Numbered from the stretch's first letter, positions 1 to 64,000 are shown. The stretch is 64,000 nucleotides of DNA from a virus (IMGVR_UViG_3300049460_000196:1-64000); one strand, 5' to 3'. A program made the numbers and translations. The notes: generated by a model from the sequence alone, not told the origin.

Positions 1-2
1 TC

Positions 3-476
3 ATGCAAGTCAATCTGACCATCAACAAACCCGGCGCAACCCAATTCAACGACGACGCCAAGGGCCTGAAAATCAAAGTCGAAGACGGCAAAATCTCCGT
101 GAAATTCGTCAAGACCGACAGCGGCGCCGGCGTGTACCCGATGTTCGATCGCACCCGCGGCGGCGTGGGCGTGACCCTGACCGGCTCGATCGTCGAAAAA
201 CTGCTGGCCGTCAAGGGCGTCGAAGCCGACACCCACATGACCATGGAAGCAACGAGCTACGGCTGGTTGGTCGCCACCCCGCACGAGTCGAAACCGTCGA
301 AACTGGTGCCTACCCTGCGTCTGTGGAACGTGCGCGACGAAGTCGGCGACAAAGCCGAAGTGGCCCCGGTCGCCAAGAAAGCTGCACCGAAAGCATCGCG
401 CGGCGGCACCAAAGCCAAAGCCAAAGCAAAACCACGCGCCAAGAAAGCAGCCGTCGCTGAAGCCGCCGCTCAGTAA
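3..476 (+). CDS. hypothetical protein with Lys/Ala/Pro-rich histone-H1-like C-terminal tail
   Basis: 157-aa ORF, strong codon bias, tail KKAAPKASRGGTKAKAKAKPRAKKAA, followed by a terminator. Confidence 0.7.
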   Translation: MQVNLTINKPGATQFNDDAKGLKIKVEDGKISVKFVKTDSGAGVYPMFDRTRGGVGVTLTGSIVEKLLAVKGVEADTHMTMEATSYGWLVATPHESKPSKLVPTLRLWNVRDEVGDKAEVAPVAKKAAPKASRGGTKAKAKAKPRAKKAAVAEAAAQ

Positions 477-492
477 TCCTGGGCTGGCCGGT

Positions 493-531
493 AAAAAAGG
501 GGAGTGGTTCTCAGGACCATTCCCCTTTTTT
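493..531. terminator. bidirectional intrinsic terminator
   Basis: AAAAAAGGGGAGTGGTTC-TCA-GGACCATTCCCCTTTTTT between convergent genes. Confidence 0.85.
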
Positions 532-532
532 G

Positions 533-1792
533 TCACTTCTGCAAGTGTGACAACAGCTGATCGAAATATTTGTCGTCCGCACCAGACCCGCACATACTCA
601 AGGTTGGCCGTTTGGTGATCAGACGAGCAACGGCCGCCTTGATATCTTCAACCGTGACGCGGTTCACGCCGTCAACCATTTCCTGAATCTCAGTCTGTTT
701 GCCTTCGTGCAACAGATCAGCAGCGAAATTCTCCAACAAACTAAACGGGCGCTCTGGCATTTTCTGGTATGAAACCAGCAATTGGTTACGGGCACGCTCG
801 AAATCGATTGGATTGATCTCACTTACGTGCGAGTGCAATACTTGACACACTACCGCGAACAGTTCATCCAGATGCTCAGGCGTCGTTCCTGCATGAATGA
901 ACATCTGCCCGTGGGAGGCCTGGATGTCGTCGTGAGTTCCCACGCTGTACACCAAACCACGCTTCTCGCGTACTTCAGTGAACATTGGGGAACTCATGCC
1001 ATTACCCAACAGTGCAGTCATCATCATGTCAGCATAGTGATCTGGATGGTTGAAGCCGTGAATTGGGAAACCAATCATCACTTGTGTTTGATCGAAATCG
1101 TCATCTCTTGTCGCAACTCCACTTTGCAGCACCGGAGCAGCAACCGCCGTTGAAGTCCCGGCAGGCATCGTGGAGAAGTGTTTGGTGACAAGTTCGATCA
1201 ACTCTTGCTCGTCATACTTACCCACCACACCCACTACCGTGTTAGCACCAGTGTAATACTGATTCATGTACGAGATGAAATCTTCACGCTGGAACGATTC
1301 GATGTTGTGAATCTCTCCAAGGACTTTACGGCCACGCGAGGTATCACCATATGAAGCTTGCTGTTGCAAGTCATATGTAATGCTATCGGAGTCATCCTGG
1401 TAGGAATGGTATTCCTGAATAATCACCCCACGCTCGCGCTCAATTTCATCTTCTGGGAAGATGTTGTTTTGCACAATGTCGCCGATCAAATCAACGAATA
1501 CGCCCAGGTCTTCCTTACGACCTTTAACCAGGTATGCGGTCTCATCGTAACTCGTGTAGGCATTTACGTCAGCACCCAGACGCTCAACGCCGGAGATGAT
1601 TTCATAGCAGGTCTTGGTTTTGGTGCCCTTGAACGCCATATGTTCAAGGAAGTGGCTGATGCCGTTTTGTTCGGGTGTCTCGTTCTTGGCTCCGACTTTG
1701 ATGAAGGCCGCTACACTGACGGTTTCCATATGTGGCATAGGGATGTGCAGCAAGCGAACACCGTTCGCCAATGTTATTACTTTTCCAGTCAT
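533..1792 (-). CDS. M16 family zinc peptidase (pitrilysin/insulinase-like)
   Basis: inverted Zn motif HFLEH, NAYTS, and C-terminal VREKRGLVY. Confidence 0.95.
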   Translation of the reverse strand: MTGKVITLANGVRLLHIPMPHMETVSVAAFIKVGAKNETPEQNGISHFLEHMAFKGTKTKTCYEIISGVERLGADVNAYTSYDETAYLVKGRKEDLGVFVDLIGDIVQNNIFPEDEIERERGVIIQEYHSYQDDSDSITYDLQQQASYGDTSRGRKVLGEIHNIESFQREDFISYMNQYYTGANTVVGVVGKYDEQELIELVTKHFSTMPAGTSTAVAAPVLQSGVATRDDDFDQTQVMIGFPIHGFNHPDHYADMMMTALLGNGMSSPMFTEVREKRGLVYSVGTHDDIQASHGQMFIHAGTTPEHLDELFAVVCQVLHSHVSEINPIDFERARNQLLVSYQKMPERPFSLLENFAADLLHEGKQTEIQEMVDGVNRVTVEDIKAAVARLITKRPTLSMCGSGADDKYFDQLLSHLQK

Positions 1793-1793
1793 G

Positions 1794-2357
1794 TTACTCC
1801 GAAGGGTTAAAATATCCCATCAGCTTATACATCGTCATATCAGTCTCGAAGGCTTCCATATCACCGGAAGTCAAGAACGTGATTTCGATAGCAGAATGCC
1901 AACCGCCGTATACAGACACTGATCCTTGGTTGCGGTTTTGATACGTTGAATCAGCAGTCACACGAAAGCAAATAGACCATTCATCACCCTGTACACGGAA
2001 AAAATCCGGCGTAGCATCAGGGTAATATTGCCAACTATATGTCAATTCATCCGTGAAGTATTTCTGGAAGCAAAAGAATTGATCATCTTCCAGAAATGCC
2101 CACTCAGCACGCATCAAAGGTTCACGTGTTGCGGTCCATGGTGCATACTTGATTACATCACTTGGAATAGCGGCACGGTCCATCTTTTGGATAGACAATT
2201 GCTCGCCGCGTTTGCCTGAACGAATCTTGTCACACATCAGCACGATATCGGCAATCGTTGCACCGATATATGGCAAATGGTGTTCGTTTTCGGAATCGTT
2301 AATCCAGGTGAGCTTGATTGGCAATTGCATAAACGGTATAAGAAATGGGGAACACAA
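1794..2357 (-). CDS. hypothetical protein
   Basis: ORF packed in minus-strand run. Confidence 0.6.
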   Translation of the reverse strand: MCSPFLIPFMQLPIKLTWINDSENEHHLPYIGATIADIVLMCDKIRSGKRGEQLSIQKMDRAAIPSDVIKYAPWTATREPLMRAEWAFLEDDQFFCFQKYFTDELTYSWQYYPDATPDFFRVQGDEWSICFRVTADSTYQNRNQGSVSVYGGWHSAIEITFLTSGDMEAFETDMTMYKLMGYFNPSE

Positions 2358-2393
2358 TGTTCCCCACCAGTGTATTGCCAGTTTGGCTTGATG

Positions 2394-3578
2394 TCAAACA
2401 GTTTCGATCGAACAATGCGACACGATTGTCGACTTTACGTTGTTGTACTCGTTGTGATCTTTAACCTTGGCCTGAAGGCGAACCGATTGACCTTTGCGGA
2501 CATCCAGCTCAACGCCCGTAAACCAAACAACCAGGTTGCCATTCGCATCCTCGAATCCGTAACGCACACCTGGAAAACGACCGTTGGTTGGGCTGATCGT
2601 TTTCAGGGAAGCCACCAGATCGATTTTGGCACCCTTTTCACCCAGATAGTTGCTGGTCTTCTTCACATACTCAGGCAGCAGACCATGGGCTTTCTGGTAC
2701 GCGATAATCATGCTCGCGGCATAACCGCACGAACGATACTCAATCGTACCGCTTACGGCCAGCACGTTGATGTTGTGCTCGTAGTCATTCATGGGCTTGC
2801 CCGACTCGCTCAAGCCTGCTGCCCATTCGATGGCCTTCTCGGCCAGCTCTTCATCTCGAGCGGAGATTTCCTCCGAGTAGTCCATGTGAACATGATGCAA
2901 CAACCCCAGTGCTTTGCCGCTCGTGGACTCCATGCCCTTTTCCTGCGCCATCGAACGGCTGACGAAGTACCCTTGCATGCGAGTGGCCATGCTGACGAAT
3001 TGCAGGTATTCGTTCAGGACCAGGTAACGGCGATCTTCGCCCACGCTGTTCGTGTAGCCCTTCGCACATTCATTCGCATAGCTGAGTAACTCAGCCATTT
3101 TAGCCAGCTTCACTGGATCGTTGCCGCCCAGGAAGTCTTTCAGGCACGAGCTGCCAACCTGCTGGGTTTCCTGGGTTTCCACGTTCTGGAGGATGTACGT
3201 ATCGCGACGGAAGCGGTTGATGTTGCAGTGATCGCACTTGCAACCGGTGTGGCGATACTTCTCGGGGATTTCTTTGTTTGGCAGCGCACGGACGATATTG
3301 CCCAGCTCGCCGTTTGCATGATCAATACGACCGATGAACTCCCAGCCGTTGATCTGTGGAATAGTGCAGTCCAGCAGGACTTCGTAGACCTTAACTGCTT
3401 GGGCGCGGCCAACGTCGACCATTTTGTAGCTGAACACTACCGGCAGGAATGGATCGCCGCCCAGTTTGACCGCTTTGCGGGACAGTTTCTCCAGAGCAGC
3501 TTCAAACTTTTTCAGGTTGCCTTCAGGAATTTCGAAGATCCCCGAACCCATAACATTTACACGATCACGTTCAGTCAT
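2394..3578 (-). CDS. phage protein with CxxC Zn site and probable C-terminal OB-fold
   Basis: CDHC..RRD..VGSSCL motif; C-terminal FEDANGNLVVWF..KVKDHNEYN..T pattern; upstream promoter. Confidence 0.65.
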   Translation of the reverse strand: MTERDRVNVMGSGIFEIPEGNLKKFEAALEKLSRKAVKLGGDPFLPVVFSYKMVDVGRAQAVKVYEVLLDCTIPQINGWEFIGRIDHANGELGNIVRALPNKEIPEKYRHTGCKCDHCNINRFRRDTYILQNVETQETQQVGSSCLKDFLGGNDPVKLAKMAELLSYANECAKGYTNSVGEDRRYLVLNEYLQFVSMATRMQGYFVSRSMAQEKGMESTSGKALGLLHHVHMDYSEEISARDEELAEKAIEWAAGLSESGKPMNDYEHNINVLAVSGTIEYRSCGYAASMIIAYQKAHGLLPEYVKKTSNYLGEKGAKIDLVASLKTISPTNGRFPGVRYGFEDANGNLVVWFTGVELDVRKGQSVRLQAKVKDHNEYNNVKSTIVSHCSIETV

Positions 3579-3603
3579 TTGCGTTCTCCCATAAGATGTT
3601 CAT

Positions 3604-3632
3604 ATGGTAGCATCAAATGAATAAGAGATCAA
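3604..3632 (-). promoter_or_regulatory. sigma70-type promoter with TTCATTT spacer motif
   Basis: TTGATC-17 bp-TACCAT followed by ATGAACAT. Confidence 0.7.
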
Positions 3633-3908
3633 CTACTCTTTTGTACCAACTATCTTCATCATGAAATATGCGGTTTCGTAATCGTCGTATGGGCCTATGT
3701 CTTCCCATAAATGATCTTGATCACATCTACGATTTATGATCCACCATTTGTGATCTCTACGTAATTGCACGCAAAATACAGCCACGGAATCAATCGCATA
3801 TCTGGGGACATCTTCCAACACAGCAAAGCCAAAAGTGTCTCGATGTGAAAATGCCGGCCATTCGTATTTGTCGCCATAATACTTAACTATCACTATCGCC
3901 CCACACAA
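3633..3908 (-). CDS. hypothetical protein
   Basis: ORF; shares GP(Y/F)DDxE.A motif with 4126..4335. Confidence 0.55.
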   Translation of the reverse strand: MCGAIVIVKYYGDKYEWPAFSHRDTFGFAVLEDVPRYAIDSVAVFCVQLRRDHKWWIINRRCDQDHLWEDIGPYDDYETAYFMMKIVGTKE

Positions 3909-4126
3909 ACGACGCGAATATGAGCAGTTACGCCCGTTCGCACTTGCTCATCAAGTTTGTTCCAATATGCAACTGCATCTGCAATCAACATAGTCTCAGG
4001 AAGCTCTCCGCTTTCATAACCATTATTGAGAAATTGGCGAATGGTCACCATCCCCAATGATGCATTGTTTTGACGGAGGTCAATCATTAACTCTGGCCAA
4101 CCTTTACCTGAACTTTCTTCTTCCAT
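3893..4126 (-). CDS. hypothetical protein
   Basis: translationally coupled ORF. Confidence 0.55.
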   Translation of the reverse strand: MEEESSGKGWPELMIDLRQNNASLGMVTIRQFLNNGYESGELPETMLIADAVAYWNKLDEQVRTGVTAHIRVVCVGR

Positions 4127-4335
4127 TAATCTGCTCTCAACATAGCGAAGGCCATAGCTGCCTCCACATCATCAAATGGTCCATAGACTGGACTATTTTG
4201 TGCCATAAAATCAAGTGGTACCAAACTCCACTTGCCATTCACCGTTGCCGGAAAATACTTCTTTTCATCAATCAGGTATTCACGATCAACATATAATCCC
4301 TTTGGTGCTTGGAAGATTGTATACGGTGAAGTCAT
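4126..4335 (-). CDS. hypothetical protein
   Basis: coupled ORF. Confidence 0.55.
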   Translation of the reverse strand: MTSPYTIFQAPKGLYVDREYLIDEKKYFPATVNGKWSLVPLDFMAQNSPVYGPFDDVEAAMAFAMLRAD

Positions 4336-4760
4336 TCTCTAAAAATATCCCAAGTACCAGCCCCATGGCCAATGCAATACAGATGGTCATGGGAAATCCT
4401 GGAACGCAAACAACCATTTGGCCCAAACATGGCATGATTACTTTCCATGAAATGCTCCAAGTTACGGTAATTGCCAGATTTTATTTTAGTGTCAGGATAT
4501 ATTTTTCCCGAACGATTGGTTATGACGTCAATCATCTCAGCACATGGTATCTGGCGCTCGTATTCGTCCAGGATTATATTACGGCGATTTTTGAAGTGAC
4601 TATACCAGTCAGTCAATGACTCGATGCCATGTTCTGGATATGTCCAAAGGGAGAAACACCAGCCACCCGCACTGGTGCCAATTTTAAGACCTAGCGGTTC
4701 GACACCCCGCAGAGTGTCCATCAGGTTTGGGCGGATGGTTATATGGTATTCAGTGCTCAT
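4332..4760 (-). CDS. hypothetical phage protein
   Basis: IGTSAGGWCFS / IILDEY motifs; coupled ORF. Confidence 0.65.
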   Translation of the reverse strand: MSTEYHITIRPNLMDTLRGVEPLGLKIGTSAGGWCFSLWTYPEHGIESLTDWYSHFKNRRNIILDEYERQIPCAEMIDVITNRSGKIYPDTKIKSGNYRNLEHFMESNHAMFGPNGCLRSRISHDHLYCIGHGAGTWDIFRE

Positions 4761-4797
4761 GCCCGCATGGTATATTGGTGCCAGCTATGAAGCAATT

Positions 4798-5436
4798 TTA
4801 CTTGAAACCGCCGTCCTGATTCATGTAAACCACATAGGGCACAAATGCCTTCATGAGTTGTTTACGAATACCCGTAGAGGTCTTGGCCGTTTCGCGATGA
4901 TTGACGGCATGTTGTTCAATTTCATTTAAGCAAGACGTCACATAGTCATCAGTAAGCTTTTTGAACTTGTCTGTTACTTGGTCATCCAGATTGTCAATCA
5001 TGCGTACGAGCTTGTCTGCCTGACGTTGGATGACGCGTATGGTCTCTTCCATATCTTCACGGCTGCATTGCTGATGATGCCGGGCAATTTCCAAATCTTG
5101 GCAGATAAGATCAAGCGCCGCAAAGTCAGGTGAAACTACGATCAATTGAAGTCGAGGACGCTGTTCATTACGGAACTTGACGTCGTTCATAATTGAGTCA
5201 TTCAGGAGCTTTAGAATGGTGGCATCTTGCTCGCTATCGGTTTCGAGAATAATAGCTGAACCCAATCCATACATTTTCAGGTTTGTACCTATCTCATGTA
5301 TCTTATGTCTGGTGCCAGTATGAACTGTGACATTCTCACATGACTCATTCAAGATATCAACTTGCACGCATTCTTCCGCATTGAAATATGTTTGCCCATA
5401 CTTGGCATTCACGTAATAACAAAAGTACCAAACCAT
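4798..5436 (-). CDS. hypothetical protein
   Basis: GAGG RBS and upstream TAAATA. Confidence 0.65.
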   Translation of the reverse strand: MVWYFCYYVNAKYGQTYFNAEECVQVDILNESCENVTVHTGTRHKIHEIGTNLKMYGLGSAIILETDSEQDATILKLLNDSIMNDVKFRNEQRPRLQLIVVSPDFAALDLICQDLEIARHHQQCSREDMEETIRVIQRQADKLVRMIDNLDDQVTDKFKKLTDDYVTSCLNEIEQHAVNHRETAKTSTGIRKQLMKAFVPYVVYMNQDGGFK

Positions 5437-5510
5437 AGTTTCACCTCAGTCATGTATGCAGATATTTAGCTGACTGAAATGCAAATGAGCCGCATCAGCA
5501 GCTCATTCAA

Positions 5511-5852
5511 TTATTTGTACAGTGGGGTATTGTACCGATTGTCCATCAATGTCAATCGCAGTTCTTTCATGTTCCAGGCATTATATGTAAGTGGTATAAA
5601 CTCATTCACTTCGTTAAGCCAACCAACAGGCAGACCACGTTTACCGACCAACGGTGTACCATCAGGATATTTCCATTCAGTTGGCTTCTGAGTGCGCCAA
5701 TTCAATTCGGCTTTAGGTTCAGGCGAGGTCGCCGACTTGACGACCGGCTTAGCTTCTGGTTCAGGGCGTGGATTCTTACTGCGCGTGGCTTTCATCGACT
5801 GCACTTGCTGGTTCAGAGAGTCGAACTTCTTGTTGAATTCATCGAGACGCAT
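5511..5852 (-). CDS. hypothetical protein
   Basis: GGAG RBS, upstream TAAATA, MRLDEF start. Confidence 0.65.
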   Translation of the reverse strand: MRLDEFNKKFDSLNQQVQSMKATRSKNPRPEPEAKPVVKSATSPEPKAELNWRTQKPTEWKYPDGTPLVGKRGLPVGWLNEVNEFIPLTYNAWNMKELRLTLMDNRYNTPLYK

Positions 5853-5903
5853 AATAGCTCCAAGGTTTTCAGCTATTTATTATCCTTGGAGCCAGCAGTT
5901 CAG

Positions 5904-6497
5904 TTAGGCGTTGTGATCGCGAATGGCCTTGCGGGTCATTGCGTCCAGGCCCGCATCCAGGCTAGTGATGATGCTGTTGAGGCTTTCATCTTTCAGTGGT
6001 GCCGCCAGCTCCAGGGCCGTGGTTGGGTTGCCCGGACTCATCTCCGACAAGCGTTTGGCTTGTTTGATGAACGTGTGTGCCAGTTCGACGCGTTCCGTGG
6101 CAGCTTTTTGCTCGGCAGCAGCGGCAGCTTTATCGATCTTGGCTTGCTCGTTGGCTGCTTTCTGCTTATGCGCAGCGGCGATCACCAGCGGCTCGAGGAA
6201 GTTGTCCACCAGAGCGTAGGACATGGTGATGTACACCTCATCATTATCGCCTTGGCTGTAGCATTTGTATTTGAAGCTCACCGTCTCGGTCTTGTCGTCA
6301 CCGGAGATGTCTTCCAGGAAGTAGTCTTGATTGCGCCACAGTTCGAGCGCGCCTGCTGCTTTGAAGATCGCGAATGCCTGAGTGCCCAGGCTGTAGAAGT
6401 GGTCTTGATTTTTCTGGTGTTCGCTGTAGCTGATCATTTTGTGCTCCATGTCTGTGGTCAATACAAACATGGTAAGTTCATTTGAACAAAAGATCAA
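5904..6497 (-). CDS. hypothetical protein (true start probably downstream)
   Basis: ORF with phage-like codon bias. Confidence 0.6.
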   Translation of the reverse strand: MIFCSNELTMFVLTTDMEHKMISYSEHQKNQDHFYSLGTQAFAIFKAAGALELWRNQDYFLEDISGDDKTETVSFKYKCYSQGDNDEVYITMSYALVDNFLEPLVIAAAHKQKAANEQAKIDKAAAAAEQKAATERVELAHTFIKQAKRLSEMSPGNPTTALELAAPLKDESLNSIITSLDAGLDAMTRKAIRDHNA

Positions 6498-6509
6498 CCT
6501 TTTTTCACA

Positions 6510-6779
6510 TCAGCGTGCAACACCAGAAGTGATACGTTCGTTGCGAATGTTCACCAGCTGGAGCAGCGAAGCGTTTACCACAGGAGCATACTGGTGGATG
6601 ATGGCTTCTTTGTTGTCCTTGTAGTCGCCTTCAACGGCCTGGTTAGAGTGTGCGGCCACGGCAGCGATGACTTCGACCACACCATACTTTTGACACAGTT
6701 GTATCACAGCATCAACATCTCGATAGTTCATGTTTTGCCTCTTGGATAAAAGACCACATTGTAAAGACCGCAACACCAC
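6510..6779 (-). CDS. hypothetical protein
   Basis: ORF; likely start MNYRD after GAGG. Confidence 0.55.
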   Translation of the reverse strand: MVLRSLQCGLLSKRQNMNYRDVDAVIQLCQKYGVVEVIAAVAAHSNQAVEGDYKDNKEAIIHQYAPVVNASLLQLVNIRNERITSGVAR

Positions 6780-6803
6780 AAGTCAACTGAAAGTATGGTT
6801 TGG

Positions 6804-7097
6804 TTACACTTTAGTGGGAATGGGGAACAGGTGACAGCCATATACCGCCACCTTATCCTTATCGTAGCTGGTAGTCGACGGGCTTCCGCCGTAAACATAC
6901 TGGACGACGCCGGTCACGATCAAGGATACTTTGCCCGATTTCGTGATGGTTTCGGCTATGCCAGTCACCACGCGAGTAATGCCGCTGGTGGTATTAGAAT
7001 ACCCGTACGACTGACCCATGACGATATCGTTGCCCAGAGCGTCGTTTTTACTTACTTCGATTGCCATATTAACTCTCCATGATGACCAAATAGCCAT
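6804..7097 (-). CDS. hypothetical protein (DxLGN-type small phage protein)
   Basis: DALGNDIVMGQ resembles DMLGNDYKVGD of 54243..54476. Confidence 0.55.
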   Translation of the reverse strand: MAIWSSWRVNMAIEVSKNDALGNDIVMGQSYGYSNTTSGITRVVTGIAETITKSGKVSLIVTGVVQYVYGGSPSTTSYDKDKVAVYGCHLFPIPTKV

Positions 7098-7551
7098 CCT
7101 TGTATGGGGTGAATGCCACGATGATGCTGCGGTATTGACTGCCGCCCTGTTTCCACAGTTGTTCGGCTGCTTTCCACATCATCAACCAGGATGGATCTTC
7201 CAGCAACACCGCATCTTCTGCTTCGTAGTAGACCTTCACCTGGCCTTGCGTGAAGGTTTGACGGAAGCCATCCAGTGGGATTTCGAAGATGCCCCATTCA
7301 GTTTTCAGTTCCTGGCGGGCACGAACTTCCTTGTAATACTGGGACCGTTCGTTTTCACGCTTCTCGTCGGCGGCGTAGGTCGCGGCCATGGCTTCTTCCA
7401 TTTTGGAGAGGCTGGCCTTGAAGCGAGCATTAAGCTTGGCATTCAGAACGCCATCCAACTCTTGCTGGAGGAAATACAGCTCGCTCCTGGCATTGTGCAG
7501 GTTGCGGAATTCTTCGCGGGTCAGAACAACTTGGTCGCCAGTATCAGCCAT
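7069..7551 (-). CDS. hypothetical protein
   Basis: GGAG RBS, upstream promoter. Confidence 0.65.
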   Translation of the reverse strand: MADTGDQVVLTREEFRNLHNARSELYFLQQELDGVLNAKLNARFKASLSKMEEAMAATYAADEKRENERSQYYKEVRARQELKTEWGIFEIPLDGFRQTFTQGQVKVYYEAEDAVLLEDPSWLMMWKAAEQLWKQGGSQYRSIIVAFTPYKDGYLVIMES

Positions 7552-7629
7552 GTCACTACTCCAAAATATTCATAATAGCGACATGGTATATTCATTTGAC
7601 TAGTAAGTCAACTACTTGAGTTTTTCATT

Positions 7630-8031
7630 TTACCAGTCCCAGCTCCAAATGCCGATCAAGTTTTGCATCAGGTATTCACGTACCTGTTCGTGTTGTTCTG
7701 AGGTGACAAAAGTGGCATCAACCAGGGCATCATCTTCGTCATCGGGGATCCAATCTCCGACAATTCGATCGTCGATGTCTTTGGCGGTAATGCCCTGCCC
7801 ACGCGACATGTAGTAGTCATCATGCGGCGACCGTTGGCCAATGATATGATCGATGGGCGATCGCGCACTGGTGTGCGTTTTATGCCAGGAGACGGGAGCG
7901 ATAATGAACAATTCCCAACGGTCATTGACTGGAAATTCGGTATTGCGGACTGTATCTTGCCAGATTGAAACCATCATCTCACCTTGCTTCAGGTAAGCTT
8001 CAACCATACGGTGGACTGCTTTTGCAGACAT
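7630..8031 (-). CDS. hypothetical protein
   Basis: AAGGA RBS. Confidence 0.6.
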   Translation of the reverse strand: MSAKAVHRMVEAYLKQGEMMVSIWQDTVRNTEFPVNDRWELFIIAPVSWHKTHTSARSPIDHIIGQRSPHDDYYMSRGQGITAKDIDDRIVGDWIPDDEDDALVDATFVTSEQHEQVREYLMQNLIGIWSWDW

Positions 8032-8976
8032 GGCATTCCTTTTTGCTATTCGAAATGCCAGTCTATAGAGGAAATATGATGTGGTGTTGATTTACTTACC
8101 AGATTTCTTGGCTTCGGTTTTCAACTGTTTTTCGATTGCATCGATAAGATTTCGGGCCACTTCCATGCCTTCCCAACCATGTTGATCATGATTCAAGGAG
8201 GCAATTTCTTTGCCATTCATGGTGATAACCAATCGTTCTTCGTCATCATCTGGGTTGGTGTGGTCGAATACGGGTAGATTAATTTGTTTGGCCATTTGGT
8301 TTCTCGCGTTTAACAGCTTTCCATACTTGCCGGATTTGTTTGAGCGTGATATCACGACTACCATTCACCCACAACGTGCCGTCATACATGACAGACATAC
8401 CTATGACTGAACGACCAATACGCACCACGTAATCTTCATCACGAGTGAGATTCGTCCAGTCAGATTTAGGGATCTCGATCAAGTCTACGTCGTCACCCAA
8501 TGCTTCTTTACGACAGTGGGCGTACATTGCGTCAGCTTGCTCGTCGCTATAGCCTTCTTTGATCAAAAGACGCTTGGCTTTGCGTTTGTTGCTTTCACGA
8601 ACTGCTTCTGAAAAGTCATTCATCTCCATCTGCGAAAATGAATAGCCCAAATCTTCCAGCAAATCCTGAACGTCGTCGTCGCTGATACTCATTGTTGTGC
8701 TTCGACGGCATGAACATAGCGAAGGCCAGGCGGCGGGACGACCGCAGTCAACCCGCCAATTTGAGGTGGATGACTTTCCAGCCACATTTCAATACGAACG
8801 AAAGTGCCATCAGGCAACTTGATGTGATCGATATCAAACGGAATGGTGTCTGTTACATAGCGTACACCATTGTATCTAAAATATTCGCGCATTATGGTTC
8901 CTATAAAAAGCCCTGCCAATGTTACTTGGCAGGGCTTTTGGAGTCAAGGCTACTTGGTTAAGTGGCGTGGTTGGTC

Positions 8977-9297
8977 TTACTGACGTTCGAACATACCATC
9001 TTCGATGTCTGCACGCAGACATTCTGGGATCGCTTCAACACGGAAGGTTTCAGCTTGCTTGATGTCAGCCTGAAGGGCTTCACGCACGAACTTGCGCAGG
9101 TTGCCCGCTGGAGTGACAGAGTACGAACCACCGTAGAACTCGACCATTTGAATAACGATTGGCTTGTTGTTTTCACTACGCAGGAGCACGACACGTACTT
9201 TACCGTCAGTATTCAGGGCTTTGACTTTGGCAGCAATTTCTGGAAACTTGATCATCTCATTTACTCCGTGGCGTTCATCATGTAAAACATGATACAA
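8977..9297 (-). CDS. hypothetical protein
   Basis: ORF with promoter upstream and terminator downstream; true start likely MIKF. Confidence 0.6.
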   Translation of the reverse strand: MYHVLHDERHGVNEMIKFPEIAAKVKALNTDGKVRVVLLRSENNKPIVIQMVEFYGGSYSVTPAGNLRKFVREALQADIKQAETFRVEAIPECLRADIEDGMFERQ

Positions 9298-9319
9298 CCA
9301 AATGAATAAAAAGTCAAAA

Positions 9320-9351
9320 GAAAACCCGAAGATTTAGGTCTTCGGGTTTTC
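9320..9351 (-). terminator. intrinsic terminator of the TROVE/vWA gene
   Basis: AAAACCCGAAGA-TTTAGG-TCTTCGGGTTTT. Confidence 0.8.
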
Positions 9352-9367
9352 TACTATGAACAAGCTT

Positions 9368-10783
9368 TTAAGCTGCCAGCTTGTAGCGGTCAACCATCAC
9401 GGCTTCCAGCATCACGGACATTGGCGAGAAGTCCTTGGCACCCAGCACAGCTTTCAGGATGGCTGGCGAGAAACCAGATACCAGCGCAACGCCGCTGTCG
9501 TCATAGCGCGTTGGGGCGCTACCATGCGAGTTCAGGTTCCAGAACACGATGTTCGGTGCCTGGTAACCAGCTTCCGCGTACTTGGTGCGGATCATTTCCA
9601 TCGCTTGCACGGAACGGCCCTGGATGCAGTTGTTATCGAACTGCATATCCGACAGGATCAGGATGTTCTCTGGCATGTGCTCAGGTGCAACCTTCTGCGC
9701 CACCGCGATCTTCAGCACTTCCTCGAAAGCCGCCTGGATGTTGGTGTTGTACGCAACCTGCGAACCCATCTGATCCAGTTTCTGGAAGATGTCACCTTGC
9801 AGGTTGTACAGCTTAGGCACGTCAGTGAAGGTCATGAACGTGTCTTTGAACGCACCAGTGTTCTTTTCTGCCAGGTACAGACCCAGCGACATTGCCACAT
9901 TCATGCAGCTAACAGTACCGCTACCACCGGCAGGGCTACCCATCGAACCCGACACGTCAACCATCGGCAGGATAGACGCTTCACCGACGAAGTTTTCCAG
10001 GGCTTCCCACTGGGCAACCATCACCTTGCGAACGGCCTCGTCCATCGAACGACGTTCGTACGCCGTGAACGCACCTTTCAGCACATCGTATGGGTAAACG
10101 GCGCCGCTGTTGATCTTGGCTTCGCCAGTCGTCAGTGCTTCGGCGTACTTAGTGTAAGCGGCTTCAGCATTACGCTTGAACGCTTTCTTGTAGCGAGCAG
10201 CAGCCAGCGATGGCACGTGGCCGAAGTTGATGTTGTCCCAGTCTTTCGCGCACATCTGGGTTTCCACGACTTTCGTCAGGGTCACCAGAGTCTTGCGGTA
10301 GCGCTTAGGCGAGAAGCCCAGGTAGGCACGCAGCTCTTCAGCTACCTTGCCTTTACGTGGCATCCACTTTGCGCACAGGCCGTTACCAGCTTCCAGGCCA
10401 CCTTTGATCAGCTCAAAAGCGTGCTGGCGCAGGATTGGGTGCTTGACGGTCAGCAGGTCATCCCAACGACCGATTTCTGGGATCTTTTGCATGAGCTTCT
10501 GAGCCAGTGCGCTATCCTGGTTTTCCAGGTAACGCAGCACTTGCTTGAACAGCTCACGCTCGCCAGCACCACCGCGAACGTCACGCGCCCACTGCATGAT
10601 GCGCACAGCAACGTCGGCATCTTCCACGAAGGCCGATACAAACGCTGGGATCGGATCTTTACCGCGCATCGCGCCGATATGGAAGAACAGGTCAACACAC
10701 TTGTTCAGCGTGGACTTGTACGCCAGGGCGCCGTTGGTGGTGGTGGTTTCTTGCTCGTTGATTGCTTGTGCGAAAGTAGTCAT
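9368..10783 (-). CDS. TROVE/Ro60-related helical-repeat plus vWA protein (DUF2828-type)
   Basis: N-terminal TTNGA, RDVRGGAGER, GRWDDL, AKWMPR; vWA MIDAS DVSGSM, ILSDMQFD, VFWNL, SGFS. Confidence 0.88.
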   Translation of the reverse strand: MTTFAQAINEQETTTTNGALAYKSTLNKCVDLFFHIGAMRGKDPIPAFVSAFVEDADVAVRIMQWARDVRGGAGERELFKQVLRYLENQDSALAQKLMQKIPEIGRWDDLLTVKHPILRQHAFELIKGGLEAGNGLCAKWMPRKGKVAEELRAYLGFSPKRYRKTLVTLTKVVETQMCAKDWDNINFGHVPSLAAARYKKAFKRNAEAAYTKYAEALTTGEAKINSGAVYPYDVLKGAFTAYERRSMDEAVRKVMVAQWEALENFVGEASILPMVDVSGSMGSPAGGSGTVSCMNVAMSLGLYLAEKNTGAFKDTFMTFTDVPKLYNLQGDIFQKLDQMGSQVAYNTNIQAAFEEVLKIAVAQKVAPEHMPENILILSDMQFDNNCIQGRSVQAMEMIRTKYAEAGYQAPNIVFWNLNSHGSAPTRYDDSGVALVSGFSPAILKAVLGAKDFSPMSVMLEAVMVDRYKLAA

Positions 10784-10806
10784 CTTTTTGTCCTCTTGTT
10801 GTAGTT

Positions 10807-10930
10807 AACTGGATCAGTTGTGCTGAATTATTTGGTAACGTTCAGTATCGTTAGGTCCCGGAGCCACTGGGAGGTTGTAAGTCCCAGTCCTCACGGTAGC
10901 GCGTGTTTTTGAATTGCTGTATCTGATCCA
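10807..10930 (-). ncRNA. ACAGCAA-module RNA in the leader of the TROVE/vWA gene (Y-RNA-like)
   Basis: TGGATCAG-A-TACAGCAA ... CTGATCCA-GTT terminal helix enclosing two hairpins; same architecture as the 39-40 kb elements. Confidence 0.7.
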
Positions 10931-10971
10931 TCTATCTAGCGGCATCCGGGGATGTGCCAAACAGTGGTGTA

Positions 10972-11000
10972 ACTATATGGCAATGGCTTTCGCATTGCAA
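10972..11000 (-). promoter_or_regulatory. sigma70 promoter for the RNA + TROVE/vWA unit
   Basis: TTGCAA-17 bp-TATAGT. Confidence 0.7.
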
Positions 11001-11022
11001 GATGTTTTTACAACAATTTAGA

Positions 11023-11436
11023 TTATTTTTGGTATGGAAACATGTAGCGGAATTTGATGTAGTCCGCATCACGCAAGATAAGCCAGCAGTCATCTGGGTT
11101 ACCAGTTGTACGGTCAGTTGGGCGATGCTCAACAAACGGAAACTCACGCCGCATCCACGCCATAAAGGTAGAGAAGTGGGAATCGGGCATAGCTATGACG
11201 CGAATCTCCAATTCGTCAGCACAGCGAGTGAGGTCAATAACAGCCATACAATAGTTGGCATCACCCATAAATTTGAACATTGCTCGTTTGGCGGTCGTGA
11301 CCCCAGCTGTGGCATCCGCGGCCGCTCTCATACTCATGAACGTGGATTCACGAATTGCTTTTTCGTTCGCTATAAAAAATACAGCTTTGGCATCCAACGA
11401 AGGAAAACGCTGAATGTGTTCGGTCCAGATATTCAT
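11023..11436 (-). CDS. hypothetical protein
   Basis: ORF under a TTGACG..CATAAT promoter. Confidence 0.6.
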   Translation of the reverse strand: MNIWTEHIQRFPSLDAKAVFFIANEKAIRESTFMSMRAAADATAGVTTAKRAMFKFMGDANYCMAVIDLTRCADELEIRVIAMPDSHFSTFMAWMRREFPFVEHRPTDRTTGNPDDCWLILRDADYIKFRYMFPYQK

Positions 11437-11562
11437 TTAAGAGCCCAATGTAAAATACCATTATGCAAGTAAATGAATAAAACGTCAAGTCAATCAAGTT
11501 TAGGAAAAGTTAACAAAAAGTTATAAAATACTTGAGCTGCATTAACAACAACTATAATAACT

Positions 11563-12138
11563 ATGCAACTTATTGAAAACCTAAAACCTGTTTTTGAAAC
11601 CTACATGACTGGGACCTTCGCATACCGTCCTATTAGTCGCTCTGACGCTTTCCCACTATATGAAGCAGCCCAGGAGCCTCAATTCCTTTCCAAGCTGTGG
11701 TGGGGCCCACCTGACACCTATGCGGATGCAGTCGTGGAAGTTGATAAACTGCTGGGCGAACATACAACAAACACCTCGGTGGTGCTATCTGTGGTTGAAC
11801 GCACGACCGGTAAATGGATCGGATTTGTGAAATTCATGGAGTGGGAAGACACACTGATGATGACTCTCTGGACGCATCCTGATTATTGGCGCTCCACTAC
11901 ACCGTTCAGATGTGCTGAGACAGCAGTTGATATTGTGATTCAAAATACCAATCTGCCGTTCATTTATGCTCGCGTCACCAAAGACTATCCAGTGATGGAA
12001 AAGATGGTGATGAGCAATGGATTCATTCATGAAGGAGAATCAACTGGCATGCACACAAACGGGACAGTGATGCCCTGCAATGTGTTCAAGCTCACACGAG
12101 AGAATTGGACACGGACGCCCAAGTCATCTCGTTACTGA
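11563..12138 (+). CDS. GNAT acetyltransferase (RimJ/RimL-like)
   Basis: RPISRSDA..LYE, GKWIG, HPDYW, NGFIHEG pattern. Confidence 0.75.
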   Translation: MQLIENLKPVFETYMTGTFAYRPISRSDAFPLYEAAQEPQFLSKLWWGPPDTYADAVVEVDKLLGEHTTNTSVVLSVVERTTGKWIGFVKFMEWEDTLMMTLWTHPDYWRSTTPFRCAETAVDIVIQNTNLPFIYARVTKDYPVMEKMVMSNGFIHEGESTGMHTNGTVMPCNVFKLTRENWTRTPKSSRY

Positions 12139-12947
12139 TTCATTGCCAACTTAGCCGCACTCAGCATGTCGCTACCAGACAGAGTAGTGTCGAGGCAAAC
12201 CCCGTATGCCATTTCAACATTGATCGTTGCTTGGTCAATGGCAAATGGCTGGGAAATTGCACTTAGGGCACGGTGGACTTCTAGGTTCACGGCATTGGCA
12301 CCGAAATTGGTGGGGACCACCATAACAAACAGGTCCTCGTCTATCCGGTAAACCTGATTGATCGATGAGGTGCTGGACCGAATACGTGCCGCGATCTGCA
12401 TCAAGCAACGATCAACTACATGATCATCGTAGACGTCGGTGATTTGATTCAACGACTTGACCTTGAACAGCACCAGACCAAACTTGATCTTTTCGGCCAG
12501 CATGTCTTCGAGATCGACGTCCAGGGCGAAGATGTTCTTCAGCGACGTCATGGAGTCCAATTCTGACTCCAGAATGATATCCGTGTTGTGCAGCATGGGT
12601 TCGGCACTCAGCACCGGATAATCGCCGGCCATAAAGGTCTTCACCAACAACCACCGTTTGGTATTGCTTGAGTAGCCGATCCTTGCTGTTTTCTTGCCAC
12701 TCTGGATGGTGTCACGGGCGCCGTCGTAGAACACTGAGGTCTTGAATTGCGGGTAAAATTCAAACACAGAACGACCAATCAGGTCGCGTGCTTGCATACC
12801 ATAGAAGTCAGCCATCAGCTGGTTAGCGGCAATGAACGTATAATCTTCCGTGCAAGCGGCAATCGCGGCCTGATCATGGTTGACGGTGCTTGGTAGCACC
12901 AGAGGGACATTGGCAATCACTGTCGTTTGTGTGGACATTTTGTTCAC
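12132..12947 (-). CDS. PAS + degenerate GGDEF-domain protein
   Basis: PAS (FIAAN..DLIGRSVFEFYP); DSMTSLKN, YRIDEDLF replacing RxGGDEF. Confidence 0.8.
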   Translation of the reverse strand: MNKMSTQTTVIANVPLVLPSTVNHDQAAIAACTEDYTFIAANQLMADFYGMQARDLIGRSVFEFYPQFKTSVFYDGARDTIQSGKKTARIGYSSNTKRWLLVKTFMAGDYPVLSAEPMLHNTDIILESELDSMTSLKNIFALDVDLEDMLAEKIKFGLVLFKVKSLNQITDVYDDHVVDRCLMQIAARIRSSTSSINQVYRIDEDLFVMVVPTNFGANAVNLEVHRALSAISQPFAIDQATINVEMAYGVCLDTTLSGSDMLSAAKLAMNQ

Positions 12948-13004
12948 TTAGATTTTCAATTGTTCACATTATAGATTCAAGTGAACAAAATGTCAACAGC
13001 TTGA

Positions 13005-13532
13005 TTAATTTCCTGCGAGGACTTTCTGAACCTTGGCCATGTCTGCTTCAGTGAACACGTAGACGATGGGGGTAAATTTGGTGCTCAGGGTCTCGATCAA
13101 ACGAGCGATCACAAACCAGTCACCATTGGCCAGACCAGCGCCGATCAGTGGAAAGCCAACCTTCACATCGTGATCAATCGCTGGGTCAATCATGGAATCA
13201 ATCAACTCCACGACATTTGCGATTGCATCGTAGCTCACATAGCGAACATCATCTCGCCCTGCGAATTCTTGTGTGATGCCGTTCAGGATGATACGTTCTG
13301 GATATTCTTCACCCAGGTATTCTACTGCTGGTACAACAACCGGCACGATCGAGCCCATAGCCAGACCTGCCACGTCATACACAGCGCGGTATTCGTCGTA
13401 GACATTTGGGTACAGGTCACGGATGGTTTTTGCAATGCCACTGCCCATTGCCCCTTGAGCGTTGCAGCCCTGAACAATGTACTGACAGTCGCGGTTGGTG
13501 AGGACATCACCCAGACGATATTCGATTTTCAT
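13005..13532 (-). CDS. macrodomain (Appr-1''-p processing, Poa1p-like) protein
   Basis: GD, IVQGCNAQGAMGSGIA, PLIGAGLANGDW; start trimmed to MKIEY. Confidence 0.9.
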   Translation of the reverse strand: MKIEYRLGDVLTNRDCQYIVQGCNAQGAMGSGIAKTIRDLYPNVYDEYRAVYDVAGLAMGSIVPVVVPAVEYLGEEYPERIILNGITQEFAGRDDVRYVSYDAIANVVELIDSMIDPAIDHDVKVGFPLIGAGLANGDWFVIARLIETLSTKFTPIVYVFTEADMAKVQKVLAGN

Positions 13533-13586
13533 TAATACTCCCGTTGATAATACCAAAACTATAACGGGAGTACCTGAATCTAGCAA

Positions 13587-14009
13587 TTAGAAGTTGTGTT
13601 TCAGCGTGACAGTTTTTTCAAAAGTTTCCGTGCTGGTGCCGTCAGGATAGACAACCATCAGCTTAGTGCCAATGCGACCTTTGACCGGGTTGAAAATATT
13701 GTTGTTCACCAGCAGTACGGCAACATTCAACGAATGCTTATTTTGCCACATCTTGTTAAATTTGTAACCCCGGGATTCCTGTTGCGTAATACGCAAGCTT
13801 TGCGTATCAGTAAGACGTTCCAGGGCAGCAGCAAAACGTTGATTTTTGGCAATGGCACTACGACGCGAGCGCTCGGCACGCTGACGTGCTTGTGCCATGA
13901 TCTCATCGGCCGACAGACCGGTTAATGCGGTACCAAAAGCCAGGAACGCGTTAAGGAGATCTTTGTCAGCTTGTGCGTTTTGTGCCAGTTGCTCTTCGGT
14001 CAGTGCCAT
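13587..14009 (-). CDS. hypothetical protein
   Basis: AAGGAG RBS and own promoter. Confidence 0.7.
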   Translation of the reverse strand: MALTEEQLAQNAQADKDLLNAFLAFGTALTGLSADEIMAQARQRAERSRRSAIAKNQRFAAALERLTDTQSLRITQQESRGYKFNKMWQNKHSLNVAVLLVNNNIFNPVKGRIGTKLMVVYPDGTSTETFEKTVTLKHNF

Positions 14010-14065
14010 GATGTGCTCCTTAGTTCAGATGTTCCTATTATAGGTTCAAATGAACTAAGAATCAA

Positions 14066-14614
14066 CTATTCACGACAACTTTGATCAACTAATTTCAGAA
14101 GGGTTGGTAGACGGAACTCGCCGTGCATGTTTGCAACCGCAAGCTTTGCTGCTTCGTGATCCATGCCCAGAGCCGTCACATACAGCTCTTTGGTGCTACC
14201 GTTGCGCAATACTGCCTGGTTGTCTGGGGTTCCGTTGAAATACGTTTTGGCGACGCCAACGACTGGAATAGTACCCGCCAGTTCACGATACAGGTGGGCA
14301 CCCAAGCCGTAGTGTTGATCCTCACCCAAAGTCACGTAGCCATCAACCACGATAGTCTTATAACGCAATTGCTGGGTGGCATACAGGAGCGCAATGATGC
14401 ATGGCATTTCACGCCTGTAAAATGCCCCTGGTTCGTATGGTTCAACTTCTGGTACAATCGTGCTGTACACCACACACTTATTGCTGGTCCACGAATCAGT
14501 CACGACGCCGCTCACCTTGGCCGTACCATCAGCCCGGTAATCAACGTCAACAAACAGAATCAAATTGCTTTGATCCAGAGTAGTGATATCAACAATTTCG
14601 TGTATGGTTTTCAT
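14066..14614 (-). CDS. nfi: endonuclease V family protein
   Basis: VDVDY, YEPGAFYRREMP, VVDG, GLGAHL, VGVAK, RLP. Confidence 0.88.
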   Translation of the reverse strand: MKTIHEIVDITTLDQSNLILFVDVDYRADGTAKVSGVVTDSWTSNKCVVYSTIVPEVEPYEPGAFYRREMPCIIALLYATQQLRYKTIVVDGYVTLGEDQHYGLGAHLYRELAGTIPVVGVAKTYFNGTPDNQAVLRNGSTKELYVTALGMDHEAAKLAVANMHGEFRLPTLLKLVDQSCRE

Positions 14615-15021
14615 TATTTGTACAGTGACAGATGACCCGTAATTGGATCGATTTTATCAGGAGTGTGCGGACCGATACCAACACCAGTTACAGTTGGCTT
14701 TCCGAATTCGGTACGACCAGCGTCTTCAATCAGCACACAACGGAGACCAGCTTGCTTGGCCTTCTGGTAAATGTCCAGGACTTCGGCGATGCCGTTCGCT
14801 TGGAGTGTGACCTTCGTAAAGGCATTGTCACACCATGCTTCCAGATCTTGATCGTCGTCGAACGGAATGAAATAGCCAGCACGGCCTTCATGCACGATCT
14901 TCTCTTTGTCGCGGAGCACCAGGGCAACTGACTGGTGACTGCCTTGTGCCACCAGCTTGCCGCGACTCATCCCCAACGCTTTGTCGAGGATGATTACTTG
15001 TTTGGGTTCAGTTTTACTCAT
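14614..15021 (-). CDS. pth2: peptidyl-tRNA hydrolase, PTH2 family
   Basis: MSRGKLVAQGSH, DAGRTE, T..GIGP, IDPITGHL. Confidence 0.93.
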   Translation of the reverse strand: MSKTEPKQVIILDKALGMSRGKLVAQGSHQSVALVLRDKEKIVHEGRAGYFIPFDDDQDLEAWCDNAFTKVTLQANGIAEVLDIYQKAKQAGLRCVLIEDAGRTEFGKPTVTGVGIGPHTPDKIDPITGHLSLYK

Positions 15022-16462
15022 TTGGTTTCTCAGTTTCCAACACTTCCGTCATGGTAGTGAGGTTGATGACGTTTGCCTTCAACTTACCAGTATACATGAG
15101 TTTCATCCAAGCCGCAGTAGAAATATCTTTCACGCCGATCGCAAAGCCGGTCGTACTCTTGTGCGTCTTGATGTCTTTCTTATCCACCTGAGCGACCATG
15201 TCAGCAAATTCTGCTTTCTCTGCATCAGTCAACTCAATATCCCAGTAATACTTGGACGACACGTCGTCTTCGGTTTTGGTATAGACCATGATAGCCTGGA
15301 ATTCATCCAGCTTGTTCTTCTTGTCCAGGTCGCTGTAGATCGCACGCACGGCCGAACCATACTTAACAGTCAGGCCACGCAGACTCCAAGTACGATTGAA
15401 CGTATCAAGCAACTCGATGTTAGCAATCACATCCTTGGACAGCTTGTCGTACTTGACGATTTCCCAAGTATCGGGAATATCGAACATTTTGCCACCTTGC
15501 ATCCAATCTGGTACTTCACCCCAAAAAGACGGCAGATCATCATAGTAGCCAGATTGAACCAAGCAATGAACACGGGCGTCATTGAGACGTTTGAATTTCT
15601 TGGCCTTCGACAGTTTGTCGACCATCGTCAGAGACATCGCGGCCCGGGTGTGAGTCGTATAATCGTACGCACCGTATTCGTAGCCCGCGTAATATTTCTT
15701 CGTAACCTTGTCCTGGATTACGAATGCTGGTTCAGGCTCAGGTTTGCTCAGCTGCTCAACAACCGGAGTCAAGTCGGTGACACGCACATAGGTACGCTTG
15801 TCAACCATGCTTTCGCCGTTACGTTCACCTTTAGTAAACAGCACGTCAACCCACAGCCCTTCAGACTTAATTGGATGTGAAATGCGTGACGATGGATAGC
15901 CGATATCTGGGTGACCACTCACAGGCTTGGAGCGCACTTTGAATTCAACATCGGCTGGAATTTCACCTTCGAGTACCAGTGCATGTTCGGTCCACTTGTA
16001 ACCGTGGCCGTTGTCAAACGGCGTGCCAGCATCTTTCTTGTAGTGAGGAATGTTTTTGTTGATCTTCCACGTCGAATCTTCCACAAGCCGTTGGCGCAGC
16101 GGCGGTTCTTTGCTGGTCGCTTTTTCCACTGGGGCTTCAACTTTGGTGACATTGGCAATATAGGTCCACTTCTTCTTGGACCAGATTACAATTTGACCCT
16201 TGTCAACTTTGGTGAAGGTTTTGTCCTTGTGAGTGCGACCATAATTACCAGGATCATAGGCATGCACTTCGTTTGCATCAGCATCGTTGACCCAAACGGT
16301 CAGTGTTTGAATACTCTCAACATTGACTACCCGGGTCGACTTCGTGTCAGCTTGTTCATTACTGGCCGGATCCACCATGGCGCCATTATATGGCTTAGTG
16401 AAGACCGTGGTGCCCTTTGGGATTTCCACGTAGTCGCCGGATTTGATGTCTTGAGTGGTCAT
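15014..16462 (-). CDS. hypothetical protein
   Basis: 482-aa ORF. Confidence 0.75.
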   Translation of the reverse strand: MTTQDIKSGDYVEIPKGTTVFTKPYNGAMVDPASNEQADTKSTRVVNVESIQTLTVWVNDADANEVHAYDPGNYGRTHKDKTFTKVDKGQIVIWSKKKWTYIANVTKVEAPVEKATSKEPPLRQRLVEDSTWKINKNIPHYKKDAGTPFDNGHGYKWTEHALVLEGEIPADVEFKVRSKPVSGHPDIGYPSSRISHPIKSEGLWVDVLFTKGERNGESMVDKRTYVRVTDLTPVVEQLSKPEPEPAFVIQDKVTKKYYAGYEYGAYDYTTHTRAAMSLTMVDKLSKAKKFKRLNDARVHCLVQSGYYDDLPSFWGEVPDWMQGGKMFDIPDTWEIVKYDKLSKDVIANIELLDTFNRTWSLRGLTVKYGSAVRAIYSDLDKKNKLDEFQAIMVYTKTEDDVSSKYYWDIELTDAEKAEFADMVAQVDKKDIKTHKSTTGFAIGVKDISTAAWMKLMYTGKLKANVINLTTMTEVLETEKPNE

Positions 16463-16556
16463 AATGTTCTTTCATGAAAAAGGGCGAACAATTGTTCGCC
16501 CTCAGGGAATTGTTTGTGCCACTATAACACAAACGGTTACCAGATAGTTGAGGCAG

Positions 16557-16763
16557 TTATGCCATCCACTCAGCTCCAATTTCACGCGGAGTCACGGTAA
16601 CTGGCGTGTTGGTCGCAGCCTTTACGCTGATGGCACCTTGCGGCTTTTTGCTGTTCGGCTTGGTGACCGAAACAACTTTGAAGCCATGATCGACGCGCCC
16701 TGCAACCTTGACGTCGTCGCCGGCACGAACCGAACGACCGTTACTCGTATAAGCAAGATACAT
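16557..16763 (-). CDS. small hypothetical protein
   Basis: ORF with RBS and downstream hairpin. Confidence 0.55.
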   Translation of the reverse strand: MYLAYTSNGRSVRAGDDVKVAGRVDHGFKVVSVTKPNSKKPQGAISVKAATNTPVTVTPREIGAEWMA

Positions 16764-16885
16764 TTCACTACCCTTTCATTCAGTTAAGTGGAAAATTCCC
16801 TTTGCTGCACTGCCAGAACAAATATACATTCGTCCCAATGAACATGCAACGTAAATTCACATGATAATGCCATATGAATATTAGG

Positions 16886-17533
16886 TCAAGCAACCAATGG
16901 CAAATAGTGACGCAGCGTTTCACTGATACGAGGCAGGCAGATGTGTTTGCTGGACTTTGGGATGCGGTGATCATGCGTGAGCTGCATCCCTGGCTTCATT
17001 GCGAAGATACTGCCGTGCCCCAGCAACCACACCTGGGGCTTCCTGAACATCAGGAACAATTCCTTACGACGTTCAGGCGAGGCCTCGCCTTTTTCATGCT
17101 CAGTCACGTAGACATCCACCAAACGCCATGCTTCACGTTCATTTGCACGCGCCCAGATTTCACGCTCTTCTCCCAAGCTAATGGACACGATATAGTCGTC
17201 GTTATCCATCTCTGGCGAGTCATCTGCGTGATAACCCAACTGATCGTGCCCGTCCTCGTACATGTTGAGGAAGTTCACATCCAGGTTGGATCCCAAGAAC
17301 TCATTCACCTGATTGACATGCTCACGCATGATTGGGTGCCAAGGCTGTGGCATGTAGGTGCGGGCGAAACGCGGATCACCATAGGTATAAGGCGCGGCCG
17401 TGTCGTTCGAGTAGTATTCACTACGTGGTACTTTGTCGTGGCGGATCCATGCCAATTCTGCCCTCAGCGTCTTGAACGCATGGTCGGCATCACGGATAAA
17501 TTCCGGCACGTAAATTACAGGTGCATTATTCAT
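16886..17533 (-). CDS. AlkB-family 2OG-Fe(II) dioxygenase (ALKBH2/3-like)
   Basis: VPR, FLNMYEDG.DQLGYHAD, SISLG, H.IPK, PRIS.T.R. Confidence 0.9.
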   Translation of the reverse strand: MNNAPVIYVPEFIRDADHAFKTLRAELAWIRHDKVPRSEYYSNDTAAPYTYGDPRFARTYMPQPWHPIMREHVNQVNEFLGSNLDVNFLNMYEDGHDQLGYHADDSPEMDNDDYIVSISLGEEREIWARANEREAWRLVDVYVTEHEKGEASPERRKELFLMFRKPQVWLLGHGSIFAMKPGMQLTHDHRIPKSSKHICLPRISETLRHYLPLVA

Positions 17534-17540
17534 GTTTGAC

Positions 17541-18014
17541 TCACATTTGAGTATAGTTGCAATGCTTTTTCAGCTCTTTGATTGGTTCTTGGACTTGTTC
17601 GGTCAACCGATACAGAACACCTTCTGGAGTGTCCCAGCCCTTATGACCATCATGTTTCATCCAAGCTTCAATCTTCTCTTTTGATCCACTGCATGGCTTT
17701 GGGAAAAAGTATTTGACAAGCTTTACCATGTTTCCCATCGTGTGCTTGGAATGCTCATGTGCTTTCCGTGTAGCCAAGTCAACGTCGTGCATCAAAACCG
17801 CCATCCCACAACTACCCGGATCAAGTCCAAAGTCGAAGTAGACAAGCAATGCTTCCAGGAGAGTCAGATCTACCGCTGTATCATCCATATAATCTCCATT
17901 GAACAACAGAATGGTATATTCATTTGTTCGTGAGATCAAGCAAATAATCGCGGCAATGAAAAAGGCCAGCAACTGCTGGCCTCGTTGAACTACGCTTTCA
18001 CGTAGTAATTCCAC
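17541..18014 (-). CDS. hypothetical protein (probable start MDDTAV)
   Basis: GGAG RBS before MDD. Confidence 0.55.
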   Translation of the reverse strand: MELLRESVVQRGQQLLAFFIAAIICLISRTNEYTILLFNGDYMDDTAVDLTLLEALLVYFDFGLDPGSCGMAVLMHDVDLATRKAHEHSKHTMGNMVKLVKYFFPKPCSGSKEKIEAWMKHDGHKGWDTPEGVLYRLTEQVQEPIKELKKHCNYTQM

Positions 18015-18433
18015 TTGTCTTCGACGGGGTCGTAAATCCTGTCCGTGATGACACGGAAACCGGCTCTAACGTATGTGGGCAACGCAGAGTCCTTGGGATA
18101 GCTCCAGAGACAACGGCCTGGCTTACGACAGGCAATCGTCGCCTTGAGCAGTTTGGTGGCAATGCCATTGCTGCGGAATTCTGGAAGCACAAACAATCCA
18201 CGACTACGCTGTTGATTCTCATCAACATCATGGATGCTGTTGACGCCAACCAACTGTTCATTCACGAAGGCACCCAAGAAGGTTGGTGTCCCAACATTAG
18301 TTGTATATGAACGTTGGCTAGTATGACTGAATGTCATTGCTGAAGTGGGTTCAATGGGCGACACGCGATTAGCCCAAAGTTGATTCCAGAGCGTCAAACA
18401 TTGCTCGTAAGTGATTTCTTGAATTGTTACCAT
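17990..18433 (-). CDS. GNAT acetyltransferase
   Basis: RGLFVLPEFRSNGIATKLL (motif A), Y.RAGF. Confidence 0.85.
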   Translation of the reverse strand: MVTIQEITYEQCLTLWNQLWANRVSPIEPTSAMTFSHTSQRSYTTNVGTPTFLGAFVNEQLVGVNSIHDVDENQQRSRGLFVLPEFRSNGIATKLLKATIACRKPGRCLWSYPKDSALPTYVRAGFRVITDRIYDPVEDKWNYYVKA

Positions 18434-18841
18434 AGCTGCCTCGAGTTGCGTGGTTTTATTTATCACTTGCGAGTGAGGAATTTGTAAAGTTGGCGCATAG
18501 TTTGAACCAACCCAATACAACAGACTACAAGTGCGATGCAGCACAGGCCAAAAATACTAACACGGACCATTTGATTCCAGTTACCATCAGTCAGCCAATA
18601 CATGAACAAAAACGAACTCATCGCCCAACCTTTCTCAGGAATTCTTTACAACGAATTGCACGACGAACATAGAATTGAATCTTTGGTGTCACCAAGTGAT
18701 CAGTCCCATATTTCTTATACAGAGTTTCCAGCCAGTGCAATCGAGTGATGATTAAACCACACTCCATCATACGATGTTCCAGACGAGCAATTCGCGCCGG
18801 ACCTTTGAACCATTTAATGAGTTTGCGCATATGAATGTGAG

Positions 18842-18954
18842 TGGTCCGTCCAAAGGGATTCGAACCCCCATTGATCCGCTTACTCGACTACCGCTTAGAA
18901 GACGGTTGAGATACGGGCGGTTATACGTGCTCTATCCATCTGAGCTATGGACGG
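18842..18954 (-). tRNA. aberrant tRNA-Arg(UCU)-like RNA: D-armless core plus an extra upstream 5' half
   Basis: T-arm GGGGTTCGAATCCC, TGGACGG-A-CCA end, ACCGT-CTTCTAA-GCGGT arm; upstream CCGTCCA-TAGCTCAGATGGATAGAGCA. Confidence 0.7.
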
Positions 18955-19006
18955 CCTTAATTAGTAGAGTGTAAAGAGTGGCAACCAGATAGTCAATACA
19001 AAGTGG

Positions 19007-19225
19007 TTATTTGTGGGTCACCACTTTGTATTTCCAGTCGTTGTTTTCTTCGTAGAGGCGTGCTTCGCCATGTTTTCTCAACTCGGCACGAAGGGAGGAT
19101 TTGGTCATCGGACGTTCGCAATATTCATCCAAAAATGTATCAGCATTTTCGTAACGGCGCCACAGGTCGTCAAACTTGCGGAATACATCAACGTCATAGC
19201 CTTCATCAACAACCGTATAGATCAT
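19007..19225 (-). CDS. hypothetical protein
   Basis: coupled ORF. Confidence 0.55.
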   Translation of the reverse strand: MIYTVVDEGYDVDVFRKFDDLWRRYENADTFLDEYCERPMTKSSLRAELRKHGEARLYEENNDWKYKVVTHK

Positions 19226-19980
19226 GAATGCACCAGTTTAATCAAGTCTTCAGAGAATTTCTGGATAGTATCATTATCCAGCTTATTGGGCACATTATCG
19301 AAGATCGAAGTGATCTCATGTTTCCGCGCCAACCCAGCGAGTTCTGTTGTTGTGAGCAACCGTGGCAACGAACGATACTTGATCGCCGCTGCCTTCCAGG
19401 CATCACGCATTTGATCAACTTCCAGATTGCTTAGACCCCGGCAACCATCAGTCTGCTCATCGTAAGCCAGCCATGCTTCGAACTGAGCAACGATGCGACC
19501 TTCGTGTTCAATCGGCAACTCAAATTCAGGTTGTTGATACAACACGGCACCCATTGAATGCAGTCGCTTGATGCGTATCATTGCAAGCGACATCACATTG
19601 GACAGCCCTTGATTATCTGAAACCGTCAGGGTATCGCGCAATTGCTTGAATGCCGCCAGTTCATGCTTGTTCAGCACGGCGTAGTCGGACGGCTGTTCCT
19701 CTTGTATCACCGATTGGACGTCACCAAGTGTCACCAGCGCGTCGCTAATAAGTTTTGCGTCGCTGAGCATGAAGCGGCCAGTGGCTTGATTGCGTGACAG
19801 GAGAATCAAGGTCTCCTTCAGCGATTGCAGGGCGGCGTCAAGATTCATTAATCGTATTCCCGATTGGTGCGCGTGGATGGATAACGGCGAGTGCTTGCTG
19901 CACTGTCCACCATCATGATGCTTTCGCCAGTTTGAACCGCAGTCACACGCTTGCGCGACGGGCATTCTACTTGACCGCAA
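19222..19980 (-). CDS. hypothetical protein (start probably MNLD near 19848)
   Basis: ORF. Confidence 0.6.
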   Translation of the reverse strand: MRSSRMPVAQACDCGSNWRKHHDGGQCSKHSPLSIHAHQSGIRLMNLDAALQSLKETLILLSRNQATGRFMLSDAKLISDALVTLGDVQSVIQEEQPSDYAVLNKHELAAFKQLRDTLTVSDNQGLSNVMSLAMIRIKRLHSMGAVLYQQPEFELPIEHEGRIVAQFEAWLAYDEQTDGCRGLSNLEVDQMRDAWKAAAIKYRSLPRLLTTTELAGLARKHEITSIFDNVPNKLDNDTIQKFSEDLIKLVHS

Positions 19981-20068
19981 CGATCACCATAACTTGCATA
20001 GTGGTTGCAATTCTCCTTGGCACAGCGAGGAGCCTTGGGGCTCTCTTTCTTGGTTTCGTTTTCGACAC

Positions 20069-20500
20069 TCATGATTTTATCCCTTCAATTGCCAGGTATT
20101 CCGAGTAGAATTGGAAACGGCGACCGTCAACGTCACACACGAAGATTGGTTTGCCAAATTCCATCGCATGCTTGATTTCATCTTGAACACCAGTGCTGAC
20201 TTTCCAACCGTCTAGCATCACGACAATCAGTGCGTCACAACGACGCAGCAGGTTGATGCTGTATGGGCCCCAGTATTCGTAGGTGCCTGGAGTTTGACGA
20301 CGACCTAGGTATGGGTGATTCATCAACGGCGACACTGCATGAATGCCCAGGCTCATCAGCAGCGAGAAGAAGTCCCCCATATTGTCCATACGGGCCTCGA
20401 TGACTTCTGGATCTTGATGGCCATACGGGGCAGCAATGTATGCCAGGTTGGAATGAATGCCACCAAGCATTGCGGGAAAATCGGCCAGATACATGATCAC
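20069..20500 (-). CDS. DUF1937 / nucleoside 2-deoxyribosyltransferase-like protein
   Basis: YIAAPY, SP..H, CDAL.V..DGW..STGV..E...A...GKP. Confidence 0.8.
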   Translation of the reverse strand: MIMYLADFPAMLGGIHSNLAYIAAPYGHQDPEVIEARMDNMGDFFSLLMSLGIHAVSPLMNHPYLGRRQTPGTYEYWGPYSINLLRRCDALIVVMLDGWKVSTGVQDEIKHAMEFGKPIFVCDVDGRRFQFYSEYLAIEGIKS

Positions 20501-20706
20501 GTCCTTGACAGAGTTGGGAACACTTCTTCGATGCGGACAATGTGGTGAACACAGTACGAGCTGTCCTGTTGCGTGTAGTGCTTCTCCAGGATGTCCCGAG
20601 CATCTTCTTCGTCCACACCTTCAACCGGATACATGAAGTCTTCACGCTCGTGATCGTCTTGCATGTAGTGGTGTTTCTCCACGTACCCTTTAATGATGAA
20701 TAACAT
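20497..20706 (-). CDS. hypothetical protein
   Basis: coupled ORF. Confidence 0.55.
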   Translation of the reverse strand: MLFIIKGYVEKHHYMQDDHEREDFMYPVEGVDEEDARDILEKHYTQQDSSYCVHHIVRIEEVFPTLSRT

Positions 20707-20885
20707 TACATGATCTCTTCAAAAATTTCCAACTCGTCGACATCACGACGCTGTTTCTCGTAATGTGCGATAACCTTTTGACGAGCTTCTTCTTTGCTGT
20801 CAGCACGCACCACATGATGAAACTTCTCACCACCGGCTGGTTCGGTAAAGAAACCGCTCGAGGTTCCCACGGCAAAGTATAACAT
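20706..20885 (-). CDS. 59-aa hypothetical protein, paralog-like to 20497..20706 (below ORF-track cutoff)
   Basis: MLYFAVG..VRADSKEEARQKVIAHY..IFEEIM versus VEGVDEEDARDILEKHY; GAGG RBS. Confidence 0.55.
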   Translation of the reverse strand: MLYFAVGTSSGFFTEPAGGEKFHHVVRADSKEEARQKVIAHYEKQRRDVDELEIFEEIM

Positions 20886-20896
20886 AGCAACCTCGA

Positions 20897-21184
20897 CTAT
20901 TTCTTCATGGATTCATCGACCGAACATTTGATGGGCTTGGCCGGCTTCATCATGAAGCTGCTCCAGGTCCATTCACCCTTGGTCGCACAGGAGGCGTAAA
21001 CATCAGTGGTTGCTAGGTGGAAAGCCGTGAACGAACCGGCGAACAGCGCGAATACAACCAGCAGCGTCAGCAGCCACATGGGCACCAGACTTTGCGGGTT
21101 GGTGCTATGACGCACGGGCATGGCGGGGAGATGTTTCGGAGGCTTCACCTTGAAGCCTTTGATGCTTTTTTTACGCCAGTTCAT
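20897..21184 (-). CDS. small membrane protein
   Basis: one hydrophobic segment. Confidence 0.55.
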   Translation of the reverse strand: MNWRKKSIKGFKVKPPKHLPAMPVRHSTNPQSLVPMWLLTLLVVFALFAGSFTAFHLATTDVYASCATKGEWTWSSFMMKPAKPIKCSVDESMKK

Positions 21185-21685
21185 TGTTTTCCACCAGTTC
21201 AGCGAGTTCCATGTTCCGCATGACGCGCAGCATCAGCGGGCTAATTTCGGCCTTGTTGGCCGGCTCAGGAGGGGCAAGAACGATCCGCTCAGTTACGGAT
21301 TCACGTGCGTTCAGGACCAACACAGTCTTTGCAGTATTCATCACACCCTCCTGTTGTTCATGTACCAATTATATGGCAACTTGTTCAAATGAATCAAGCA
21401 GTTTCTGGAAAGAATGCTTGATACATCGTTGCCAGATCAGCTTCGGTGCGGCCACGCCAGTATTCAACTGGACGGCCGTAAGTGGACCAGCAGATGATGC
21501 CCTGGCTATCACCAACACCCATAGTCGAACCTTCGTCGGATTGTTGAGCCATATGACCATTAAGGTCCCAGTGGTCTGCACTCCAGATACCGCCCATGCG
21601 ATGGTTGGCCTCGCGTAGTTTACCATGTTCGCGAATATGGTCATACAGCTTTTGCAGTTGATCGAGGGTGGTCATGTTGATCTCC

Positions 21686-22060
21686 TTAAATGGTAGCGGC
21701 CAAGTGGGACAGAGTGCGCACCATAGCGGCACCAGGTGCAAAGTCGGGACGTTTCATCGCATATACTTCGTAGAAGTCAGCAGCAAGTTCCAGGAAGGCC
21801 ACAACGTCAGCTTTGGGGCCGTAAATTTCCATCGTGTGCTCGCCGCCATTGTGCGGGTAACCGGAACTGGAAAGCTCGGCGCCAGCCGGCTTGTTTTCGT
21901 AGACAAAAGACGGCAGAAGGTCACTGAGGATGCGATTGCTGTAGTAGAGGTGTCCAACGATCAGACCCAGGGGATCACGTTGAGCGTCGGTCATGGTGAC
22001 GCCAATACTACCACGGACATTGTTCAGCTTGCGTACACGATCTTGACCACGATATTGCAT
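21686..22060 (-). CDS. hypothetical protein
   Basis: AGGAG RBS and promoter. Confidence 0.65.
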   Translation of the reverse strand: MQYRGQDRVRKLNNVRGSIGVTMTDAQRDPLGLIVGHLYYSNRILSDLLPSFVYENKPAGAELSSSGYPHNGGEHTMEIYGPKADVVAFLELAADFYEVYAMKRPDFAPGAAMVRTLSHLAATI

Positions 22061-22115
22061 AACTGCTCCTGTTCATTTAACCATGTTCCTATTATGTAGC
22101 TAAATGAACAAAAAA

Positions 22116-22667
22116 TCAACTATAGAATAGGTCAGTTCGAAGGACGAATTTCTCGCCGGCTGTCACTTGCCGACCCTCATGCCAAACATTGTGTTCAAAC
22201 AACAACACATCGCCAGCTCGGGGTTGAATAACAATGTGAGACCAAGCTTGCGAGACACCATATGGCATCAACACAGTTTCGCCACCCTGCGCATCATTGA
22301 GGTAGAAAAGCACCGTGATCTCACTCTCAAACTCACCATCCTGGAATGATCCATCTTTGTGTGGTTTGAAGTACTGACCCGGCGTATAGCGGTACATGCG
22401 GAAATGCGTACCAGCTTTCGCGTAATCTTTGTTGGCAAATACATGAGGGAAATCATCCCCAAGTGCAATCATGAGCTTATTCTGGAGTTCGACAGCCAAT
22501 ACATGATCATCAAACTCCAGACGCTCATTATTCCTGACTTGCGTCATCATGGTCTGATCGCCATAGTGATTCACCTTCGCGGCCTCAAACCCTTGCTTGA
22601 GACCACGATCAATAAGACGCTGACACTCTTCAGCGCTTAATAGTCCGGTGATATGACGATGCCACAT
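22116..22667 (-). CDS. 2OG-Fe(II) prolyl-hydroxylase-like oxygenase
   Basis: RMYRY..GQYFKPHKDG, FYLND..GGET, HEG, K.VLRTD. Confidence 0.9.
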   Translation of the reverse strand: MWHRHITGLLSAEECQRLIDRGLKQGFEAAKVNHYGDQTMMTQVRNNERLEFDDHVLAVELQNKLMIALGDDFPHVFANKDYAKAGTHFRMYRYTPGQYFKPHKDGSFQDGEFESEITVLFYLNDAQGGETVLMPYGVSQAWSHIVIQPRAGDVLLFEHNVWHEGRQVTAGEKFVLRTDLFYS

Positions 22668-22669
22668 GA

Positions 22670-23371
22670 TTACACGCTCAGCAGTTCAACGTCAAAGATC
22701 AACGTGGCATCTGGTGGAATAACACCACCAGCACCACGCGAACCGTAACCCAGTGCTGAGGGGATAATCAGCTGACGTTGACCGCCGACTGCCATACCCT
22801 GCACACCTTCATCCCAGCCACGAATAACAAAGCCGGCACCCAAGGTGAAGGCAAAAGGATCGTTGCGATCTTTGCTGGAGTCAAACTTGCGACCTTTGCT
22901 GCCATCGGCATTTTGCAGCCAGCCCGTATAATGCACGGTCACATTCTGACCCGAACGAGCAACCGGGCCGCTGCCTGTGACCATATCCTTGATGCCTAGA
23001 CCCGATTGCAGGATCAACACACCGTCTTCCGCTGGACCCGACGTTTCATCCTGGATGCCGTTGTGTTTCTTCAACGACGAAATCCATTTGCCGCCCTTAG
23101 CACGAGCGATTTCGATCAGGTCTTCTTCCGTGATGTCTGGGTTATGGCGGTAGATCAGATCCAATACAGCCAGGATGGTATCCACGCCTTCGCCCACTAC
23201 GCCGTCAGAACTTGGTTGCTTGTATGAATGACCTTCAACGATGGCCACTTCCTGAGCCAGTTCACCCAGTTCCGAAGTGGCATGAGCCAAAACAGAATAA
23301 CGAGTACGATTGGGATCGTACTTGTCGCCCTGATGGCATGCTTCCAGAATGGTGGTAACTAGAGTAGTCAT
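22670..23371 (-). CDS. MazG-like NTP-PPase domain fused to FKBP-type peptidyl-prolyl isomerase
   Basis: SELGELAQE..GEGVD; VHYTGWL, FDSS, VIRGWDEG, IPSALGYG, IPPDATLIFDVELL. Confidence 0.9.
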   Translation of the reverse strand: MTTLVTTILEACHQGDKYDPNRTRYSVLAHATSELGELAQEVAIVEGHSYKQPSSDGVVGEGVDTILAVLDLIYRHNPDITEEDLIEIARAKGGKWISSLKKHNGIQDETSGPAEDGVLILQSGLGIKDMVTGSGPVARSGQNVTVHYTGWLQNADGSKGRKFDSSKDRNDPFAFTLGAGFVIRGWDEGVQGMAVGGQRQLIIPSALGYGSRGAGGVIPPDATLIFDVELLSV

Positions 23372-23416
23372 ATGCGTCCTTGTAAAACCACAGTATAGTG
23401 GTAAATGAAAATTAAA

Positions 23417-23770
23417 TCAAGTCCTGGTCCCAAACCAAATATCAATGTTTGGACTGTCACTCCAGGTATAGCCTTTTTTGAGAGCCGTGGTCTTACGAAT
23501 CCCACTCGATAGCTCGTCAAAGGAAAACACATCTGTGAGGAAACGCAATTTGAAGATGCAAGCGAGACCATCATCCTTAAATGTGACTGCACTGTATTGC
23601 ATCTTGGGCTTATATTCTGGTGGAACTGGTGCTGATGCGAATGAACAAGCGGTGAGCGTCCATTCGTCCGGATCGCAAGTCTCGCGCAACCATTTGAGCA
23701 TGGGCTTGGCAGTCTTGCGTTCTAAAGCTATGATGAATTGTGGGGCACAGCTAAGTGATATCTTGCTCAT
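23417..23770 (-). CDS. hypothetical protein
   Basis: GGAGG RBS. Confidence 0.6.
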   Translation of the reverse strand: MSKISLSCAPQFIIALERKTAKPMLKWLRETCDPDEWTLTACSFASAPVPPEYKPKMQYSAVTFKDDGLACIFKLRFLTDVFSFDELSSGIRKTTALKKGYTWSDSPNIDIWFGTRT

Positions 23771-23800
23771 ACAACCTCCGTGAGGCCATATTATACAACA

Positions 23801-24955
23801 TCACCCCACTTTAGTCATGGTGAATATGGCTTCCCGGCAACCATATAATTCAATGTTCCGCTCACCAGCAATCTCAGTGAAATCCTTGTCACGAAGGCCA
23901 TACGAAATGCGATAACGGCCAGGTGTCACATCAAGCTCGAAGCCCTCCATTTCATTTTCGATCCACTCTTCAATCACATCATCAGTCTTGTCACCATGGT
24001 GAGATTGCAACAATCCACTCAATACCTGATAGTCAATGACACTTACGGCCCACATTTCACAACACACTGTACCCTGATCACAGGCAGTCATGTCGTAATG
24101 CTCAGTGTCAGTCTCGTTATCCCACCACGAACCATCACCAATGTTGAACACTAGGTGATCCGTATTCTCTTCCTCGGCACTGAATACATGGACGGAACAA
24201 TTGCCACTTGGCAACAAGATCCAACCCTGACTGGCATAATGCTTAACACGCTCATTATGACTCCACGACGTATCTATGGAGAAATCCTTTGTGTCGACTG
24301 CTTCCCGGAAACCGGGAATACGGAACCAATCATTCATCAACAGACGACCCGTTGGAAGGTCGATCTCAAACTCCCGGTAACCAGACTCTGGTGGCAAATC
24401 AGGCATGGCCTTGAAGACATTGCCCTCATTGGTACCCCAAACAGGAACCCAATCCTGTATGTCAAGCCAAATAACTTCACCAGTACGATCACACTTACTA
24501 CTGAGCGATGTGGTGAACCACGTGTAATTGCCACTATCCATACTTGCAATCAACGACTGGTATTTGTCCTTGAATGGATTCTTGGTGTGATGCGACACCA
24601 TCAATTCATAACGCAAATACTTGATGAACGCAGACAATACCGGTTTGGTCAACTCCGAGTTGAGGCTCTCTTCCCAAGCATAACCGATATGCCGCTCGCG
24701 ATCACAATGATTGGCAATGGGTTTAAACACCTTGTCAGCAAACAATTGACTGATGAAAACCCGTACGGGCTCTCGACAAGTCTCATCCCAATTCTTACTC
24801 ATCGCATCATACCAAACTTGCATGGCAGGATCATTAGACGGAACTGTCGGACGAGGATTGAAGTCCTCAAAGGTGATCACACGCACAAATTGCAAATACG
24901 AAAAATACTCACCAAATGATTTCATCGCTTGATCGCTATCATGATAACAACACAA
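23801..24955 (-). CDS. hypothetical protein
   Basis: long ORF; start probably MKSF. Confidence 0.7.
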   Translation of the reverse strand: MCCYHDSDQAMKSFGEYFSYLQFVRVITFEDFNPRPTVPSNDPAMQVWYDAMSKNWDETCREPVRVFISQLFADKVFKPIANHCDRERHIGYAWEESLNSELTKPVLSAFIKYLRYELMVSHHTKNPFKDKYQSLIASMDSGNYTWFTTSLSSKCDRTGEVIWLDIQDWVPVWGTNEGNVFKAMPDLPPESGYREFEIDLPTGRLLMNDWFRIPGFREAVDTKDFSIDTSWSHNERVKHYASQGWILLPSGNCSVHVFSAEEENTDHLVFNIGDGSWWDNETDTEHYDMTACDQGTVCCEMWAVSVIDYQVLSGLLQSHHGDKTDDVIEEWIENEMEGFELDVTPGRYRISYGLRDKDFTEIAGERNIELYGCREAIFTMTKVG

Positions 24956-25377
24956 CCACTCTCCTGATCACTTACCGTCATACCATGCGTACTCGTATGT
25001 TCAAACGAATACACGGCACCAACCTCTACTACCTGATGATCTATACGACCCGGCGAAGACTCACAGGTGATAATATTCAACCCAGGTGGCAAAATAACTG
25101 GCACAATATAAGTCGTGGTCTCAAAGACTAACGGATCCAATAAGTCAACATGCGGCTCCGCTCCACGACACACAGAAAAATACACGTAGTCCAAACGAGT
25201 TGATTCAATGCCAATCAACTCACTGATGTCTTTCATCAACTGGCTGGCTATAGCATCAGTCAATGTACGCTTCTGGAAACGAGCAGGCGAACTTGTACGG
25301 TAATTCAATAACTTGATCGAATCAGCCGCAATAGTCACGGCCTCAGGAATAACCACTTGACCGTGACTGGTAATCAT
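24922..25377 (-). CDS. putative cupin/2OG-Fe(II)-like protein
   Basis: PHVD ... F.H...HG facial-triad-like pattern. Confidence 0.5.
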   Translation of the reverse strand: MITSHGQVVIPEAVTIAADSIKLLNYRTSSPARFQKRTLTDAIASQLMKDISELIGIESTRLDYVYFSVCRGAEPHVDLLDPLVFETTTYIVPVILPPGLNIITCESSPGRIDHQVVEVGAVYSFEHTSTHGMTVSDQESGCVVIMIAIKR

Positions 25378-25820
25378 TTGGCAATCAACCCAACAACCAT
25401 CTCGTTGACCTGAGCACCATCAAACCGACCCTTGAACTCCTGCTTGATGAAGCCCATCACAACACCACGATCCTTGGCCGTAATCACCTCGCCAAACTTG
25501 GCAACAACCGCCGCACGAATAACCGCAATGTCTTCCATGACCACACGGTACAAAGCATACACGGCAACCTCAGCACGCTTAACCTCGATCTCCGCTGCAT
25601 TGGTAATGTCCTGCTCCAATACAGCAATAACCTCATGGCACGAATCGGTAAACGACTTCAACTTGCCCTGGATTACTTCCACCTCAGGCAACGACTTCGC
25701 CTGCGATAACGCATTCTGCACGTCACCAATCAATGGACGCAATGTGTCACGCTTAAACACATCCTTGGCTAACATGGCTTGCTTCAACTCATCTTTCAAC
25801 TGCTGTAACGTAACACTCAT
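25374..25820 (-). CDS. GatB/YqeY domain protein
   Basis: LKDELKQAMLAKD..RDTLR, KDRGVVMG..K..FKGRFDG. Confidence 0.85.
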   Translation of the reverse strand: MSVTLQQLKDELKQAMLAKDVFKRDTLRPLIGDVQNALSQAKSLPEVEVIQGKLKSFTDSCHEVIAVLEQDITNAAEIEVKRAEVAVYALYRVVMEDIAVIRAAVVAKFGEVITAKDRGVVMGFIKQEFKGRFDGAQVNEMVVGLIAK

Positions 25821-26013
25821 ATTCTTCCCCCTTAAAATCATTACTCTAATACAACCAATGATCCAACCCATCAAGAGATGTTCGATATCATAAAATACCA
25901 TTCTTCACGAATTCTTGAGGAAATGTGTCAAAAACAATGACCTCTATGTCGTAAACTCCAGGTAGGTTTTTTAAAACTTGATTGATTTCTGACACATTCC
26001 ACAATTCCGCATA

Positions 26014-26280
26014 TCAGGCCAATGCGGTCAATCCCCACATCAAAATGCACTCGACGAGTAATCCCTCATCGTCGAATCGAATCTTGATCCCATGACGATA
26101 TGACGCGGTATCAACACTAGCCCAACAGCCTCGCTCCTGTATCCAATCGGTAACTTCTGGCAGCAACTTGGCGGTCACCATTTCCCGCGTGGCGCCAGTC
26201 ATTATGTCACGAGTCCGAACAAAGTAGTTCCCTGTATATTTCCTTGGGAACTCGTACCACTTTGTCCAGACCCGCTCCAT
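26014..26280 (-). CDS. hypothetical protein
   Basis: coupled to rpoZ. Confidence 0.55.
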   Translation of the reverse strand: MERVWTKWYEFPRKYTGNYFVRTRDIMTGATREMVTAKLLPEVTDWIQERGCWASVDTASYRHGIKIRFDDEGLLVECILMWGLTALA

Positions 26281-26504
26281 TACTTGATGTTGCGCAGCAG
26301 TTCACGGCCCACATTGCCAGCGGCGATTTCGCGCAGGGCGGTGACTGGTTCACGGCTGGTGGTGGTGATGGTGGCCTTGTGGCCATTGTACAGCTGACGT
26401 ACACGCTGGCCAGCAGCCAGGATGAGTTCGAAGCGGTTAGGAATTTTTTCGATTGCGTCTTCGATTTTCAGACGGTCGTATTCGTGTTGGGTAACTGGTT
26501 CCAT
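26280..26504 (-). CDS. rpoZ: RNA polymerase omega subunit
   Basis: IEDAIEKIPNRFELILAAGQRVRQL..G, PV.ALREIAAG. Confidence 0.92.
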   Translation of the reverse strand: MEPVTQHEYDRLKIEDAIEKIPNRFELILAAGQRVRQLYNGHKATITTTSREPVTALREIAAGNVGRELLRNIK

Positions 26505-26585
26505 AATTGCTCCTTGTTGTAGAAGCCATATGGTAACAGCTATGGTGCCAGTTATCAGCCTGGCTTTTTCAAGTATTGTGATTTC

Positions 26586-26936
26586 TCACTTAGGAGCTGG
26601 GCGCTTTGCCTTTTTCCCAAGTGGCCTTGGGACAGTGTAGTCATGCAACCAGAATGCGGTCTTGTAACAACGCATCCAAACCAGGATGTGCATGAGAGGA
26701 TGAGCCACGATATTATGGAATGCCCAGACGAATTTGGGCCAGTGCATTCTAAGCCCTTCAAACGCGCTAGGCTTGACACTCATCACGAGTTCGATAGCTC
26801 GTAGCTCCGTGGCTTCAAAAGACGCACCATTGACAAGCTCGCCCCTTACAATCAAGTCCTGGAGTTGGGAGATATCCAGAACTCGAATGTCTTCTGGACG
26901 AAAGACCAACTTGTCACTCATCAGCCACTGGTTCAT
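26586..26936 (-). CDS. hypothetical protein
   Basis: HNIVAHPLM..WLHD.T motif. Confidence 0.65.
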   Translation of the reverse strand: MNQWLMSDKLVFRPEDIRVLDISQLQDLIVRGELVNGASFEATELRAIELVMSVKPSAFEGLRMHWPKFVWAFHNIVAHPLMHILVWMRCYKTAFWLHDYTVPRPLGKKAKRPAPK

Positions 26937-27303
26937 TTACATCTTTCAGGAAGAGAGCCCGGAACAAACATGCGAAGATCAGACCACCCACTATACCGTA
27001 AGCACCTGACCCAATGAGCATAGCTGGATCTTGGTACAGGTCGGGTATCTGCTCTTGAACCTGATGTCCGAATGTGATCATGATTGTACCAAGCACCATC
27101 ACGCAGGAGCTCATGATTATAAGTGTGTCGTATGGGAGGTTCACGAACGAAATCACCCGCAAGAGCAACATGGGCATCACGCCCAACACCACCAGGAAGA
27201 ACCCCAAGGGCTTGTCTGTATCACAGATGTGTGCGCCCAACATGACAACCACCATGCAGATCCACCAGATGATTTGATAATGATTTTCGTTATACTTTAG
27301 CAT
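26914..27303 (-). CDS. membrane protein (~4 TM)
   Basis: hydrophobic segments. Confidence 0.6.
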   Translation of the reverse strand: MLKYNENHYQIIWWICMVVVMLGAHICDTDKPLGFFLVVLGVMPMLLLRVISFVNLPYDTLIIMSSCVMVLGTIMITFGHQVQEQIPDLYQDPAMLIGSGAYGIVGGLIFACLFRALFLKDVNEPVADE

Positions 27304-27649
27304 CGGCTGGGCTCAGAAAAGATTTGTCGGTTGGTAGTAAGCTGGGGTTGATATCCTGAAACGCAATCAATTCGCCCCTGCCAGTTTTGTGCTTGTCGAT
27401 GAAGTCGTTGATGCACCGAAAAATGCCGCGACTTTTCTGCATGACCTGCAACAGAGTGATCTTATTGTCCATGAACAATTTCAAGTTTTCACTCGAAATT
27501 TCAATAGCATGCCAGATGATCATTTTCGGTTCGTCATCAACCCAGGACACGATGTAGTGAGCATCCTGGGCCGTATAATGACTTAGCACTGGACCGTCAT
27601 ACCATATCAGTATTTCGGCCTCGTGCATATTCTTGGCGAACAGGATCAT
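27290..27649 (-). CDS. hypothetical protein
   Basis: YDGP motif; coupled ORF. Confidence 0.6.
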   Translation of the reverse strand: MILFAKNMHEAEILIWYDGPVLSHYTAQDAHYIVSWVDDEPKMIIWHAIEISSENLKLFMDNKITLLQVMQKSRGIFRCINDFIDKHKTGRGELIAFQDINPSLLPTDKSFLSPADAKV

Positions 27650-28914
27650 GCTGAAACCAGGCCGCCCGTTTTCTGTTTCAGATCGAAGCGCTCGTTGATG
27701 AAGTGAATGACCTTCAGTGCTGGAGTATTACGATTGAACACGATGTTCGGGCCGTGTTTGTCCAAGTACACCATCTTCAACTTGTCGCCGTCACCCAGGT
27801 CAAACTCTTGCAGGTGACCGCTGGTGTTCTTGCCGCACTCATGGCTACCACATTCGTTCGGCCACTGATCCGCCTTGGGCACGTCAGCCTCGTCTTTTGG
27901 TGGGCAGTGGAAGTGAACGATGCAGTCCGCTTCCTGATGCTCACTGAAGATGATACGTTGGCTCTGACCACCAACCGACGGTTTGCGGCCATAGGCCAGC
28001 ACCGTGTTGGCATCCTTGCTGACGACTTTCACCAGGCCGATTTTGTTCAGCTCGTTGAAGTTAGTTTTGCGGGCCGAGGTCAGGAACGTGGTGTCATCCA
28101 CCTTGACCGCAAAGTGACCAGCAGTTTTGCCCAAGAATGGCTTGTATGCGCCGTTGTTGATGCAGTGGTTCACAACTTGACGCAAATTCTGCGGGACATC
28201 TTCGCTATTCCAAGGCACAGCGGCCCCGTCGACCACCGTGCTGCGGGTGAACGTGTTTTGCATCCGGGAGATCATCATCTCCACCAGGATGTTCAACGCA
28301 CCTGTGCGGTCGGTGCTGTTAGCGTATTGGGTTTCTTCGGGCGCGATCACGATGTTATTGCGGGTCGTGAGGTCGTTTGCGAGCACCAGGTTCAGGCTGT
28401 TTTCTTTCAGTAGCTTGAGGCCCAGGGCGTATTGATCTTCTGGGGCTTTGCCCGTCGTGGTCTTGAAGCCGACGACGAAGATGTCTTTGCGCTTTTCACG
28501 AATGCGCGAGATCAGCTTGGGCTTTGCCGTCAGGTTGATGGTCAGGTCACCGCGTTTGCTTTGCAGGCGTTCCGCACGTTGGCCGCTGGGCTGGTTGTCA
28601 ACCATACCTTCGAAGTCTGCGAGGGCGACGTTGAACATGATCGCCTTGGTGTCCGGATCAGCGATCAGCTTGGTCAGCAGTGCATCGACGTCTTCGTTGG
28701 TCGTCATCGTGCTGTTGCGCGGATCCGCCATCTTGGTCAAGTGCAGCTTGACGTCGAAGTTTTCATTGCCGATTGGCAGATGTTTGAGTTCACTTTTTAC
28801 CAGTTCATGGAGCTGGATGGCCGTGTTGCCGAAAGCTGGCATAGCCAGAGCGAGGTGGGCACGAACATGACTGAACGTACCGCCGCCGAGAATGTGAATG
28901 GTTTTCATGTTCAC
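27646..28914 (-). CDS. CoaB/DFP-like domain fused to class II aldolase/adducin-like domain
   Basis: ILGGGT..VR, ALADF, PKLI, VVGFK, LVLANDL; then GHFAVK..FLTS, KPS, IVHFH, HG. Confidence 0.75.
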   Translation of the reverse strand: MNMKTIHILGGGTFSHVRAHLALAMPAFGNTAIQLHELVKSELKHLPIGNENFDVKLHLTKMADPRNSTMTTNEDVDALLTKLIADPDTKAIMFNVALADFEGMVDNQPSGQRAERLQSKRGDLTINLTAKPKLISRIREKRKDIFVVGFKTTTGKAPEDQYALGLKLLKENSLNLVLANDLTTRNNIVIAPEETQYANSTDRTGALNILVEMMISRMQNTFTRSTVVDGAAVPWNSEDVPQNLRQVVNHCINNGAYKPFLGKTAGHFAVKVDDTTFLTSARKTNFNELNKIGLVKVVSKDANTVLAYGRKPSVGGQSQRIIFSEHQEADCIVHFHCPPKDEADVPKADQWPNECGSHECGKNTSGHLQEFDLGDGDKLKMVYLDKHGPNIVFNRNTPALKVIHFINERFDLKQKTGGLVSA

Positions 28915-28917
28915 TCC

Positions 28918-29160
28918 TTAGTAATCAGGGCCGGTGATTTGGCATTCAGTAAGCTTGTGGGAATCCAGGAAGGCGACGAGCATCTTGTCCAGCTCTGCTT
29001 CGCTATCCTGATAATCAACTCGCTTGAACGTCAGGAGCGGTTCGCACTCAGGGAAGAATTCGTCTTCGACCTGCATGCGTGCTTCTGCTTCGTCAACGTT
29101 CAGAAAGGTTTGGGCGAACTTTGACAGCTCGTCCACGCCAGTTGTGTTCGTTTTCCGCAT
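28918..29160 (-). CDS. hypothetical protein
   Basis: AGGAG RBS and promoter. Confidence 0.6.
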   Translation of the reverse strand: MRKTNTTGVDELSKFAQTFLNVDEAEARMQVEDEFFPECEPLLTFKRVDYQDSEAELDKMLVAFLDSHKLTECQITGPDY

Positions 29161-29246
29161 AATTACTCCTTGAATGAAGAACTGATACTATACAGGAGTC
29201 CTTCATTTAAGTCAAACGAACATGGTTATCAGTTATTCAGTGAATG

Positions 29247-29609
29247 TTATATCAAATCCACAACCGCATAGTGCGGCGCGGCTGGTTCACAGATGAGATC
29301 AAACTGTTCAATGATGGTATCATCATTTACATAGAGCCGTAGGCTCACATTACCGTCATGTACTCCGCTGGTCCATATCGAATCTTTCACGAAGCCGAAA
29401 TACCAAGGACGTTGATCTTTGACGCCGTTGCCTGCCAATTCCAACATAGGATGTTGAATTGGTCCCAACTTAGCTTGAAGGTCAGCCACCACTTGAAATA
29501 ACAGGTGTGCGGGAATCGTTATGCCAAATGCCCGCTTGGTTTTTGCACTACGCTCGATTCTGAATATGTGATATTGCTTCAGGATGTTTTCCGCACAAGC
29601 GTCATTCAT
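29247..29609 (-). CDS. hypothetical protein
   Basis: similar to neighbour (AFG..LYVND). Confidence 0.6.
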   Translation of the reverse strand: MNDACAENILKQYHIFRIERSAKTKRAFGITIPAHLLFQVVADLQAKLGPIQHPMLELAGNGVKDQRPWYFGFVKDSIWTSGVHDGNVSLRLYVNDDTIIEQFDLICEPAAPHYAVVDLI

Positions 29610-29908
29610 GCAGTCACCTCAATGCAGTGATTAGCAGTCAGGCTATCGGCCAATGTCACGTCATTAACATACACTTTAAAGTTGCAGGTATTTGCACCAG
29701 CTCCACCACCAAAGCGACTAGTGACGGTCTCGAGTGCTATGAAATAGTTGGGCATTTTCACACCTGGATACTTGGCTGTCTCCACCAGAGTTTCATCGCC
29801 CAGCATGGCAATCAGGGCATTGACTTCTGTGAAGAAGTTATCACCAGTCAGAGTTCCTTTGAAGCCGAAGAGTGCCTTTTGGCAGCGTTTCATTTTAGTA
29901 AGTTGCAT
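29606..29908 (-). CDS. hypothetical protein
   Basis: LFG..VYVND; tandem paralog-like. Confidence 0.6.
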   Translation of the reverse strand: MQLTKMKRCQKALFGFKGTLTGDNFFTEVNALIAMLGDETLVETAKYPGVKMPNYFIALETVTSRFGGGAGANTCNFKVYVNDVTLADSLTANHCIEVTA

Positions 29909-29929
29909 GGGTTCTTATTGTTGTTATTG

Positions 29930-30289
29930 TTACCACTTGCCATCAGTCACATGCTGGGCCCATTCGTCAAGCGCTTTCTTGAATTCTTTTTCCGCCAGAT
30001 CACGTTTCTCATTCGAGCTAAACACCATCGAACCTGAACGCGAATCTTTGGCATTGCCAATCAACCATAGACGTTCGGTTTGAATGTCCATACGCGAGTC
30101 AGAGATGATATCGTAACCATTGCTGGCCTCGAAGGTATGTCTCCCCTGATATTCATCAGTGTGTGGTTCATTGATGGTGTCTGGGTCTTGATACGGGATA
30201 TCAAATGTGAGGCGGCGAGTAGTCTTGATCAGATGATATTGCATCAAGATCTTGCTACCGTCAGGAGAAAGAAGATATGTCGGGTGCAT
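29930..30289 (-). CDS. hypothetical protein
   Basis: ORF. Confidence 0.55.
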   Translation of the reverse strand: MHPTYLLSPDGSKILMQYHLIKTTRRLTFDIPYQDPDTINEPHTDEYQGRHTFEASNGYDIISDSRMDIQTERLWLIGNAKDSRSGSMVFSSNEKRDLAEKEFKKALDEWAQHVTDGKW

Positions 30290-30458
30290 GTGTTATCAAG
30301 TAGATGACTGGCAATATGCCATATCATGCAGCCACGATAACAAGGAAACTTGATTGACACAAAATACAACAAAGAGGATATTTCAACTCCCCTAGTACCT
30401 GTTGTCATACTAGATGTCATACGACGCACTGGTGACGAACCATGACGTCTATAGTCGT

Positions 30459-30488
30459 AAAAAAGCCCGGGACGTCCCGGGCTTTTTT
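30459..30488 (-). terminator. intrinsic terminator
   Basis: AAAAAGCCCGGGACGTCCCGGGCTTTTTT. Confidence 0.85.
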
Positions 30489-30501
30489 ATCACCGAAGTG
30501 A

Positions 30502-30936
30502 TTAGCCGAGCAGTGCAGCCAGCTCAGCTTTCAGGTCAGCTTCCGAAGCGGTGGTGATCTTCTCGCCATCGCGTTTCGCCAGCTCAGCCATGATGGCCTG
30601 GGCGCGTTCGCGTTTGGTTGCAGCAGCGGCAGCAGCATCACGTTCAGCGATCTTCTCGTCCAGGATGGCCTTGACCAGATCGAATTTCACCTGGGTGAAG
30701 TCGGTTTTGGTTGGCGTTGGTTTCACGAACGAAACCACTTTACCGGTGCTGGCTTCCAGCTCTGCGTTCAGCGACAGCGCGATAGCATCCAGCGACGCGG
30801 CGTTGGCGCGGGTGCTGGTCAGTGGCAGACCGAACAGGTCTTGTGGCAGCAGGTCGCCGGTGGTCGACTTGAAGGTCAGGTTGTTACGGACAGCGATTTC
30901 GATCAGTTGAGCCAGAGTTTTGGTAGTCATGTGCAT
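30502..30936 (-). CDS. conserved phage coiled-coil protein
   Basis: F.STTG.L...DLF.LPL motif, strong codon bias. Confidence 0.75.
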   Translation of the reverse strand: MHMTTKTLAQLIEIAVRNNLTFKSTTGDLLPQDLFGLPLTSTRANAASLDAIALSLNAELEASTGKVVSFVKPTPTKTDFTQVKFDLVKAILDEKIAERDAAAAAATKRERAQAIMAELAKRDGEKITTASEADLKAELAALLG

Positions 30937-31009
30937 TTTCCTTTATCAATTATAGGAGTTCATTATAAGGTCAAGTATGCTGATATTCAATACATACTTG
31001 ACCTTATTG

Positions 31010-33094
31010 TTAGAACACGATTTTTACAGTACGGGTGACGTTACCCGACACACGGGCAATCACGGTCTTTTTCAGCGTCGACGATACGCCGATACCACTC
31101 AGCTGCGCGGTAGCGTCGTCTACCGTCATTTTGGCGCCCACCACTTCGAACACTTTGCGGTGTTCGTTGAGTTCTTGTTTCAGGAACTCGTTGTAGAAGC
31201 CGCGTGCCGAATCGTCGTTCACGCAACCTTCCAACATGAAGAAGTAGTGCTTGTTACCGACTTCGTTGTCGTCCCAGAAGTTAGGCGACAGCATCATCGC
31301 ATTCACTTTGTGGAACGTCTGGGTTGGCAGACCCCAGATAGTCTTGCTTGCTTGCGTCATCGGCAGCGAGGAGATGATCTTCAGGCCGTCCTTGTGCGTG
31401 TACTCGAACTTGGCCACTTCGATCTTGGCTTTGTTCGCCACCGCTTGCGGGAAAGCGAAGTTGTAGCGCGTGCCCATGAAGTCGATTTCAACTTCAAAGC
31501 CCACGTCCTTGGTCTCGCGCTTGCTGAACTGGTTCACCAGCAGCGTGTACACACCTTCCTTCATGGTCTTGCGCGACTCGTAGAAGATGTTTTCCACAGG
31601 CTCGCGGGTGGTACCCGTACCGGCGTTCATGTCAACGTCCAGGCGCCCACCGTTCGGCGACTTGCTGGTGCGCGTGCCGAAGTAGATCTCGTAGCCGTTA
31701 GGCTCGATCATGTGGAAGTCCAGGTCATCGTGGTTGTACCAGGCCAAACGGCAGCACAGGTCACCGGTCACGTTACCGCCGGCCTTCTTCACGCGCTCGA
31801 TGATCGAATCCGTGACTTCGCCGGTGTACGACCAGCTGAAGTTGTTGTTCCACTTGAACAAGTTGCCGGCCGTTGGATCTTCTGGGGCGATCAAGCTGAC
31901 GAGGTTGTTCGACAGGTTGTTGTCCAGCATGATCTCGATATTCGAGGCCGTCGGTACGATGTTCGCGATGAAGTTTTCGATCGAGACTTCTTCGACCTTG
32001 TCCAGCTTACGCGAGTTCAGCTTGTCGCCCATGCCGGACATCAGGTCGTCAAAGACGTCGCCTTCGATGATCTTACGGGTGGCGCGGTTCACATAGATCA
32101 GGTTGTTCACCGTGATATCGTTCACGTTAGCGTAACGACGACGCAGTGCCGAGGTCAGGCCCAGTTCTTCCAGCTTTGCCTTGGCGTTGGCGATCATGGA
32201 TTTGGTCACAAGCGCGGTCGGGCGCTTGTACTTGCTGCCGTGGACTTTGTCTTCGAACTTGGCGACGGCCACTTCCAGGTCGACGCCGTCGGTCAGGTCT
32301 TCAACCAGCGTACCGATCACGTCGTTGCGGAATTTGGCCAGCGCACCGTGCAAACCCTTGGTTTTCTGCCAGGCGAACAGGCGTTTGCCATCGGCGTCCA
32401 GCTTCAGGTATTCTTTTTGCAGCTTCGCGAACTGGTCGAGCAGCGGTTTCTTTTCGGCGCCCTTGTACAGGGAGTTGCTATTGACCAGATCTTGCACGGC
32501 CGAAACAGCGTCAGGCGCCAGCTCTGCCAGGCCGCGAGCAAACACGTCGCGGTGAGCGCGCAGATCACCCAGACGGCTTTCACGGCTTGGGGTGCTGTTC
32601 TTCGGCACGTGGTAGGCCGCAGGAATGTTCACGAAGAAGTGTTCCCACGTTTTCACGCCGTCGGTCAGTTGTTCGAAGTTCTTGTCGGTGCCGGCGGTGC
32701 GCTCTTCGTGCAGGAAGTAATCCGCAATTGCGCGTGGCTCGATGGCGCCGGTCAGTTCGCCTGCTTCGTTTTTCACAGCGGCGTTTTTGATCAGTTTGGA
32801 CATCGCATCCACGACTGCCTGGTATTCAGGCTCGTTCTTGACCACGATGTCCCACAGGCTCACGACCTTGTTGTCGATGATCGCTACCACATCGCCGACG
32901 GCGCGGATGAACTGCTTGCAGCACGAACAGTCGTGCGAGGTACGTTCGCGGTAATGCGGATTGGAACCGGTTGGGAAGCTGTTCAGGTAAGTGTCCCACA
33001 GCTCGTCTTTCTCGACGGCTACGCGGAACATCTCATATTTTTGCATGGCCGCAAATTGCGTTGCCACGGCTGTTTTTAATGCGTGAAAGTGCAT
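31010..33094 (-). CDS. large conserved phage protein with C-terminal DLDxH/LDVD..ENI (YfaP/TerD-like) domain
   Basis: HDCSCCKQFI, LAWYNHDDLDFH, LDVDMN, PVENI; high-expression codon bias. Confidence 0.75.
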   Translation of the reverse strand: MHFHALKTAVATQFAAMQKYEMFRVAVEKDELWDTYLNSFPTGSNPHYRERTSHDCSCCKQFIRAVGDVVAIIDNKVVSLWDIVVKNEPEYQAVVDAMSKLIKNAAVKNEAGELTGAIEPRAIADYFLHEERTAGTDKNFEQLTDGVKTWEHFFVNIPAAYHVPKNSTPSRESRLGDLRAHRDVFARGLAELAPDAVSAVQDLVNSNSLYKGAEKKPLLDQFAKLQKEYLKLDADGKRLFAWQKTKGLHGALAKFRNDVIGTLVEDLTDGVDLEVAVAKFEDKVHGSKYKRPTALVTKSMIANAKAKLEELGLTSALRRRYANVNDITVNNLIYVNRATRKIIEGDVFDDLMSGMGDKLNSRKLDKVEEVSIENFIANIVPTASNIEIMLDNNLSNNLVSLIAPEDPTAGNLFKWNNNFSWSYTGEVTDSIIERVKKAGGNVTGDLCCRLAWYNHDDLDFHMIEPNGYEIYFGTRTSKSPNGGRLDVDMNAGTGTTREPVENIFYESRKTMKEGVYTLLVNQFSKRETKDVGFEVEIDFMGTRYNFAFPQAVANKAKIEVAKFEYTHKDGLKIISSLPMTQASKTIWGLPTQTFHKVNAMMLSPNFWDDNEVGNKHYFFMLEGCVNDDSARGFYNEFLKQELNEHRKVFEVVGAKMTVDDATAQLSGIGVSSTLKKTVIARVSGNVTRTVKIVF

Positions 33095-33186
33095 TCCCGT
33101 TTCTCCTTCGTTTTAAAGTAACGCAATTATACACAAAATTTCATTAGTGTGGCACAATTTTTCAAATATTTTTGCCATGTGGTATT

Positions 33187-33534
33187 TCATAGCACATAGA
33201 CGCGCTTGCCATGAAAACTTACCCACTGCACGTCATGCACTGGAGCAAGAGTTCGCCTGTTAACAAATGAATCGTACTTATATGGATCATACGTGATTTG
33301 CTCTTTGAACACCAGAAGGGGCGTGGTATCAACTATGGTCCCCACTATACCAGCATGAACATTCTTTCGACGTTCAGCCAACACTCGTTTGCGACCGGCC
33401 ATCGATACCTTGCAAGTACAGTCGGTCAAGGTCAACATGTTGGTATGGCGAATGACTTTACCTTTCATCTCGCCTTCTAGTGCTTTGACGGACCAGACCT
33501 TCTTGTGAAGGTTGTAATAGACGAATACTTTCAC
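33187..33534 (-). CDS. conserved phage protein
   Basis: VYYNLHK..WSV, GRKRVL.E.RKNVHA, Y.PYK. Confidence 0.75.
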   Translation of the reverse strand: MKVFVYYNLHKKVWSVKALEGEMKGKVIRHTNMLTLTDCTCKVSMAGRKRVLAERRKNVHAGIVGTIVDTTPLLVFKEQITYDPYKYDSFVNRRTLAPVHDVQWVSFHGKRVYVL

Positions 33535-34043
33535 ACGCGGTTTTGCCAGCTGCGCATCAACTCATACACGAGAAGTTGTGTGGACGTCGTGACTTCACGT
33601 GATTTGGTAAGGTCTTGTTCAACCAACATTTCCAAGCTTACGTATTCTGGTGGACGAGTGTTACGCAGTTCGGCATCGAACCATTGCATCATGAATTCGT
33701 TAACGGCTTCTTTGAGAATGAATGGGCGCTCAGCCGCTCGTTTGCGTTGTTCAATCCGCCATTCATTTTGTCGTTCCAAAACTTCACCCAATGGCGTATC
33801 TGGATATTTGCGCCATGGTGCAGGAACCTGACCCTTTACTTGATTGTCAAGTTCAGCCAATTGATCCTCGTTGCTGGGATCAGGCAGTTTGTGCAGGAGA
33901 TTGTCTTGACGATGGCGGTTGCGACGATGCGCTTTTGCCTTGCGCAAAGGGATGCCAGTACGTGATGACTTGTTGTTTTCGCCGTATGTGTTACGACGAT
34001 CTTTCTTGAGACTGAGACGTTTCTTTTCTTGTGGTGTTTTCAT
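33531..34043 (-). CDS. hypothetical protein with very basic N-terminus
   Basis: PQEKKRLSLKKDRRNTYGENNKSSR. Confidence 0.7.
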   Translation of the reverse strand: MKTPQEKKRLSLKKDRRNTYGENNKSSRTGIPLRKAKAHRRNRHRQDNLLHKLPDPSNEDQLAELDNQVKGQVPAPWRKYPDTPLGEVLERQNEWRIEQRKRAAERPFILKEAVNEFMMQWFDAELRNTRPPEYVSLEMLVEQDLTKSREVTTSTQLLVYELMRSWQNRV

Positions 34044-34056
34044 ACGTCACCTATCG

Positions 34057-34144
34057 TGGTCCGGGAAGCGGGATTCGAACCCGCAATCCTCTAAGGGCGG
34101 GAGATTTTAAGTCTCCAGTGTATAGCCATTTCCACCATTCCCGG
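34057..34144 (-). tRNA. tRNA-Leu(UAA)
   Basis: full cloverleaf, GGAGA-CT-TAA-AA-TCTCC, long variable arm, CCA. Confidence 0.92.
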
Positions 34145-34146
34145 AT

Positions 34147-34374
34147 TTACCATTTACCTACTGGACATTTTTCATTCTTAAGCCAAGTTTTGGCATGAAC
34201 AAAACAACCACATTTCATACATGATGCAGTTGGCTTAAACAGCTCGGGACACGCACGACAAATATCCATACGTGCTTCTCGATCTGGAGCATCTAACTTC
34301 AGCTCGATGATTTTTTGTTCAGCGACATCTTTGACTTCTTCAACGCGCTTTTTCAGTTTGTCGATGAATGACAT
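34147..34374 (-). CDS. small Cys-rich protein (DUF6171-like)
   Basis: R..IC..C..C..CGCF..K....CP..KW. Confidence 0.7.
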   Translation of the reverse strand: MSFIDKLKKRVEEVKDVAEQKIIELKLDAPDREARMDICRACPELFKPTASCMKCGCFVHAKTWLKNEKCPVGKW

Positions 34375-34375
34375 A

Positions 34376-34963
34376 TTACAACCAGTTTACTACATATTGG
34401 ACTGGACCAGTACGCATTGCCATACCAGGCAAGTTCATTACTTGGCAGTGCTTCATTTCCCAGTCTCCAATGCGATCGTAGCCGCCATCAGCACTGTTTT
34501 GGACCAAGCAAGGGAAGGTGACGTCTGTCAGGAAATCATCCCGGTATACAATAGCAGCAGGCTTTCTGACTTCCATGGTAGCTTTGGTGACATGCAGACG
34601 CTGATCGAAGTCATAGAATTCATTAAACTTGATTGTGCGAACTTCACGTGTTTCCCAACCAGCTTCCTGGCTTTCGATCCAGGCCTCGTTTGACTCGAGT
34701 TCATCATCGTCGTCATACTTCACGTAGACGTCTTTCACCACTTGATTCCATGCACTCAAGTCTTCAATCTTACACAGGAAGGCCGTCAGCTCTTCAAGAT
34801 TGTTGGCCACGATATAGTAGCCACCACGAGCTGGTAAAATGGTAGACGGTTCTGAGGCTATCCGTCCAAACTCACTCAACGGAAGTTGTTCGGTATCAGC
34901 TTGCCATTTCTTATAAGCGGCAAGCTCTTGAGCACGATATTCTCCATCAGTCATGTCTACCAT
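34376..34963 (-). CDS. hypothetical protein
   Basis: ORF. Confidence 0.65.
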   Translation of the reverse strand: MVDMTDGEYRAQELAAYKKWQADTEQLPLSEFGRIASEPSTILPARGGYYIVANNLEELTAFLCKIEDLSAWNQVVKDVYVKYDDDDELESNEAWIESQEAGWETREVRTIKFNEFYDFDQRLHVTKATMEVRKPAAIVYRDDFLTDVTFPCLVQNSADGGYDRIGDWEMKHCQVMNLPGMAMRTGPVQYVVNWL

Positions 34964-34970
34964 CTTTCAA

Positions 34971-35354
34971 TTAATGCGCGGCTGCTGCCAGGGTTGCTTT
35001 GTAGAAGCTGGCAGTCTCGTGGAAGTGATGCGACCACTGCCATTCGTTCTTGAAGTACGCCTTGAATGCATCGCGATCCAGCACCAGCGAATCCTCAACG
35101 CCATATGACAGCATTTCCAGAATGTCGGAGTATTCAGCGCTGTGATCTTGTGGGGCGGTTATATGAATGGTAACTTCGGCAAAGTTACCAGCGGCGATCT
35201 GGTTACGGATACGGGTGAACTCGCTCAGCAGAACTGCTTCGTAGTCTGCTTTGGCTTCCGCATATGCGGCCAGGTGTTTTGCCTGACCTTCTTTGATTGC
35301 TTCGATGATATCGAGGCGTTTGACCGACAGTTGTTGTTGACGCAGGGTAATCAT
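34971..35354 (-). CDS. hypothetical protein
   Basis: AAGGA RBS. Confidence 0.65.
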   Translation of the reverse strand: MITLRQQQLSVKRLDIIEAIKEGQAKHLAAYAEAKADYEAVLLSEFTRIRNQIAAGNFAEVTIHITAPQDHSAEYSDILEMLSYGVEDSLVLDRDAFKAYFKNEWQWSHHFHETASFYKATLAAAAH

Positions 35355-35363
35355 ATGGTTTCC

Positions 35364-35783
35364 TTACCAGTAGTGTGTAGGCTTAAATGGTATGGTATTT
35401 TTGTGCGCCTTACTAGTTTTCTGCCAGTATGGTTTATCATCTTTTACCGGTCGAATATGAATCTTGAATCCATCAATTCCATGCAGGCACAAAAGGGTAG
35501 CATCGACATCTGAATACAGCCGGAATATGAACGTATACTTGGCTTCATCTCTTTTGAAATTATGCGTCAGATTCAAATCATGAAGATAATATCGGTCAGT
35601 CGGCAATATCCCTTTCATCGCATCAGCTATTGCATGTATGACCTGAGAATCATACATGCGAATATATGGATATGTGGGATGGATATGTGACCGTACATAA
35701 GTGATGATGGCAAGATGCTTATTGGGGCATGAATTCCATTTTTGAGAAATCTTGGCTTTCGTCAGCAGTTCATTGATGTTCAT
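35364..35783 (-). CDS. hypothetical protein
   Basis: ORF. Confidence 0.55.
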   Translation of the reverse strand: MNINELLTKAKISQKWNSCPNKHLAIITYVRSHIHPTYPYIRMYDSQVIHAIADAMKGILPTDRYYLHDLNLTHNFKRDEAKYTFIFRLYSDVDATLLCLHGIDGFKIHIRPVKDDKPYWQKTSKAHKNTIPFKPTHYW

Positions 35784-36153
35784 GGTGCTTTGAGCTAATC
35801 GTTATATCTCCTGGAAGCACAAGTCGTATGAGGACTTCAGCTGCCTCATCTTCGACCTGCATCACCATTATGGATTCGCCCTGCTTGTTGCCCACTGCTT
35901 TCCATTCCATGCCAATTTCAAACCATGCTTCGCCCAACTGTTCAATTGCCAATTGATTTACTTTACGTCGCAGCAGACCAGGAGTACCAGATTTGGTGAA
36001 GGTCAGGAAACGAGTGTGCTCAGTTACGGGTGGTTGGCCCGGCTTTGCCTTCGTGGCGAATGGCATGCCATGCGTTGCAAGAGCATCCTGCATCTCATCA
36101 TCTGTTATTGAATTGATGCGCTCCATAGCATGCTTGAAAAACGCCTGGTTCAT
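35770..36153 (-). CDS. hypothetical protein
   Basis: ORF. Confidence 0.6.
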   Translation of the reverse strand: MNQAFFKHAMERINSITDDEMQDALATHGMPFATKAKPGQPPVTEHTRFLTFTKSGTPGLLRRKVNQLAIEQLGEAWFEIGMEWKAVGNKQGESIMVMQVEDEAAEVLIRLVLPGDITISSKHHEHQ

Positions 36154-36474
36154 TATCCTGGACCAAAGCTGTTGGTATGGCCTGGTGGGAGATGGCCATT
36201 GCTTGATGGTGCGACAATACCGCTTGGCCGCGCCAATTGCATCCGTTCATGTTTCTGATCACGAAGATGCTGATTCAACTCTTGCAATTCAATCAATATT
36301 CGACGGTTGATATCAACCAGGTCTTCCGATATTAATTGCATTTCGCGATCGTGATTTCTCATAGTATTGGGGCAAGTGGTAAGGTGCAGGATTCCCATAC
36401 GCACCAAGCACAGAAGGCAAGGAGGATGGTAGTGATGATGGAGAGTTTGAGTTTAGACATAAGTGTCCGAAAAG

Positions 36475-36568
36475 TGGTCTTTGAGTTGACGCCTACAAAT
36501 GAACCGGATTCGAACCGATGCACACGCCTCTCAGCGTAGCTCTGCCAACTGAGCTTACCAACCGTCAA
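36475..36568 (-). ncRNA. tRNA-like RNA with anticodon loop replaced by a GAGA tetraloop
   Basis: D-arm AGCTCAGTTGGCAGAGCT, ACGCT-GAGA-GGCGT, T-arm ATCGG-TTCGAAT-CCGGT; irregular acceptor stem. Confidence 0.6.
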
Positions 36569-36719
36569 GCATCACATCCGTAATTATTGGCATGGCTTCG
36601 TCTAGAATTCCGCCATGTTTTCACTAGTTCAATTAATGCTGCCCGTCAAGCGTCAACTCAAAAACAACTGGCACCATAATACGCATATGGTGCCAATCTT
36701 TCAAGCTAGTGTTGCCAGC

Positions 36720-37106
36720 TTATTTGGCGAGTTTCTCGAACTCCAGACGTGCGGCCACTTCGGCGTCGTGCAGGTTGGAGCGAGCTTGTTTGACCTGCAT
36801 GGACGCGCCAACGATGGCTTCCATCTGCGCCTGGGTGAGTATAACGAACGGCCAATTCTCCAGCGTATAATCGCCAGCCGCTGTCATTCGAGTTTTTGCA
36901 TGACCTTCGTCGTTGTGCATCAGAGCCGAATGAACTTCTTCGGCGTTTTTGCAAAAGCGAGGGTTGTAGTAATAGAACGACATACCAGCAGGGGCGGTGA
37001 TAGTGGTGGTGCCTTCACCGATTTCGTTGCTGGCTACAGTGAACTGATTATCTTGGAAAATTCGTTGCATGTTGATCTCCTTGTAATGAACATATGGTAC
37101 GTTCAT
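36720..37106 (-). CDS. hypothetical protein
   Basis: AAGGAG before MQRIF. Confidence 0.6.
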   Translation of the reverse strand: MNVPYVHYKEINMQRIFQDNQFTVASNEIGEGTTTITAPAGMSFYYYNPRFCKNAEEVHSALMHNDEGHAKTRMTAAGDYTLENWPFVILTQAQMEAIVGASMQVKQARSNLHDAEVAARLEFEKLAK

Positions 37107-37129
37107 TCGCCAAAGAGATCAAGGCAAAG

Positions 37130-37336
37130 TCATTGCGCCTTTACGTCTGTGGCGTCATGGATCGTCGTACTAAGGTCATGAATAGTAGAACAGTTACCAC
37201 ACTTGATAAAAACTGCTGGTTTGAATTCCACGACCTCGTCTGACACGTCATGGCCCTTCGGATCAATCTGGAAGGTGAATTGATTGTTGCAGCCACAGTT
37301 TCCACATATGACGTGTAGTCTAGCGTTAGCCATCAA
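37130..37336 (-). CDS. small Zn-ribbon protein
   Basis: CGNCGC ... CGNC. Confidence 0.65.
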   Translation of the reverse strand: MMANARLHVICGNCGCNNQFTFQIDPKGHDVSDEVVEFKPAVFIKCGNCSTIHDLSTTIHDATDVKAQ

Positions 37337-37781
37337 GTTCTACCATGGGAAAAGAAATGAAGCGACACATGATCGCTGGGCCAAATGCGAAACGACTGGA
37401 ACTAGTGACCACCGCTATCCGTTTGAATGGGGTCGCATTGGCAATCATCATCCCAAGCCGATTCGACAACCAAACAATGATATGATTGGTTTCCACACAA
37501 TCACGAACCGATACCAGCAATGTGTCCTGGCGTGTTTCTTGCGCATGTTCAATGATCAGATCAAACAAGGTATGGAATTCACTTGCCGTGTAATCGCAAT
37601 GCTGAGAAAAATCCAAGCGCACTGCATGATGTACTTTGTCAAGCAACAAATCCCATACCTGATTGGCTACCGTCATGCCATCGCATTGAATGATGGGATT
37701 GAACACGGGCACGTTGGTGCTCGCCACGGCCATGACAAGGTCGTCGATTGTGACTTGGAGTGTGGGATGCCGGATCATCAC
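37326..37781 (-). CDS. hypothetical protein
   Basis: coupled ORF. Confidence 0.55.
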   Translation of the reverse strand: MMIRHPTLQVTIDDLVMAVASTNVPVFNPIIQCDGMTVANQVWDLLLDKVHHAVRLDFSQHCDYTASEFHTLFDLIIEHAQETRQDTLLVSVRDCVETNHIIVWLSNRLGMMIANATPFKRIAVVTSSSRFAFGPAIMCRFISFPMVELDG

Positions 37782-38314
37782 AGATTCATGTGGATCATAC
37801 GGTTGGTCAGCGGGGTTGGCACGCCATCGAAGACGATTTTGTGTTTGGAGATGAACACGAAACTGCCGCCATTTTGCACAATGCGCATCAGGCTAGGCCA
37901 CATCGCATAGTTGACTTTGAACGTCGCATCGTGGATGTCGAGGATCAACGTGTGCTCTGGTTGCATGATGGTCACGACTTCATCCAGCTCGTGCAGGAAC
38001 TCGTCATCCGTTTGGAAGCAGTTCAGGACTGGGTTGGCACGACCCAGTATTTCGCGAGTGAACCAAAGGGCGCCGCAGCCAGGTTTGGTCTGAATGGCCA
38101 CGCCGATGAACTGATTGGGCGACATTTGTTTGAACGCCTGCTCCAGGGTTGTGCGAATTTCCGAGCCCTTGTTCATGTTATCGATATTCTCACGGAAGCG
38201 AGTATTGCGGATGCCATACTGTTGGGAGGGATTCACGTCAAACTCCTGAATTTGTAATACCACAATATTACAAGCAAGTGAACGAAAAATCAACAAGAAG
38301 GTGGCCTGAGCCAC
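37778..38314 (-). CDS. hypothetical protein
   Basis: ORF; start uncertain. Confidence 0.55.
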   Translation of the reverse strand: MAQATFLLIFRSLACNIVVLQIQEFDVNPSQQYGIRNTRFRENIDNMNKGSEIRTTLEQAFKQMSPNQFIGVAIQTKPGCGALWFTREILGRANPVLNCFQTDDEFLHELDEVVTIMQPEHTLILDIHDATFKVNYAMWPSLMRIVQNGGSFVFISKHKIVFDGVPTPLTNRMIHMNL

Positions 38315-38321
38315 CTTTTTA

Positions 38322-38741
38322 CTACAGACGGAAGATTTCGTTCAACCAGTCACGTGCTTCCGTGGACTCGTTGATCTTGTATGGGCCATGGATACGAGCG
38401 AAGCAGCCACGGCTATCAACTTTTTTCTGCATGTTGTCCTTGACCCAGTTAACATAGATGCGGTAAAGGTCTTCATCCAGGGCAGTGACGATGCCGATGG
38501 CCATAATGACCACTTTGTCAGAGCCCATGCCGTTCATGCGTTTGATGGCAATGCGGTCGCCTACTTGGATCTTGCTGTAACGATCGATTGATTTTTCATC
38601 CAAGGCACCTTTGATGCCGGGGCGGGATGGTTTGAGGCGGTCATCCATTTCCCAGTAACCACGAGAAATGAACTTTTCGGAGAGATCGAGATTTTGGTCG
38701 TCATTGGAAGACGCACCGACTACGAAGTATTGACGGGCCAT
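38322..38741 (-). CDS. stand-alone PUA/EVE-like domain resembling the N-terminus of McrB-type proteins
   Basis: YFVVGA..F...GYW, IQVGDRIAIK, IMAIGIV, VNW; own promoter and terminator. Confidence 0.5.
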   Translation of the reverse strand: MARQYFVVGASSNDDQNLDLSEKFISRGYWEMDDRLKPSRPGIKGALDEKSIDRYSKIQVGDRIAIKRMNGMGSDKVVIMAIGIVTALDEDLYRIYVNWVKDNMQKKVDSRGCFARIHGPYKINESTEARDWLNEIFRL

Positions 38742-38816
38742 AGATGATCCTTTGTGTTACGTTGTGGTAAAAAGCGACCTAACGGTTCGCGACACAATTA
38801 TAACACAAAAGATCTT

Positions 38817-39374
38817 TTATGCTTCGCTCAAATACTTGTATGGGACACAGTCAACCAACCACACGCCGTTAGTTGACAAGTAGAAGGTGTGGCCATTTTC
38901 GACCATGCGATGAGCATCGACCTTATACATGAACAGTTCACCATGCCGTGTGCCGACATTGCTGGCAGTTTCCTGATTGGAACTGAGATGCACATAGTGG
39001 CGAGTTTTTGGAATCAAACCCATCTTGTTGATTTCAGATACGAACTTGGTTGCGGTGCCATGATACAGCGTATCTGGAGGTTCCGCGACATCGAACGTGA
39101 GGTCAACTTGTGGTGTTGAGTGGCCTTGATTGCAGCGAATTTGCAGTGTGTGTTGTTCACCGCGCATCGAGTAACGAGTCTTGGTGTCGCTGGCCACAAT
39201 TTGCAGCAGCTCTTCCATGGTAAGCGGGTGTTTATCCGCTGCCATCTTCGACAGCAGGGTATCAACATAGACCCAGCCCTGGATGTCCAGGATAATGTTG
39301 AGTTTTTCAGGAAAATGACGCAGGACGCCACTCATGTACACACTGAATTTTTCTAGTTCTTTTTGACTACGCAT
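38817..39374 (-). CDS. kptA: RNA 2'-phosphotransferase (Tpt1/KptA)
   Basis: S..MS.VLRH.P, D.QGW, D.K.RY, IRCNQGHS, LYHGT, R.YVHLS, RHG, NGVWL. Confidence 0.96.
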   Translation of the reverse strand: MRSQKELEKFSVYMSGVLRHFPEKLNIILDIQGWVYVDTLLSKMAADKHPLTMEELLQIVASDTKTRYSMRGEQHTLQIRCNQGHSTPQVDLTFDVAEPPDTLYHGTATKFVSEINKMGLIPKTRHYVHLSSNQETASNVGTRHGELFMYKVDAHRMVENGHTFYLSTNGVWLVDCVPYKYLSEA

Positions 39375-39387
39375 GATATTTCCATTT

Positions 39388-39489
39388 AACAGAATCGTTG
39401 CCCACTAACCATTGGAGCAGTCAGAGCCGGCTTTCACCAAGCCCCGACAGGAGTCGAACCTGCGATATTTTATTTGCTGTAACGATTCT
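39388..39489 (-). ncRNA. circularly permuted tRNA-like RNA 1 with ACAGCAA module
   Basis: AGAATCGT-TACAGCAA..T-arm GCAGG-TTCGACT-CCTGT, loop-closed acceptor stem, D-like GCTCCAATGGTTAGTGG..ACGATTCT-GTT. Confidence 0.8.
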
Positions 39490-39495
39490 ATGAAT

Positions 39496-39623
39496 AACAG
39501 GATGGTGGTTTTTGCTGCTCTTACGAGCGATGCTGTCCTAACTTAGACTACAGCCCACAGGCCGACGGGATTCGATACCCGCACACACACCTTGAAATAG
39601 CGGTAAATTGCTGTGACCATCCT
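39496..39623 (-). ncRNA. circularly permuted tRNA-like RNA 2 (Glu-like) with ACAGCAA module
   Basis: AGGATGGT-CACAGCAA..ATTTCAA-GGTGT, T-arm GCGGG-TATCGAAT-CCCGT, CGGCC..GGCTG, D-arm GTCT-AAGTTA-GGAC, GCATC..ACCATCCT-GTT. Confidence 0.8.
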
Positions 39624-39673
39624 ACAAACTTTAGACCACATGGTAGCACGTTTTTGCCACCATGCAACCTTTA

Positions 39674-39994
39674 TTACTTCCAGATGTTAACCGTGATTTC
39701 AACTACTGGATCCGTACAGTCACGATATGGCTTCAAGGGCAAATACCAGTCCTCGCAGTCGCCAAAGCTATATTTGCTCGACGTCCGCTGCACGAGTTTA
39801 TCCTCAAGCGCGTCTTTGACCAGATGATCGATGTAGCCATATTCTGATCCATAGGCATCTTCGAATTTCTCTATTCGGCGAGTGCTTACTTCTTGCACAT
39901 GACGACTATACTCTTCTTCGATGCCAGTTTCGTAATCGGTCAGGTATGTTACCTCAGTGAAACGCAGTATTTTGTGAACCATGTTATCAAGCAA
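39674..39994 (-). CDS. hypothetical protein
   Basis: ORF. Confidence 0.55.
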   Translation of the reverse strand: MLDNMVHKILRFTEVTYLTDYETGIEEEYSRHVQEVSTRRIEKFEDAYGSEYGYIDHLVKDALEDKLVQRTSSKYSFGDCEDWYLPLKPYRDCTDPVVEITVNIWK

Positions 39995-40181
39995 TGCTGA
40001 GCAATACCCTGGTTACCGATTGTGCGATTTCGGCAGTGCTCATGCCAACAGTGGTGACGTTTTGTTCGCCAGCATGGGCCAGATGATAGACCGAACGATA
40101 GATCAGGTCACGTTCATCTTCCGTTTTAGCAGCGGACAGGGCGGAGCGGTATTCGTGGATTTGTTTGGCCGAGATAGTCAT
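39987..40181 (-). CDS. hypothetical protein
   Basis: AAGGA RBS. Confidence 0.55.
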   Translation of the reverse strand: MTISAKQIHEYRSALSAAKTEDERDLIYRSVYHLAHAGEQNVTTVGMSTAEIAQSVTRVLLSIA

Positions 40182-40206
40182 GTTGTTCCTTGTTGTTTTT
40201 ATTCAT

Positions 40207-40233
40207 GAAAAGGGCCCACCGAAGTGAGCCCTT
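40207..40233 (-). terminator. terminator after the permuted-RNA pair
   Basis: AAGGGCTCAC-TTCG-GTGGGCCCTTTT. Confidence 0.75.
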
Positions 40234-40375
40234 GCGGGTTGTTTTGCCTTTAGGCCAGTGCATTAGACCACTCTGCCATCCTTGGGACGAAGCCTGAGGA
40301 GTGGGATTCGAACCCACGAAGTAAGCCTTGGCGAGGCTCCTTGCCGGCTTGTGTATTGTTTGCTGTACACAACCC
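40234..40375 (-). ncRNA. circularly permuted tRNA-like RNA 3 (Ser-like) with ACAGCAA module
   Basis: GGGTTGTG-TACAGCAA..AA-GCCGG, long variable arm, GTGGG-TTCGAAT-CCCAC, closed acceptor, TGGCAGAGTGGTCTAATGCA, CTGGC-CT..ACAACCC. Confidence 0.85.
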
Positions 40376-40381
40376 AAAATT

Positions 40382-40529
40382 AACAGGATCGCGATGGATT
40401 GAACCATCTTTTAGTCGGGCGCGTCTACCGGTTTCGCCACAGACGAAAGATTTCGCTTTCGCCCGGGAGGGCTCGAACCTCCATGCCTTGCGGCACCTGA
40501 TTTCCGTTTAGTGTTGCTGCATCGATCCT
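40382..40529 (-). ncRNA. circularly permuted tRNA-like RNA 4 (Leu-like) with GCAGCAA module
   Basis: AGGATCGA-TGCAGCAA..AA-TCAGG, TGCC-GCAA-GGCA arm, GGAGG-TTCGAGC-CCTCC, closed acceptor, TGGCGAAACCGGTAGACGCG, CCCGA-CT..CGATCCT-GTT. Confidence 0.85.
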
Positions 40530-40549
40530 AAAACTTGTTACTTGTCTGT

Positions 40550-40578
40550 ATTAGAACACGGCGTTTCTGGAGTGTCAA
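40550..40578 (-). promoter_or_regulatory. sigma70 promoter for permuted RNAs 4 and 3
   Basis: TTGACA-17 bp-TCTAAT about 20 nt upstream of RNA 4. Confidence 0.65.
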
Positions 40579-40752
40579 CCTGTGCGACAACTGGTTTTTC
40601 ATCTTTGTTATCATCTTTCTTACCAAAGATAGCATCCCAACCAGTACGATACTTGTCGCTTGATGGTTTCGTCACCAGTGCTTCGCCAGTCACATCATTA
40701 TAGTGCATGTCAGTTCCTTAAAACCCATATGATACATGACGATCTCGTGTCG

Positions 40753-41286
40753 TCAATATGTATCAAATACCAGATGTATTCGTGTTTGATCACTGGCATT
40801 TACTGCGGTGTGCATTTCATTTGTCTTAAAACGATACAAACGCCCCACCGTTACCATACGTTCAATCTTATCGGCATTTACGAAAAAGCATCTGGGATTA
40901 GTATCGATGGGAATATGATACCGGAACTCTTCAACATCACGATGCAATGTATAGCAAGTCTTTGGTTGCAAATACATGAAGCGAATACGCCCAATATTCA
41001 CATTGTCAATTACCGCTTGTGCTTTCACGGCATCAATCACAGTTTCCATATAGGTGCCATGGAAGTGTTGATTCAATATCGCGAAGTCATGTGTGAACCG
41101 ATCAAAGACATTCAAGTCGTAGTTAAACAGCGGGCCTACACTTGAGAACCATCCTGAATCAGTTTGGGAATGTGTTACTGATAATTGCTGCCAGGTTTGG
41201 AATTCTGGCAGCAATGTAATATCTGGAATCGTACTTTTGATTCGTTGAGCAGCAAAAGTATTGGGGGTGGCGGTGATTGATTTCAT
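40753..41286 (-). CDS. aspartyl/asparaginyl beta-hydroxylase-like 2OG-Fe(II) oxygenase
   Basis: GRIRFM.L.P...YTLHRD, RYHIPI.TN, HTAVN.S...RIHLV. Confidence 0.85.
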   Translation of the reverse strand: MKSITATPNTFAAQRIKSTIPDITLLPEFQTWQQLSVTHSQTDSGWFSSVGPLFNYDLNVFDRFTHDFAILNQHFHGTYMETVIDAVKAQAVIDNVNIGRIRFMYLQPKTCYTLHRDVEEFRYHIPIDTNPRCFFVNADKIERMVTVGRLYRFKTNEMHTAVNASDQTRIHLVFDTY

Positions 41287-41307
41287 ACGGGTATTTACCC
41301 GCTGGTA

Positions 41308-41565
41308 CTATTGCATTACCAGAACCTCGAAACCCAACTGCATCTTGTTCAACTCTGCAATCACATACGTGACGTAATCGAAATTTGGAACATTACGCAT
41401 TTGCGCCACCCGGGCGGCATCATCTGCGAATTTTACCAAACTATTGGCATCGCCGTCACTTACCTCATCAGGTATAGCCACCAAGACAAATTGTGGCGCA
41501 CGGCCCACCATTATGATACGCCGTACTGGCGTAATAGTGGCTTGGGGAATGTCTTTCAATTTCAT
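41308..41565 (-). CDS. hypothetical protein
   Basis: ORF. Confidence 0.55.
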   Translation of the reverse strand: MKLKDIPQATITPVRRIIMVGRAPQFVLVAIPDEVSDGDANSLVKFADDAARVAQMRNVPNFDYVTYVIAELNKMQLGFEVLVMQ

Positions 41566-41618
41566 TTTATCTTTCCGGCATTCAGGAAATCACATATTAC
41601 ATGGCACCAACCCAAAAA

Positions 41619-42224
41619 TCAAGTCTTAAATGAAAGATCATGTTCGACCTGTCTTGTCGCCCAAGCTCGTTCACTGCAATGAAAGCATTGACCACATGCT
41701 GGAATTGAGTCATGTTTCGGGCACGACCGAGTCAATTCCAATAATTCAGATAAGCCCAATGTCTCGTACAGGTAAATGGTTGCACGCTTATCGAAGGTAA
41801 CAAATGGAGTGGCATAACCACGATACTTATTATCCATCGCAGTTAAGGGACGAGATGGAGCTGGCCCCGTGTAATCCCAGTCAAACGGATTCTGGGTTAC
41901 ACCTGTGTACAGCCAATCCATAGTTTCCATCGTTTGATAGATGTCACGACGCAGCTTATTGTCGATCAACACGAACTCATGTTCACGAGACTTCAACTCT
42001 ACGTTGAATTGATTTTCTAACCAACCCAACGTATTGCTGATACTTGCATTCTTGAGACCATTACGGAAAACTGTATAGATCTTATCAGGCACCAACCCAT
42101 TTGCCAACAGTAGATACATGAGGATCACACTGTCAGCGCCACCGGAATACGAAATACCCGTTTGTCCTTCATGGATGGGTATTATCACATTCCGGTATGG
42201 AGTTGGATAAATGACTTCGCGCAT
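41619..42224 (-). CDS. QueC-like PP-loop ATPase
   Basis: SYSGGADS, PF...DK, TRSC, CGQCFHCSER. Confidence 0.8.
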   Translation of the reverse strand: MREVIYPTPYRNVIIPIHEGQTGISYSGGADSVILMYLLLANGLVPDKIYTVFRNGLKNASISNTLGWLENQFNVELKSREHEFVLIDNKLRRDIYQTMETMDWLYTGVTQNPFDWDYTGPAPSRPLTAMDNKYRGYATPFVTFDKRATIYLYETLGLSELLELTRSCPKHDSIPACGQCFHCSERAWATRQVEHDLSFKT

Positions 42225-43819
42225 TACGATTTGATACCTTTACTTTGCACCGATTCTTGGTCAACCTCTTCCAAGAATGTGAAAGACGAACTCGCACTCA
42301 ATTCATCCAACAGTGGTTTAATATCGCTACCGGTGGCTTCCTTCGTTGCCAGGAAGAAGTAGATGGGTGGCGACACGAAGGTAATACCTGGGCATTCCAG
42401 CGTAACTCGGAACCACATTTGTTTCACCAGTACACCAACTCCCAAATCTGCATTTGGGTCAATACGAATTTGAACCACGCCCGTGTTAGTCACGAATGAT
42501 TTACTCATGATTGCTTCGATGGACTCGTTACCATACGATAACGAGAAGACTGCATTTTCGCCATTGGCTTGTGCCAACGTACTGGCCGGCATCAACATCT
42601 TGATGTCAACAAACATGCTATCATCCATTCCCAACACTTCAACACCCAGATATTGAATATTGTCATCTGGTAATGAGCTAGTATCTGGACGGTGCAAAAG
42701 CTTATTCTCAGCTTGCGACACATTGGTTTGCAAAATCAACGCATTCAATGTTGCGTCGTCGATGATGGCTTTGGTAACATCAGCTGACAATGGAGCACTT
42801 GAACGCAAACTATACAAGACACTTGCGACACCACTAACAAAAGCTGCCGAGAACGACGAACCAGTATTGGTGCTATATTGATTCGTTGTATTGATAGTTG
42901 GCACCGCAACCATGTCACCTGGTGCATATATGTCAATCTTTTTATTCACGCCATATACGTTGTAGAGCGCACGATCATCTTTCGAACTGGCGGCTACCGT
43001 AAACACACCTGGAATACCAGCTGGGGTAACATCGTCAATGTTGAGATCACTATTGCCAGCCGCAGCTACCACCGTGATACCAGCAGCCAAGAGGGCTGCG
43101 ATCTTTTCATCCAAGTAGGCACTACGCGGAATAGCCCAGCTCAGATTGACTACCTTTGGCACTGTTAGGGTGCTTGTGTGGTGAGATAAGATGGCGTCAA
43201 AGATGTCACCCAATTCACCAAGGGTTGGTTTGCGATCTTTGCTGCTGATCTTAACATTGCTGATTGTTGCGTGTGGATTCATACCCAATGTCGCACCTGC
43301 CACCAATGCCGCGATGGCGGTGCCGTGACCCAAGTCATCAGTGCCATCAGTATAGAAAGGCACGGAGAACAAGTCTTCAATAGCTGTATTGGCAAATTCA
43401 GCATGGGTGGCATCGATACCACTGTCCACGATGATCACTTCGACGGGACGTTGAGGTGTGATGTCGGCAAAATATGGATTAGGGATGAATGGACGATATC
43501 GATTTGCGATGCGATTTTCTGCCCATTTGTTAACTGTGTCATCAGCCAACATCTTGATAGGAGCATCAAATGGCTCCATCACTTCGCCTGCTTTGATGCG
43601 TGGAACTGGATCTGCTTCTTCCTCGGTGACCCAGGTACCGTCATCTTTACGGACGTGGAATTGAATGGCGTCGCCTTCAGTTTCCACTGTATCGATCCCA
43701 TCAAATTGTAGAGCAAGATTGATTAAGCCAATGTTTACTTTGTCAATAGATACTTCTCCGGTCATTGCCAGAAAAGCTGCTTCACGTTCCGATGTTTTGA
43801 ATGTGAGTTTTAAGAACAT
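42224..43819 (-). CDS. S8 subtilisin-like serine protease
   Basis: IVDSG, GHGT, VNLS, AAAGN, TGSSFSA; start trimmed to MFLK after GAGGA. Confidence 0.92.
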   Translation of the reverse strand: MFLKLTFKTSEREAAFLAMTGEVSIDKVNIGLINLALQFDGIDTVETEGDAIQFHVRKDDGTWVTEEEADPVPRIKAGEVMEPFDAPIKMLADDTVNKWAENRIANRYRPFIPNPYFADITPQRPVEVIIVDSGIDATHAEFANTAIEDLFSVPFYTDGTDDLGHGTAIAALVAGATLGMNPHATISNVKISSKDRKPTLGELGDIFDAILSHHTSTLTVPKVVNLSWAIPRSAYLDEKIAALLAAGITVVAAAGNSDLNIDDVTPAGIPGVFTVAASSKDDRALYNVYGVNKKIDIYAPGDMVAVPTINTTNQYSTNTGSSFSAAFVSGVASVLYSLRSSAPLSADVTKAIIDDATLNALILQTNVSQAENKLLHRPDTSSLPDDNIQYLGVEVLGMDDSMFVDIKMLMPASTLAQANGENAVFSLSYGNESIEAIMSKSFVTNTGVVQIRIDPNADLGVGVLVKQMWFRVTLECPGITFVSPPIYFFLATKEATGSDIKPLLDELSASSSFTFLEEVDQESVQSKGIKS

Positions 43820-43820
43820 G

Positions 43821-44762
43821 TTATTCCTCTTTATTAATTTGGGCAAGCGCATGGCGCTCGCGTAGAACTTCCGTGATCTCTTCTGGAAGCTCCAATAAAC
43901 TATCGTATTCTGGATACTTACTGTGATGCGGTAATCTGAAAAACTTTTCAAATGCCCAGCCATCACCAGTCATATTGGCAAAATGTTCTTTCACCAATTC
44001 AAACCCTGTATACTTCTGTTGCTGTGGAATAACACTCAAACCCAATCTGTGCATACCGGTCACCTTCGCGATGTAGCGAAGTGCGATATCGGTTGGCATA
44101 TCGGGCTGAAACAGCATGAAAGGTAAGGCGATGTCAAGTGTATATCCAAGGAAATTTCCTACCAAAGGATATTTATTGATTTCAGCAAACGTCATCCAGA
44201 CACTATGACTGCGATTGGAAATGAACTCCCATTTGCCATCTCTTATACATGGTGGATTGCCGCCGCAAATAATAGCTGATGGAGCAAACCGTTCAATCAG
44301 CATTTCGTAGAAACGGCAATGGGCAGATAGCTGTGGCGATGGACAGTTGTATTTGACCACATAGGATGGAAGGTCGCGGCCCAGAAAACTCAATATGTTG
44401 AAGTCAACCAGCGTGTACTTGAATCTATGTGTTGTGCAAAAGGTGATGGCGGAAGAAACGTCATGGATATTCAGGTCATCACGAAATTGCATAATCACAA
44501 TGGTGAATTTCACATTAGCTCGTCGCAGCAAAAGGCATGCCGCCTGACTGTCAATCCCACCACTCAAGGCAACATATATGTTTGGCCCCAAAGATGCGGA
44601 AACGCTTGCTATTGACGCCTGCTGACGAGCCAGGAGTTCGGAAGGGATATAAGCACCAGTAAGTATATCAAATTGAGCGCCAGCTGACATCCGCCAAACC
44701 AGTTTGTTGACTGGTTCGACCGTGGGGGACAACCATTTTTCATGAAAAATACCTGGGGTCAT
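43821..44762 (-). CDS. PP-loop (asparagine-synthase-like) adenine nucleotide alpha-hydrolase
   Basis: VALSGGIDS, KYTGFE. Confidence 0.7.
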   Translation of the reverse strand: MTPGIFHEKWLSPTVEPVNKLVWRMSAGAQFDILTGAYIPSELLARQQASIASVSASLGPNIYVALSGGIDSQAACLLLRRANVKFTIVIMQFRDDLNIHDVSSAITFCTTHRFKYTLVDFNILSFLGRDLPSYVVKYNCPSPQLSAHCRFYEMLIERFAPSAIICGGNPPCIRDGKWEFISNRSHSVWMTFAEINKYPLVGNFLGYTLDIALPFMLFQPDMPTDIALRYIAKVTGMHRLGLSVIPQQQKYTGFELVKEHFANMTGDGWAFEKFFRLPHHSKYPEYDSLLELPEEITEVLRERHALAQINKEE

Positions 44763-44809
44763 TATGATATTTATAATACTTTATTAGCATATTATTGTAC
44801 TAATGCAAC

Positions 44810-45472
44810 ATGATAAATATGAATATGATAAATCTCAATAACTTTAAGGGCATTATTGACTGGCCCACCTTTGGTTTCCTGCATAATGACAACATGCTGA
44901 GTGACGAAGATTTCGCACTCTTGAACGCATATGACTTCCGCAATTGCCAATTACCAGCAGCTGAAGGCAATCGACGAATGAAACAATTCTGGTTGAATCA
45001 ACCGTTCGACGAAAGTGATCCGGTTGAAATGCTGATCAAGCGATTGCTGACTCAACTCAATAGTTGGGACGTACTAAAAAAGTTGATTGAAGATTCTTTG
45101 GCGGCAAACAATCTGGTACCAAGTGATGTCTGGAATGGCACTATCGAGGACGTCGAATCACATTATCTGGGTGTCTTCTGTGCATTCAATGAAGACTCAG
45201 ATGCCTATTACCTGAAGCCACATCGAGACTCTCGCCCAGTAATGCAGCTTTACATCAGCCCAGATGGAGCACCGGTTGGTACACGTTTTCATGTGATGGA
45301 AGATCACAGTATAATGAAACAATTACCATTCAAGGCCAATACGGGATATTTTCAGCTACCATTGAAGCGCGGGGTTCATAGTGCCATGGGTGCGGACGGA
45401 GTCACGCGGCGGTCATTGCTGTTCGGTTGGAACATGATGTATAGCAATAATCTACACCATCGAAATATATGA
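44810..45472 (+). CDS. 2OG-Fe(II) oxygenase-like protein
   Basis: YYLKPHRD, QLYI, GTRF, PFKANTGY, HS, RRSL. Confidence 0.75.
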   Translation: MINMNMINLNNFKGIIDWPTFGFLHNDNMLSDEDFALLNAYDFRNCQLPAAEGNRRMKQFWLNQPFDESDPVEMLIKRLLTQLNSWDVLKKLIEDSLAANNLVPSDVWNGTIEDVESHYLGVFCAFNEDSDAYYLKPHRDSRPVMQLYISPDGAPVGTRFHVMEDHSIMKQLPFKANTGYFQLPLKRGVHSAMGADGVTRRSLLFGWNMMYSNNLHHRNI

Positions 45473-45551
45473 AGAAAGCCCGGAATTTGCTGAGTGGTTA
45501 ACCAGTCATGCGATCCAGTTCAAAACTGAGGTACCGTTCAAGAACCATCTA

Positions 45552-45779
45552 TTGGGAGTCACATATTATGCTGATTTTGTTTTTGACCATCTGAAGTTGA
45601 TTATTGAACTTGATGGTCGGCAACATCACCAAACTGTTGAATATGATTCCCGACGAGATGCGTATATTACCGCCAACTACGGGCTAAATGTGATTCGCAT
45701 AACTGCAAAGGAATATTTCAATAAAACAAGGGTCTCAGAGATTGAGACCCTTTTGATGCTACGCGGGGCAGGTCATTAG
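45552..45779 (+). CDS. DUF559/Vsr-like PD-(D/E)xK endonuclease, possibly N-truncated (frame open to ~45438 without ATG)
   Basis: YADF..LKLIIELDGRQH..YD.RRD..G.NVIR. Confidence 0.75.
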   Translation: MGVTYYADFVFDHLKLIIELDGRQHHQTVEYDSRRDAYITANYGLNVIRITAKEYFNKTRVSEIETLLMLRGAGH

Positions 45780-45877
45780 ACCGTCCGAGGGGATTCGAAC
45801 CCCTATTCCCAGCTCCAATTACGCTTCATGAGGTAGAAGCTCACGGCGGCTACAGACGGTCTAATGACCCGCTCCCG
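45764..45877 (-). ncRNA. D-armless tRNA-Arg(UCU)-like RNA with long extended acceptor helix and no CCA
   Basis: GTGAG-CTTCTAC-CTCAT, AGGGG-TTCGAAT-CCCCT, >20-bp terminal inverted repeat. Confidence 0.7.
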
Positions 45878-45898
45878 ATGTGGGAACAGGTCGGAGGA

Positions 45899-46231
45899 TT
45901 ACGATCCCAGGCGTTGATCCTTGTAGCACTCTGGGCAGTACGGAATATGACGAGTCTTGCCAGTCACAGCCAGATGATACGGATCGGCCACCACGTCATC
46001 AGTCGTGACGCTATGTGTTTTGCAGTGATGGGCAGTTGGCAGAGTATCGCCGCGGATAACTTTAGCCACCGTACCTGGGGTGACCAGATATTGTTCACGT
46101 GGGCCACCGTTAACGATGAAGTTACCGATTTTGGAATTTTCGAACAGGCCGAAGCCTTTGATTTTCAGATGGGTCTTGCCGATGACGTACTCGTAAGTTT
46201 TTTCGTCGACAGTAATTTTGCGATAAGACAT
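45899..46231 (-). CDS. hypothetical protein
   Basis: GAGG RBS; C-terminal CPEC. Confidence 0.6.
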   Translation of the reverse strand: MSYRKITVDEKTYEYVIGKTHLKIKGFGLFENSKIGNFIVNGGPREQYLVTPGTVAKVIRGDTLPTAHHCKTHSVTTDDVVADPYHLAVTGKTRHIPYCPECYKDQRLGS

Positions 46232-46268
46232 TGTGATACCTCACTAAAAAGTGGTTGGGGTGAAACAT

Positions 46269-46348
46269 TGGTGCGCTTGTGTGGACTTGAACCACAGTGC
46301 GGGTGCAGCAAAAAACCGCCCCTGTTCTACCAGTTGAACTACAATCGC
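46269..46348 (-). tRNA. atypical tRNA with lengthened anticodon arm and U-run loop (Lys-like or undetermined)
   Basis: D-arm GTTC-AACTGGTA-GAAC, GGGGCGG-TTTTTT-GCTGCACCC, T-arm, ACCA. Confidence 0.65.
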
Positions 46349-46387
46349 CATATACAACAAAAGCCGCTTGCGCGGCTTAGTTATTTA

Positions 46388-47575
46388 GTACCACTGAGAT
46401 TACATGGTCCTCGTTGACGCTTCGAACATTATTAGCCAGGATTGCGTCCCAACCTTCTTTCGATATCCACTAGAGCCCCTTTCGGGTAATCTAGTACGCC
46501 AACATCATCGCCGTTTTAAGTCAGGCAGTAGACTTGACACAGGGTGCTATTCTACGACTTTCCATCCGTTGACATTCGACTGCCATTAGAGCTTGCGGGC
46601 CCTACGAACTTCTTTTCATAAACCAACTAGGCCTTGCGAGCTTCGCTGAACTTGATTAACTTTCGTCTCAAGTATTAGATGATTTTCACACCCTGCCGAG
46701 GTAGACTTTGCATTTTGTATAAGTAAACGGTTTGATCGTTCGCTCTTTCTCCAATGAAAGTGCCATTTCTGGCGTGCAACTCACTGCGACGTGCTACCTC
46801 AGCTGCTCCAAAGTCTTTTGGACTCCAGAATACAACACGCCACGTATCTTTCGCCTCGCGGGCTACCGGATCGTCTTTCTCGACTAATGTCCACACCCTT
46901 GCGGATAGTCCACCAACCGATAAAACTGCATCATACCTCTTGGGTGCGACCCCTCGAAACATAACACTACCTTTCCCCGTACAAGATGGCAAGTTGGATT
47001 TGTGATGAGACTCGGCTCCCGCCATGTTCTCCCTCAACTGATGTTCCCTAACGAGCAAGCCCGCTAGGCATCTAAGCCAAGGTTCTTTCCATCACTCTTG
47101 CGTCCCAATTATCTCCAGGATAACCTGAAGTGCTTCCTTTCGGAAGCCGGGTCGGCTTGCATAACAGAACCACTTGCATGGCGCGGCTGCGTGAGCTTGA
47201 CCGCTTTCCCCGGGTTGCCCCGGCTCTTCCTTCCAATATACGGCAAGCCGTATACCGTGGAGCTATGCCCCCAAAACTTGTTTTACTCATAAATTCTACA
47301 AATACCCATTAAAGGAACGGCTGATACTAATGGAGCGACCATTATAAGGTTGCGAACCTCGCAGTGAACAAGTCACCGGCATATCAACTATGCGTTAGTA
47401 TCGTCAGGCAGCCGCACTGGCTGTTACTCCCTATTGTCCACCCGCACACGGAACAATCAACTACCGCGGTCAGGTCGCGTGCCATCAGGCAGTAGGTAAT
47501 TGACGGCTAGGATTTACACCTAGTACGTTCCATTAATGAATACTCAGAAAACACATGAGTAAAACAAATTGCTTA
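46388..47575 (-). ncRNA. large structured ncRNA, GOLLD-like
   Basis: ~1.2 kb with no credible ORF, many GNRA-capped hairpins, long-range helices 47278-90/47556-68, 3' GTAATCTCAG, next to a tRNA, own promoter. Confidence 0.65.
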
Positions 47576-47590
47576 AATTGTCCAAGAACA
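47575..47590 (-). promoter_or_regulatory. boxA-like antitermination element
   Basis: TGTTCTTGGACAATTT versus rrn boxA TGCTCTTTAACAATTT. Confidence 0.55.
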
Positions 47591-47643
47591 TTTTGTTACG
47601 TTGCTTTGTAACCAGTGCTGCGTTGTGCATCACCACAGAACGT

Positions 47644-47672
47644 ATTCTAAAGAAGCCATTTACATCCGTCAA
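47644..47672 (-). promoter_or_regulatory. strong sigma70 promoter of the large ncRNA
   Basis: TTGACG-17 bp-TAGAAT with AT-rich UP-like region. Confidence 0.75.
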
Positions 47673-47735
47673 TACTTTTTTAGAAATAATTTACTTCTTT
47701 TTGCCAACTTATCAAAACACTAGTAACCACGAGCA

Positions 47736-48101
47736 TTAGTCCATGCCTGGATCTGGTGGCCTGTTGGGATCAGCATAGAACACATGGCGATCTTCAGCAA
47801 ATTTCCAAGCCTGAACATTACACACTAGACGAAGCATTACTACATCCGCAGGTGCCAAATCTTCTATGATGTAATAGTGGGTGTTGATACTGCGTGGATC
47901 AACACCTGCTAACTGGACACGTTGCTCGCGCCACAGTTTGCGAATATCATCCACACTCCAGTGGTCTAACCGATCACCCAGATAGCACGTTGAGTAGGCA
48001 TAATACCAGCGATCAGGAAACAGCCCGTCAAGGATTTCATGCAAACGCACGCACTCCACATAGGTGTGCTTGGCAGTGACACGGTTGTTGAGTAATGACA
48101 T
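47736..48101 (-). CDS. hypothetical protein
   Basis: ORF. Confidence 0.55.
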   Translation of the reverse strand: MSLLNNRVTAKHTYVECVRLHEILDGLFPDRWYYAYSTCYLGDRLDHWSVDDIRKLWREQRVQLAGVDPRSINTHYYIIEDLAPADVVMLRLVCNVQAWKFAEDRHVFYADPNRPPDPGMD

Positions 48102-48299
48102 CAGCCCAGCTTATTGTAGGCCATGAACAGTTCAGCGGCCAGCTCACATGCAGCCAAGATCAGGATGAAGATGCTCTCGTCAAAACTGACGAGACTTTTG
48201 GTGTTCATGTAGAGGTAGACGAATGCGAACAACATATTATTCTTATTCTTATCGTGTGAAGATGTTCAAGGGCCACTATGGGTGTGGCCCTTCTCAAAA

Positions 48300-48692
48300 T
48301 TATTCAAATTCCTGGTAGCATACAACCCGCTGCACAACACCATCGATAAACACAACAGCATCATCGCCATGTTTTGCTTTCCACAGTTGGGCGAAAGCAT
48401 CAAGGCTCAGATTGGTGGCATTGCGGGCATTATGAATATGAGTTGCATGCGACAAACTCAAAGTGCGTTCATGTATCCAGTCACGGGTGATGGGCAATTC
48501 CACTAACCCATTGACTTGCTGTTTCAGCTCAAGAAAATGAACTTGATACGCATCACCAAGAACATATTGTTTGATGCATGCCACCAGTTGCGGATTGTGC
48601 CGAAACGCTTTCCCTGCCTGCTTATGTCGGGTCAACTCACTAATCAATACGGGCACTACTTCATTAGGTATACGTTTTTGCTCAGTATTCAT
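48300..48692 (-). CDS. hypothetical protein
   Basis: start trimmed to MNTEQ, directly after the RNase P RNA. Confidence 0.55.
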   Translation of the reverse strand: MNTEQKRIPNEVVPVLISELTRHKQAGKAFRHNPQLVACIKQYVLGDAYQVHFLELKQQVNGLVELPITRDWIHERTLSLSHATHIHNARNATNLSLDAFAQLWKAKHGDDAVVFIDGVVQRVVCYQEFE

Positions 48693-48693
48693 G

Positions 48694-49054
48694 GTTTCCA
48701 ACGCCTCATAGCCGGGGTTCTGGTTCTCTTCCATCATTCATCTATGAGCATTACTGCTCATCCTCGCCGCCTTTCAAAACGGGTCATAGGTGCTACAACC
48801 CAGGCACTCGTCAGGTGGAGTCAACATGCCCTGTTTGTATTGCTGCGGAATCGTTGTGGTACAAGCGAAGCTTTTCCGTTCCCTATCTGATATCGAGTCG
48901 TTCAACACGGAGAACGGGGCACCGCAGAAGACACTTAGGCACATATATCAGTCAGTTTATCATTACTAGCTTCTCCCAACAGAGCGATAGCCCTACCTTG
49001 TGCAGCCCCGAACTTCCTCAAGCTTTCGCCTGCGATGGATCGAGCGTTGGAAAC
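48694..49054 (-). ncRNA. rnpB: RNase P RNA
   Basis: P1 GTTTCCAACGC/GCGTTGGAAAC; GAGGAAGTTCGGGGCT (P4 5'), TAGATGAATGAT, CAGAACCCCGGCTAT (P4 3'); ~360 nt. Confidence 0.88.
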
Positions 49055-49159
49055 TGTCGCCAGTATAAATGCTTTCCAGATTCGTATCAAGGATTATTTG
49101 ACGCCATGTGAAAACTTGATTACAAGGCTTTCGATAAATACTGTTTTAATGAGGTATTC

Positions 49160-49624
49160 ATGCGAGCTATCGAAATCTTCCAAAATTCAGTATTGAACGA
49201 ATCAGTTACTGAACAAATAATCGCCAAAGCACAGTCATTTGTTAATGCGGTAAAACGCATGAGTGGTATGGAGACCGCAATGGTGCAAGCTAATAGCTAT
49301 CAGCAAGAATTGTTGAATATTTTTGAGAACTGCGTAGATGCCGAAGATCTCAAAATGAAGATTCAGCAACTTGGTCAAACCATCACGATGTCACAAGTAC
49401 ATGAAGGTGTGGGATCCAAGATTGCCAAGGCATCACTGTTGACTCTGGCTGGTGTTGGTGCGGTAGTATGTGCCAAACTGGTCGGCATCTACAATCAAAT
49501 GGGCCAACCAGATGTTATTGACGGCAGTCATTTGAACATGGTTGGAGGTGTACTGTTTGGTGTTATTCCAGCCGTGTTATGTGCGATGCTGGCTATCTTT
49601 ATCGCCCTTGACAGCCGGGCTTGA
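49160..49624 (+). CDS. membrane protein (2 TM), probable late gene
   Basis: TAAATA upstream, GAGG RBS. Confidence 0.65.
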   Translation: MRAIEIFQNSVLNESVTEQIIAKAQSFVNAVKRMSGMETAMVQANSYQQELLNIFENCVDAEDLKMKIQQLGQTITMSQVHEGVGSKIAKASLLTLAGVGAVVCAKLVGIYNQMGQPDVIDGSHLNMVGGVLFGVIPAVLCAMLAIFIALDSRA

Positions 49625-49737
49625 TGGCAAACAACCAATAAAATCAGGACACACTTGTTCTTCTTTTGGTGGATGAGTGGCCGAAAAATTAGTGCGGAAG
49701 ATCATTGGTCGTCCGCACTTGATGCAAGTATAACCCA

Positions 49738-50112
49738 TTAAATGGATACCGCCAACAGGTCAGTGGCCACAACATGTGGCGGCACGTTTGCACGTACATG
49801 ATGCTGAATCAACAGCATACCAATGTATTTGTCGAAGTTGCCGTCATCCGCGTCGTCTACCCAGCCGTTGTAAGGATACGTGGTTTCGTCGTATCCCTCT
49901 TCACCTTCCTGAAACTTCACTAATTCACTTACTGGCGTGGGATCGTCAATCTTCAGACTCAGCTTGTACTTAAAGTCACCGTCCTGATAGTCCAGCATCT
50001 TGTAGTCGTACTCCAATGCATCATCACGAAGCATCTGATACATCCAATCTGGCAAGTCATAGCCACGGATAGTGTGAATATAAGCTGGGCTGTGATCAGT
50101 TATTGCCAACAT
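49738..50112 (-). CDS. hypothetical protein
   Basis: ORF. Confidence 0.6.
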   Translation of the reverse strand: MLAITDHSPAYIHTIRGYDLPDWMYQMLRDDALEYDYKMLDYQDGDFKYKLSLKIDDPTPVSELVKFQEGEEGYDETTYPYNGWVDDADDGNFDKYIGMLLIQHHVRANVPPHVVATDLLAVSI

Positions 50113-50115
50113 GAA

Positions 50116-50724
50116 TTATCCTTCAGATATTAAGCGCTTGATGGTCGCTGTGACCAATTGTGGATCGGCCTTCATTTGACGCATAACTTGCCCCATGAGC
50201 GAGCCGATTGCTTTGTCCTTACCAGACTTAAATTCCTGGACTGCCTTGGCATTCTGCGCCAAGACTGTTTTTACAATCGCATCCAGTTCACTCGTATCTG
50301 CCTCATCCAGTGCCGTAGAGGTCACCAAAACGTCTTCCAGCAAAAGTCCGATGTTGGACGTCAGCAGCACATCTTTCAGCAGCAAACGCGCCTGGTCTTT
50401 GCGAATCAGGTTTTTGTCGAGGAGCTGGGCAATTGCGAACAACGAACGCCCAGCACCATAGTGGTATTCTGGAATGTCGGTCAAGACCAAACCTGATTGA
50501 CTCAGTTGGCCTGACACGTCGTTGATCATGAACTTGTGGAAAACATCCAGATCAGAACTGAGGGTGAAACTTGCCGCATCTTTGCCGTGGAGATTAGCCA
50601 TGACAGCACGGTACATGAGTTCCTGATCTTTCATCACATTGATGTTTTGGTACAGTTTCAGCACCTCGGTATCATCAATGTGGGCAATACTGGCCACAAC
50701 AGCGGCAATTTCTAATTGTTTCAT
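50116..50724 (-). CDS. GatB C-terminal/YqeY tRNA-binding domain protein
   Basis: IVKTVLAQN..AV.EFKSGK.KAIG.LMGQVMR..KADP; start trimmed to MKQL. Confidence 0.85.
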   Translation of the reverse strand: MKQLEIAAVVASIAHIDDTEVLKLYQNINVMKDQELMYRAVMANLHGKDAASFTLSSDLDVFHKFMINDVSGQLSQSGLVLTDIPEYHYGAGRSLFAIAQLLDKNLIRKDQARLLLKDVLLTSNIGLLLEDVLVTSTALDEADTSELDAIVKTVLAQNAKAVQEFKSGKDKAIGSLMGQVMRQMKADPQLVTATIKRLISEG

Positions 50725-50737
50725 ATACGTTAAATTC

Positions 50738-50968
50738 TGGTGGACGCGACGGGACTTGAACCCGCGTATTTCCTTGTACCCGGGCATTACTCCGGGATCT
50801 AACACAACTTGGAAAATCCGCTTCCCTTGCTGTTTATCGCCACCTGTTGCCAGGCCGCTATAGGTGCGGGGTAAAACCATGCGTTATGCCAGACTTGCGA
50901 CTTGGAACCCATTTTATTGGAACCCCTGCCTATTTTTAGGAGTGCATCGCCCTCTTTGCTACGCGCCC
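50738..50968 (-). ncRNA. 231-nt tRNA-like RNA with ~160-nt structured insertion in the anticodon arm
   Basis: GGGCGCG/CGCGTCC-A-CCA (G3:U70), D-arm, T-arm GCGGG-TTCAAGT-CCCGT; insert contains ACAGCAA; own promoter TTGACT-17-TACCAT. Confidence 0.75.
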
Positions 50969-51145
50969 ATGTTCATATGGTATTGCCAGTTTACCGGGAA
51001 GTCAAGCGATCTATTACCGCCCAAGCTTTTAGCCGATCAATCTCGAGTGAAATTTCAAGATCCGTGTAACCTTCCAGTTCCATCACGGTGGCGATGTAGA
51101 AATATGGATCAGGCTGTAACGAAGCCCAGATTTTCTTGAGCCAAT

Positions 51146-51370
51146 TCATGATATCAACACTGCATTGGTGGAGATAACTTCGTTAATCAGTTCACGCTGT
51201 TTATCAGCCAAAGCCAAGGGAAACATGGGCGAATCGTATTGCTTCTGGGTTAAGTTGAAGGTTAGCTCAGCGGTCATCAACACACCAACACCCAACCCTT
51301 CCTGAAATTCTTTGGTGGCCCCGTTTACCACTACGGATAGCTTGTAGACTCGCTTGATCGTTTCGGTCAT
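51146..51370 (-). CDS. hypothetical protein
   Basis: GGAG RBS. Confidence 0.55.
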   Translation of the reverse strand: MTETIKRVYKLSVVVNGATKEFQEGLGVGVLMTAELTFNLTQKQYDSPMFPLALADKQRELINEVISTNAVLIS

Positions 51371-51379
51371 AGCCAGCTC

Positions 51380-51628
51380 CTAGTGAACAGTGTTGTTGCC
51401 AGGCATTACCAGCGCATGATTGTTCCGGTACAGCAAGCCAGCATGAATCATATTCACTTCTTCCACAAACGCACGGATCTTTTCAGGCGATACCATGTCC
51501 TCTTCATGCGACTTGATATCTAGGACAAAAACTTCGACATCAAAGTCTGGTTTAGGCGGAAGAACTTCAGTCCGCTCACTCATGAATTTTTTCAACAGGT
51601 CACGCCATTCCAATTTCTTGTCGTCCAT
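51380..51628 (-). CDS. hypothetical protein
   Basis: AAGGAG RBS. Confidence 0.6.
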   Translation of the reverse strand: MDDKKLEWRDLLKKFMSERTEVLPPKPDFDVEVFVLDIKSHEEDMVSPEKIRAFVEEVNMIHAGLLYRNNHALVMPGNNTVH

Positions 51629-51682
51629 GATTGCTCCTTTTCTGATGTTTCATTTTACACGCAAGTGAACAATCATGCAAGC

Positions 51683-52057
51683 CTATTCTGGGAGATCGCT
51701 TGGGTGCATGCCATAGAGGTCAGCTACTGGTTCACGTAAGACAGTTTTGAGGTTGGCAACCAAATCTTCCAGATAAGCGAGGCGAGCTTCCAACTCGCTC
51801 TTTTGCTCTTTGTGCATGGCATGAGCAGTTGCATAAGTGTAGTCATCAGCATACGATAAACTACCGTAACCAGAAAGACTGTAACCAATCAATTGTGCGA
51901 ACTGATTTTGATCATCTTTGTCAACATCATCCATACAGGCGATGTCATTGAGGTTGATCACGTTGGTGTCAACTAACTGACGAATGATCTTATTGGCTTT
52001 GAAGCGAAGGGTGCCGTGCTGGTCGAGTTCCAGCGGCTGAATTGGATGTTTGGACAT
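51683..52057 (-). CDS. conserved phage protein
   Basis: HPIQP..D..G.LRFK.N, QFAQLIGYSLSGY; start trimmed to MSKH. Confidence 0.7.
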   Translation of the reverse strand: MSKHPIQPLELDQHGTLRFKANKIIRQLVDTNVINLNDIACMDDVDKDDQNQFAQLIGYSLSGYGSLSYADDYTYATAHAMHKEQKSELEARLAYLEDLVANLKTVLREPVADLYGMHPSDLPE

Positions 52058-52062
52058 GTTTT

Positions 52063-52134
52063 TGGTCCCTCGTACTGGAGTCGAACCAGTCAAGCACGCT
52101 TAGGAGGCACGCTGCTCAATCCCTGAGACGAGAG
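52063..52134 (-). tRNA. atypical tRNA-Arg(CCU) with shortened D region
   Basis: CTCTCGT/ACGAGGG-A-CCA, CT-CCT-AA loop, ACTGG-TTCGACT-CCAGT. Confidence 0.7.
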
Positions 52135-52214
52135 GTAATGGTTAAGATATTGCCACTCTACTGGCAATACTTGATGCACACAATAATCTAAATACCAGTC
52201 ATTGGAGACATTAT

Positions 52215-52757
52215 ATGAAAATTCTTATCACAGGTGCAAGTCGGGGTATTGGTCTTGCCACAGCGTCTTTGCTGACGTCTATGGGGCATACCGTGATTGA
52301 TGCTAGTCGGAGTACCGGCCATGACATTCGTCGCCCACAATCATTCTTGAATCTACTGCGCGACTGCGATGTATTCATCAACAACGCATATTCATTCCAG
52401 GCACATTTCGCACAAACGGAAGTGCTATATGGCGCATATGATCTCTGGAAGGATACCAATAAACACATCATCAGTATTGGATCAAACTCAGCAGATGGCA
52501 TTAAGAATCATCCGCACCTATACGCCGTAGCCAAACATGCGTTGGATAAAGCATCCGAGCAATTGGCCAACACTGGATCGAAATGCCGTGTGACCAATGT
52601 GAGGTTTGGATTAGTTGACACCCAAATGAGTGCCAGTATTGTGGGATATCCTGGGCAGCGTCGTATCACTCCCCAGGAAGCCGCAGAGACGATTGTGTGG
52701 GCTACGAATCAGCCAAGTGGATTGCTGATGAAAACCACTACAGTGCAACCGTGTTGA
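52215..52757 (+). CDS. short-chain dehydrogenase/reductase
   Basis: ITGASRGIG, NNA, YAVAK, G.VDT. Confidence 0.92.
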   Translation: MKILITGASRGIGLATASLLTSMGHTVIDASRSTGHDIRRPQSFLNLLRDCDVFINNAYSFQAHFAQTEVLYGAYDLWKDTNKHIISIGSNSADGIKNHPHLYAVAKHALDKASEQLANTGSKCRVTNVRFGLVDTQMSASIVGYPGQRRITPQEAAETIVWATNQPSGLLMKTTTVQPC

Positions 52758-53129
52758 ATTACTGACGTGGCATTTTGCTGGTTTTGGTAGGCCAGGCAGC
52801 GGGATTACGGGCGGTATTGTACTTCTGTTCAGGAGCTGATTCGCGGATCATATTGATCGTCGTTGTCAGTGGAGATTCATGGCCGGGGGCAAACAACTTG
52901 CTAACTTTTACAACAACCGAGTTAATAAAGTTTTGTTTGGAAGTGTTTGGCATGATGGTCATCCAGCTAGTTAAGATAACGCAGTATAGTACCAAATGAA
53001 CAAAAGATCAACTTCTATTTGAAGACAGCCACCAACCCTGATCACAAAGTTGGTGCTGCGGAGAATCAGACCACCATCCAGAATAAACCAGATAGCCTGG
53101 GGAACGAGTGCTCCCGGGTCATTGAATTT

Positions 53130-53207
53130 TGGTGGTGATAGGCGGGATCGAACCGCCGACCTGCGGGTTATGAATCCGCCGCTCTAACCAGTCTGAGCTA
53201 TATCACC
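53130..53207 (-). tRNA. tRNA-CAU (Met or Ile2)
   Basis: canonical cloverleaf, TT-CAT-AA, CCA. Confidence 0.92.
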
Positions 53208-53209
53208 TT

Positions 53210-53294
53210 TGGTGTCCTGGGCGGGACTCGAACCCGCACGCCTTTCGGCACCACCCCCTCAAAGTGGCGAGTCTACCAATTTCTCCACCAGGAC
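53210..53294 (-). tRNA. tRNA-Leu(GAG)
   Basis: CCACT-TT-GAG-GG-GGTGG, long variable arm, CCA. Confidence 0.92.
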
Positions 53295-53339
53295 ATTTTG
53301 TATTGCATGTATTATAGAACCTATTTACTAGTCTTGCAA

Positions 53340-53735
53340 CTACAGCCGTTTGAAAATTCCTTCCAGGGCCTGATATTCAGTACCCTTCAGATCTTTTGTT
53401 GCCTTATTGGCTGCACGAATTGCTGAACGGCTACTCTTAACCTGATTGATCAACTCTGCCAATACCTTCGGATCCAAGCATTCAAATTCATGAAGAGCCA
53501 TGATACGGCTGCACCCATATTTACCCGTGAAAGAAGTGGTAACATGCAGATGCACGGCATCCAGATTTGCATTATAGCCAGCGAGGAAAATCCGGAAGAC
53601 GACATCGTGATTCTTTTTCGTTCTCGCAAGCAGGTATGGGCTCCATTGTGTTGGCTCAGTGACGGCGAGGTTCAACATATTGGCTTTCGCGACAAAGCGA
53701 TTCGCAACATCTTGTTGCACAGGATTGAGAATCAT
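53340..53735 (-). CDS. hypothetical protein (tandem paralog A)
   Basis: similar along its length to 53744..54199. Confidence 0.7.
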   Translation of the reverse strand: MILNPVQQDVANRFVAKANMLNLAVTEPTQWSPYLLARTKKNHDVVFRIFLAGYNANLDAVHLHVTTSFTGKYGCSRIMALHEFECLDPKVLAELINQVKSSRSAIRAANKATKDLKGTEYQALEGIFKRL

Positions 53736-53743
53736 GTTGTACC

Positions 53744-54199
53744 TTAAATCAGCTTATTGATCAAGTCGTTGATCTTCACACCTTCAGCGCCGATGGCAAC
53801 CTGTAGGGCTTTCTTGGCTGCACGGTGAGCCGTACGACTGTCAGTGATTTGTTGGTGGAGCGCAGCCAAAGCCTTGGGATCAATGCGCTCAAATTCTTCA
53901 ATCGTGATGTACTTGATCGACTCATGGATGCCCGAAATACTTGATTGGACATGCTGGGTGATCTTTGGGCCGTTCGCACTCAATGGATCAGCACTCACAT
54001 TGAATTGGAACAGGATAGAACGGTTCTTGGCATGCCGGGCTTCGTGCGTCCAAGTATTCCACCAATTCATGGTTGATGTTGGATTACGAAAATCCAGAAC
54101 GAAGCCAATGTGTTCAGCTTTAAGGATAAAGCGATCGGCTAGTGCCTGCATGGCGGGATGAATGTTCATGTGAATACAAAAAGATTGACAATACCACAT
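53744..54199 (-). CDS. hypothetical protein (tandem paralog B)
   Basis: ADRFILKA..EFERIDPKALA..SR.A.RAA.KA. Confidence 0.7.
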   Translation of the reverse strand: MWYCQSFCIHMNIHPAMQALADRFILKAEHIGFVLDFRNPTSTMNWWNTWTHEARHAKNRSILFQFNVSADPLSANGPKITQHVQSSISGIHESIKYITIEEFERIDPKALAALHQQITDSRTAHRAAKKALQVAIGAEGVKINDLINKLI

Positions 54200-54242
54200 G
54201 GTACTGCCAATCTGGCAACTACTCTACTGGGGAGTTTTCACA

Positions 54243-54476
54243 TTATTGGAAAACTTTGGTGACGATCAGCATACGACCTGGATACTTGACCGAGCGAGTG
54301 GCGCCATCCAGATAGACTTTGCCATTTTTGATCTCAGTTACTTCCTTGATCTCGATGTCATACGACGTTGCGATTTTACCCAACACAACGCCACGGACGA
54401 CTTTGTCGCCAACCTTGTAGTCGTTACCCAGCATGTCTTTGGCTTCGGTACCGAGGAAATCGCTCTGGATGGTCAT
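54243..54476 (-). CDS. hypothetical protein
   Basis: GGAG RBS and promoter. Confidence 0.6.
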   Translation of the reverse strand: MTIQSDFLGTEAKDMLGNDYKVGDKVVRGVVLGKIATSYDIEIKEVTEIKNGKVYLDGATRSVKYPGRMLIVTKVFQ

Positions 54477-54539
54477 CTGCTACTCCGTGTTCGTTTATCT
54501 TGTTCCTATTATAGGCGTAGATGAACAAACAATCAAGTA

Positions 54540-54752
54540 TTAGTCACGTTTGTTTGCCAGTTCGTTCAACTGTTTGCTGAGGTCGGCGTCGGTTTCGGCG
54601 GTGATCACGCCCAGCTTAACCATGTTGTTCATGGTACCACGATACACTTCAAACTCGCGGTTATCGAACGACTCAACCATCACGTGCTCGCGACCAGTGT
54701 CGCTGTCGAAGGTGTCGTAGTTGTGTTTGATCTGCGCGTTGATGATATACAT
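54540..54752 (-). CDS. hypothetical protein
   Basis: AGGAG RBS and promoter. Confidence 0.6.
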   Translation of the reverse strand: MYIINAQIKHNYDTFDSDTGREHVMVESFDNREFEVYRGTMNNMVKLGVITAETDADLSKQLNELANKRD

Positions 54753-54817
54753 GGTCGCTCCTGCATTTGTGTAGAATCACATTATAGACGCAGATGAACA
54801 GAAAATCAAGTAATATT

Positions 54818-54901
54818 TGGTGGACCAGAGCGGAATTGAACCGCCACGACGTCGCGAACGTCTTTCCCAGTGCGGAGGACTTGTACTCACCTGAGTAGCC
54901 C
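54818..54901 (-). ncRNA. degenerate tRNA-like RNA
   Basis: GGCGG-TTCAATT-CCGCT, ACCA end, variable-arm hairpin; D and anticodon arms irregular. Confidence 0.5.
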
Positions 54902-54926
54902 AGCGAAGCACCAATACATGATGCTT

Positions 54927-55003
54927 TGGTGGACTATGGGGACTCGAACCCCCTCTCCCTGGCCCGTAATGATCAGCCTCGTGGGGCTTGTCCCACAATC
55001 TCC
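54927..55003 (-). ncRNA. degenerate tRNA-like RNA (UAC-like loop)
   Basis: GGGG-TTCGAGT-CCCC, TAGTCC-ACCA; non-standard D region. Confidence 0.5.
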
Positions 55004-55095
55004 GCCATTAGATGTAGCGGTGCTGAATCACGCTTCTGAAGCTACTCGCTTGAAGCCGATCATTACGAGCGACTGTTGCCAGTCACCCAGCTGGT

Positions 55096-55380
55096 TTAAT
55101 GGTCTTTGCAGTGACTCAGGTCGCCACGTGATGGCTTTGCACCAGCACGATGTTGTTTCGACCAGTCGTAATCTGCACCCGCGGAGGTAGCACCAGCTTT
55201 ACCAACGCTGTTTGGGTTCTCGGATACCATAGTCACGAAACGAATCTTACCCGTTTCTTCACCTTCGCGGCGCAGAGCAGCCTGAAACTCCAGTGGCTCT
55301 GCCAACAGTACGGTATCAAACACGCGGGATTTTGCTTCCAGGCCGTCTTCGTGAACTTCCGACCAATAAATCATAAACAT
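55096..55380 (-). CDS. hypothetical protein
   Basis: FVTMVSENPNSVGK.G..DY.W.K. Confidence 0.65.
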   Translation of the reverse strand: MFMIYWSEVHEDGLEAKSRVFDTVLLAEPLEFQAALRREGEETGKIRFVTMVSENPNSVGKAGATSAGADYDWSKQHRAGAKPSRGDLSHCKDH

Positions 55381-55496
55381 TTTACTTCCTCTCTCTTTTC
55401 ATCTTTATATTTACAAGAGAGTATATGGTAAAATGGCCACATTTTCAACTGTTATTTCAGATGGGTGGGGAAAGTTGACTTTCCCCAGTTTACGCA

Positions 55497-56144
55497 CTAT
55501 GCAGCCTCACGCTCCAATTCGGCCATAGCCGTCTGGTATTCGTCATCGCTGTAGTAATGATTGCCCAGAACGTCTATCCAAACATTGGTAGTAGCATACT
55601 GATTGTTGTCGCAGAATTGAGCATCGACTTTGAATTGTTCACCATCAACCGAATAGGTTTTCGGTACAGTCACGTTATTGCAATAACGATCGACATGAAG
55701 GAACATTTGAGACAAGCGGGCATGACTTGCGACACGCGCTTTGGTGATGTCGCGAGTGAACTCAGTTACCTTCGCATCAACGGCATAAATGGGCTCCACG
55801 CCTTTATGATAAAACTTGACCAAGTATGCAGTCTTGGCTGGCTCGTAACGGAGTCGAGCATCGCGTCCGAGAACTTTCGTTTGACGAAACATGGTGGACA
55901 CACATTCGATAACCTCTGGTTTGAATCCTTCAGGGCCCACCAGTTTAACGTTCATCAAAAGCTCGCCTTTGTATTGGAGCCCGACCATATTATGACCGTG
56001 GGTATCAAGCAGCTTGCGAACGGCTTTGGCATGATGCTTGGTGCCCGTATATAGCGTCAATAGCGTATTGGGTTTGAACCCACGCTCCATCAATGCTGTA
56101 ACGGCCCGAACTGGATCTGAATCTACAATACGATGCGAAATCAT
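55497..56144 (-). CDS. hypothetical protein
   Basis: ORF. Confidence 0.65.
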   Translation of the reverse strand: MISHRIVDSDPVRAVTALMERGFKPNTLLTLYTGTKHHAKAVRKLLDTHGHNMVGLQYKGELLMNVKLVGPEGFKPEVIECVSTMFRQTKVLGRDARLRYEPAKTAYLVKFYHKGVEPIYAVDAKVTEFTRDITKARVASHARLSQMFLHVDRYCNNVTVPKTYSVDGEQFKVDAQFCDNNQYATTNVWIDVLGNHYYSDDEYQTAMAELEREAA

Positions 56145-56205
56145 GTGCTTCCCCGGTGCGTTAAAAAAAACACACTATACTGTAATTAATACAATGTTCA
56201 AAGCT

Positions 56206-56508
56206 CTACACTACTAAAACATCAATGAAGGCAGTTGGGGTATTGGTGGGTTCAGGAGGAAAGACGGCGGCCCATTGTGCGGCATAGCGCTCAATAGATT
56301 CGCCTAGAATGAATTTATAGCCAACCACACAACCATCACCAGTAAACGCATTCAGCGTCGTGATCAGGAGTTCATTGGTTGGTGTTTCTTCGTAGTCATC
56401 ACTCAATGAATATGAGTCGATGTTGTGTGATTCGAGCCATGACTTTGCTTCCGGGTAATCACCGAACCAGAGTCCGTAAATGGCAATGCCCGTGTATGCA
56501 ACTGTCAT
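56206..56508 (-). CDS. hypothetical protein
   Basis: ORF. Confidence 0.55.
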   Translation of the reverse strand: MTVAYTGIAIYGLWFGDYPEAKSWLESHNIDSYSLSDDYEETPTNELLITTLNAFTGDGCVVGYKFILGESIERYAAQWAAVFPPEPTNTPTAFIDVLVV

Positions 56509-56519
56509 AGTCTTTTATG

Positions 56520-56552
56520 TGGTAGGGAGAGGGGGACTTGAACCCCCACGCC
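56520..56552 (-). pseudogene. orphan 3' half of a tRNA-Leu
   Basis: GGCGT-GGGGG-TTCAAGT-CCCCC-TCTCCCT-A-CCA. Confidence 0.75.
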
Positions 56553-56557
56553 ACTAT

Positions 56558-56642
56558 TGGTACCCTGAGCCGGAATCGAACCGGCACGCCTCACGGCGCT
56601 TGATTTTGAGTCAAGTGCGTCTACCAGTTCCGCCATCAGGGC
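56558..56642 (-). tRNA. tRNA-Leu(CAA)
   Basis: CTTGA-CT-CAA-AA-TCAAG, CCA. Confidence 0.93.
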
Positions 56643-57091
56643 TCATTCTGTTTATATTGACTGCGTTTCTTACCAGTAAGAGCTTGAGCAATTTTCGCTC
56701 TATGTTCGGGAGATTTTGGCTTCCCTGCATTACCCTTACCAGCTTTACGTGCTTGCTCTACACCTCTACTCTGTGAGGCACATGCAGCTTCGTATCCATT
56801 CTTAGCGACATTCTGTTCCCAAAGCGTCATACCCGTATGGTCTACACGATCAATATAATTGTCTTTGTGCGTACCCCAATACAAATGATTGGGGTTACTG
56901 CATTTTTCATTATTGCAAGCATGACACAACAAAGTTGTGTGAGTTTCGGGTATGGTAGTTCCCAAAGTTGCTGCCAACAATCCGCGAAATTCAACTGATT
57001 TGCCACCACGTTCAACACATGGAAGTTCAAGAGCTAAATGACTACGGCGTTCTTCTCTACTCAGAAGCATATGGTCGATGATATTCATCAT
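56636..57091 (-). CDS. HNH homing endonuclease with NUMOD3-like tail
   Basis: LCHACNNEKCSNPNHLYWGT.KDN; GKPKSPEHRAKIAQALTGK. Confidence 0.88.
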   Translation of the reverse strand: MMNIIDHMLLSREERRSHLALELPCVERGGKSVEFRGLLAATLGTTIPETHTTLLCHACNNEKCSNPNHLYWGTHKDNYIDRVDHTGMTLWEQNVAKNGYEAACASQSRGVEQARKAGKGNAGKPKSPEHRAKIAQALTGKKRSQYKQNEP

Positions 57092-57107
57092 CTATTTAGT
57101 AAACACG

Positions 57108-57139
57108 GCTGCTGTGTCTACCAATTCCACCATCCCCCA
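57108..57139 (-). pseudogene. orphan 5' half of a tRNA-Leu
   Basis: TGGGGGA-TG-GTGGAATTGGTAGACAC-AGCAGC; acceptor strand pairs with the 56520 half. Confidence 0.75.
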
Positions 57140-57152
57140 TAAGCGTATATTT

Positions 57153-57237
57153 TGGTGCCCAGAGCCGGAATCGAACCGGCACGCCTTGCGGCAGCGGATT
57201 TTGAGTCCGCCAAGTCTACCAGTTTCATCATCTGGGC
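57153..57237 (-). tRNA. tRNA-Leu(CAA)
   Basis: GCGGA-CT-CAA-AA-TCCGC, CCA. Confidence 0.92.
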
Positions 57238-57310
57238 GACAAAATATAAGTTCACGTGCTGCTAGTGCTCCGCATTATACATATCGGAGCCCAGTATGCC
57301 AAATGTTTTT

Positions 57311-57389
57311 TGGTGGATGCGGTGGGCATCGAACCCACAAAGCCCAAGATTTTAAGTCCCGGAGGTATGCCATTTCCCGTCACGCATCC
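57311..57389 (-). tRNA. tRNA-Leu(UAA), short variable region
   Basis: GGATGCG/CGCATCC-A-CCA, CGGGA-CT-TAA-AA-TCTTG. Confidence 0.85.
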
Positions 57390-57415
57390 ATGGGATGACG
57401 CACGTCATCCATGTA

Positions 57416-57814
57416 TTACAGATACAGCCTGGTGTTCCAGTCGTTGTACTGGTCACCATCATAGGTGGTATTCCACCTAAACGAACGTTTAACCAGCTTC
57501 TTGTCCCACGTATATTCCACGCGATCAAAACTGTATTCAAACGAACTTACTACCGACTCGCCATCAACCAATACTGCTTGGCCATAGCGAACCTTATTGA
57601 GCATCTGATCAGGCTCAAAGAAAATTGTTCTCACTTCGTTATGCCAATCCGCAGGCACATAAAGGTCAATCAACTTCTGGACATTCTCAAATGTTGCATC
57701 CCATTGTTCAGGTATGCGAATGGTCTCCATGGCCATGTGTGTGCCATTCCAAGCCGCATACCGTATCTCAACGGACGGTTTGATTCTATATTGGGGAAGG
57801 GTTATGGGAAACAT
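57416..57814 (-). CDS. hypothetical protein (tandem paralog)
   Basis: ITLPQY..KPSV similar to 57822..58235. Confidence 0.7.
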   Translation of the reverse strand: MFPITLPQYRIKPSVEIRYAAWNGTHMAMETIRIPEQWDATFENVQKLIDLYVPADWHNEVRTIFFEPDQMLNKVRYGQAVLVDGESVVSSFEYSFDRVEYTWDKKLVKRSFRWNTTYDGDQYNDWNTRLYL

Positions 57815-57821
57815 CGTCTAT

Positions 57822-58235
57822 TTACCGAACATAGAAATACTTGGCATGATCTTCACCATTTGCACCAGTTCGACGTGAGCGTTTGGTGATCTTACCTGCA
57901 ACTCCCTTATTCATCGCAACATCAACTTGTTCATACGAGTATGACTCAACGTGCATAACCAGATCACCATCGTCGCTCAAATAGGCTTGATCATATTGAA
58001 GCTTGGGAATCAACTGGTCAGAAATGAAGGCCACATACGATACGGTATCATGAAATTGTGGAGGAACATGCTTGTGCATGAATGCTACTGCATTGTCGCG
58101 TGTTGGCGCAAGCTCAACGTCCTCGGACACCAGGATAGCCATGTTGCCACGAGTGTGCGACAAGCCATCGTCATACACCAGAAAAACGCTTGGCTTGTAG
58201 GCATACTTGGGTAAAGTGATCGACAAATCCATCAA
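57822..58235 (-). CDS. hypothetical protein (tandem paralog)
   Basis: ITLPKY..KPSV..DQ...K..Y.QA. Confidence 0.7.
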   Translation of the reverse strand: MMDLSITLPKYAYKPSVFLVYDDGLSHTRGNMAILVSEDVELAPTRDNAVAFMHKHVPPQFHDTVSYVAFISDQLIPKLQYDQAYLSDDGDLVMHVESYSYEQVDVAMNKGVAGKITKRSRRTGANGEDHAKYFYVR

Positions 58236-58609
58236 ACACCCTTTGCGATGTCAGGATGTTTTGCCAGCAAAGTAGCCAACAGTTCTTTCTCTGCCGCCTC
58301 GTCTTTGGCTTTCTTCTTCAGTGCCTTTTCCTTACGGGTGAGATCAGCTTTTGCTTTACGTTGACGTTCTGCTTCTTCTTCCTTAGCAATAATATCCACG
58401 TAGTCGCGAACAGTTTTCTTGATGAAAGCTGCTTCGTCTGCTGGACGTTCAATGATCGAAAAGTTCATACGATGCGATGCACCATACAGCTTGTTATAGG
58501 TATCTTCGTCAACTTCAGTCCACTCAGTGATTGAATTTACGATCTGATCGCAATCATCACCATAATTATAGTAGAAGTCGCGAGTGGTTATAATGGCAAT
58601 TTTTCTCAT
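58232..58609 (-). CDS. hypothetical coiled-coil protein
   Basis: ORF. Confidence 0.65.
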   Translation of the reverse strand: MRKIAIITTRDFYYNYGDDCDQIVNSITEWTEVDEDTYNKLYGASHRMNFSIIERPADEAAFIKKTVRDYVDIIAKEEEAERQRKAKADLTRKEKALKKKAKDEAAEKELLATLLAKHPDIAKGV

Positions 58610-58625
58610 TTGCTCTTGTTATTGT

Positions 58626-58696
58626 TGGACCCACCTGCTGGGCTCGAACCAGCCTCACAGAGGTCGGAGCTCTGTGGCGTCTCCCTACGAGGTGAG
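58626..58696 (-). tRNA. atypical tRNA-Arg(CCG) with truncated D-arm
   Basis: ACAGAG-CT-CCG-AC-CTCTGT, GCTGG-TTCGAGC-CCAGC, CCA. Confidence 0.7.
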
Positions 58697-58703
58697 TTAT
58701 GTT

Positions 58704-58787
58704 TGGTCTCGGTGACAGGAGTCGAACCTGCAAAAGCCTGGGGTCTAGACCCAGTAGGTGTACCTGATTTCCATGAGCCACACCGAG
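58704..58787 (-). tRNA. atypical tRNA-Leu(UAG): enlarged D region, short variable arm, C33
   Basis: CTCGGTG/CACCGAG-A-CCA, CTGGG-TC-TAG-AC-CCCAG. Confidence 0.75.
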
Positions 58788-58796
58788 GTAATTCTA

Positions 58797-59045
58797 TTAT
58801 TCAACTATTTGATTTGCAGCCATCGTGGCATCGATTTTTCGTTGTTGATCCTGATCATATAATCGAACAAAAATTAGTTCAATACGTTGACTCCATTGCT
58901 GATCACGAATTTCCTTTTCAGTCTTCTCCGCTGAAGCAATGGCGAGATCAACAGCACGATCATCTGGAAAAATATGGACCACAGATGACGAAGCAAAATC
59001 ACCACCATTGACATGCTTGGTTATAATCAATACCGGACAAGTCAT
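58797..59045 (-). CDS. hypothetical protein
   Basis: coupled ORF. Confidence 0.5.
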   Translation of the reverse strand: MTCPVLIITKHVNGGDFASSSVVHIFPDDRAVDLAIASAEKTEKEIRDQQWSQRIELIFVRLYDQDQQRKIDATMAANQIVE

Positions 59046-59220
59046 TTTCGTTTTTGTTGTTGATAAGCCAGGGTCATCACGTGTGTGATTTCGTCATCGT
59101 CGGTGTGATATACCTCACTACCATCTGCATACTTGACTTTACAATATTTCTTGCGGGAATCAAGTAAGTGGAGATCACCATACTCAACTGAAAGCATGAT
59201 GCGATTGCTCGTGATTTCAA

Positions 59221-59427
59221 TCATACCGGATAGCGGATGACTTCACCTGCCGCCAAGGCTTTAACTTGCTCAGCCAACTGTTCTTGAATCAGCAACAGCT
59301 CTGCTTTTGTGGTGATGTGTTTTTTGCTGTCGTCAGCAAAGATCACCATACAATCAACATTTTCTGGATGATCGTAATTGTAGTCTACCGACTTGATGTA
59401 CAGCGGATATTTGTCCATGTAAGCCAT
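59221..59427 (-). CDS. hypothetical protein
   Basis: GAGGAG RBS. Confidence 0.55.
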   Translation of the reverse strand: MAYMDKYPLYIKSVDYNYDHPENVDCMVIFADDSKKHITTKAELLLIQEQLAEQVKALAAGEVIRYPV

Positions 59428-59489
59428 TCAAATGCTCCTCGAAAGCATTATGGTAACAAGACAAATACTTGATGTCTAATTATGAATTC

Positions 59490-59565
59490 TGGTGCTGATG
59501 AAGGGGATCGAACCCTTGACCTCTTCCTTACCGAGAAAGTGCTCTTCCAACTGAGCTACATCAGC
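59490..59565 (-). tRNA. tRNA-Thr(GGU)
   Basis: GCTGATG/CATCAGC-A-CCA, CTTTC-TC-GGT-AA-GGAAG. Confidence 0.9.
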
Positions 59566-59596
59566 GTTGAAGGGACGGGAAGAACTCCCGTCCCTT

Positions 59597-60166
59597 TTAG
59601 TTACCTGGCAACAGGCGACTTTTCTTCTGCACACCAGCCAGCAAAAATTCCATCTGGTCAGCCAGGATGTTGCGGTTACGCATGATCAATCCTTCGTTAC
59701 GGTCAGGTACGTATGGTACGTACAAGAGTGGCATTTTTGCTTCTTCAGGAGTACGGTCAGCTTTACGACTGTTGCATGGCTCGCAAGCCGCAACAATGTT
59801 CTGCCATGTGAATGGACCACCACGCGAGTCTGGCATGATGTGTTCCATGCGCAGGTCATCTTTATGGAACTGACCACCGCAGTAAGCACAGGTGTGACGG
59901 TCACGAAGAACCAGAGCATCCTTGCTCAAAGCAATCGACAAGCGGTGACGCTGATCGCTCTTGCCCTTTACTGCGATAATGGTTGGCACTCGCATGGTGG
60001 ACTGGTCACCATCACGATTGTGACCTCCGCGCAGAGTGATCTGCTCATCGCCCATTTCCCAAAGAATCTTACCCAGCGATTGCAGGTAAGCGTAGTGTTC
60101 AATATCTGACCACTGGGTTGGCGTACCATACGCATCCAGTGTCAATATCCGTATCCGATCCAACAT
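59597..60166 (-). CDS. HNH endonuclease (McrA/HNH_5-like)
   Basis: RDRHTCAYCG, EHIMP.SRGG..WQN.V.AC..CN.RK.DRTPEEA.M.L. Confidence 0.92.
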   Translation of the reverse strand: MLDRIRILTLDAYGTPTQWSDIEHYAYLQSLGKILWEMGDEQITLRGGHNRDGDQSTMRVPTIIAVKGKSDQRHRLSIALSKDALVLRDRHTCAYCGGQFHKDDLRMEHIMPDSRGGPFTWQNIVAACEPCNSRKADRTPEEAKMPLLYVPYVPDRNEGLIMRNRNILADQMEFLLAGVQKKSRLLPGN

Positions 60167-60204
60167 ATCGTACCTCCTTTCAGTTATCAGTTATTTAATC
60201 AAAC

Positions 60205-60232
60205 AAAAGGCCCAGGAATTCCTGGGCCTTTT
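60205..60232. terminator. intrinsic terminator
   Basis: AAAAGGCCCAGGAATTCCTGGGCCTTTT. Confidence 0.8.
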
Positions 60233-60248
60233 CAATTGTGTGTATCGC

Positions 60249-60653
60249 TTAGAGTGCAAGTAAGGGTGGTAAACCTATTCCTGCTCGCAACCTCTGACAA
60301 TCTGGATTCGGCGTACCATCATCCATCCAGACTGGAAATTCCCTACATACTGATGGACGGTTGGTGTAAATTGCACAACCGATACCACCGACACCAATCT
60401 CACCCTGGAGTGCAGAGCAGCGACCATTACCACATTCAGTACCAGTCATGCACGCCATGAAATCATTGACCTTAGATGTCAATGCAACGGGCACCGTACC
60501 ACCAACATCAGTCGTTTCACCCTGGTAGAATGAAACCCGGTAATGGGAGCAGCAAATGCCGCAAGTCAAGCATGGATTGTCTGGGCCGTCAGGCATGTCA
60601 ATAAAGACCTTGCCGTCATCCTGAACCCTGGATATTTGTTTGATCGTTTCCAT
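60249..60653 (-). CDS. YkgJ-family cysteine-cluster (Zn/Fe-chelating) protein
   Basis: NPCLTCGICC, RC.AL.G, C.IY.NRPSVCREF. Confidence 0.88.
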   Translation of the reverse strand: METIKQISRVQDDGKVFIDMPDGPDNPCLTCGICCSHYRVSFYQGETTDVGGTVPVALTSKVNDFMACMTGTECGNGRCSALQGEIGVGGIGCAIYTNRPSVCREFPVWMDDGTPNPDCQRLRAGIGLPPLLAL

Positions 60654-60663
60654 GACGGCCTCG

Positions 60664-60966
60664 TCAGACCTTAATAGCAATGTTGACGTTATCCATTTCC
60701 ATAAGACCCTGGTGATACACATCTTCGCTATCGATGTACAGGCGAATTTCTTGGTTGTTCATGTTTGTGTCAACTTCCATCCACCAAGCTTCTTGGTCGC
60801 GTGGTGGATAACCAAATACACGAACAATCTCATGACTGATTTGCAGAATGTTGTGGGTATAAAAGTTGAAGCGGAAACCGAATTTGGATTTCTTGGGCTT
60901 GAATTCGTGCATGGCAACCTCGTGATTAGAAGTTGCCAGTTTAACTGGCAGAATGCTATTTTGCAA
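60664..60966 (-). CDS. hypothetical protein
   Basis: ORF. Confidence 0.5.
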   Translation of the reverse strand: MQNSILPVKLATSNHEVAMHEFKPKKSKFGFRFNFYTHNILQISHEIVRVFGYPPRDQEAWWMEVDTNMNNQEIRLYIDSEDVYHQGLMEMDNVNIAIKV

Positions 60967-60986
60967 ACGGCATTCTTCAGGTATAC

Positions 60987-61547
60987 TTAGATATATGCCG
61001 AACGAATCTGATCGTACAATTCAGCTTTGGCCTTTTGCTTACCGATTGGTCCAAGCTTGTTGATGGTGCGCAGATATGCGTTGAATGGCTGCAATACCGA
61101 TTCATATTTGTCTTCCACGTCCGGGCCTGGATTCGTCAATGCTTCAATGAGGACGGACAATACGGCATCTGCACCAGTGCCAACATGGTTGATCAAGGCA
61201 GTCATTACCGTATTTGGAGTTACACCCGCCATATCACCAACATAATCGGAAACGTTATCTGGGTTTGCAACCAAGAAGTCATACATTGAATCGCAGTAGT
61301 CTTTCATGAACGCTGGCAGATCAATACCGAACGACTCAAAAGTTCTCGGCTCAAAATTCTTTCGATCACCACGACGTTCAGCTGCTGCTTGTTTGTTACG
61401 GGTTCTGATGTTTTCAATCTCGCGGAATGCCGCATCGCGTGCTTTCGCATTTACTTCAGGACTGAATTCATCACTGTATTGCCACAAGCTCGAGAGCTTT
61501 GGGACTGGTTCAGCTTCCATTAATTGTTTGATTTCGTTGAATCGCAT
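60987..61547 (-). CDS. hypothetical protein, probable late gene
   Basis: GGAG RBS, upstream TAAATA, MRFNEI start. Confidence 0.7.
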   Translation of the reverse strand: MRFNEIKQLMEAEPVPKLSSLWQYSDEFSPEVNAKARDAAFREIENIRTRNKQAAAERRGDRKNFEPRTFESFGIDLPAFMKDYCDSMYDFLVANPDNVSDYVGDMAGVTPNTVMTALINHVGTGADAVLSVLIEALTNPGPDVEDKYESVLQPFNAYLRTINKLGPIGKQKAKAELYDQIRSAYI

Positions 61548-61582
61548 AAGATACTCCCATTAAGAGAGTATTTATCTTGTGG

Positions 61583-61658
61583 TGGTGCCCATTACCAGAA
61601 TCGAACTGATGGCCTCCTGATTACGAAACAGGCACTCTTCCAACTGAGCTAAATGGGC
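61583..61658 (-). tRNA. tRNA-Thr(CGU)
   Basis: GCCCATT/AATGGGC-A-CCA, TT-CGT-AA loop. Confidence 0.9.
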
Positions 61659-61659
61659 T

Positions 61660-61980
61660 TTAAACTTTGGCGCGAGCTACAAAGAGCTGCATGGCTTTCT
61701 GAATATCAATGCTGTACAGGTTAGGCCCAATCAACTCACTCATTGGTAAGTTGCGGCCAGGAGCCCGGTAGGCTTTGATCTGATGTACGTTATTGGCACT
61801 GAGGAATTGAATCAACTCAGCCAACAATCGACGAGTGATTACACCGTGAAGACCAGTCACCCAGACTACATGGGGTGTTTCCCACATGAGCGTACAAATG
61901 GCGTCATATGGTGCATACGGGTCGGTGGATGACTCGTTGAAGAATCGAACTTGCGAGGTTACCGTAGTGTGTCGAATCAT
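61660..61980 (-). CDS. hypothetical protein
   Basis: ORF with TAAATA upstream. Confidence 0.55.
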   Translation of the reverse strand: MIRHTTVTSQVRFFNESSTDPYAPYDAICTLMWETPHVVWVTGLHGVITRRLLAELIQFLSANNVHQIKAYRAPGRNLPMSELIGPNLYSIDIQKAMQLFVARAKV

Positions 61981-62024
61981 ATTTCACCATAAATGTATTC
62001 CTGTATTTATGGTGAATCTATGGT

Positions 62025-62300
62025 TCATTTACTACATGTAATTGGCTGAACTGGATTGCCACGGAAACCTGGTTGATACACTTGCACCAAGGCCACGCCA
62101 CCAGCACCATTACTGGTATTCGACTTTTCCTGCGAAGCAACAGCAAACACGAAGCCACTCAAGCATACCGTGTTGACTGTTACCGTTGCATTGTTGTTAG
62201 TCTTAGTTGATACCGACTCTGGGCGAAACACAGGAGCAACGGCATCAGCCGCAAATGCGGTACTGGCGAGCAACAGGGTAGTGAGGATTACTTTTTTCAT
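62025..62300 (-). CDS. small secreted protein
   Basis: signal peptide MKKVILTTLLLASTAFA; two Cys; start trimmed. Confidence 0.7.
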   Translation of the reverse strand: MKKVILTTLLLASTAFAADAVAPVFRPESVSTKTNNNATVTVNTVCLSGFVFAVASQEKSNTSNGAGGVALVQVYQPGFRGNPVQPITCSK

Positions 62301-62413
62301 ATTTGATATTATTGGGGGCGGGTGGAGGACTCGAACCTCCGACAACGTCCTTACAAGGGAATTGAGGGTTATGCTGTGACTATCCTGATCAGGATCGTGC
62401 CTTTCGGCTTCTA

Positions 62414-63035
62414 CAGCTAAATAAGGTCGCGAGATTGCAGTCTCCACCTTTCTAACGCTTTCAAGGAGCATCAGCATGGATATTTATCCGCCAACTTTTC
62501 TTTATATAAAACAACACGCAATTACTGGCAAACTTTACTTTGGCAAAACCGCAAAGGACCCAGAAACTTATTTGGGATCAGGCACTTATTGGCGCAAGCA
62601 TATCAAAAAACATGGAACAGAACATGTCATTACTGTGTGGTATTGTTTGTTTTATGACACGACAACAATAAGTGAATTTGCATTATCATTTTCGGCAATG
62701 CACAACATTGTTGAATCTACAGATTGGGCAAATCTTAGGCCTGAAAATGGTCTAGATGGTAACCTTCCTGGAAATGTCCCGTGGAATGTCGGACTAGAAG
62801 CACACAATAAAGGCACAACCAGTCCAAACAAAGGGCGAACTTTGTCAGTTCGTTCTCAAGAACATAAAGACAAAATATCAGCAAGCTTAACTGGTAAAAC
62901 CAAGTCTAGTAAACCTCAACCCAATCGAAAAGCACGGGTACATGTAAAACACGACACCGTAATCTGCCCTCATTGCGGAAAAACTGGCGGAAGTAATATA
63001 ATGGGTAGGTGGCATTTTTCTAATTGTCCAGCTAA
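62414..63035 (+). mobile_element. endonuclease cassette with 7-bp direct repeat CAGCTAA
   Basis: CAGCTAA at 62414-62420 and 63029-63035 flanks the leader and most of the ORF. Confidence 0.7.
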
Positions 63036-63054
63036 GACGTGCTCTACCAACTGA
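62476..63054 (+). CDS. GIY-YIG-like (Seg-type) homing endonuclease with NUMOD3-like repeats and C-terminal Zn finger
   Basis: FLYIKQH..TGKLYFGKT..Y.GSG.YW, WAN; PWN.G, EHKDKISASLTGK, CPHCGK..RWH..NC. Confidence 0.82.
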   Translation: MDIYPPTFLYIKQHAITGKLYFGKTAKDPETYLGSGTYWRKHIKKHGTEHVITVWYCLFYDTTTISEFALSFSAMHNIVESTDWANLRPENGLDGNLPGNVPWNVGLEAHNKGTTSPNKGRTLSVRSQEHKDKISASLTGKTKSSKPQPNRKARVHVKHDTVICPHCGKTGGSNIMGRWHFSNCPAKTCSTN

Positions 63055-63075
63055 GCTAACCCGCCCAAAAACTGT

Positions 63076-63447
63076 TTAGCAGCCTGCCGCAGGGCCGCGA
63101 TGTGCCATGCCGTAGGCAATGTGATCGGAATTACTACCCGCCTCTGCAAGCATTTTGGCCATGCGAGCGCGAGTCATATCATCTTCGAGACGTTTAGCTT
63201 CAGCTTCAGTCTGGATGGCAAGTTGCAGGTGATTGCCGATGATGTTCAGCTTTTCTTGAGTAATGCCGGTCGGTTTACTGACTTCCAGATAACCACGGAG
63301 CCAGTAAACGAAATCGCGAGAATTCATTGGAGTTAATCCTTGTTGTTGTTCAATAGCTAGACGTCGAATCCCGTCTACCAGTGCCTGTAATAAGACTTGT
63401 TTGCTCATCATGTGGCAACTATACAACAACAAGGTGGTACCATGCAA
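63076..63447 (-). CDS. hypothetical protein (probable start MNSRDF)
   Basis: FVYWLRGYLE..I.NHLQL. Confidence 0.6.
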   Translation of the reverse strand: MHGTTLLLYSCHMMSKQVLLQALVDGIRRLAIEQQQGLTPMNSRDFVYWLRGYLEVSKPTGITQEKLNIIGNHLQLAIQTEAEAKRLEDDMTRARMAKMLAEAGSNSDHIAYGMAHRGPAAGC

Positions 63448-63449
63448 GC

Positions 63450-63911
63450 TTACATGATATCCAGATAATCAAACCGTTCGTCAGGAGACATTGGCGCTTC
63501 TTCGCTCAACATCTTGGGATTGAACGCCTTCAGGAAAGCCTGAATGTCGGCTTGGGAAATGCTTGTGATCTCGTCGTAAACCTTGTACTGCCATTCCACG
63601 AGTTCACGCTCGGAGAGGCGATCAGGCATGACCACAACGTCGCAAGCATCGAAGCTCGACGCTGGGTTGCTCCAACCGAAGTCGTTTATCCTAGGACGAA
63701 TCTCGGCGAGAACGCTCGCAACATCGGACAGCTTAACGTTGCAGACCACAAGCTCGGTATGCGAACCTTTTGGACGCCAGCTTTGAGGCACTTCTCCGGT
63801 GCCGTCCCAATCCTCAACACCCTTGTTGATCCAGTACTGACCCGTTATCGCGATTTGAACCAGCATCGAGTGCTCCTTAAGATTGGAAGATCGTGGTGCC
63901 GTACAGTTCAT
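63450..63911 (-). CDS. hypothetical protein (probable start MLVQI)
   Basis: WDGTGE.PQ.W.PKG; AAGGAG RBS. Confidence 0.65.
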   Translation of the reverse strand: MNCTAPRSSNLKEHSMLVQIAITGQYWINKGVEDWDGTGEVPQSWRPKGSHTELVVCNVKLSDVASVLAEIRPRINDFGWSNPASSFDACDVVVMPDRLSERELVEWQYKVYDEITSISQADIQAFLKAFNPKMLSEEAPMSPDERFDYLDIM

Positions 63912-64000
63912 CGATGGTAAGGAAATCTACCACTGGCCGTCGGCCATTAACGAAGCCAAAAATCAGGCTGATGTATTTGAAACCGTTGACCAGTTCGCGG

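What the first reader, a model, noticed from the sequence alone, without database searches (positions are those of the whole stretch)
62313..63065. tRNA-Thr(UGU) carrying the same module in non-permuted form, like a small intron
Removing the endonuclease cassette gives ...GAGCA-CGTCT [TAGCTGTAGAA-GCC-GAAA-GGC-AC-GATCCT-GATC-AGGAT-AGT-CACAGCATAACCCTCAATTCC] CTTGTAA-GGACG... Here the two module strands are joined by a small loop and the tRNA has normal 5' and CCA ends, the topological inverse of the 39-40 kb RNAs. Precise excision of ~60 nt would restore a canonical Thr(UGU). The insert lacks a terminal G and is far too short for a group I intron, so it is either a new processed intron or a permanent anticodon-masking appendage.
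Basis: partly seen in the sequence, partly recalled or inferred. Interest (0 to 1): 0.85.

Follow-up and report, generated by a model that had tools for sequence, protein, structure and literature searches.

The report
Handle-bearing tRNA mimic invaded by endonuclease
A threonine-tRNA-shaped phage gene carries a conserved "handle" arm in its anticodon stem, as do many unpublished phage tRNA look-alikes that travel with a Ro60-like protein, and here a selfish endonuclease gene has lodged inside that arm; it is probably not an intron.

Summary
On the minus strand, 63065-63035 and 62357-62313 join into a clean tRNA-Thr(UGU) with CCA. The 677 nt between them hold an antisense GIY-YIG/NUMOD3 endonuclease gene and a roughly 60-nt closed copy of the phage's "handle" (AUCCU-loop-AGGAU, 4 nt, ACAGCA, A/C/U-rich linker).

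The intron reading is not favoured. One pattern scan of viral contigs plus a covariance model found 25 distinct endonuclease-free tRNA-shaped genes with the same arm at the same place. That place is between nt 28 and 29 of the anticodon stem, not in the loop. The arm's 3' end supplies nt 29-31, and nt 27-28 covary with 42-43.

The same handle occurs on permuted tRNA bodies and on bare anticodon stem-loops. It also lies just upstream of a DUF2828 gene whose predicted fold matches Ro60. Relatives carry anticodons that do not fit their bodies. A complete 424-kb phage with such an RNA has no splicing endonuclease or KptA, and it has a normal tRNA for the same anticodon.

Best reading: a Y-RNA-like tRNA mimic with a permanent docking arm, later invaded by a homing endonuclease. 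This scan has noted the handle-tRNA class before in at least 8 other genomes. The endonuclease invasion is particular to this locus.

The parts
63038..63065 (-). tRNA-like 5' part, nt 1-28: acceptor 5' strand, D arm, A26, and C27-G28, which pair with 42-43
   Evidence: ARAGORN on the joined halves. Covariation of the distal pairs 27-28/42-43 in 25 relatives.
63029..63037 (-). TC plus copy 1 of the 7-nt direct repeat TTAGCTG.
   Evidence: Read directly from the sequence. Absent from the nearest endonuclease-free relative L045.
62476..63054 (+). Homing-endonuclease-like ORF (192 aa, GIY-YIG-like N-terminus, NUMOD3, zinc-finger-like C-terminus), antisense to the RNA gene. Its last 17 nt and stop codon lie in the tRNA D arm.
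   Evidence: PHROG 655 and 314 'homing endonuclease' at E 3e-8; Pfam NUMOD3 and GIY-YIG weak, below cut-off. Free-standing relatives at up to 43% identity in viral contigs, none in a tRNA context.
62414..62475 (+). Upstream region of the endonuclease gene (AAGGAG ribosome-binding site before the ATG), ending in copy 2 of the TTAGCTG repeat (62420-62414)
   Evidence: Read directly from the sequence.
62396..62413 (-). 5' linker of the arm, with an accessory GCC-GAAA-GGC hairpin. Shared almost base for base with L045.
62378..62395 (-). Closed handle hairpin AUCCU-GAUC-AGGAU plus the AGUC spacer. AC (62398-62397) can pair with GU (62380-62379) across a G.A mismatch.
   Evidence: Pattern unique in the window, 0 of 100 shuffles. 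Aligned with high posterior to covariance model R1. The hairpin is conserved and partly covaries across the family.
62361..62377 (-). ACAGCA motif (62377-62372; here followed by U where relatives have A) and an A/C/U-rich linker ending in UCAAU
   Evidence: RCAGCAA is conserved in the relatives, including members found by the model and not by the pattern.
62346..62360 (-). Anticodon stem-loop: local UCC (nt 29-31), loop CUUGUAA (anticodon UGU), GGACG (nt 39-43)
62313..62345 (-). Variable loop, T arm, acceptor 3' strand, C73 and encoded CCA
9368..10783 (-). Gene for the presumed protein partner: DUF2828/DUF7788 protein with a predicted Ro60 (TROVE plus vWA) fold
   Evidence: Pfam PF11443 and PF25043. 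PHROG 850 'RNA-binding protein'. AlphaFold2 model with pLDDT 81.6; best PDB matches are phage phiLo Ro60 (E 4e-9, TM 0.60) and the Xenopus, human and Deinococcus Ro60 structures.
10810..10930 (-). Open-handle RNA directly upstream of the DUF2828 gene. The same layout occurs in four other phages.

Best explanation
The locus encodes a tRNA-shaped small RNA of a widespread phage family. In this family a conserved 'handle' is built into a tRNA between nt 28 and 29 of the anticodon stem. The handle is a hairpin AUCCU-GNNA-AGGAU, about 4 nt of spacer, single-stranded ACAGCAA, and a pyrimidine/A-rich linker whose end supplies nt 29-31.

The handle is most likely a permanent extra arm that docks the phage's Ro60-like DUF2828 protein. 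The RNA would then work like a Y RNA. One module holds the ring protein. The other module, an intact anticodon stem-loop on a tRNA body, engages some tRNA-binding factor as a tether or decoy.

The permuted 39-40 kb RNAs are the same fold written inside-out. In this phage a GIY-YIG-type homing endonuclease gene later inserted, antisense, into the variable 5' linker of the arm.

Shown here: membership of the family, position of the arm, co-occurrence and adjacency with the Ro60-like gene, and the fold of that protein. Inferred: that the arm stays in the mature RNA, that it binds the protein, the tether or decoy role, and whether the invaded gene still yields a working RNA.
For: (1) A viral-contig scan gave 40 stretches. 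20 of them are distinct normal-order tRNA-shaped genes with the closed handle. Model R1 raised this to 29 matches, 25 distinct, at E <= 1e-10, five of them not used in training.
(2) The same model's best hit in the window is 62431-62313 (43 bits, E 5e-9), with the arm and the 3' part aligned.
(3) L045, from a complete 424-kb phage, shares the arm almost base for base, has no endonuclease, and runs ...GAGC-G-CG directly into TAGAAGCC.
(4) Pair counts: 96.7% of cells paired, covariation 0.75 against 0.20 in shuffles. The distal pairs 27-28/42-43 switch between UA, CG, UG and GC.
(5) The handle also sits on permuted tRNA bodies with a capped acceptor stem. It also sits on RNAs whose only cargo is an anticodon stem-loop. 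So the unit 'handle plus anticodon stem-loop' exists without any tRNA to splice.
(6) DUF2828 is present in 4 of 5 contigs holding closed handles (the fifth is 9% complete) and in 0 of 14 control genomes. A handle RNA lies just upstream of that gene in this phage and in G001-G004. In G002 the only handle RNA found by the pattern is a closed tRNA type.
(7) The DUF2828 model matches Ro60 structures over its full length.
(8) Decoding looks unlikely in relatives. One scaffold with G3.U70/A73 carries five different anticodons. Ser and Leu anticodons sit on short-variable-arm bodies. Some loops have 8 nt or C33.
(9) Complete phage G001 has a normal class II tRNA-Ser(GCU) besides its handle RNA with a GCU loop, and has no EndA and no KptA.
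Against: - No RNA-level data exist, so retention of the arm is inferred.
- Deleting the arm on paper gives an ARAGORN-valid tRNA in 25 of 25 relatives and here. An intron would predict the same.
- This 113-kb fragment (27% complete) has no other tRNA-Thr(UGU), and the loop CUUGUAA is fully canonical.
- The locus lies 52 kb from the DUF2828 gene.
- The motif reads ACAGCAU where relatives almost always have ACAGCAA, and a 615-nt insertion splits the gene. The copy may therefore be inactive.
- The family alignment was partly ascertained with a pattern that fixes ATCC, GGAT and ACAGCA, and it was fitted to the model structure.
Confidence: 0.6

Rival explanations
1. Processed intron. The arm, with or without the endonuclease cassette, is cut out by a protein-dependent or otherwise unknown pathway and the ends are ligated, giving a working tRNA-Thr(UGU). 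The same module would direct end-joining of the permuted RNAs.
For: - In-silico removal restores a canonical tRNA here and in 25 of 25 relatives.
- Normal 5' end and encoded CCA.
- No other Thr(UGU) gene in the 113-kb fragment.
- A KptA/Tpt1 gene (E 2e-42) lies next to permuted handle RNAs in this phage.
- The closed and open forms are related as intron and permuted gene are in red-alga and archaeal tRNAs (own knowledge).
Against: - No EndA in this contig or in G001-G004. No KptA in G001-G004. No RtcB or Rnl2-type ligase in this fragment.
- The handle occurs on bare anticodon stem-loops and on tRNA bodies with tetraloop-capped acceptor stems, which could not mature into tRNAs.
- Anticodon and body do not match in relatives.
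- G001 already has a canonical tRNA for the same anticodon.
- Invariant sequence motifs (AGGAU, ACAGCAA) and adjacency to a Ro60-like gene point to a protein-binding site.
Confidence: 0.12
2. Dead relic. The gene belonged to the handle-tRNA family but was inactivated when the endonuclease cassette split it. The halves merely have not decayed yet.
For: - A 615-nt antisense insertion separates nt 1-28 from the rest. It is the only interrupted member among about 29 seen.
- ACAGCAU deviates at a nearly invariant A.
- The 7-nt direct repeat suggests illegitimate integration and not clean homing.
Against: - Every stem of the tRNA, the handle hairpin and the anticodon loop are intact.
- The insertion lies in the one linker that varies in length in the family and already tolerates an extra hairpin in L045.
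- A two-piece RNA held by the acceptor stem and the 27-28/42-43 pairs could still assemble.
Confidence: 0.2
3. Self-splicing group I (or group II) intron with an antisense endonuclease gene in a tRNA anticodon loop.
For: - Bacterial and phage tRNA genes do carry group I introns with endonuclease genes (PMC3984707).
Against: - No Rfam intron hit at E up to 10.
- No G at the 3' end of the insert.
- Only about 115 nt of the insert lie outside the ORF.
- The endonuclease-free relatives' arms are 45-54 nt.
- The insertion is in the stem, not the loop.
Confidence: 0.02
4. The handle arrived as cargo of the endonuclease cassette, so one mobile element disrupted an ordinary tRNA-Thr.
For: The handle and the endonuclease gene are adjacent.
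Against: 25 endonuclease-free relatives have the arm at the same tRNA position. Endonuclease relatives elsewhere are not next to handles or tRNAs.
Confidence: 0.03

Closest known systems
YrlA-type Y RNAs with Ro60/Rsr in bacteria, mycobacteriophages and Thermus phage phiLo (PMC4201824; PMC12135203; Rfam RF02553)
   Same: - A small RNA with a tRNA-like module plus a protein-binding module, encoded next to a ring-shaped TROVE plus vWA protein.
- Several such RNAs per genome.
- M. smegmatis YrlA is even cut by RNase P and receives CCA (PMC4201824).
   Different: - The protein is DUF2828, with no sequence-level match to Ro60 in the PDB; only the fold matches.
- The handle is AGGAU/AUCCU plus ACAGCAA, not the GNCGAAN0-1G module.
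- No RF02553 hit.
- Here the RNA has normal tRNA order, with the handle closed and set inside the anticodon stem.
- A complete anticodon stem-loop is displayed; YrlA lacks one.
Permuted tRNA genes and BHB introns of Cyanidioschyzon and archaea (review PMC4090602; own knowledge)
   Same: The same module appears as an internal insert in a normal-order gene and as paired leader and trailer in a permuted gene. Insertions occur at non-canonical positions in the anticodon stem.
   Different: - No bulge-helix-bulge geometry.
- No splicing endonuclease gene.
- The permuted forms here have capped, sometimes shortened acceptor stems without a discriminator or CCA.
- The module carries invariant sequence motifs.
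Group I introns with homing endonuclease genes in bacterial and phage tRNA genes (PMC3984707)
   Same: A tRNA gene interrupted near the anticodon by an element that carries an endonuclease gene.
   Different: No ribozyme core, no terminal G, an antisense ORF, and insertion in the stem.
Free-standing GIY-YIG homing endonucleases of phage tRNA regions, such as T4 SegB (PMC2330249)
   Same: A GIY-YIG-type endonuclease gene within a phage tRNA gene cluster, likely spreading by cutting endonuclease-free alleles.
   Different: It sits inside an RNA gene, in a length-tolerant linker, and not between genes. It is flanked by a 7-nt direct repeat, and its stop codon is borrowed from the tRNA D arm.

Membership tests
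Phage handle-tRNA family (hairpin plus ACAGCAA arm; uncatalogued) | Closed hairpin AUCCU-loop-AGGAU followed after about 4 nt by RCAGCAA | tested here: met
   62395-62372. Unique in the window, 0 of 100 shuffles. The seventh base is U instead of A.
Phage handle-tRNA family (hairpin plus ACAGCAA arm; uncatalogued) | Arm set between tRNA nt 28 and 29, with the linker's end supplying nt 29-31 and nt 27-28 pairing with 42-43 | tested here: met
   CG (63039-63038) plus UCC (62360-62358) pair with GGACG (62350-62346). The same composite is seen in L045, L040 and L039, and the distal pairs covary in A2.
Phage handle-tRNA family (hairpin plus ACAGCAA arm; uncatalogued) | Match to the family covariance model | tested here: inconclusive
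   Top hit in the window, 43 bits, E 5e-9, with the arm and 3' part aligned. The true 5' part is displaced by the endonuclease gene, and plain tRNAs score 26-38 bits. Uninterrupted members score 54-126 bits.
Phage handle-tRNA family (hairpin plus ACAGCAA arm; uncatalogued) | Genome encodes a DUF2828 (Ro60-fold) protein with a handle RNA next to it | tested here: met
   Gene at 9368-10783, handle RNA at 10930-10810. The same layout occurs in G001-G004.
YrlA / Y RNA (Rfam RF02553) | Match to the Rfam model | tested here: not met
   No hit at gathering threshold in the window, nor at E up to 10 in 62200-63200 and 37000-42000.
YrlA / Y RNA (Rfam RF02553) | GNCGAAN0-1G motif in the Ro-binding module (PMC4201824) | tested here: inconclusive
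   Absent from the family's handle consensus. GCCGAAAG does occur in the accessory hairpin of this RNA and of L045 only, and may be chance.
YrlA / Y RNA (Rfam RF02553) | 5' and 3' ends paired to form the protein-binding stem, with the tRNA-like acceptor stem closed | tested here: not met
   Here the ends are the tRNA's own and the handle is internal. The permuted RNAs at 39-40 kb do have that layout.
Group I intron | Conserved catalytic core (Rfam RF00028) | tested here: not met
   No match at E up to 10.
Group I intron | Guanosine as the last intron nucleotide | tested here: not met
   The insert ends in ...AAUUCC (or ...CAAU at the 28/29 boundary).
Archaeal/eukaryal protein-spliced tRNA intron | Splicing endonuclease (PF01974) available | tested here: not met
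   0 matches in G000 and G001-G004. The controls ring in 4 archaea. Host genes were not testable.
Archaeal/eukaryal protein-spliced tRNA intron | Bulge-helix-bulge motif at the exon-intron junctions | not tested
   Not looked for. No BHB scan was run and the folds were not inspected for this motif.
Functional tRNA-Thr | Cloverleaf, canonical 7-nt loop with U33 and A37, CCA | tested here: met
   Only after deleting the insert on paper.
Functional tRNA-Thr | Mature RNA lacks the insert and is aminoacylated | not testable with these tools
   Needs RNA data. G2-C71 differs from the C2-G71 of this phage's two tRNA-Thr(GGU) genes shown.

The most novel reading that the evidence does not exclude
The handle is a phage-specific RNA processing module. 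A DUF2828-centred particle, together with RNA repair enzymes (KptA here, RtcB in G001, or host enzymes), would excise it from interrupted genes and join the ends of permuted ones. That would be protein-dependent tRNA splicing and un-permutation in a bacterial virus, and this locus would be a true intron-containing tRNA-Thr(UGU).
Probability: 0.1. Interest if true: 0.9.

Novelty: new variant of a known kind. Interest (0 to 1): 0.6.

Why it matters
Ro60-Y RNA particles are known from animals, bacteria and a few phages, and their tRNA-like modules remain functionally unexplained. This family appears far larger. More than 8000 DUF2828 proteins passed E 1e-10 in one search.

The family uses a different protein family and a different handle. 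It shows the cargo plainly: an anticodon stem-loop, alone or on a whole tRNA, in either gene order. That points to tRNA-directed host factors, such as anticodon nucleases, modification enzymes or synthetases, as the likely target. It also gives a simple set of RNAs for binding and pull-down tests.

This locus adds two things. First, a full tRNA with a canonical Thr(UGU) loop and CCA can carry the handle. Second, the arm's 5' linker tolerates, or at least received, a homing endonuclease gene. That makes the RNA gene a homing site and gives a natural test of which parts of the RNA are dispensable.

It also warns annotators. tRNA finders miss these genes, and in-silico 'splicing' would mislabel them as intron-containing tRNAs.

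Tried and rejected
- Group I/II intron: rejected. No Rfam hit, no terminal G, and too little non-coding sequence.
It is absent in L045 and in all 25 relatives, so it was rejected as a family feature.
- Handle as cargo of the endonuclease cassette: rejected. The endonuclease relatives L001-L006 are not in tRNA or handle contexts.
- Search for orthologous loci with or without the endonuclease:
  - Exact 5'-half and 3'-half patterns found nothing in viral contigs.
  - blastn against GenBank phages found only ordinary tRNA-Thr genes.
  - The neighbouring 153-aa protein has no viral-contig relatives.
  - The single metagenome scan returned only L045's own contig.
- Closed-handle pattern in 185,579 prokaryote genomes: 0 hits.
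- Conserved pairing between the purine-rich 5' linker and the pyrimidine-rich 3' linker: RNAalifold found none.
- Terminator or promoter inside the cassette: nothing above shuffle expectation.
- Sequence search of the DUF2828 protein against the PDB: no Ro60 hit. Only the fold search showed the relationship.

Full report
**What is there**

The window is part of a 113-kb viral record that CheckV rates 27% complete. It holds about 55 tRNA genes, a GOLLD RNA and a KptA gene.

On the minus strand, 63065-63035 and 62357-62313 join into a sequence that ARAGORN calls tRNA-Thr(tgt). It has all the usual tertiary-pair nucleotides, C73 and an encoded CCA. 49 of the 55 tRNAs in the contig also encode CCA.

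The 677 nt in between contain a 192-aa ORF on the opposite strand (62476-63054). It matches PHROG homing-endonuclease families at E 3e-8. It matches Pfam NUMOD3 and GIY-YIG only weakly. Its last 17 nt and its stop codon lie in the tRNA D arm.

This is the closed form of the handle that occurs about ten times in open form elsewhere in the contig, written WGGAT-N4-ACAGCAA ... N4-ATCCW-GTTAA. The closed pattern is unique in the window and absent from 100 shuffles.

**It is not a known intron**

No Rfam family matches 62200-63200 at E up to 10. The insert does not end in G. Only about 115 nt of it lie outside the ORF.

**Relatives change the picture**

I scanned viral contigs for closed handle, then ACAGCA, then 35-60 nt, then a T loop. 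This returned 40 stretches.
- 20 are distinct tRNA-shaped genes in normal order, with 7-bp acceptor stems and often CCA. Each carries the handle between the D arm and the anticodon stem-loop.
- A covariance model built from them (R1) found 29 matches, 25 distinct, at E <= 1e-10 in the fetched loci. Five were not used in training and three have variant handles.
- None of them contains an endonuclease gene.
- The model's best hit in the window is 62431-62313 (43 bits, E 5e-9), with the arm, anticodon stem-loop, T arm and acceptor 3' strand aligned. The true 5' part is 600 nt away, so that part of the alignment is meaningless. Ordinary tRNAs score 26-38 bits by skipping the arm.

The nearest relative is L045, in a complete 424,529-bp phage with terminal repeats. 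It shares the accessory hairpin, handle and linker almost base for base. It runs from ...GAGC-G-CG straight into TAGAAGCC.

**Where the arm sits**

In the family, the two nucleotides after position 26 pair with positions 42-43 and covary with them (UA, CG, UG, GC). The end of the arm's 3' linker, consensus ...UCAAUUCC, supplies positions 29-31, and sometimes 28-31.

Over the whole structure, 96.7% of cells are paired. The covariation score is 0.75, against 0.20 in shuffles and at most 0.18 in slid controls. The caveat is that alignment A2 was fitted to the model.

Here C27-G28 (63039-63038) plus UCC (62360-62358) pair perfectly with GGACG.

The endonuclease cassette is bracketed by a 7-nt direct repeat, TTAGCTG (63035-63029 and 62420-62414). 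It lies in the 5' linker of the arm. That linker varies in length across the family (9-18 nt).

However, none of the 25 relatives has a complement of 5 nt or more to ACAGCAA in that linker. The motif is conserved as sequence, not as a helix.

**Permanent arm or intron?**

Deleting the arm on paper gives an ARAGORN-valid tRNA in 25 of 25 relatives. Several points favour a permanent arm.
- The same handle occurs on permuted tRNA bodies whose acceptor stem is capped by a tetraloop and lacks a discriminator and CCA. These include Thr(UGU)-type ones in ten viral contigs.
- It also occurs on minimal RNAs whose only cargo is an anticodon stem-loop, with loops such as CUUUUAA, CUUGUAA and CUGCUAA. The conserved unit is handle plus anticodon stem-loop.
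- Relatives pair anticodons with unsuitable bodies. One scaffold with G3.U70 and A73 carries five different anticodons. Ser and Leu anticodons sit on short-variable-arm bodies. Some loops have 8 nt or C33.
- L045, the closest relative of this 'tRNA-Thr', has a GCU loop on a Thr-like body. Its phage already has a normal 90-nt tRNA-Ser(GCU).
- That complete phage has no splicing endonuclease and no KptA, though it has RtcB far from the handle loci. G002-G004 have none of the three. This fragment has KptA but no EndA, RtcB or Rnl2-type ligase.

**The partner**

The protein at 9368-10783 is DUF2828 plus DUF7788 and PHROG 850 'RNA-binding protein'. It has no sequence-level match to Ro60 in the PDB.

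An AlphaFold2 model from a 31-sequence alignment (pLDDT 81.6) matches Ro60 structures over its full length. Phage phiLo Ro60 comes first (E 4e-9, TM 0.60), followed by Xenopus, human and Deinococcus Ro60.

DUF2828 is present in 4 of 5 contigs holding closed handles; the fifth is 9% complete. It is present in 0 of 14 control genomes.

In this phage and in G001-G004 a handle RNA lies just upstream of the gene. Handle copies are strand-specific and multi-copy. In G002 the only handle RNA found by the pattern is a closed, normal-order tRNA type.

This is the genomic signature of Ro60 with its Y RNAs, whose YrlA class also mimics tRNA. M. smegmatis YrlA is even opened by RNase P and receives CCA (PMC4201824). 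Phage phiLo Ro60 binds two Y-like RNAs encoded upstream of its gene (PMC12135203).

The handle differs from the YrlA module. There is no RF02553 hit, and the consensus has no GNCGAAN0-1G. The string GCCGAAAG does occur in the accessory hairpin of this RNA and of L045.

**Mechanism proposed**

By analogy with Y RNAs, the hairpin and the single-stranded ACAGCAA would dock the Ro60-like ring. The exposed anticodon stem-loop, with or without the rest of the tRNA, would engage a tRNA-recognising factor, which the particle tethers, sequesters or senses. This is inferred, not shown.

Each phage carries a panel of different anticodon loops, often on one scaffold. That suits baits for anticodon-specific enzymes better than decoders.

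The endonuclease is a secondary invader. It found a length-tolerant linker in a conserved RNA gene, much as homing endonuclease genes settle in intron loops. Whether the invaded gene still gives a working RNA, as one long transcript or as two pieces held by the acceptor stem, is unknown. The single deviation, ACAGCAU for ACAGCAA, may hint at relaxed constraint.

**Novelty and prior notes**

I found no paper describing the handle, DUF2828 as an RNA partner, or tRNAs with such an arm. A review of jumbo phages mentions only that some carry a ROT/TROVE protein with a tRNA-like partner (PMC7824862). The closed-handle pattern is absent from 185,579 prokaryote genomes.

After I had reached this reading, the scan's own notes showed that the same class, tRNA look-alikes with a Ro60-type handle at 28/29, had been reported by other agents in at least 8 other genomes. 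The open and permuted forms had been reported in this genome. Those notes agree with mine. I retested the parts I rely on.

Particular to this locus are the endonuclease invasion, the fully canonical Thr(UGU) loop with CCA, and the accessory hairpin shared with L045.

**Limits**
- There are no RNA data.
- The family sample was ascertained with a pattern that fixes the core motifs.
- The base rate of DUF2828 among large phages was not measured.

Noticed in passing
window 18842-18954 (-): A 113-nt tRNA-like gene that ARAGORN misses (Rfam tRNA 37.8 bits; R1 28 bits). It has a normal acceptor stem, D arm, T arm and CCA. About 21 extra nt lie between the D arm and an ACCGU-CUUCUAA-GCGGU stem-loop (anticodon UCU), and the variable region is long. 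No handle motif.
   Followed up: partly
L023, L030, L044, L053, L054 (viral contigs): One closed-handle scaffold (GGGGCCU.../...GGGCUCC-A-CCA) has G3.U70 and A73, the alanine identity set also used by tmRNA. It carries five different anticodon loops (AUG, UGA, UGU, GUU, GAU) in different phages.
   Followed up: partly
window 62401-62408 (-) and L045: The accessory hairpin GCC-GAAA-GGC contains GCCGAAAG, which fits the GNCGAAN0-1G motif conserved in YrlA Y RNAs (PMC4201824). It is present in only these two family members and may be chance.
   Followed up: no
G000 100867-100802 and 66657-66597 (-); G001 181167, 181231, 207025 (+); L064, L071-L073: Minimal open-handle RNAs of about 60-70 nt whose only cargo is an anticodon stem-loop. 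CUUUUAA (Lys UUU type) is the commonest loop. Others are CUUGUAA, CUGCUAA, CUUUAAA and CUGAUAA.
   Followed up: partly
window 46391-46843 (-): GOLLD RNA (Rfam RF02032, 203 bits, E 7e-56) within the tRNA-rich region.
   Followed up: no
window 38817-39374 (-): KptA/Tpt1 RNA 2'-phosphotransferase (PF01885, E 2e-42) directly downstream of two permuted handle RNAs. No KptA was found in G001-G004, so the link is not general.
   Followed up: partly
L018:2280-2401 (-) and G001:53129: A closed-handle tRNA-like RNA with a UUA loop, which would read the UAA stop codon. Separately, a conventional CUA-anticodon (amber-reading) tRNA in the 424-kb phage.
   Followed up: no
window 54538-55017 (-): ARAGORN calls a permuted tmRNA with tag ASLKCIVVP. 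Rfam gave no tmRNA hit at gathering threshold, so the call is doubtful.
   Followed up: no
open handle RNAs in the window and in L064-L073: Open handles are typically preceded by (A)GUUU(A/U) right after the CCA of the upstream tRNA, and are followed by GUU(A/U)(A/U). The closed loops are mostly GNNA (for example GUUA before AGGAU). The open ends therefore look like a closed loop cut open.
   Followed up: no
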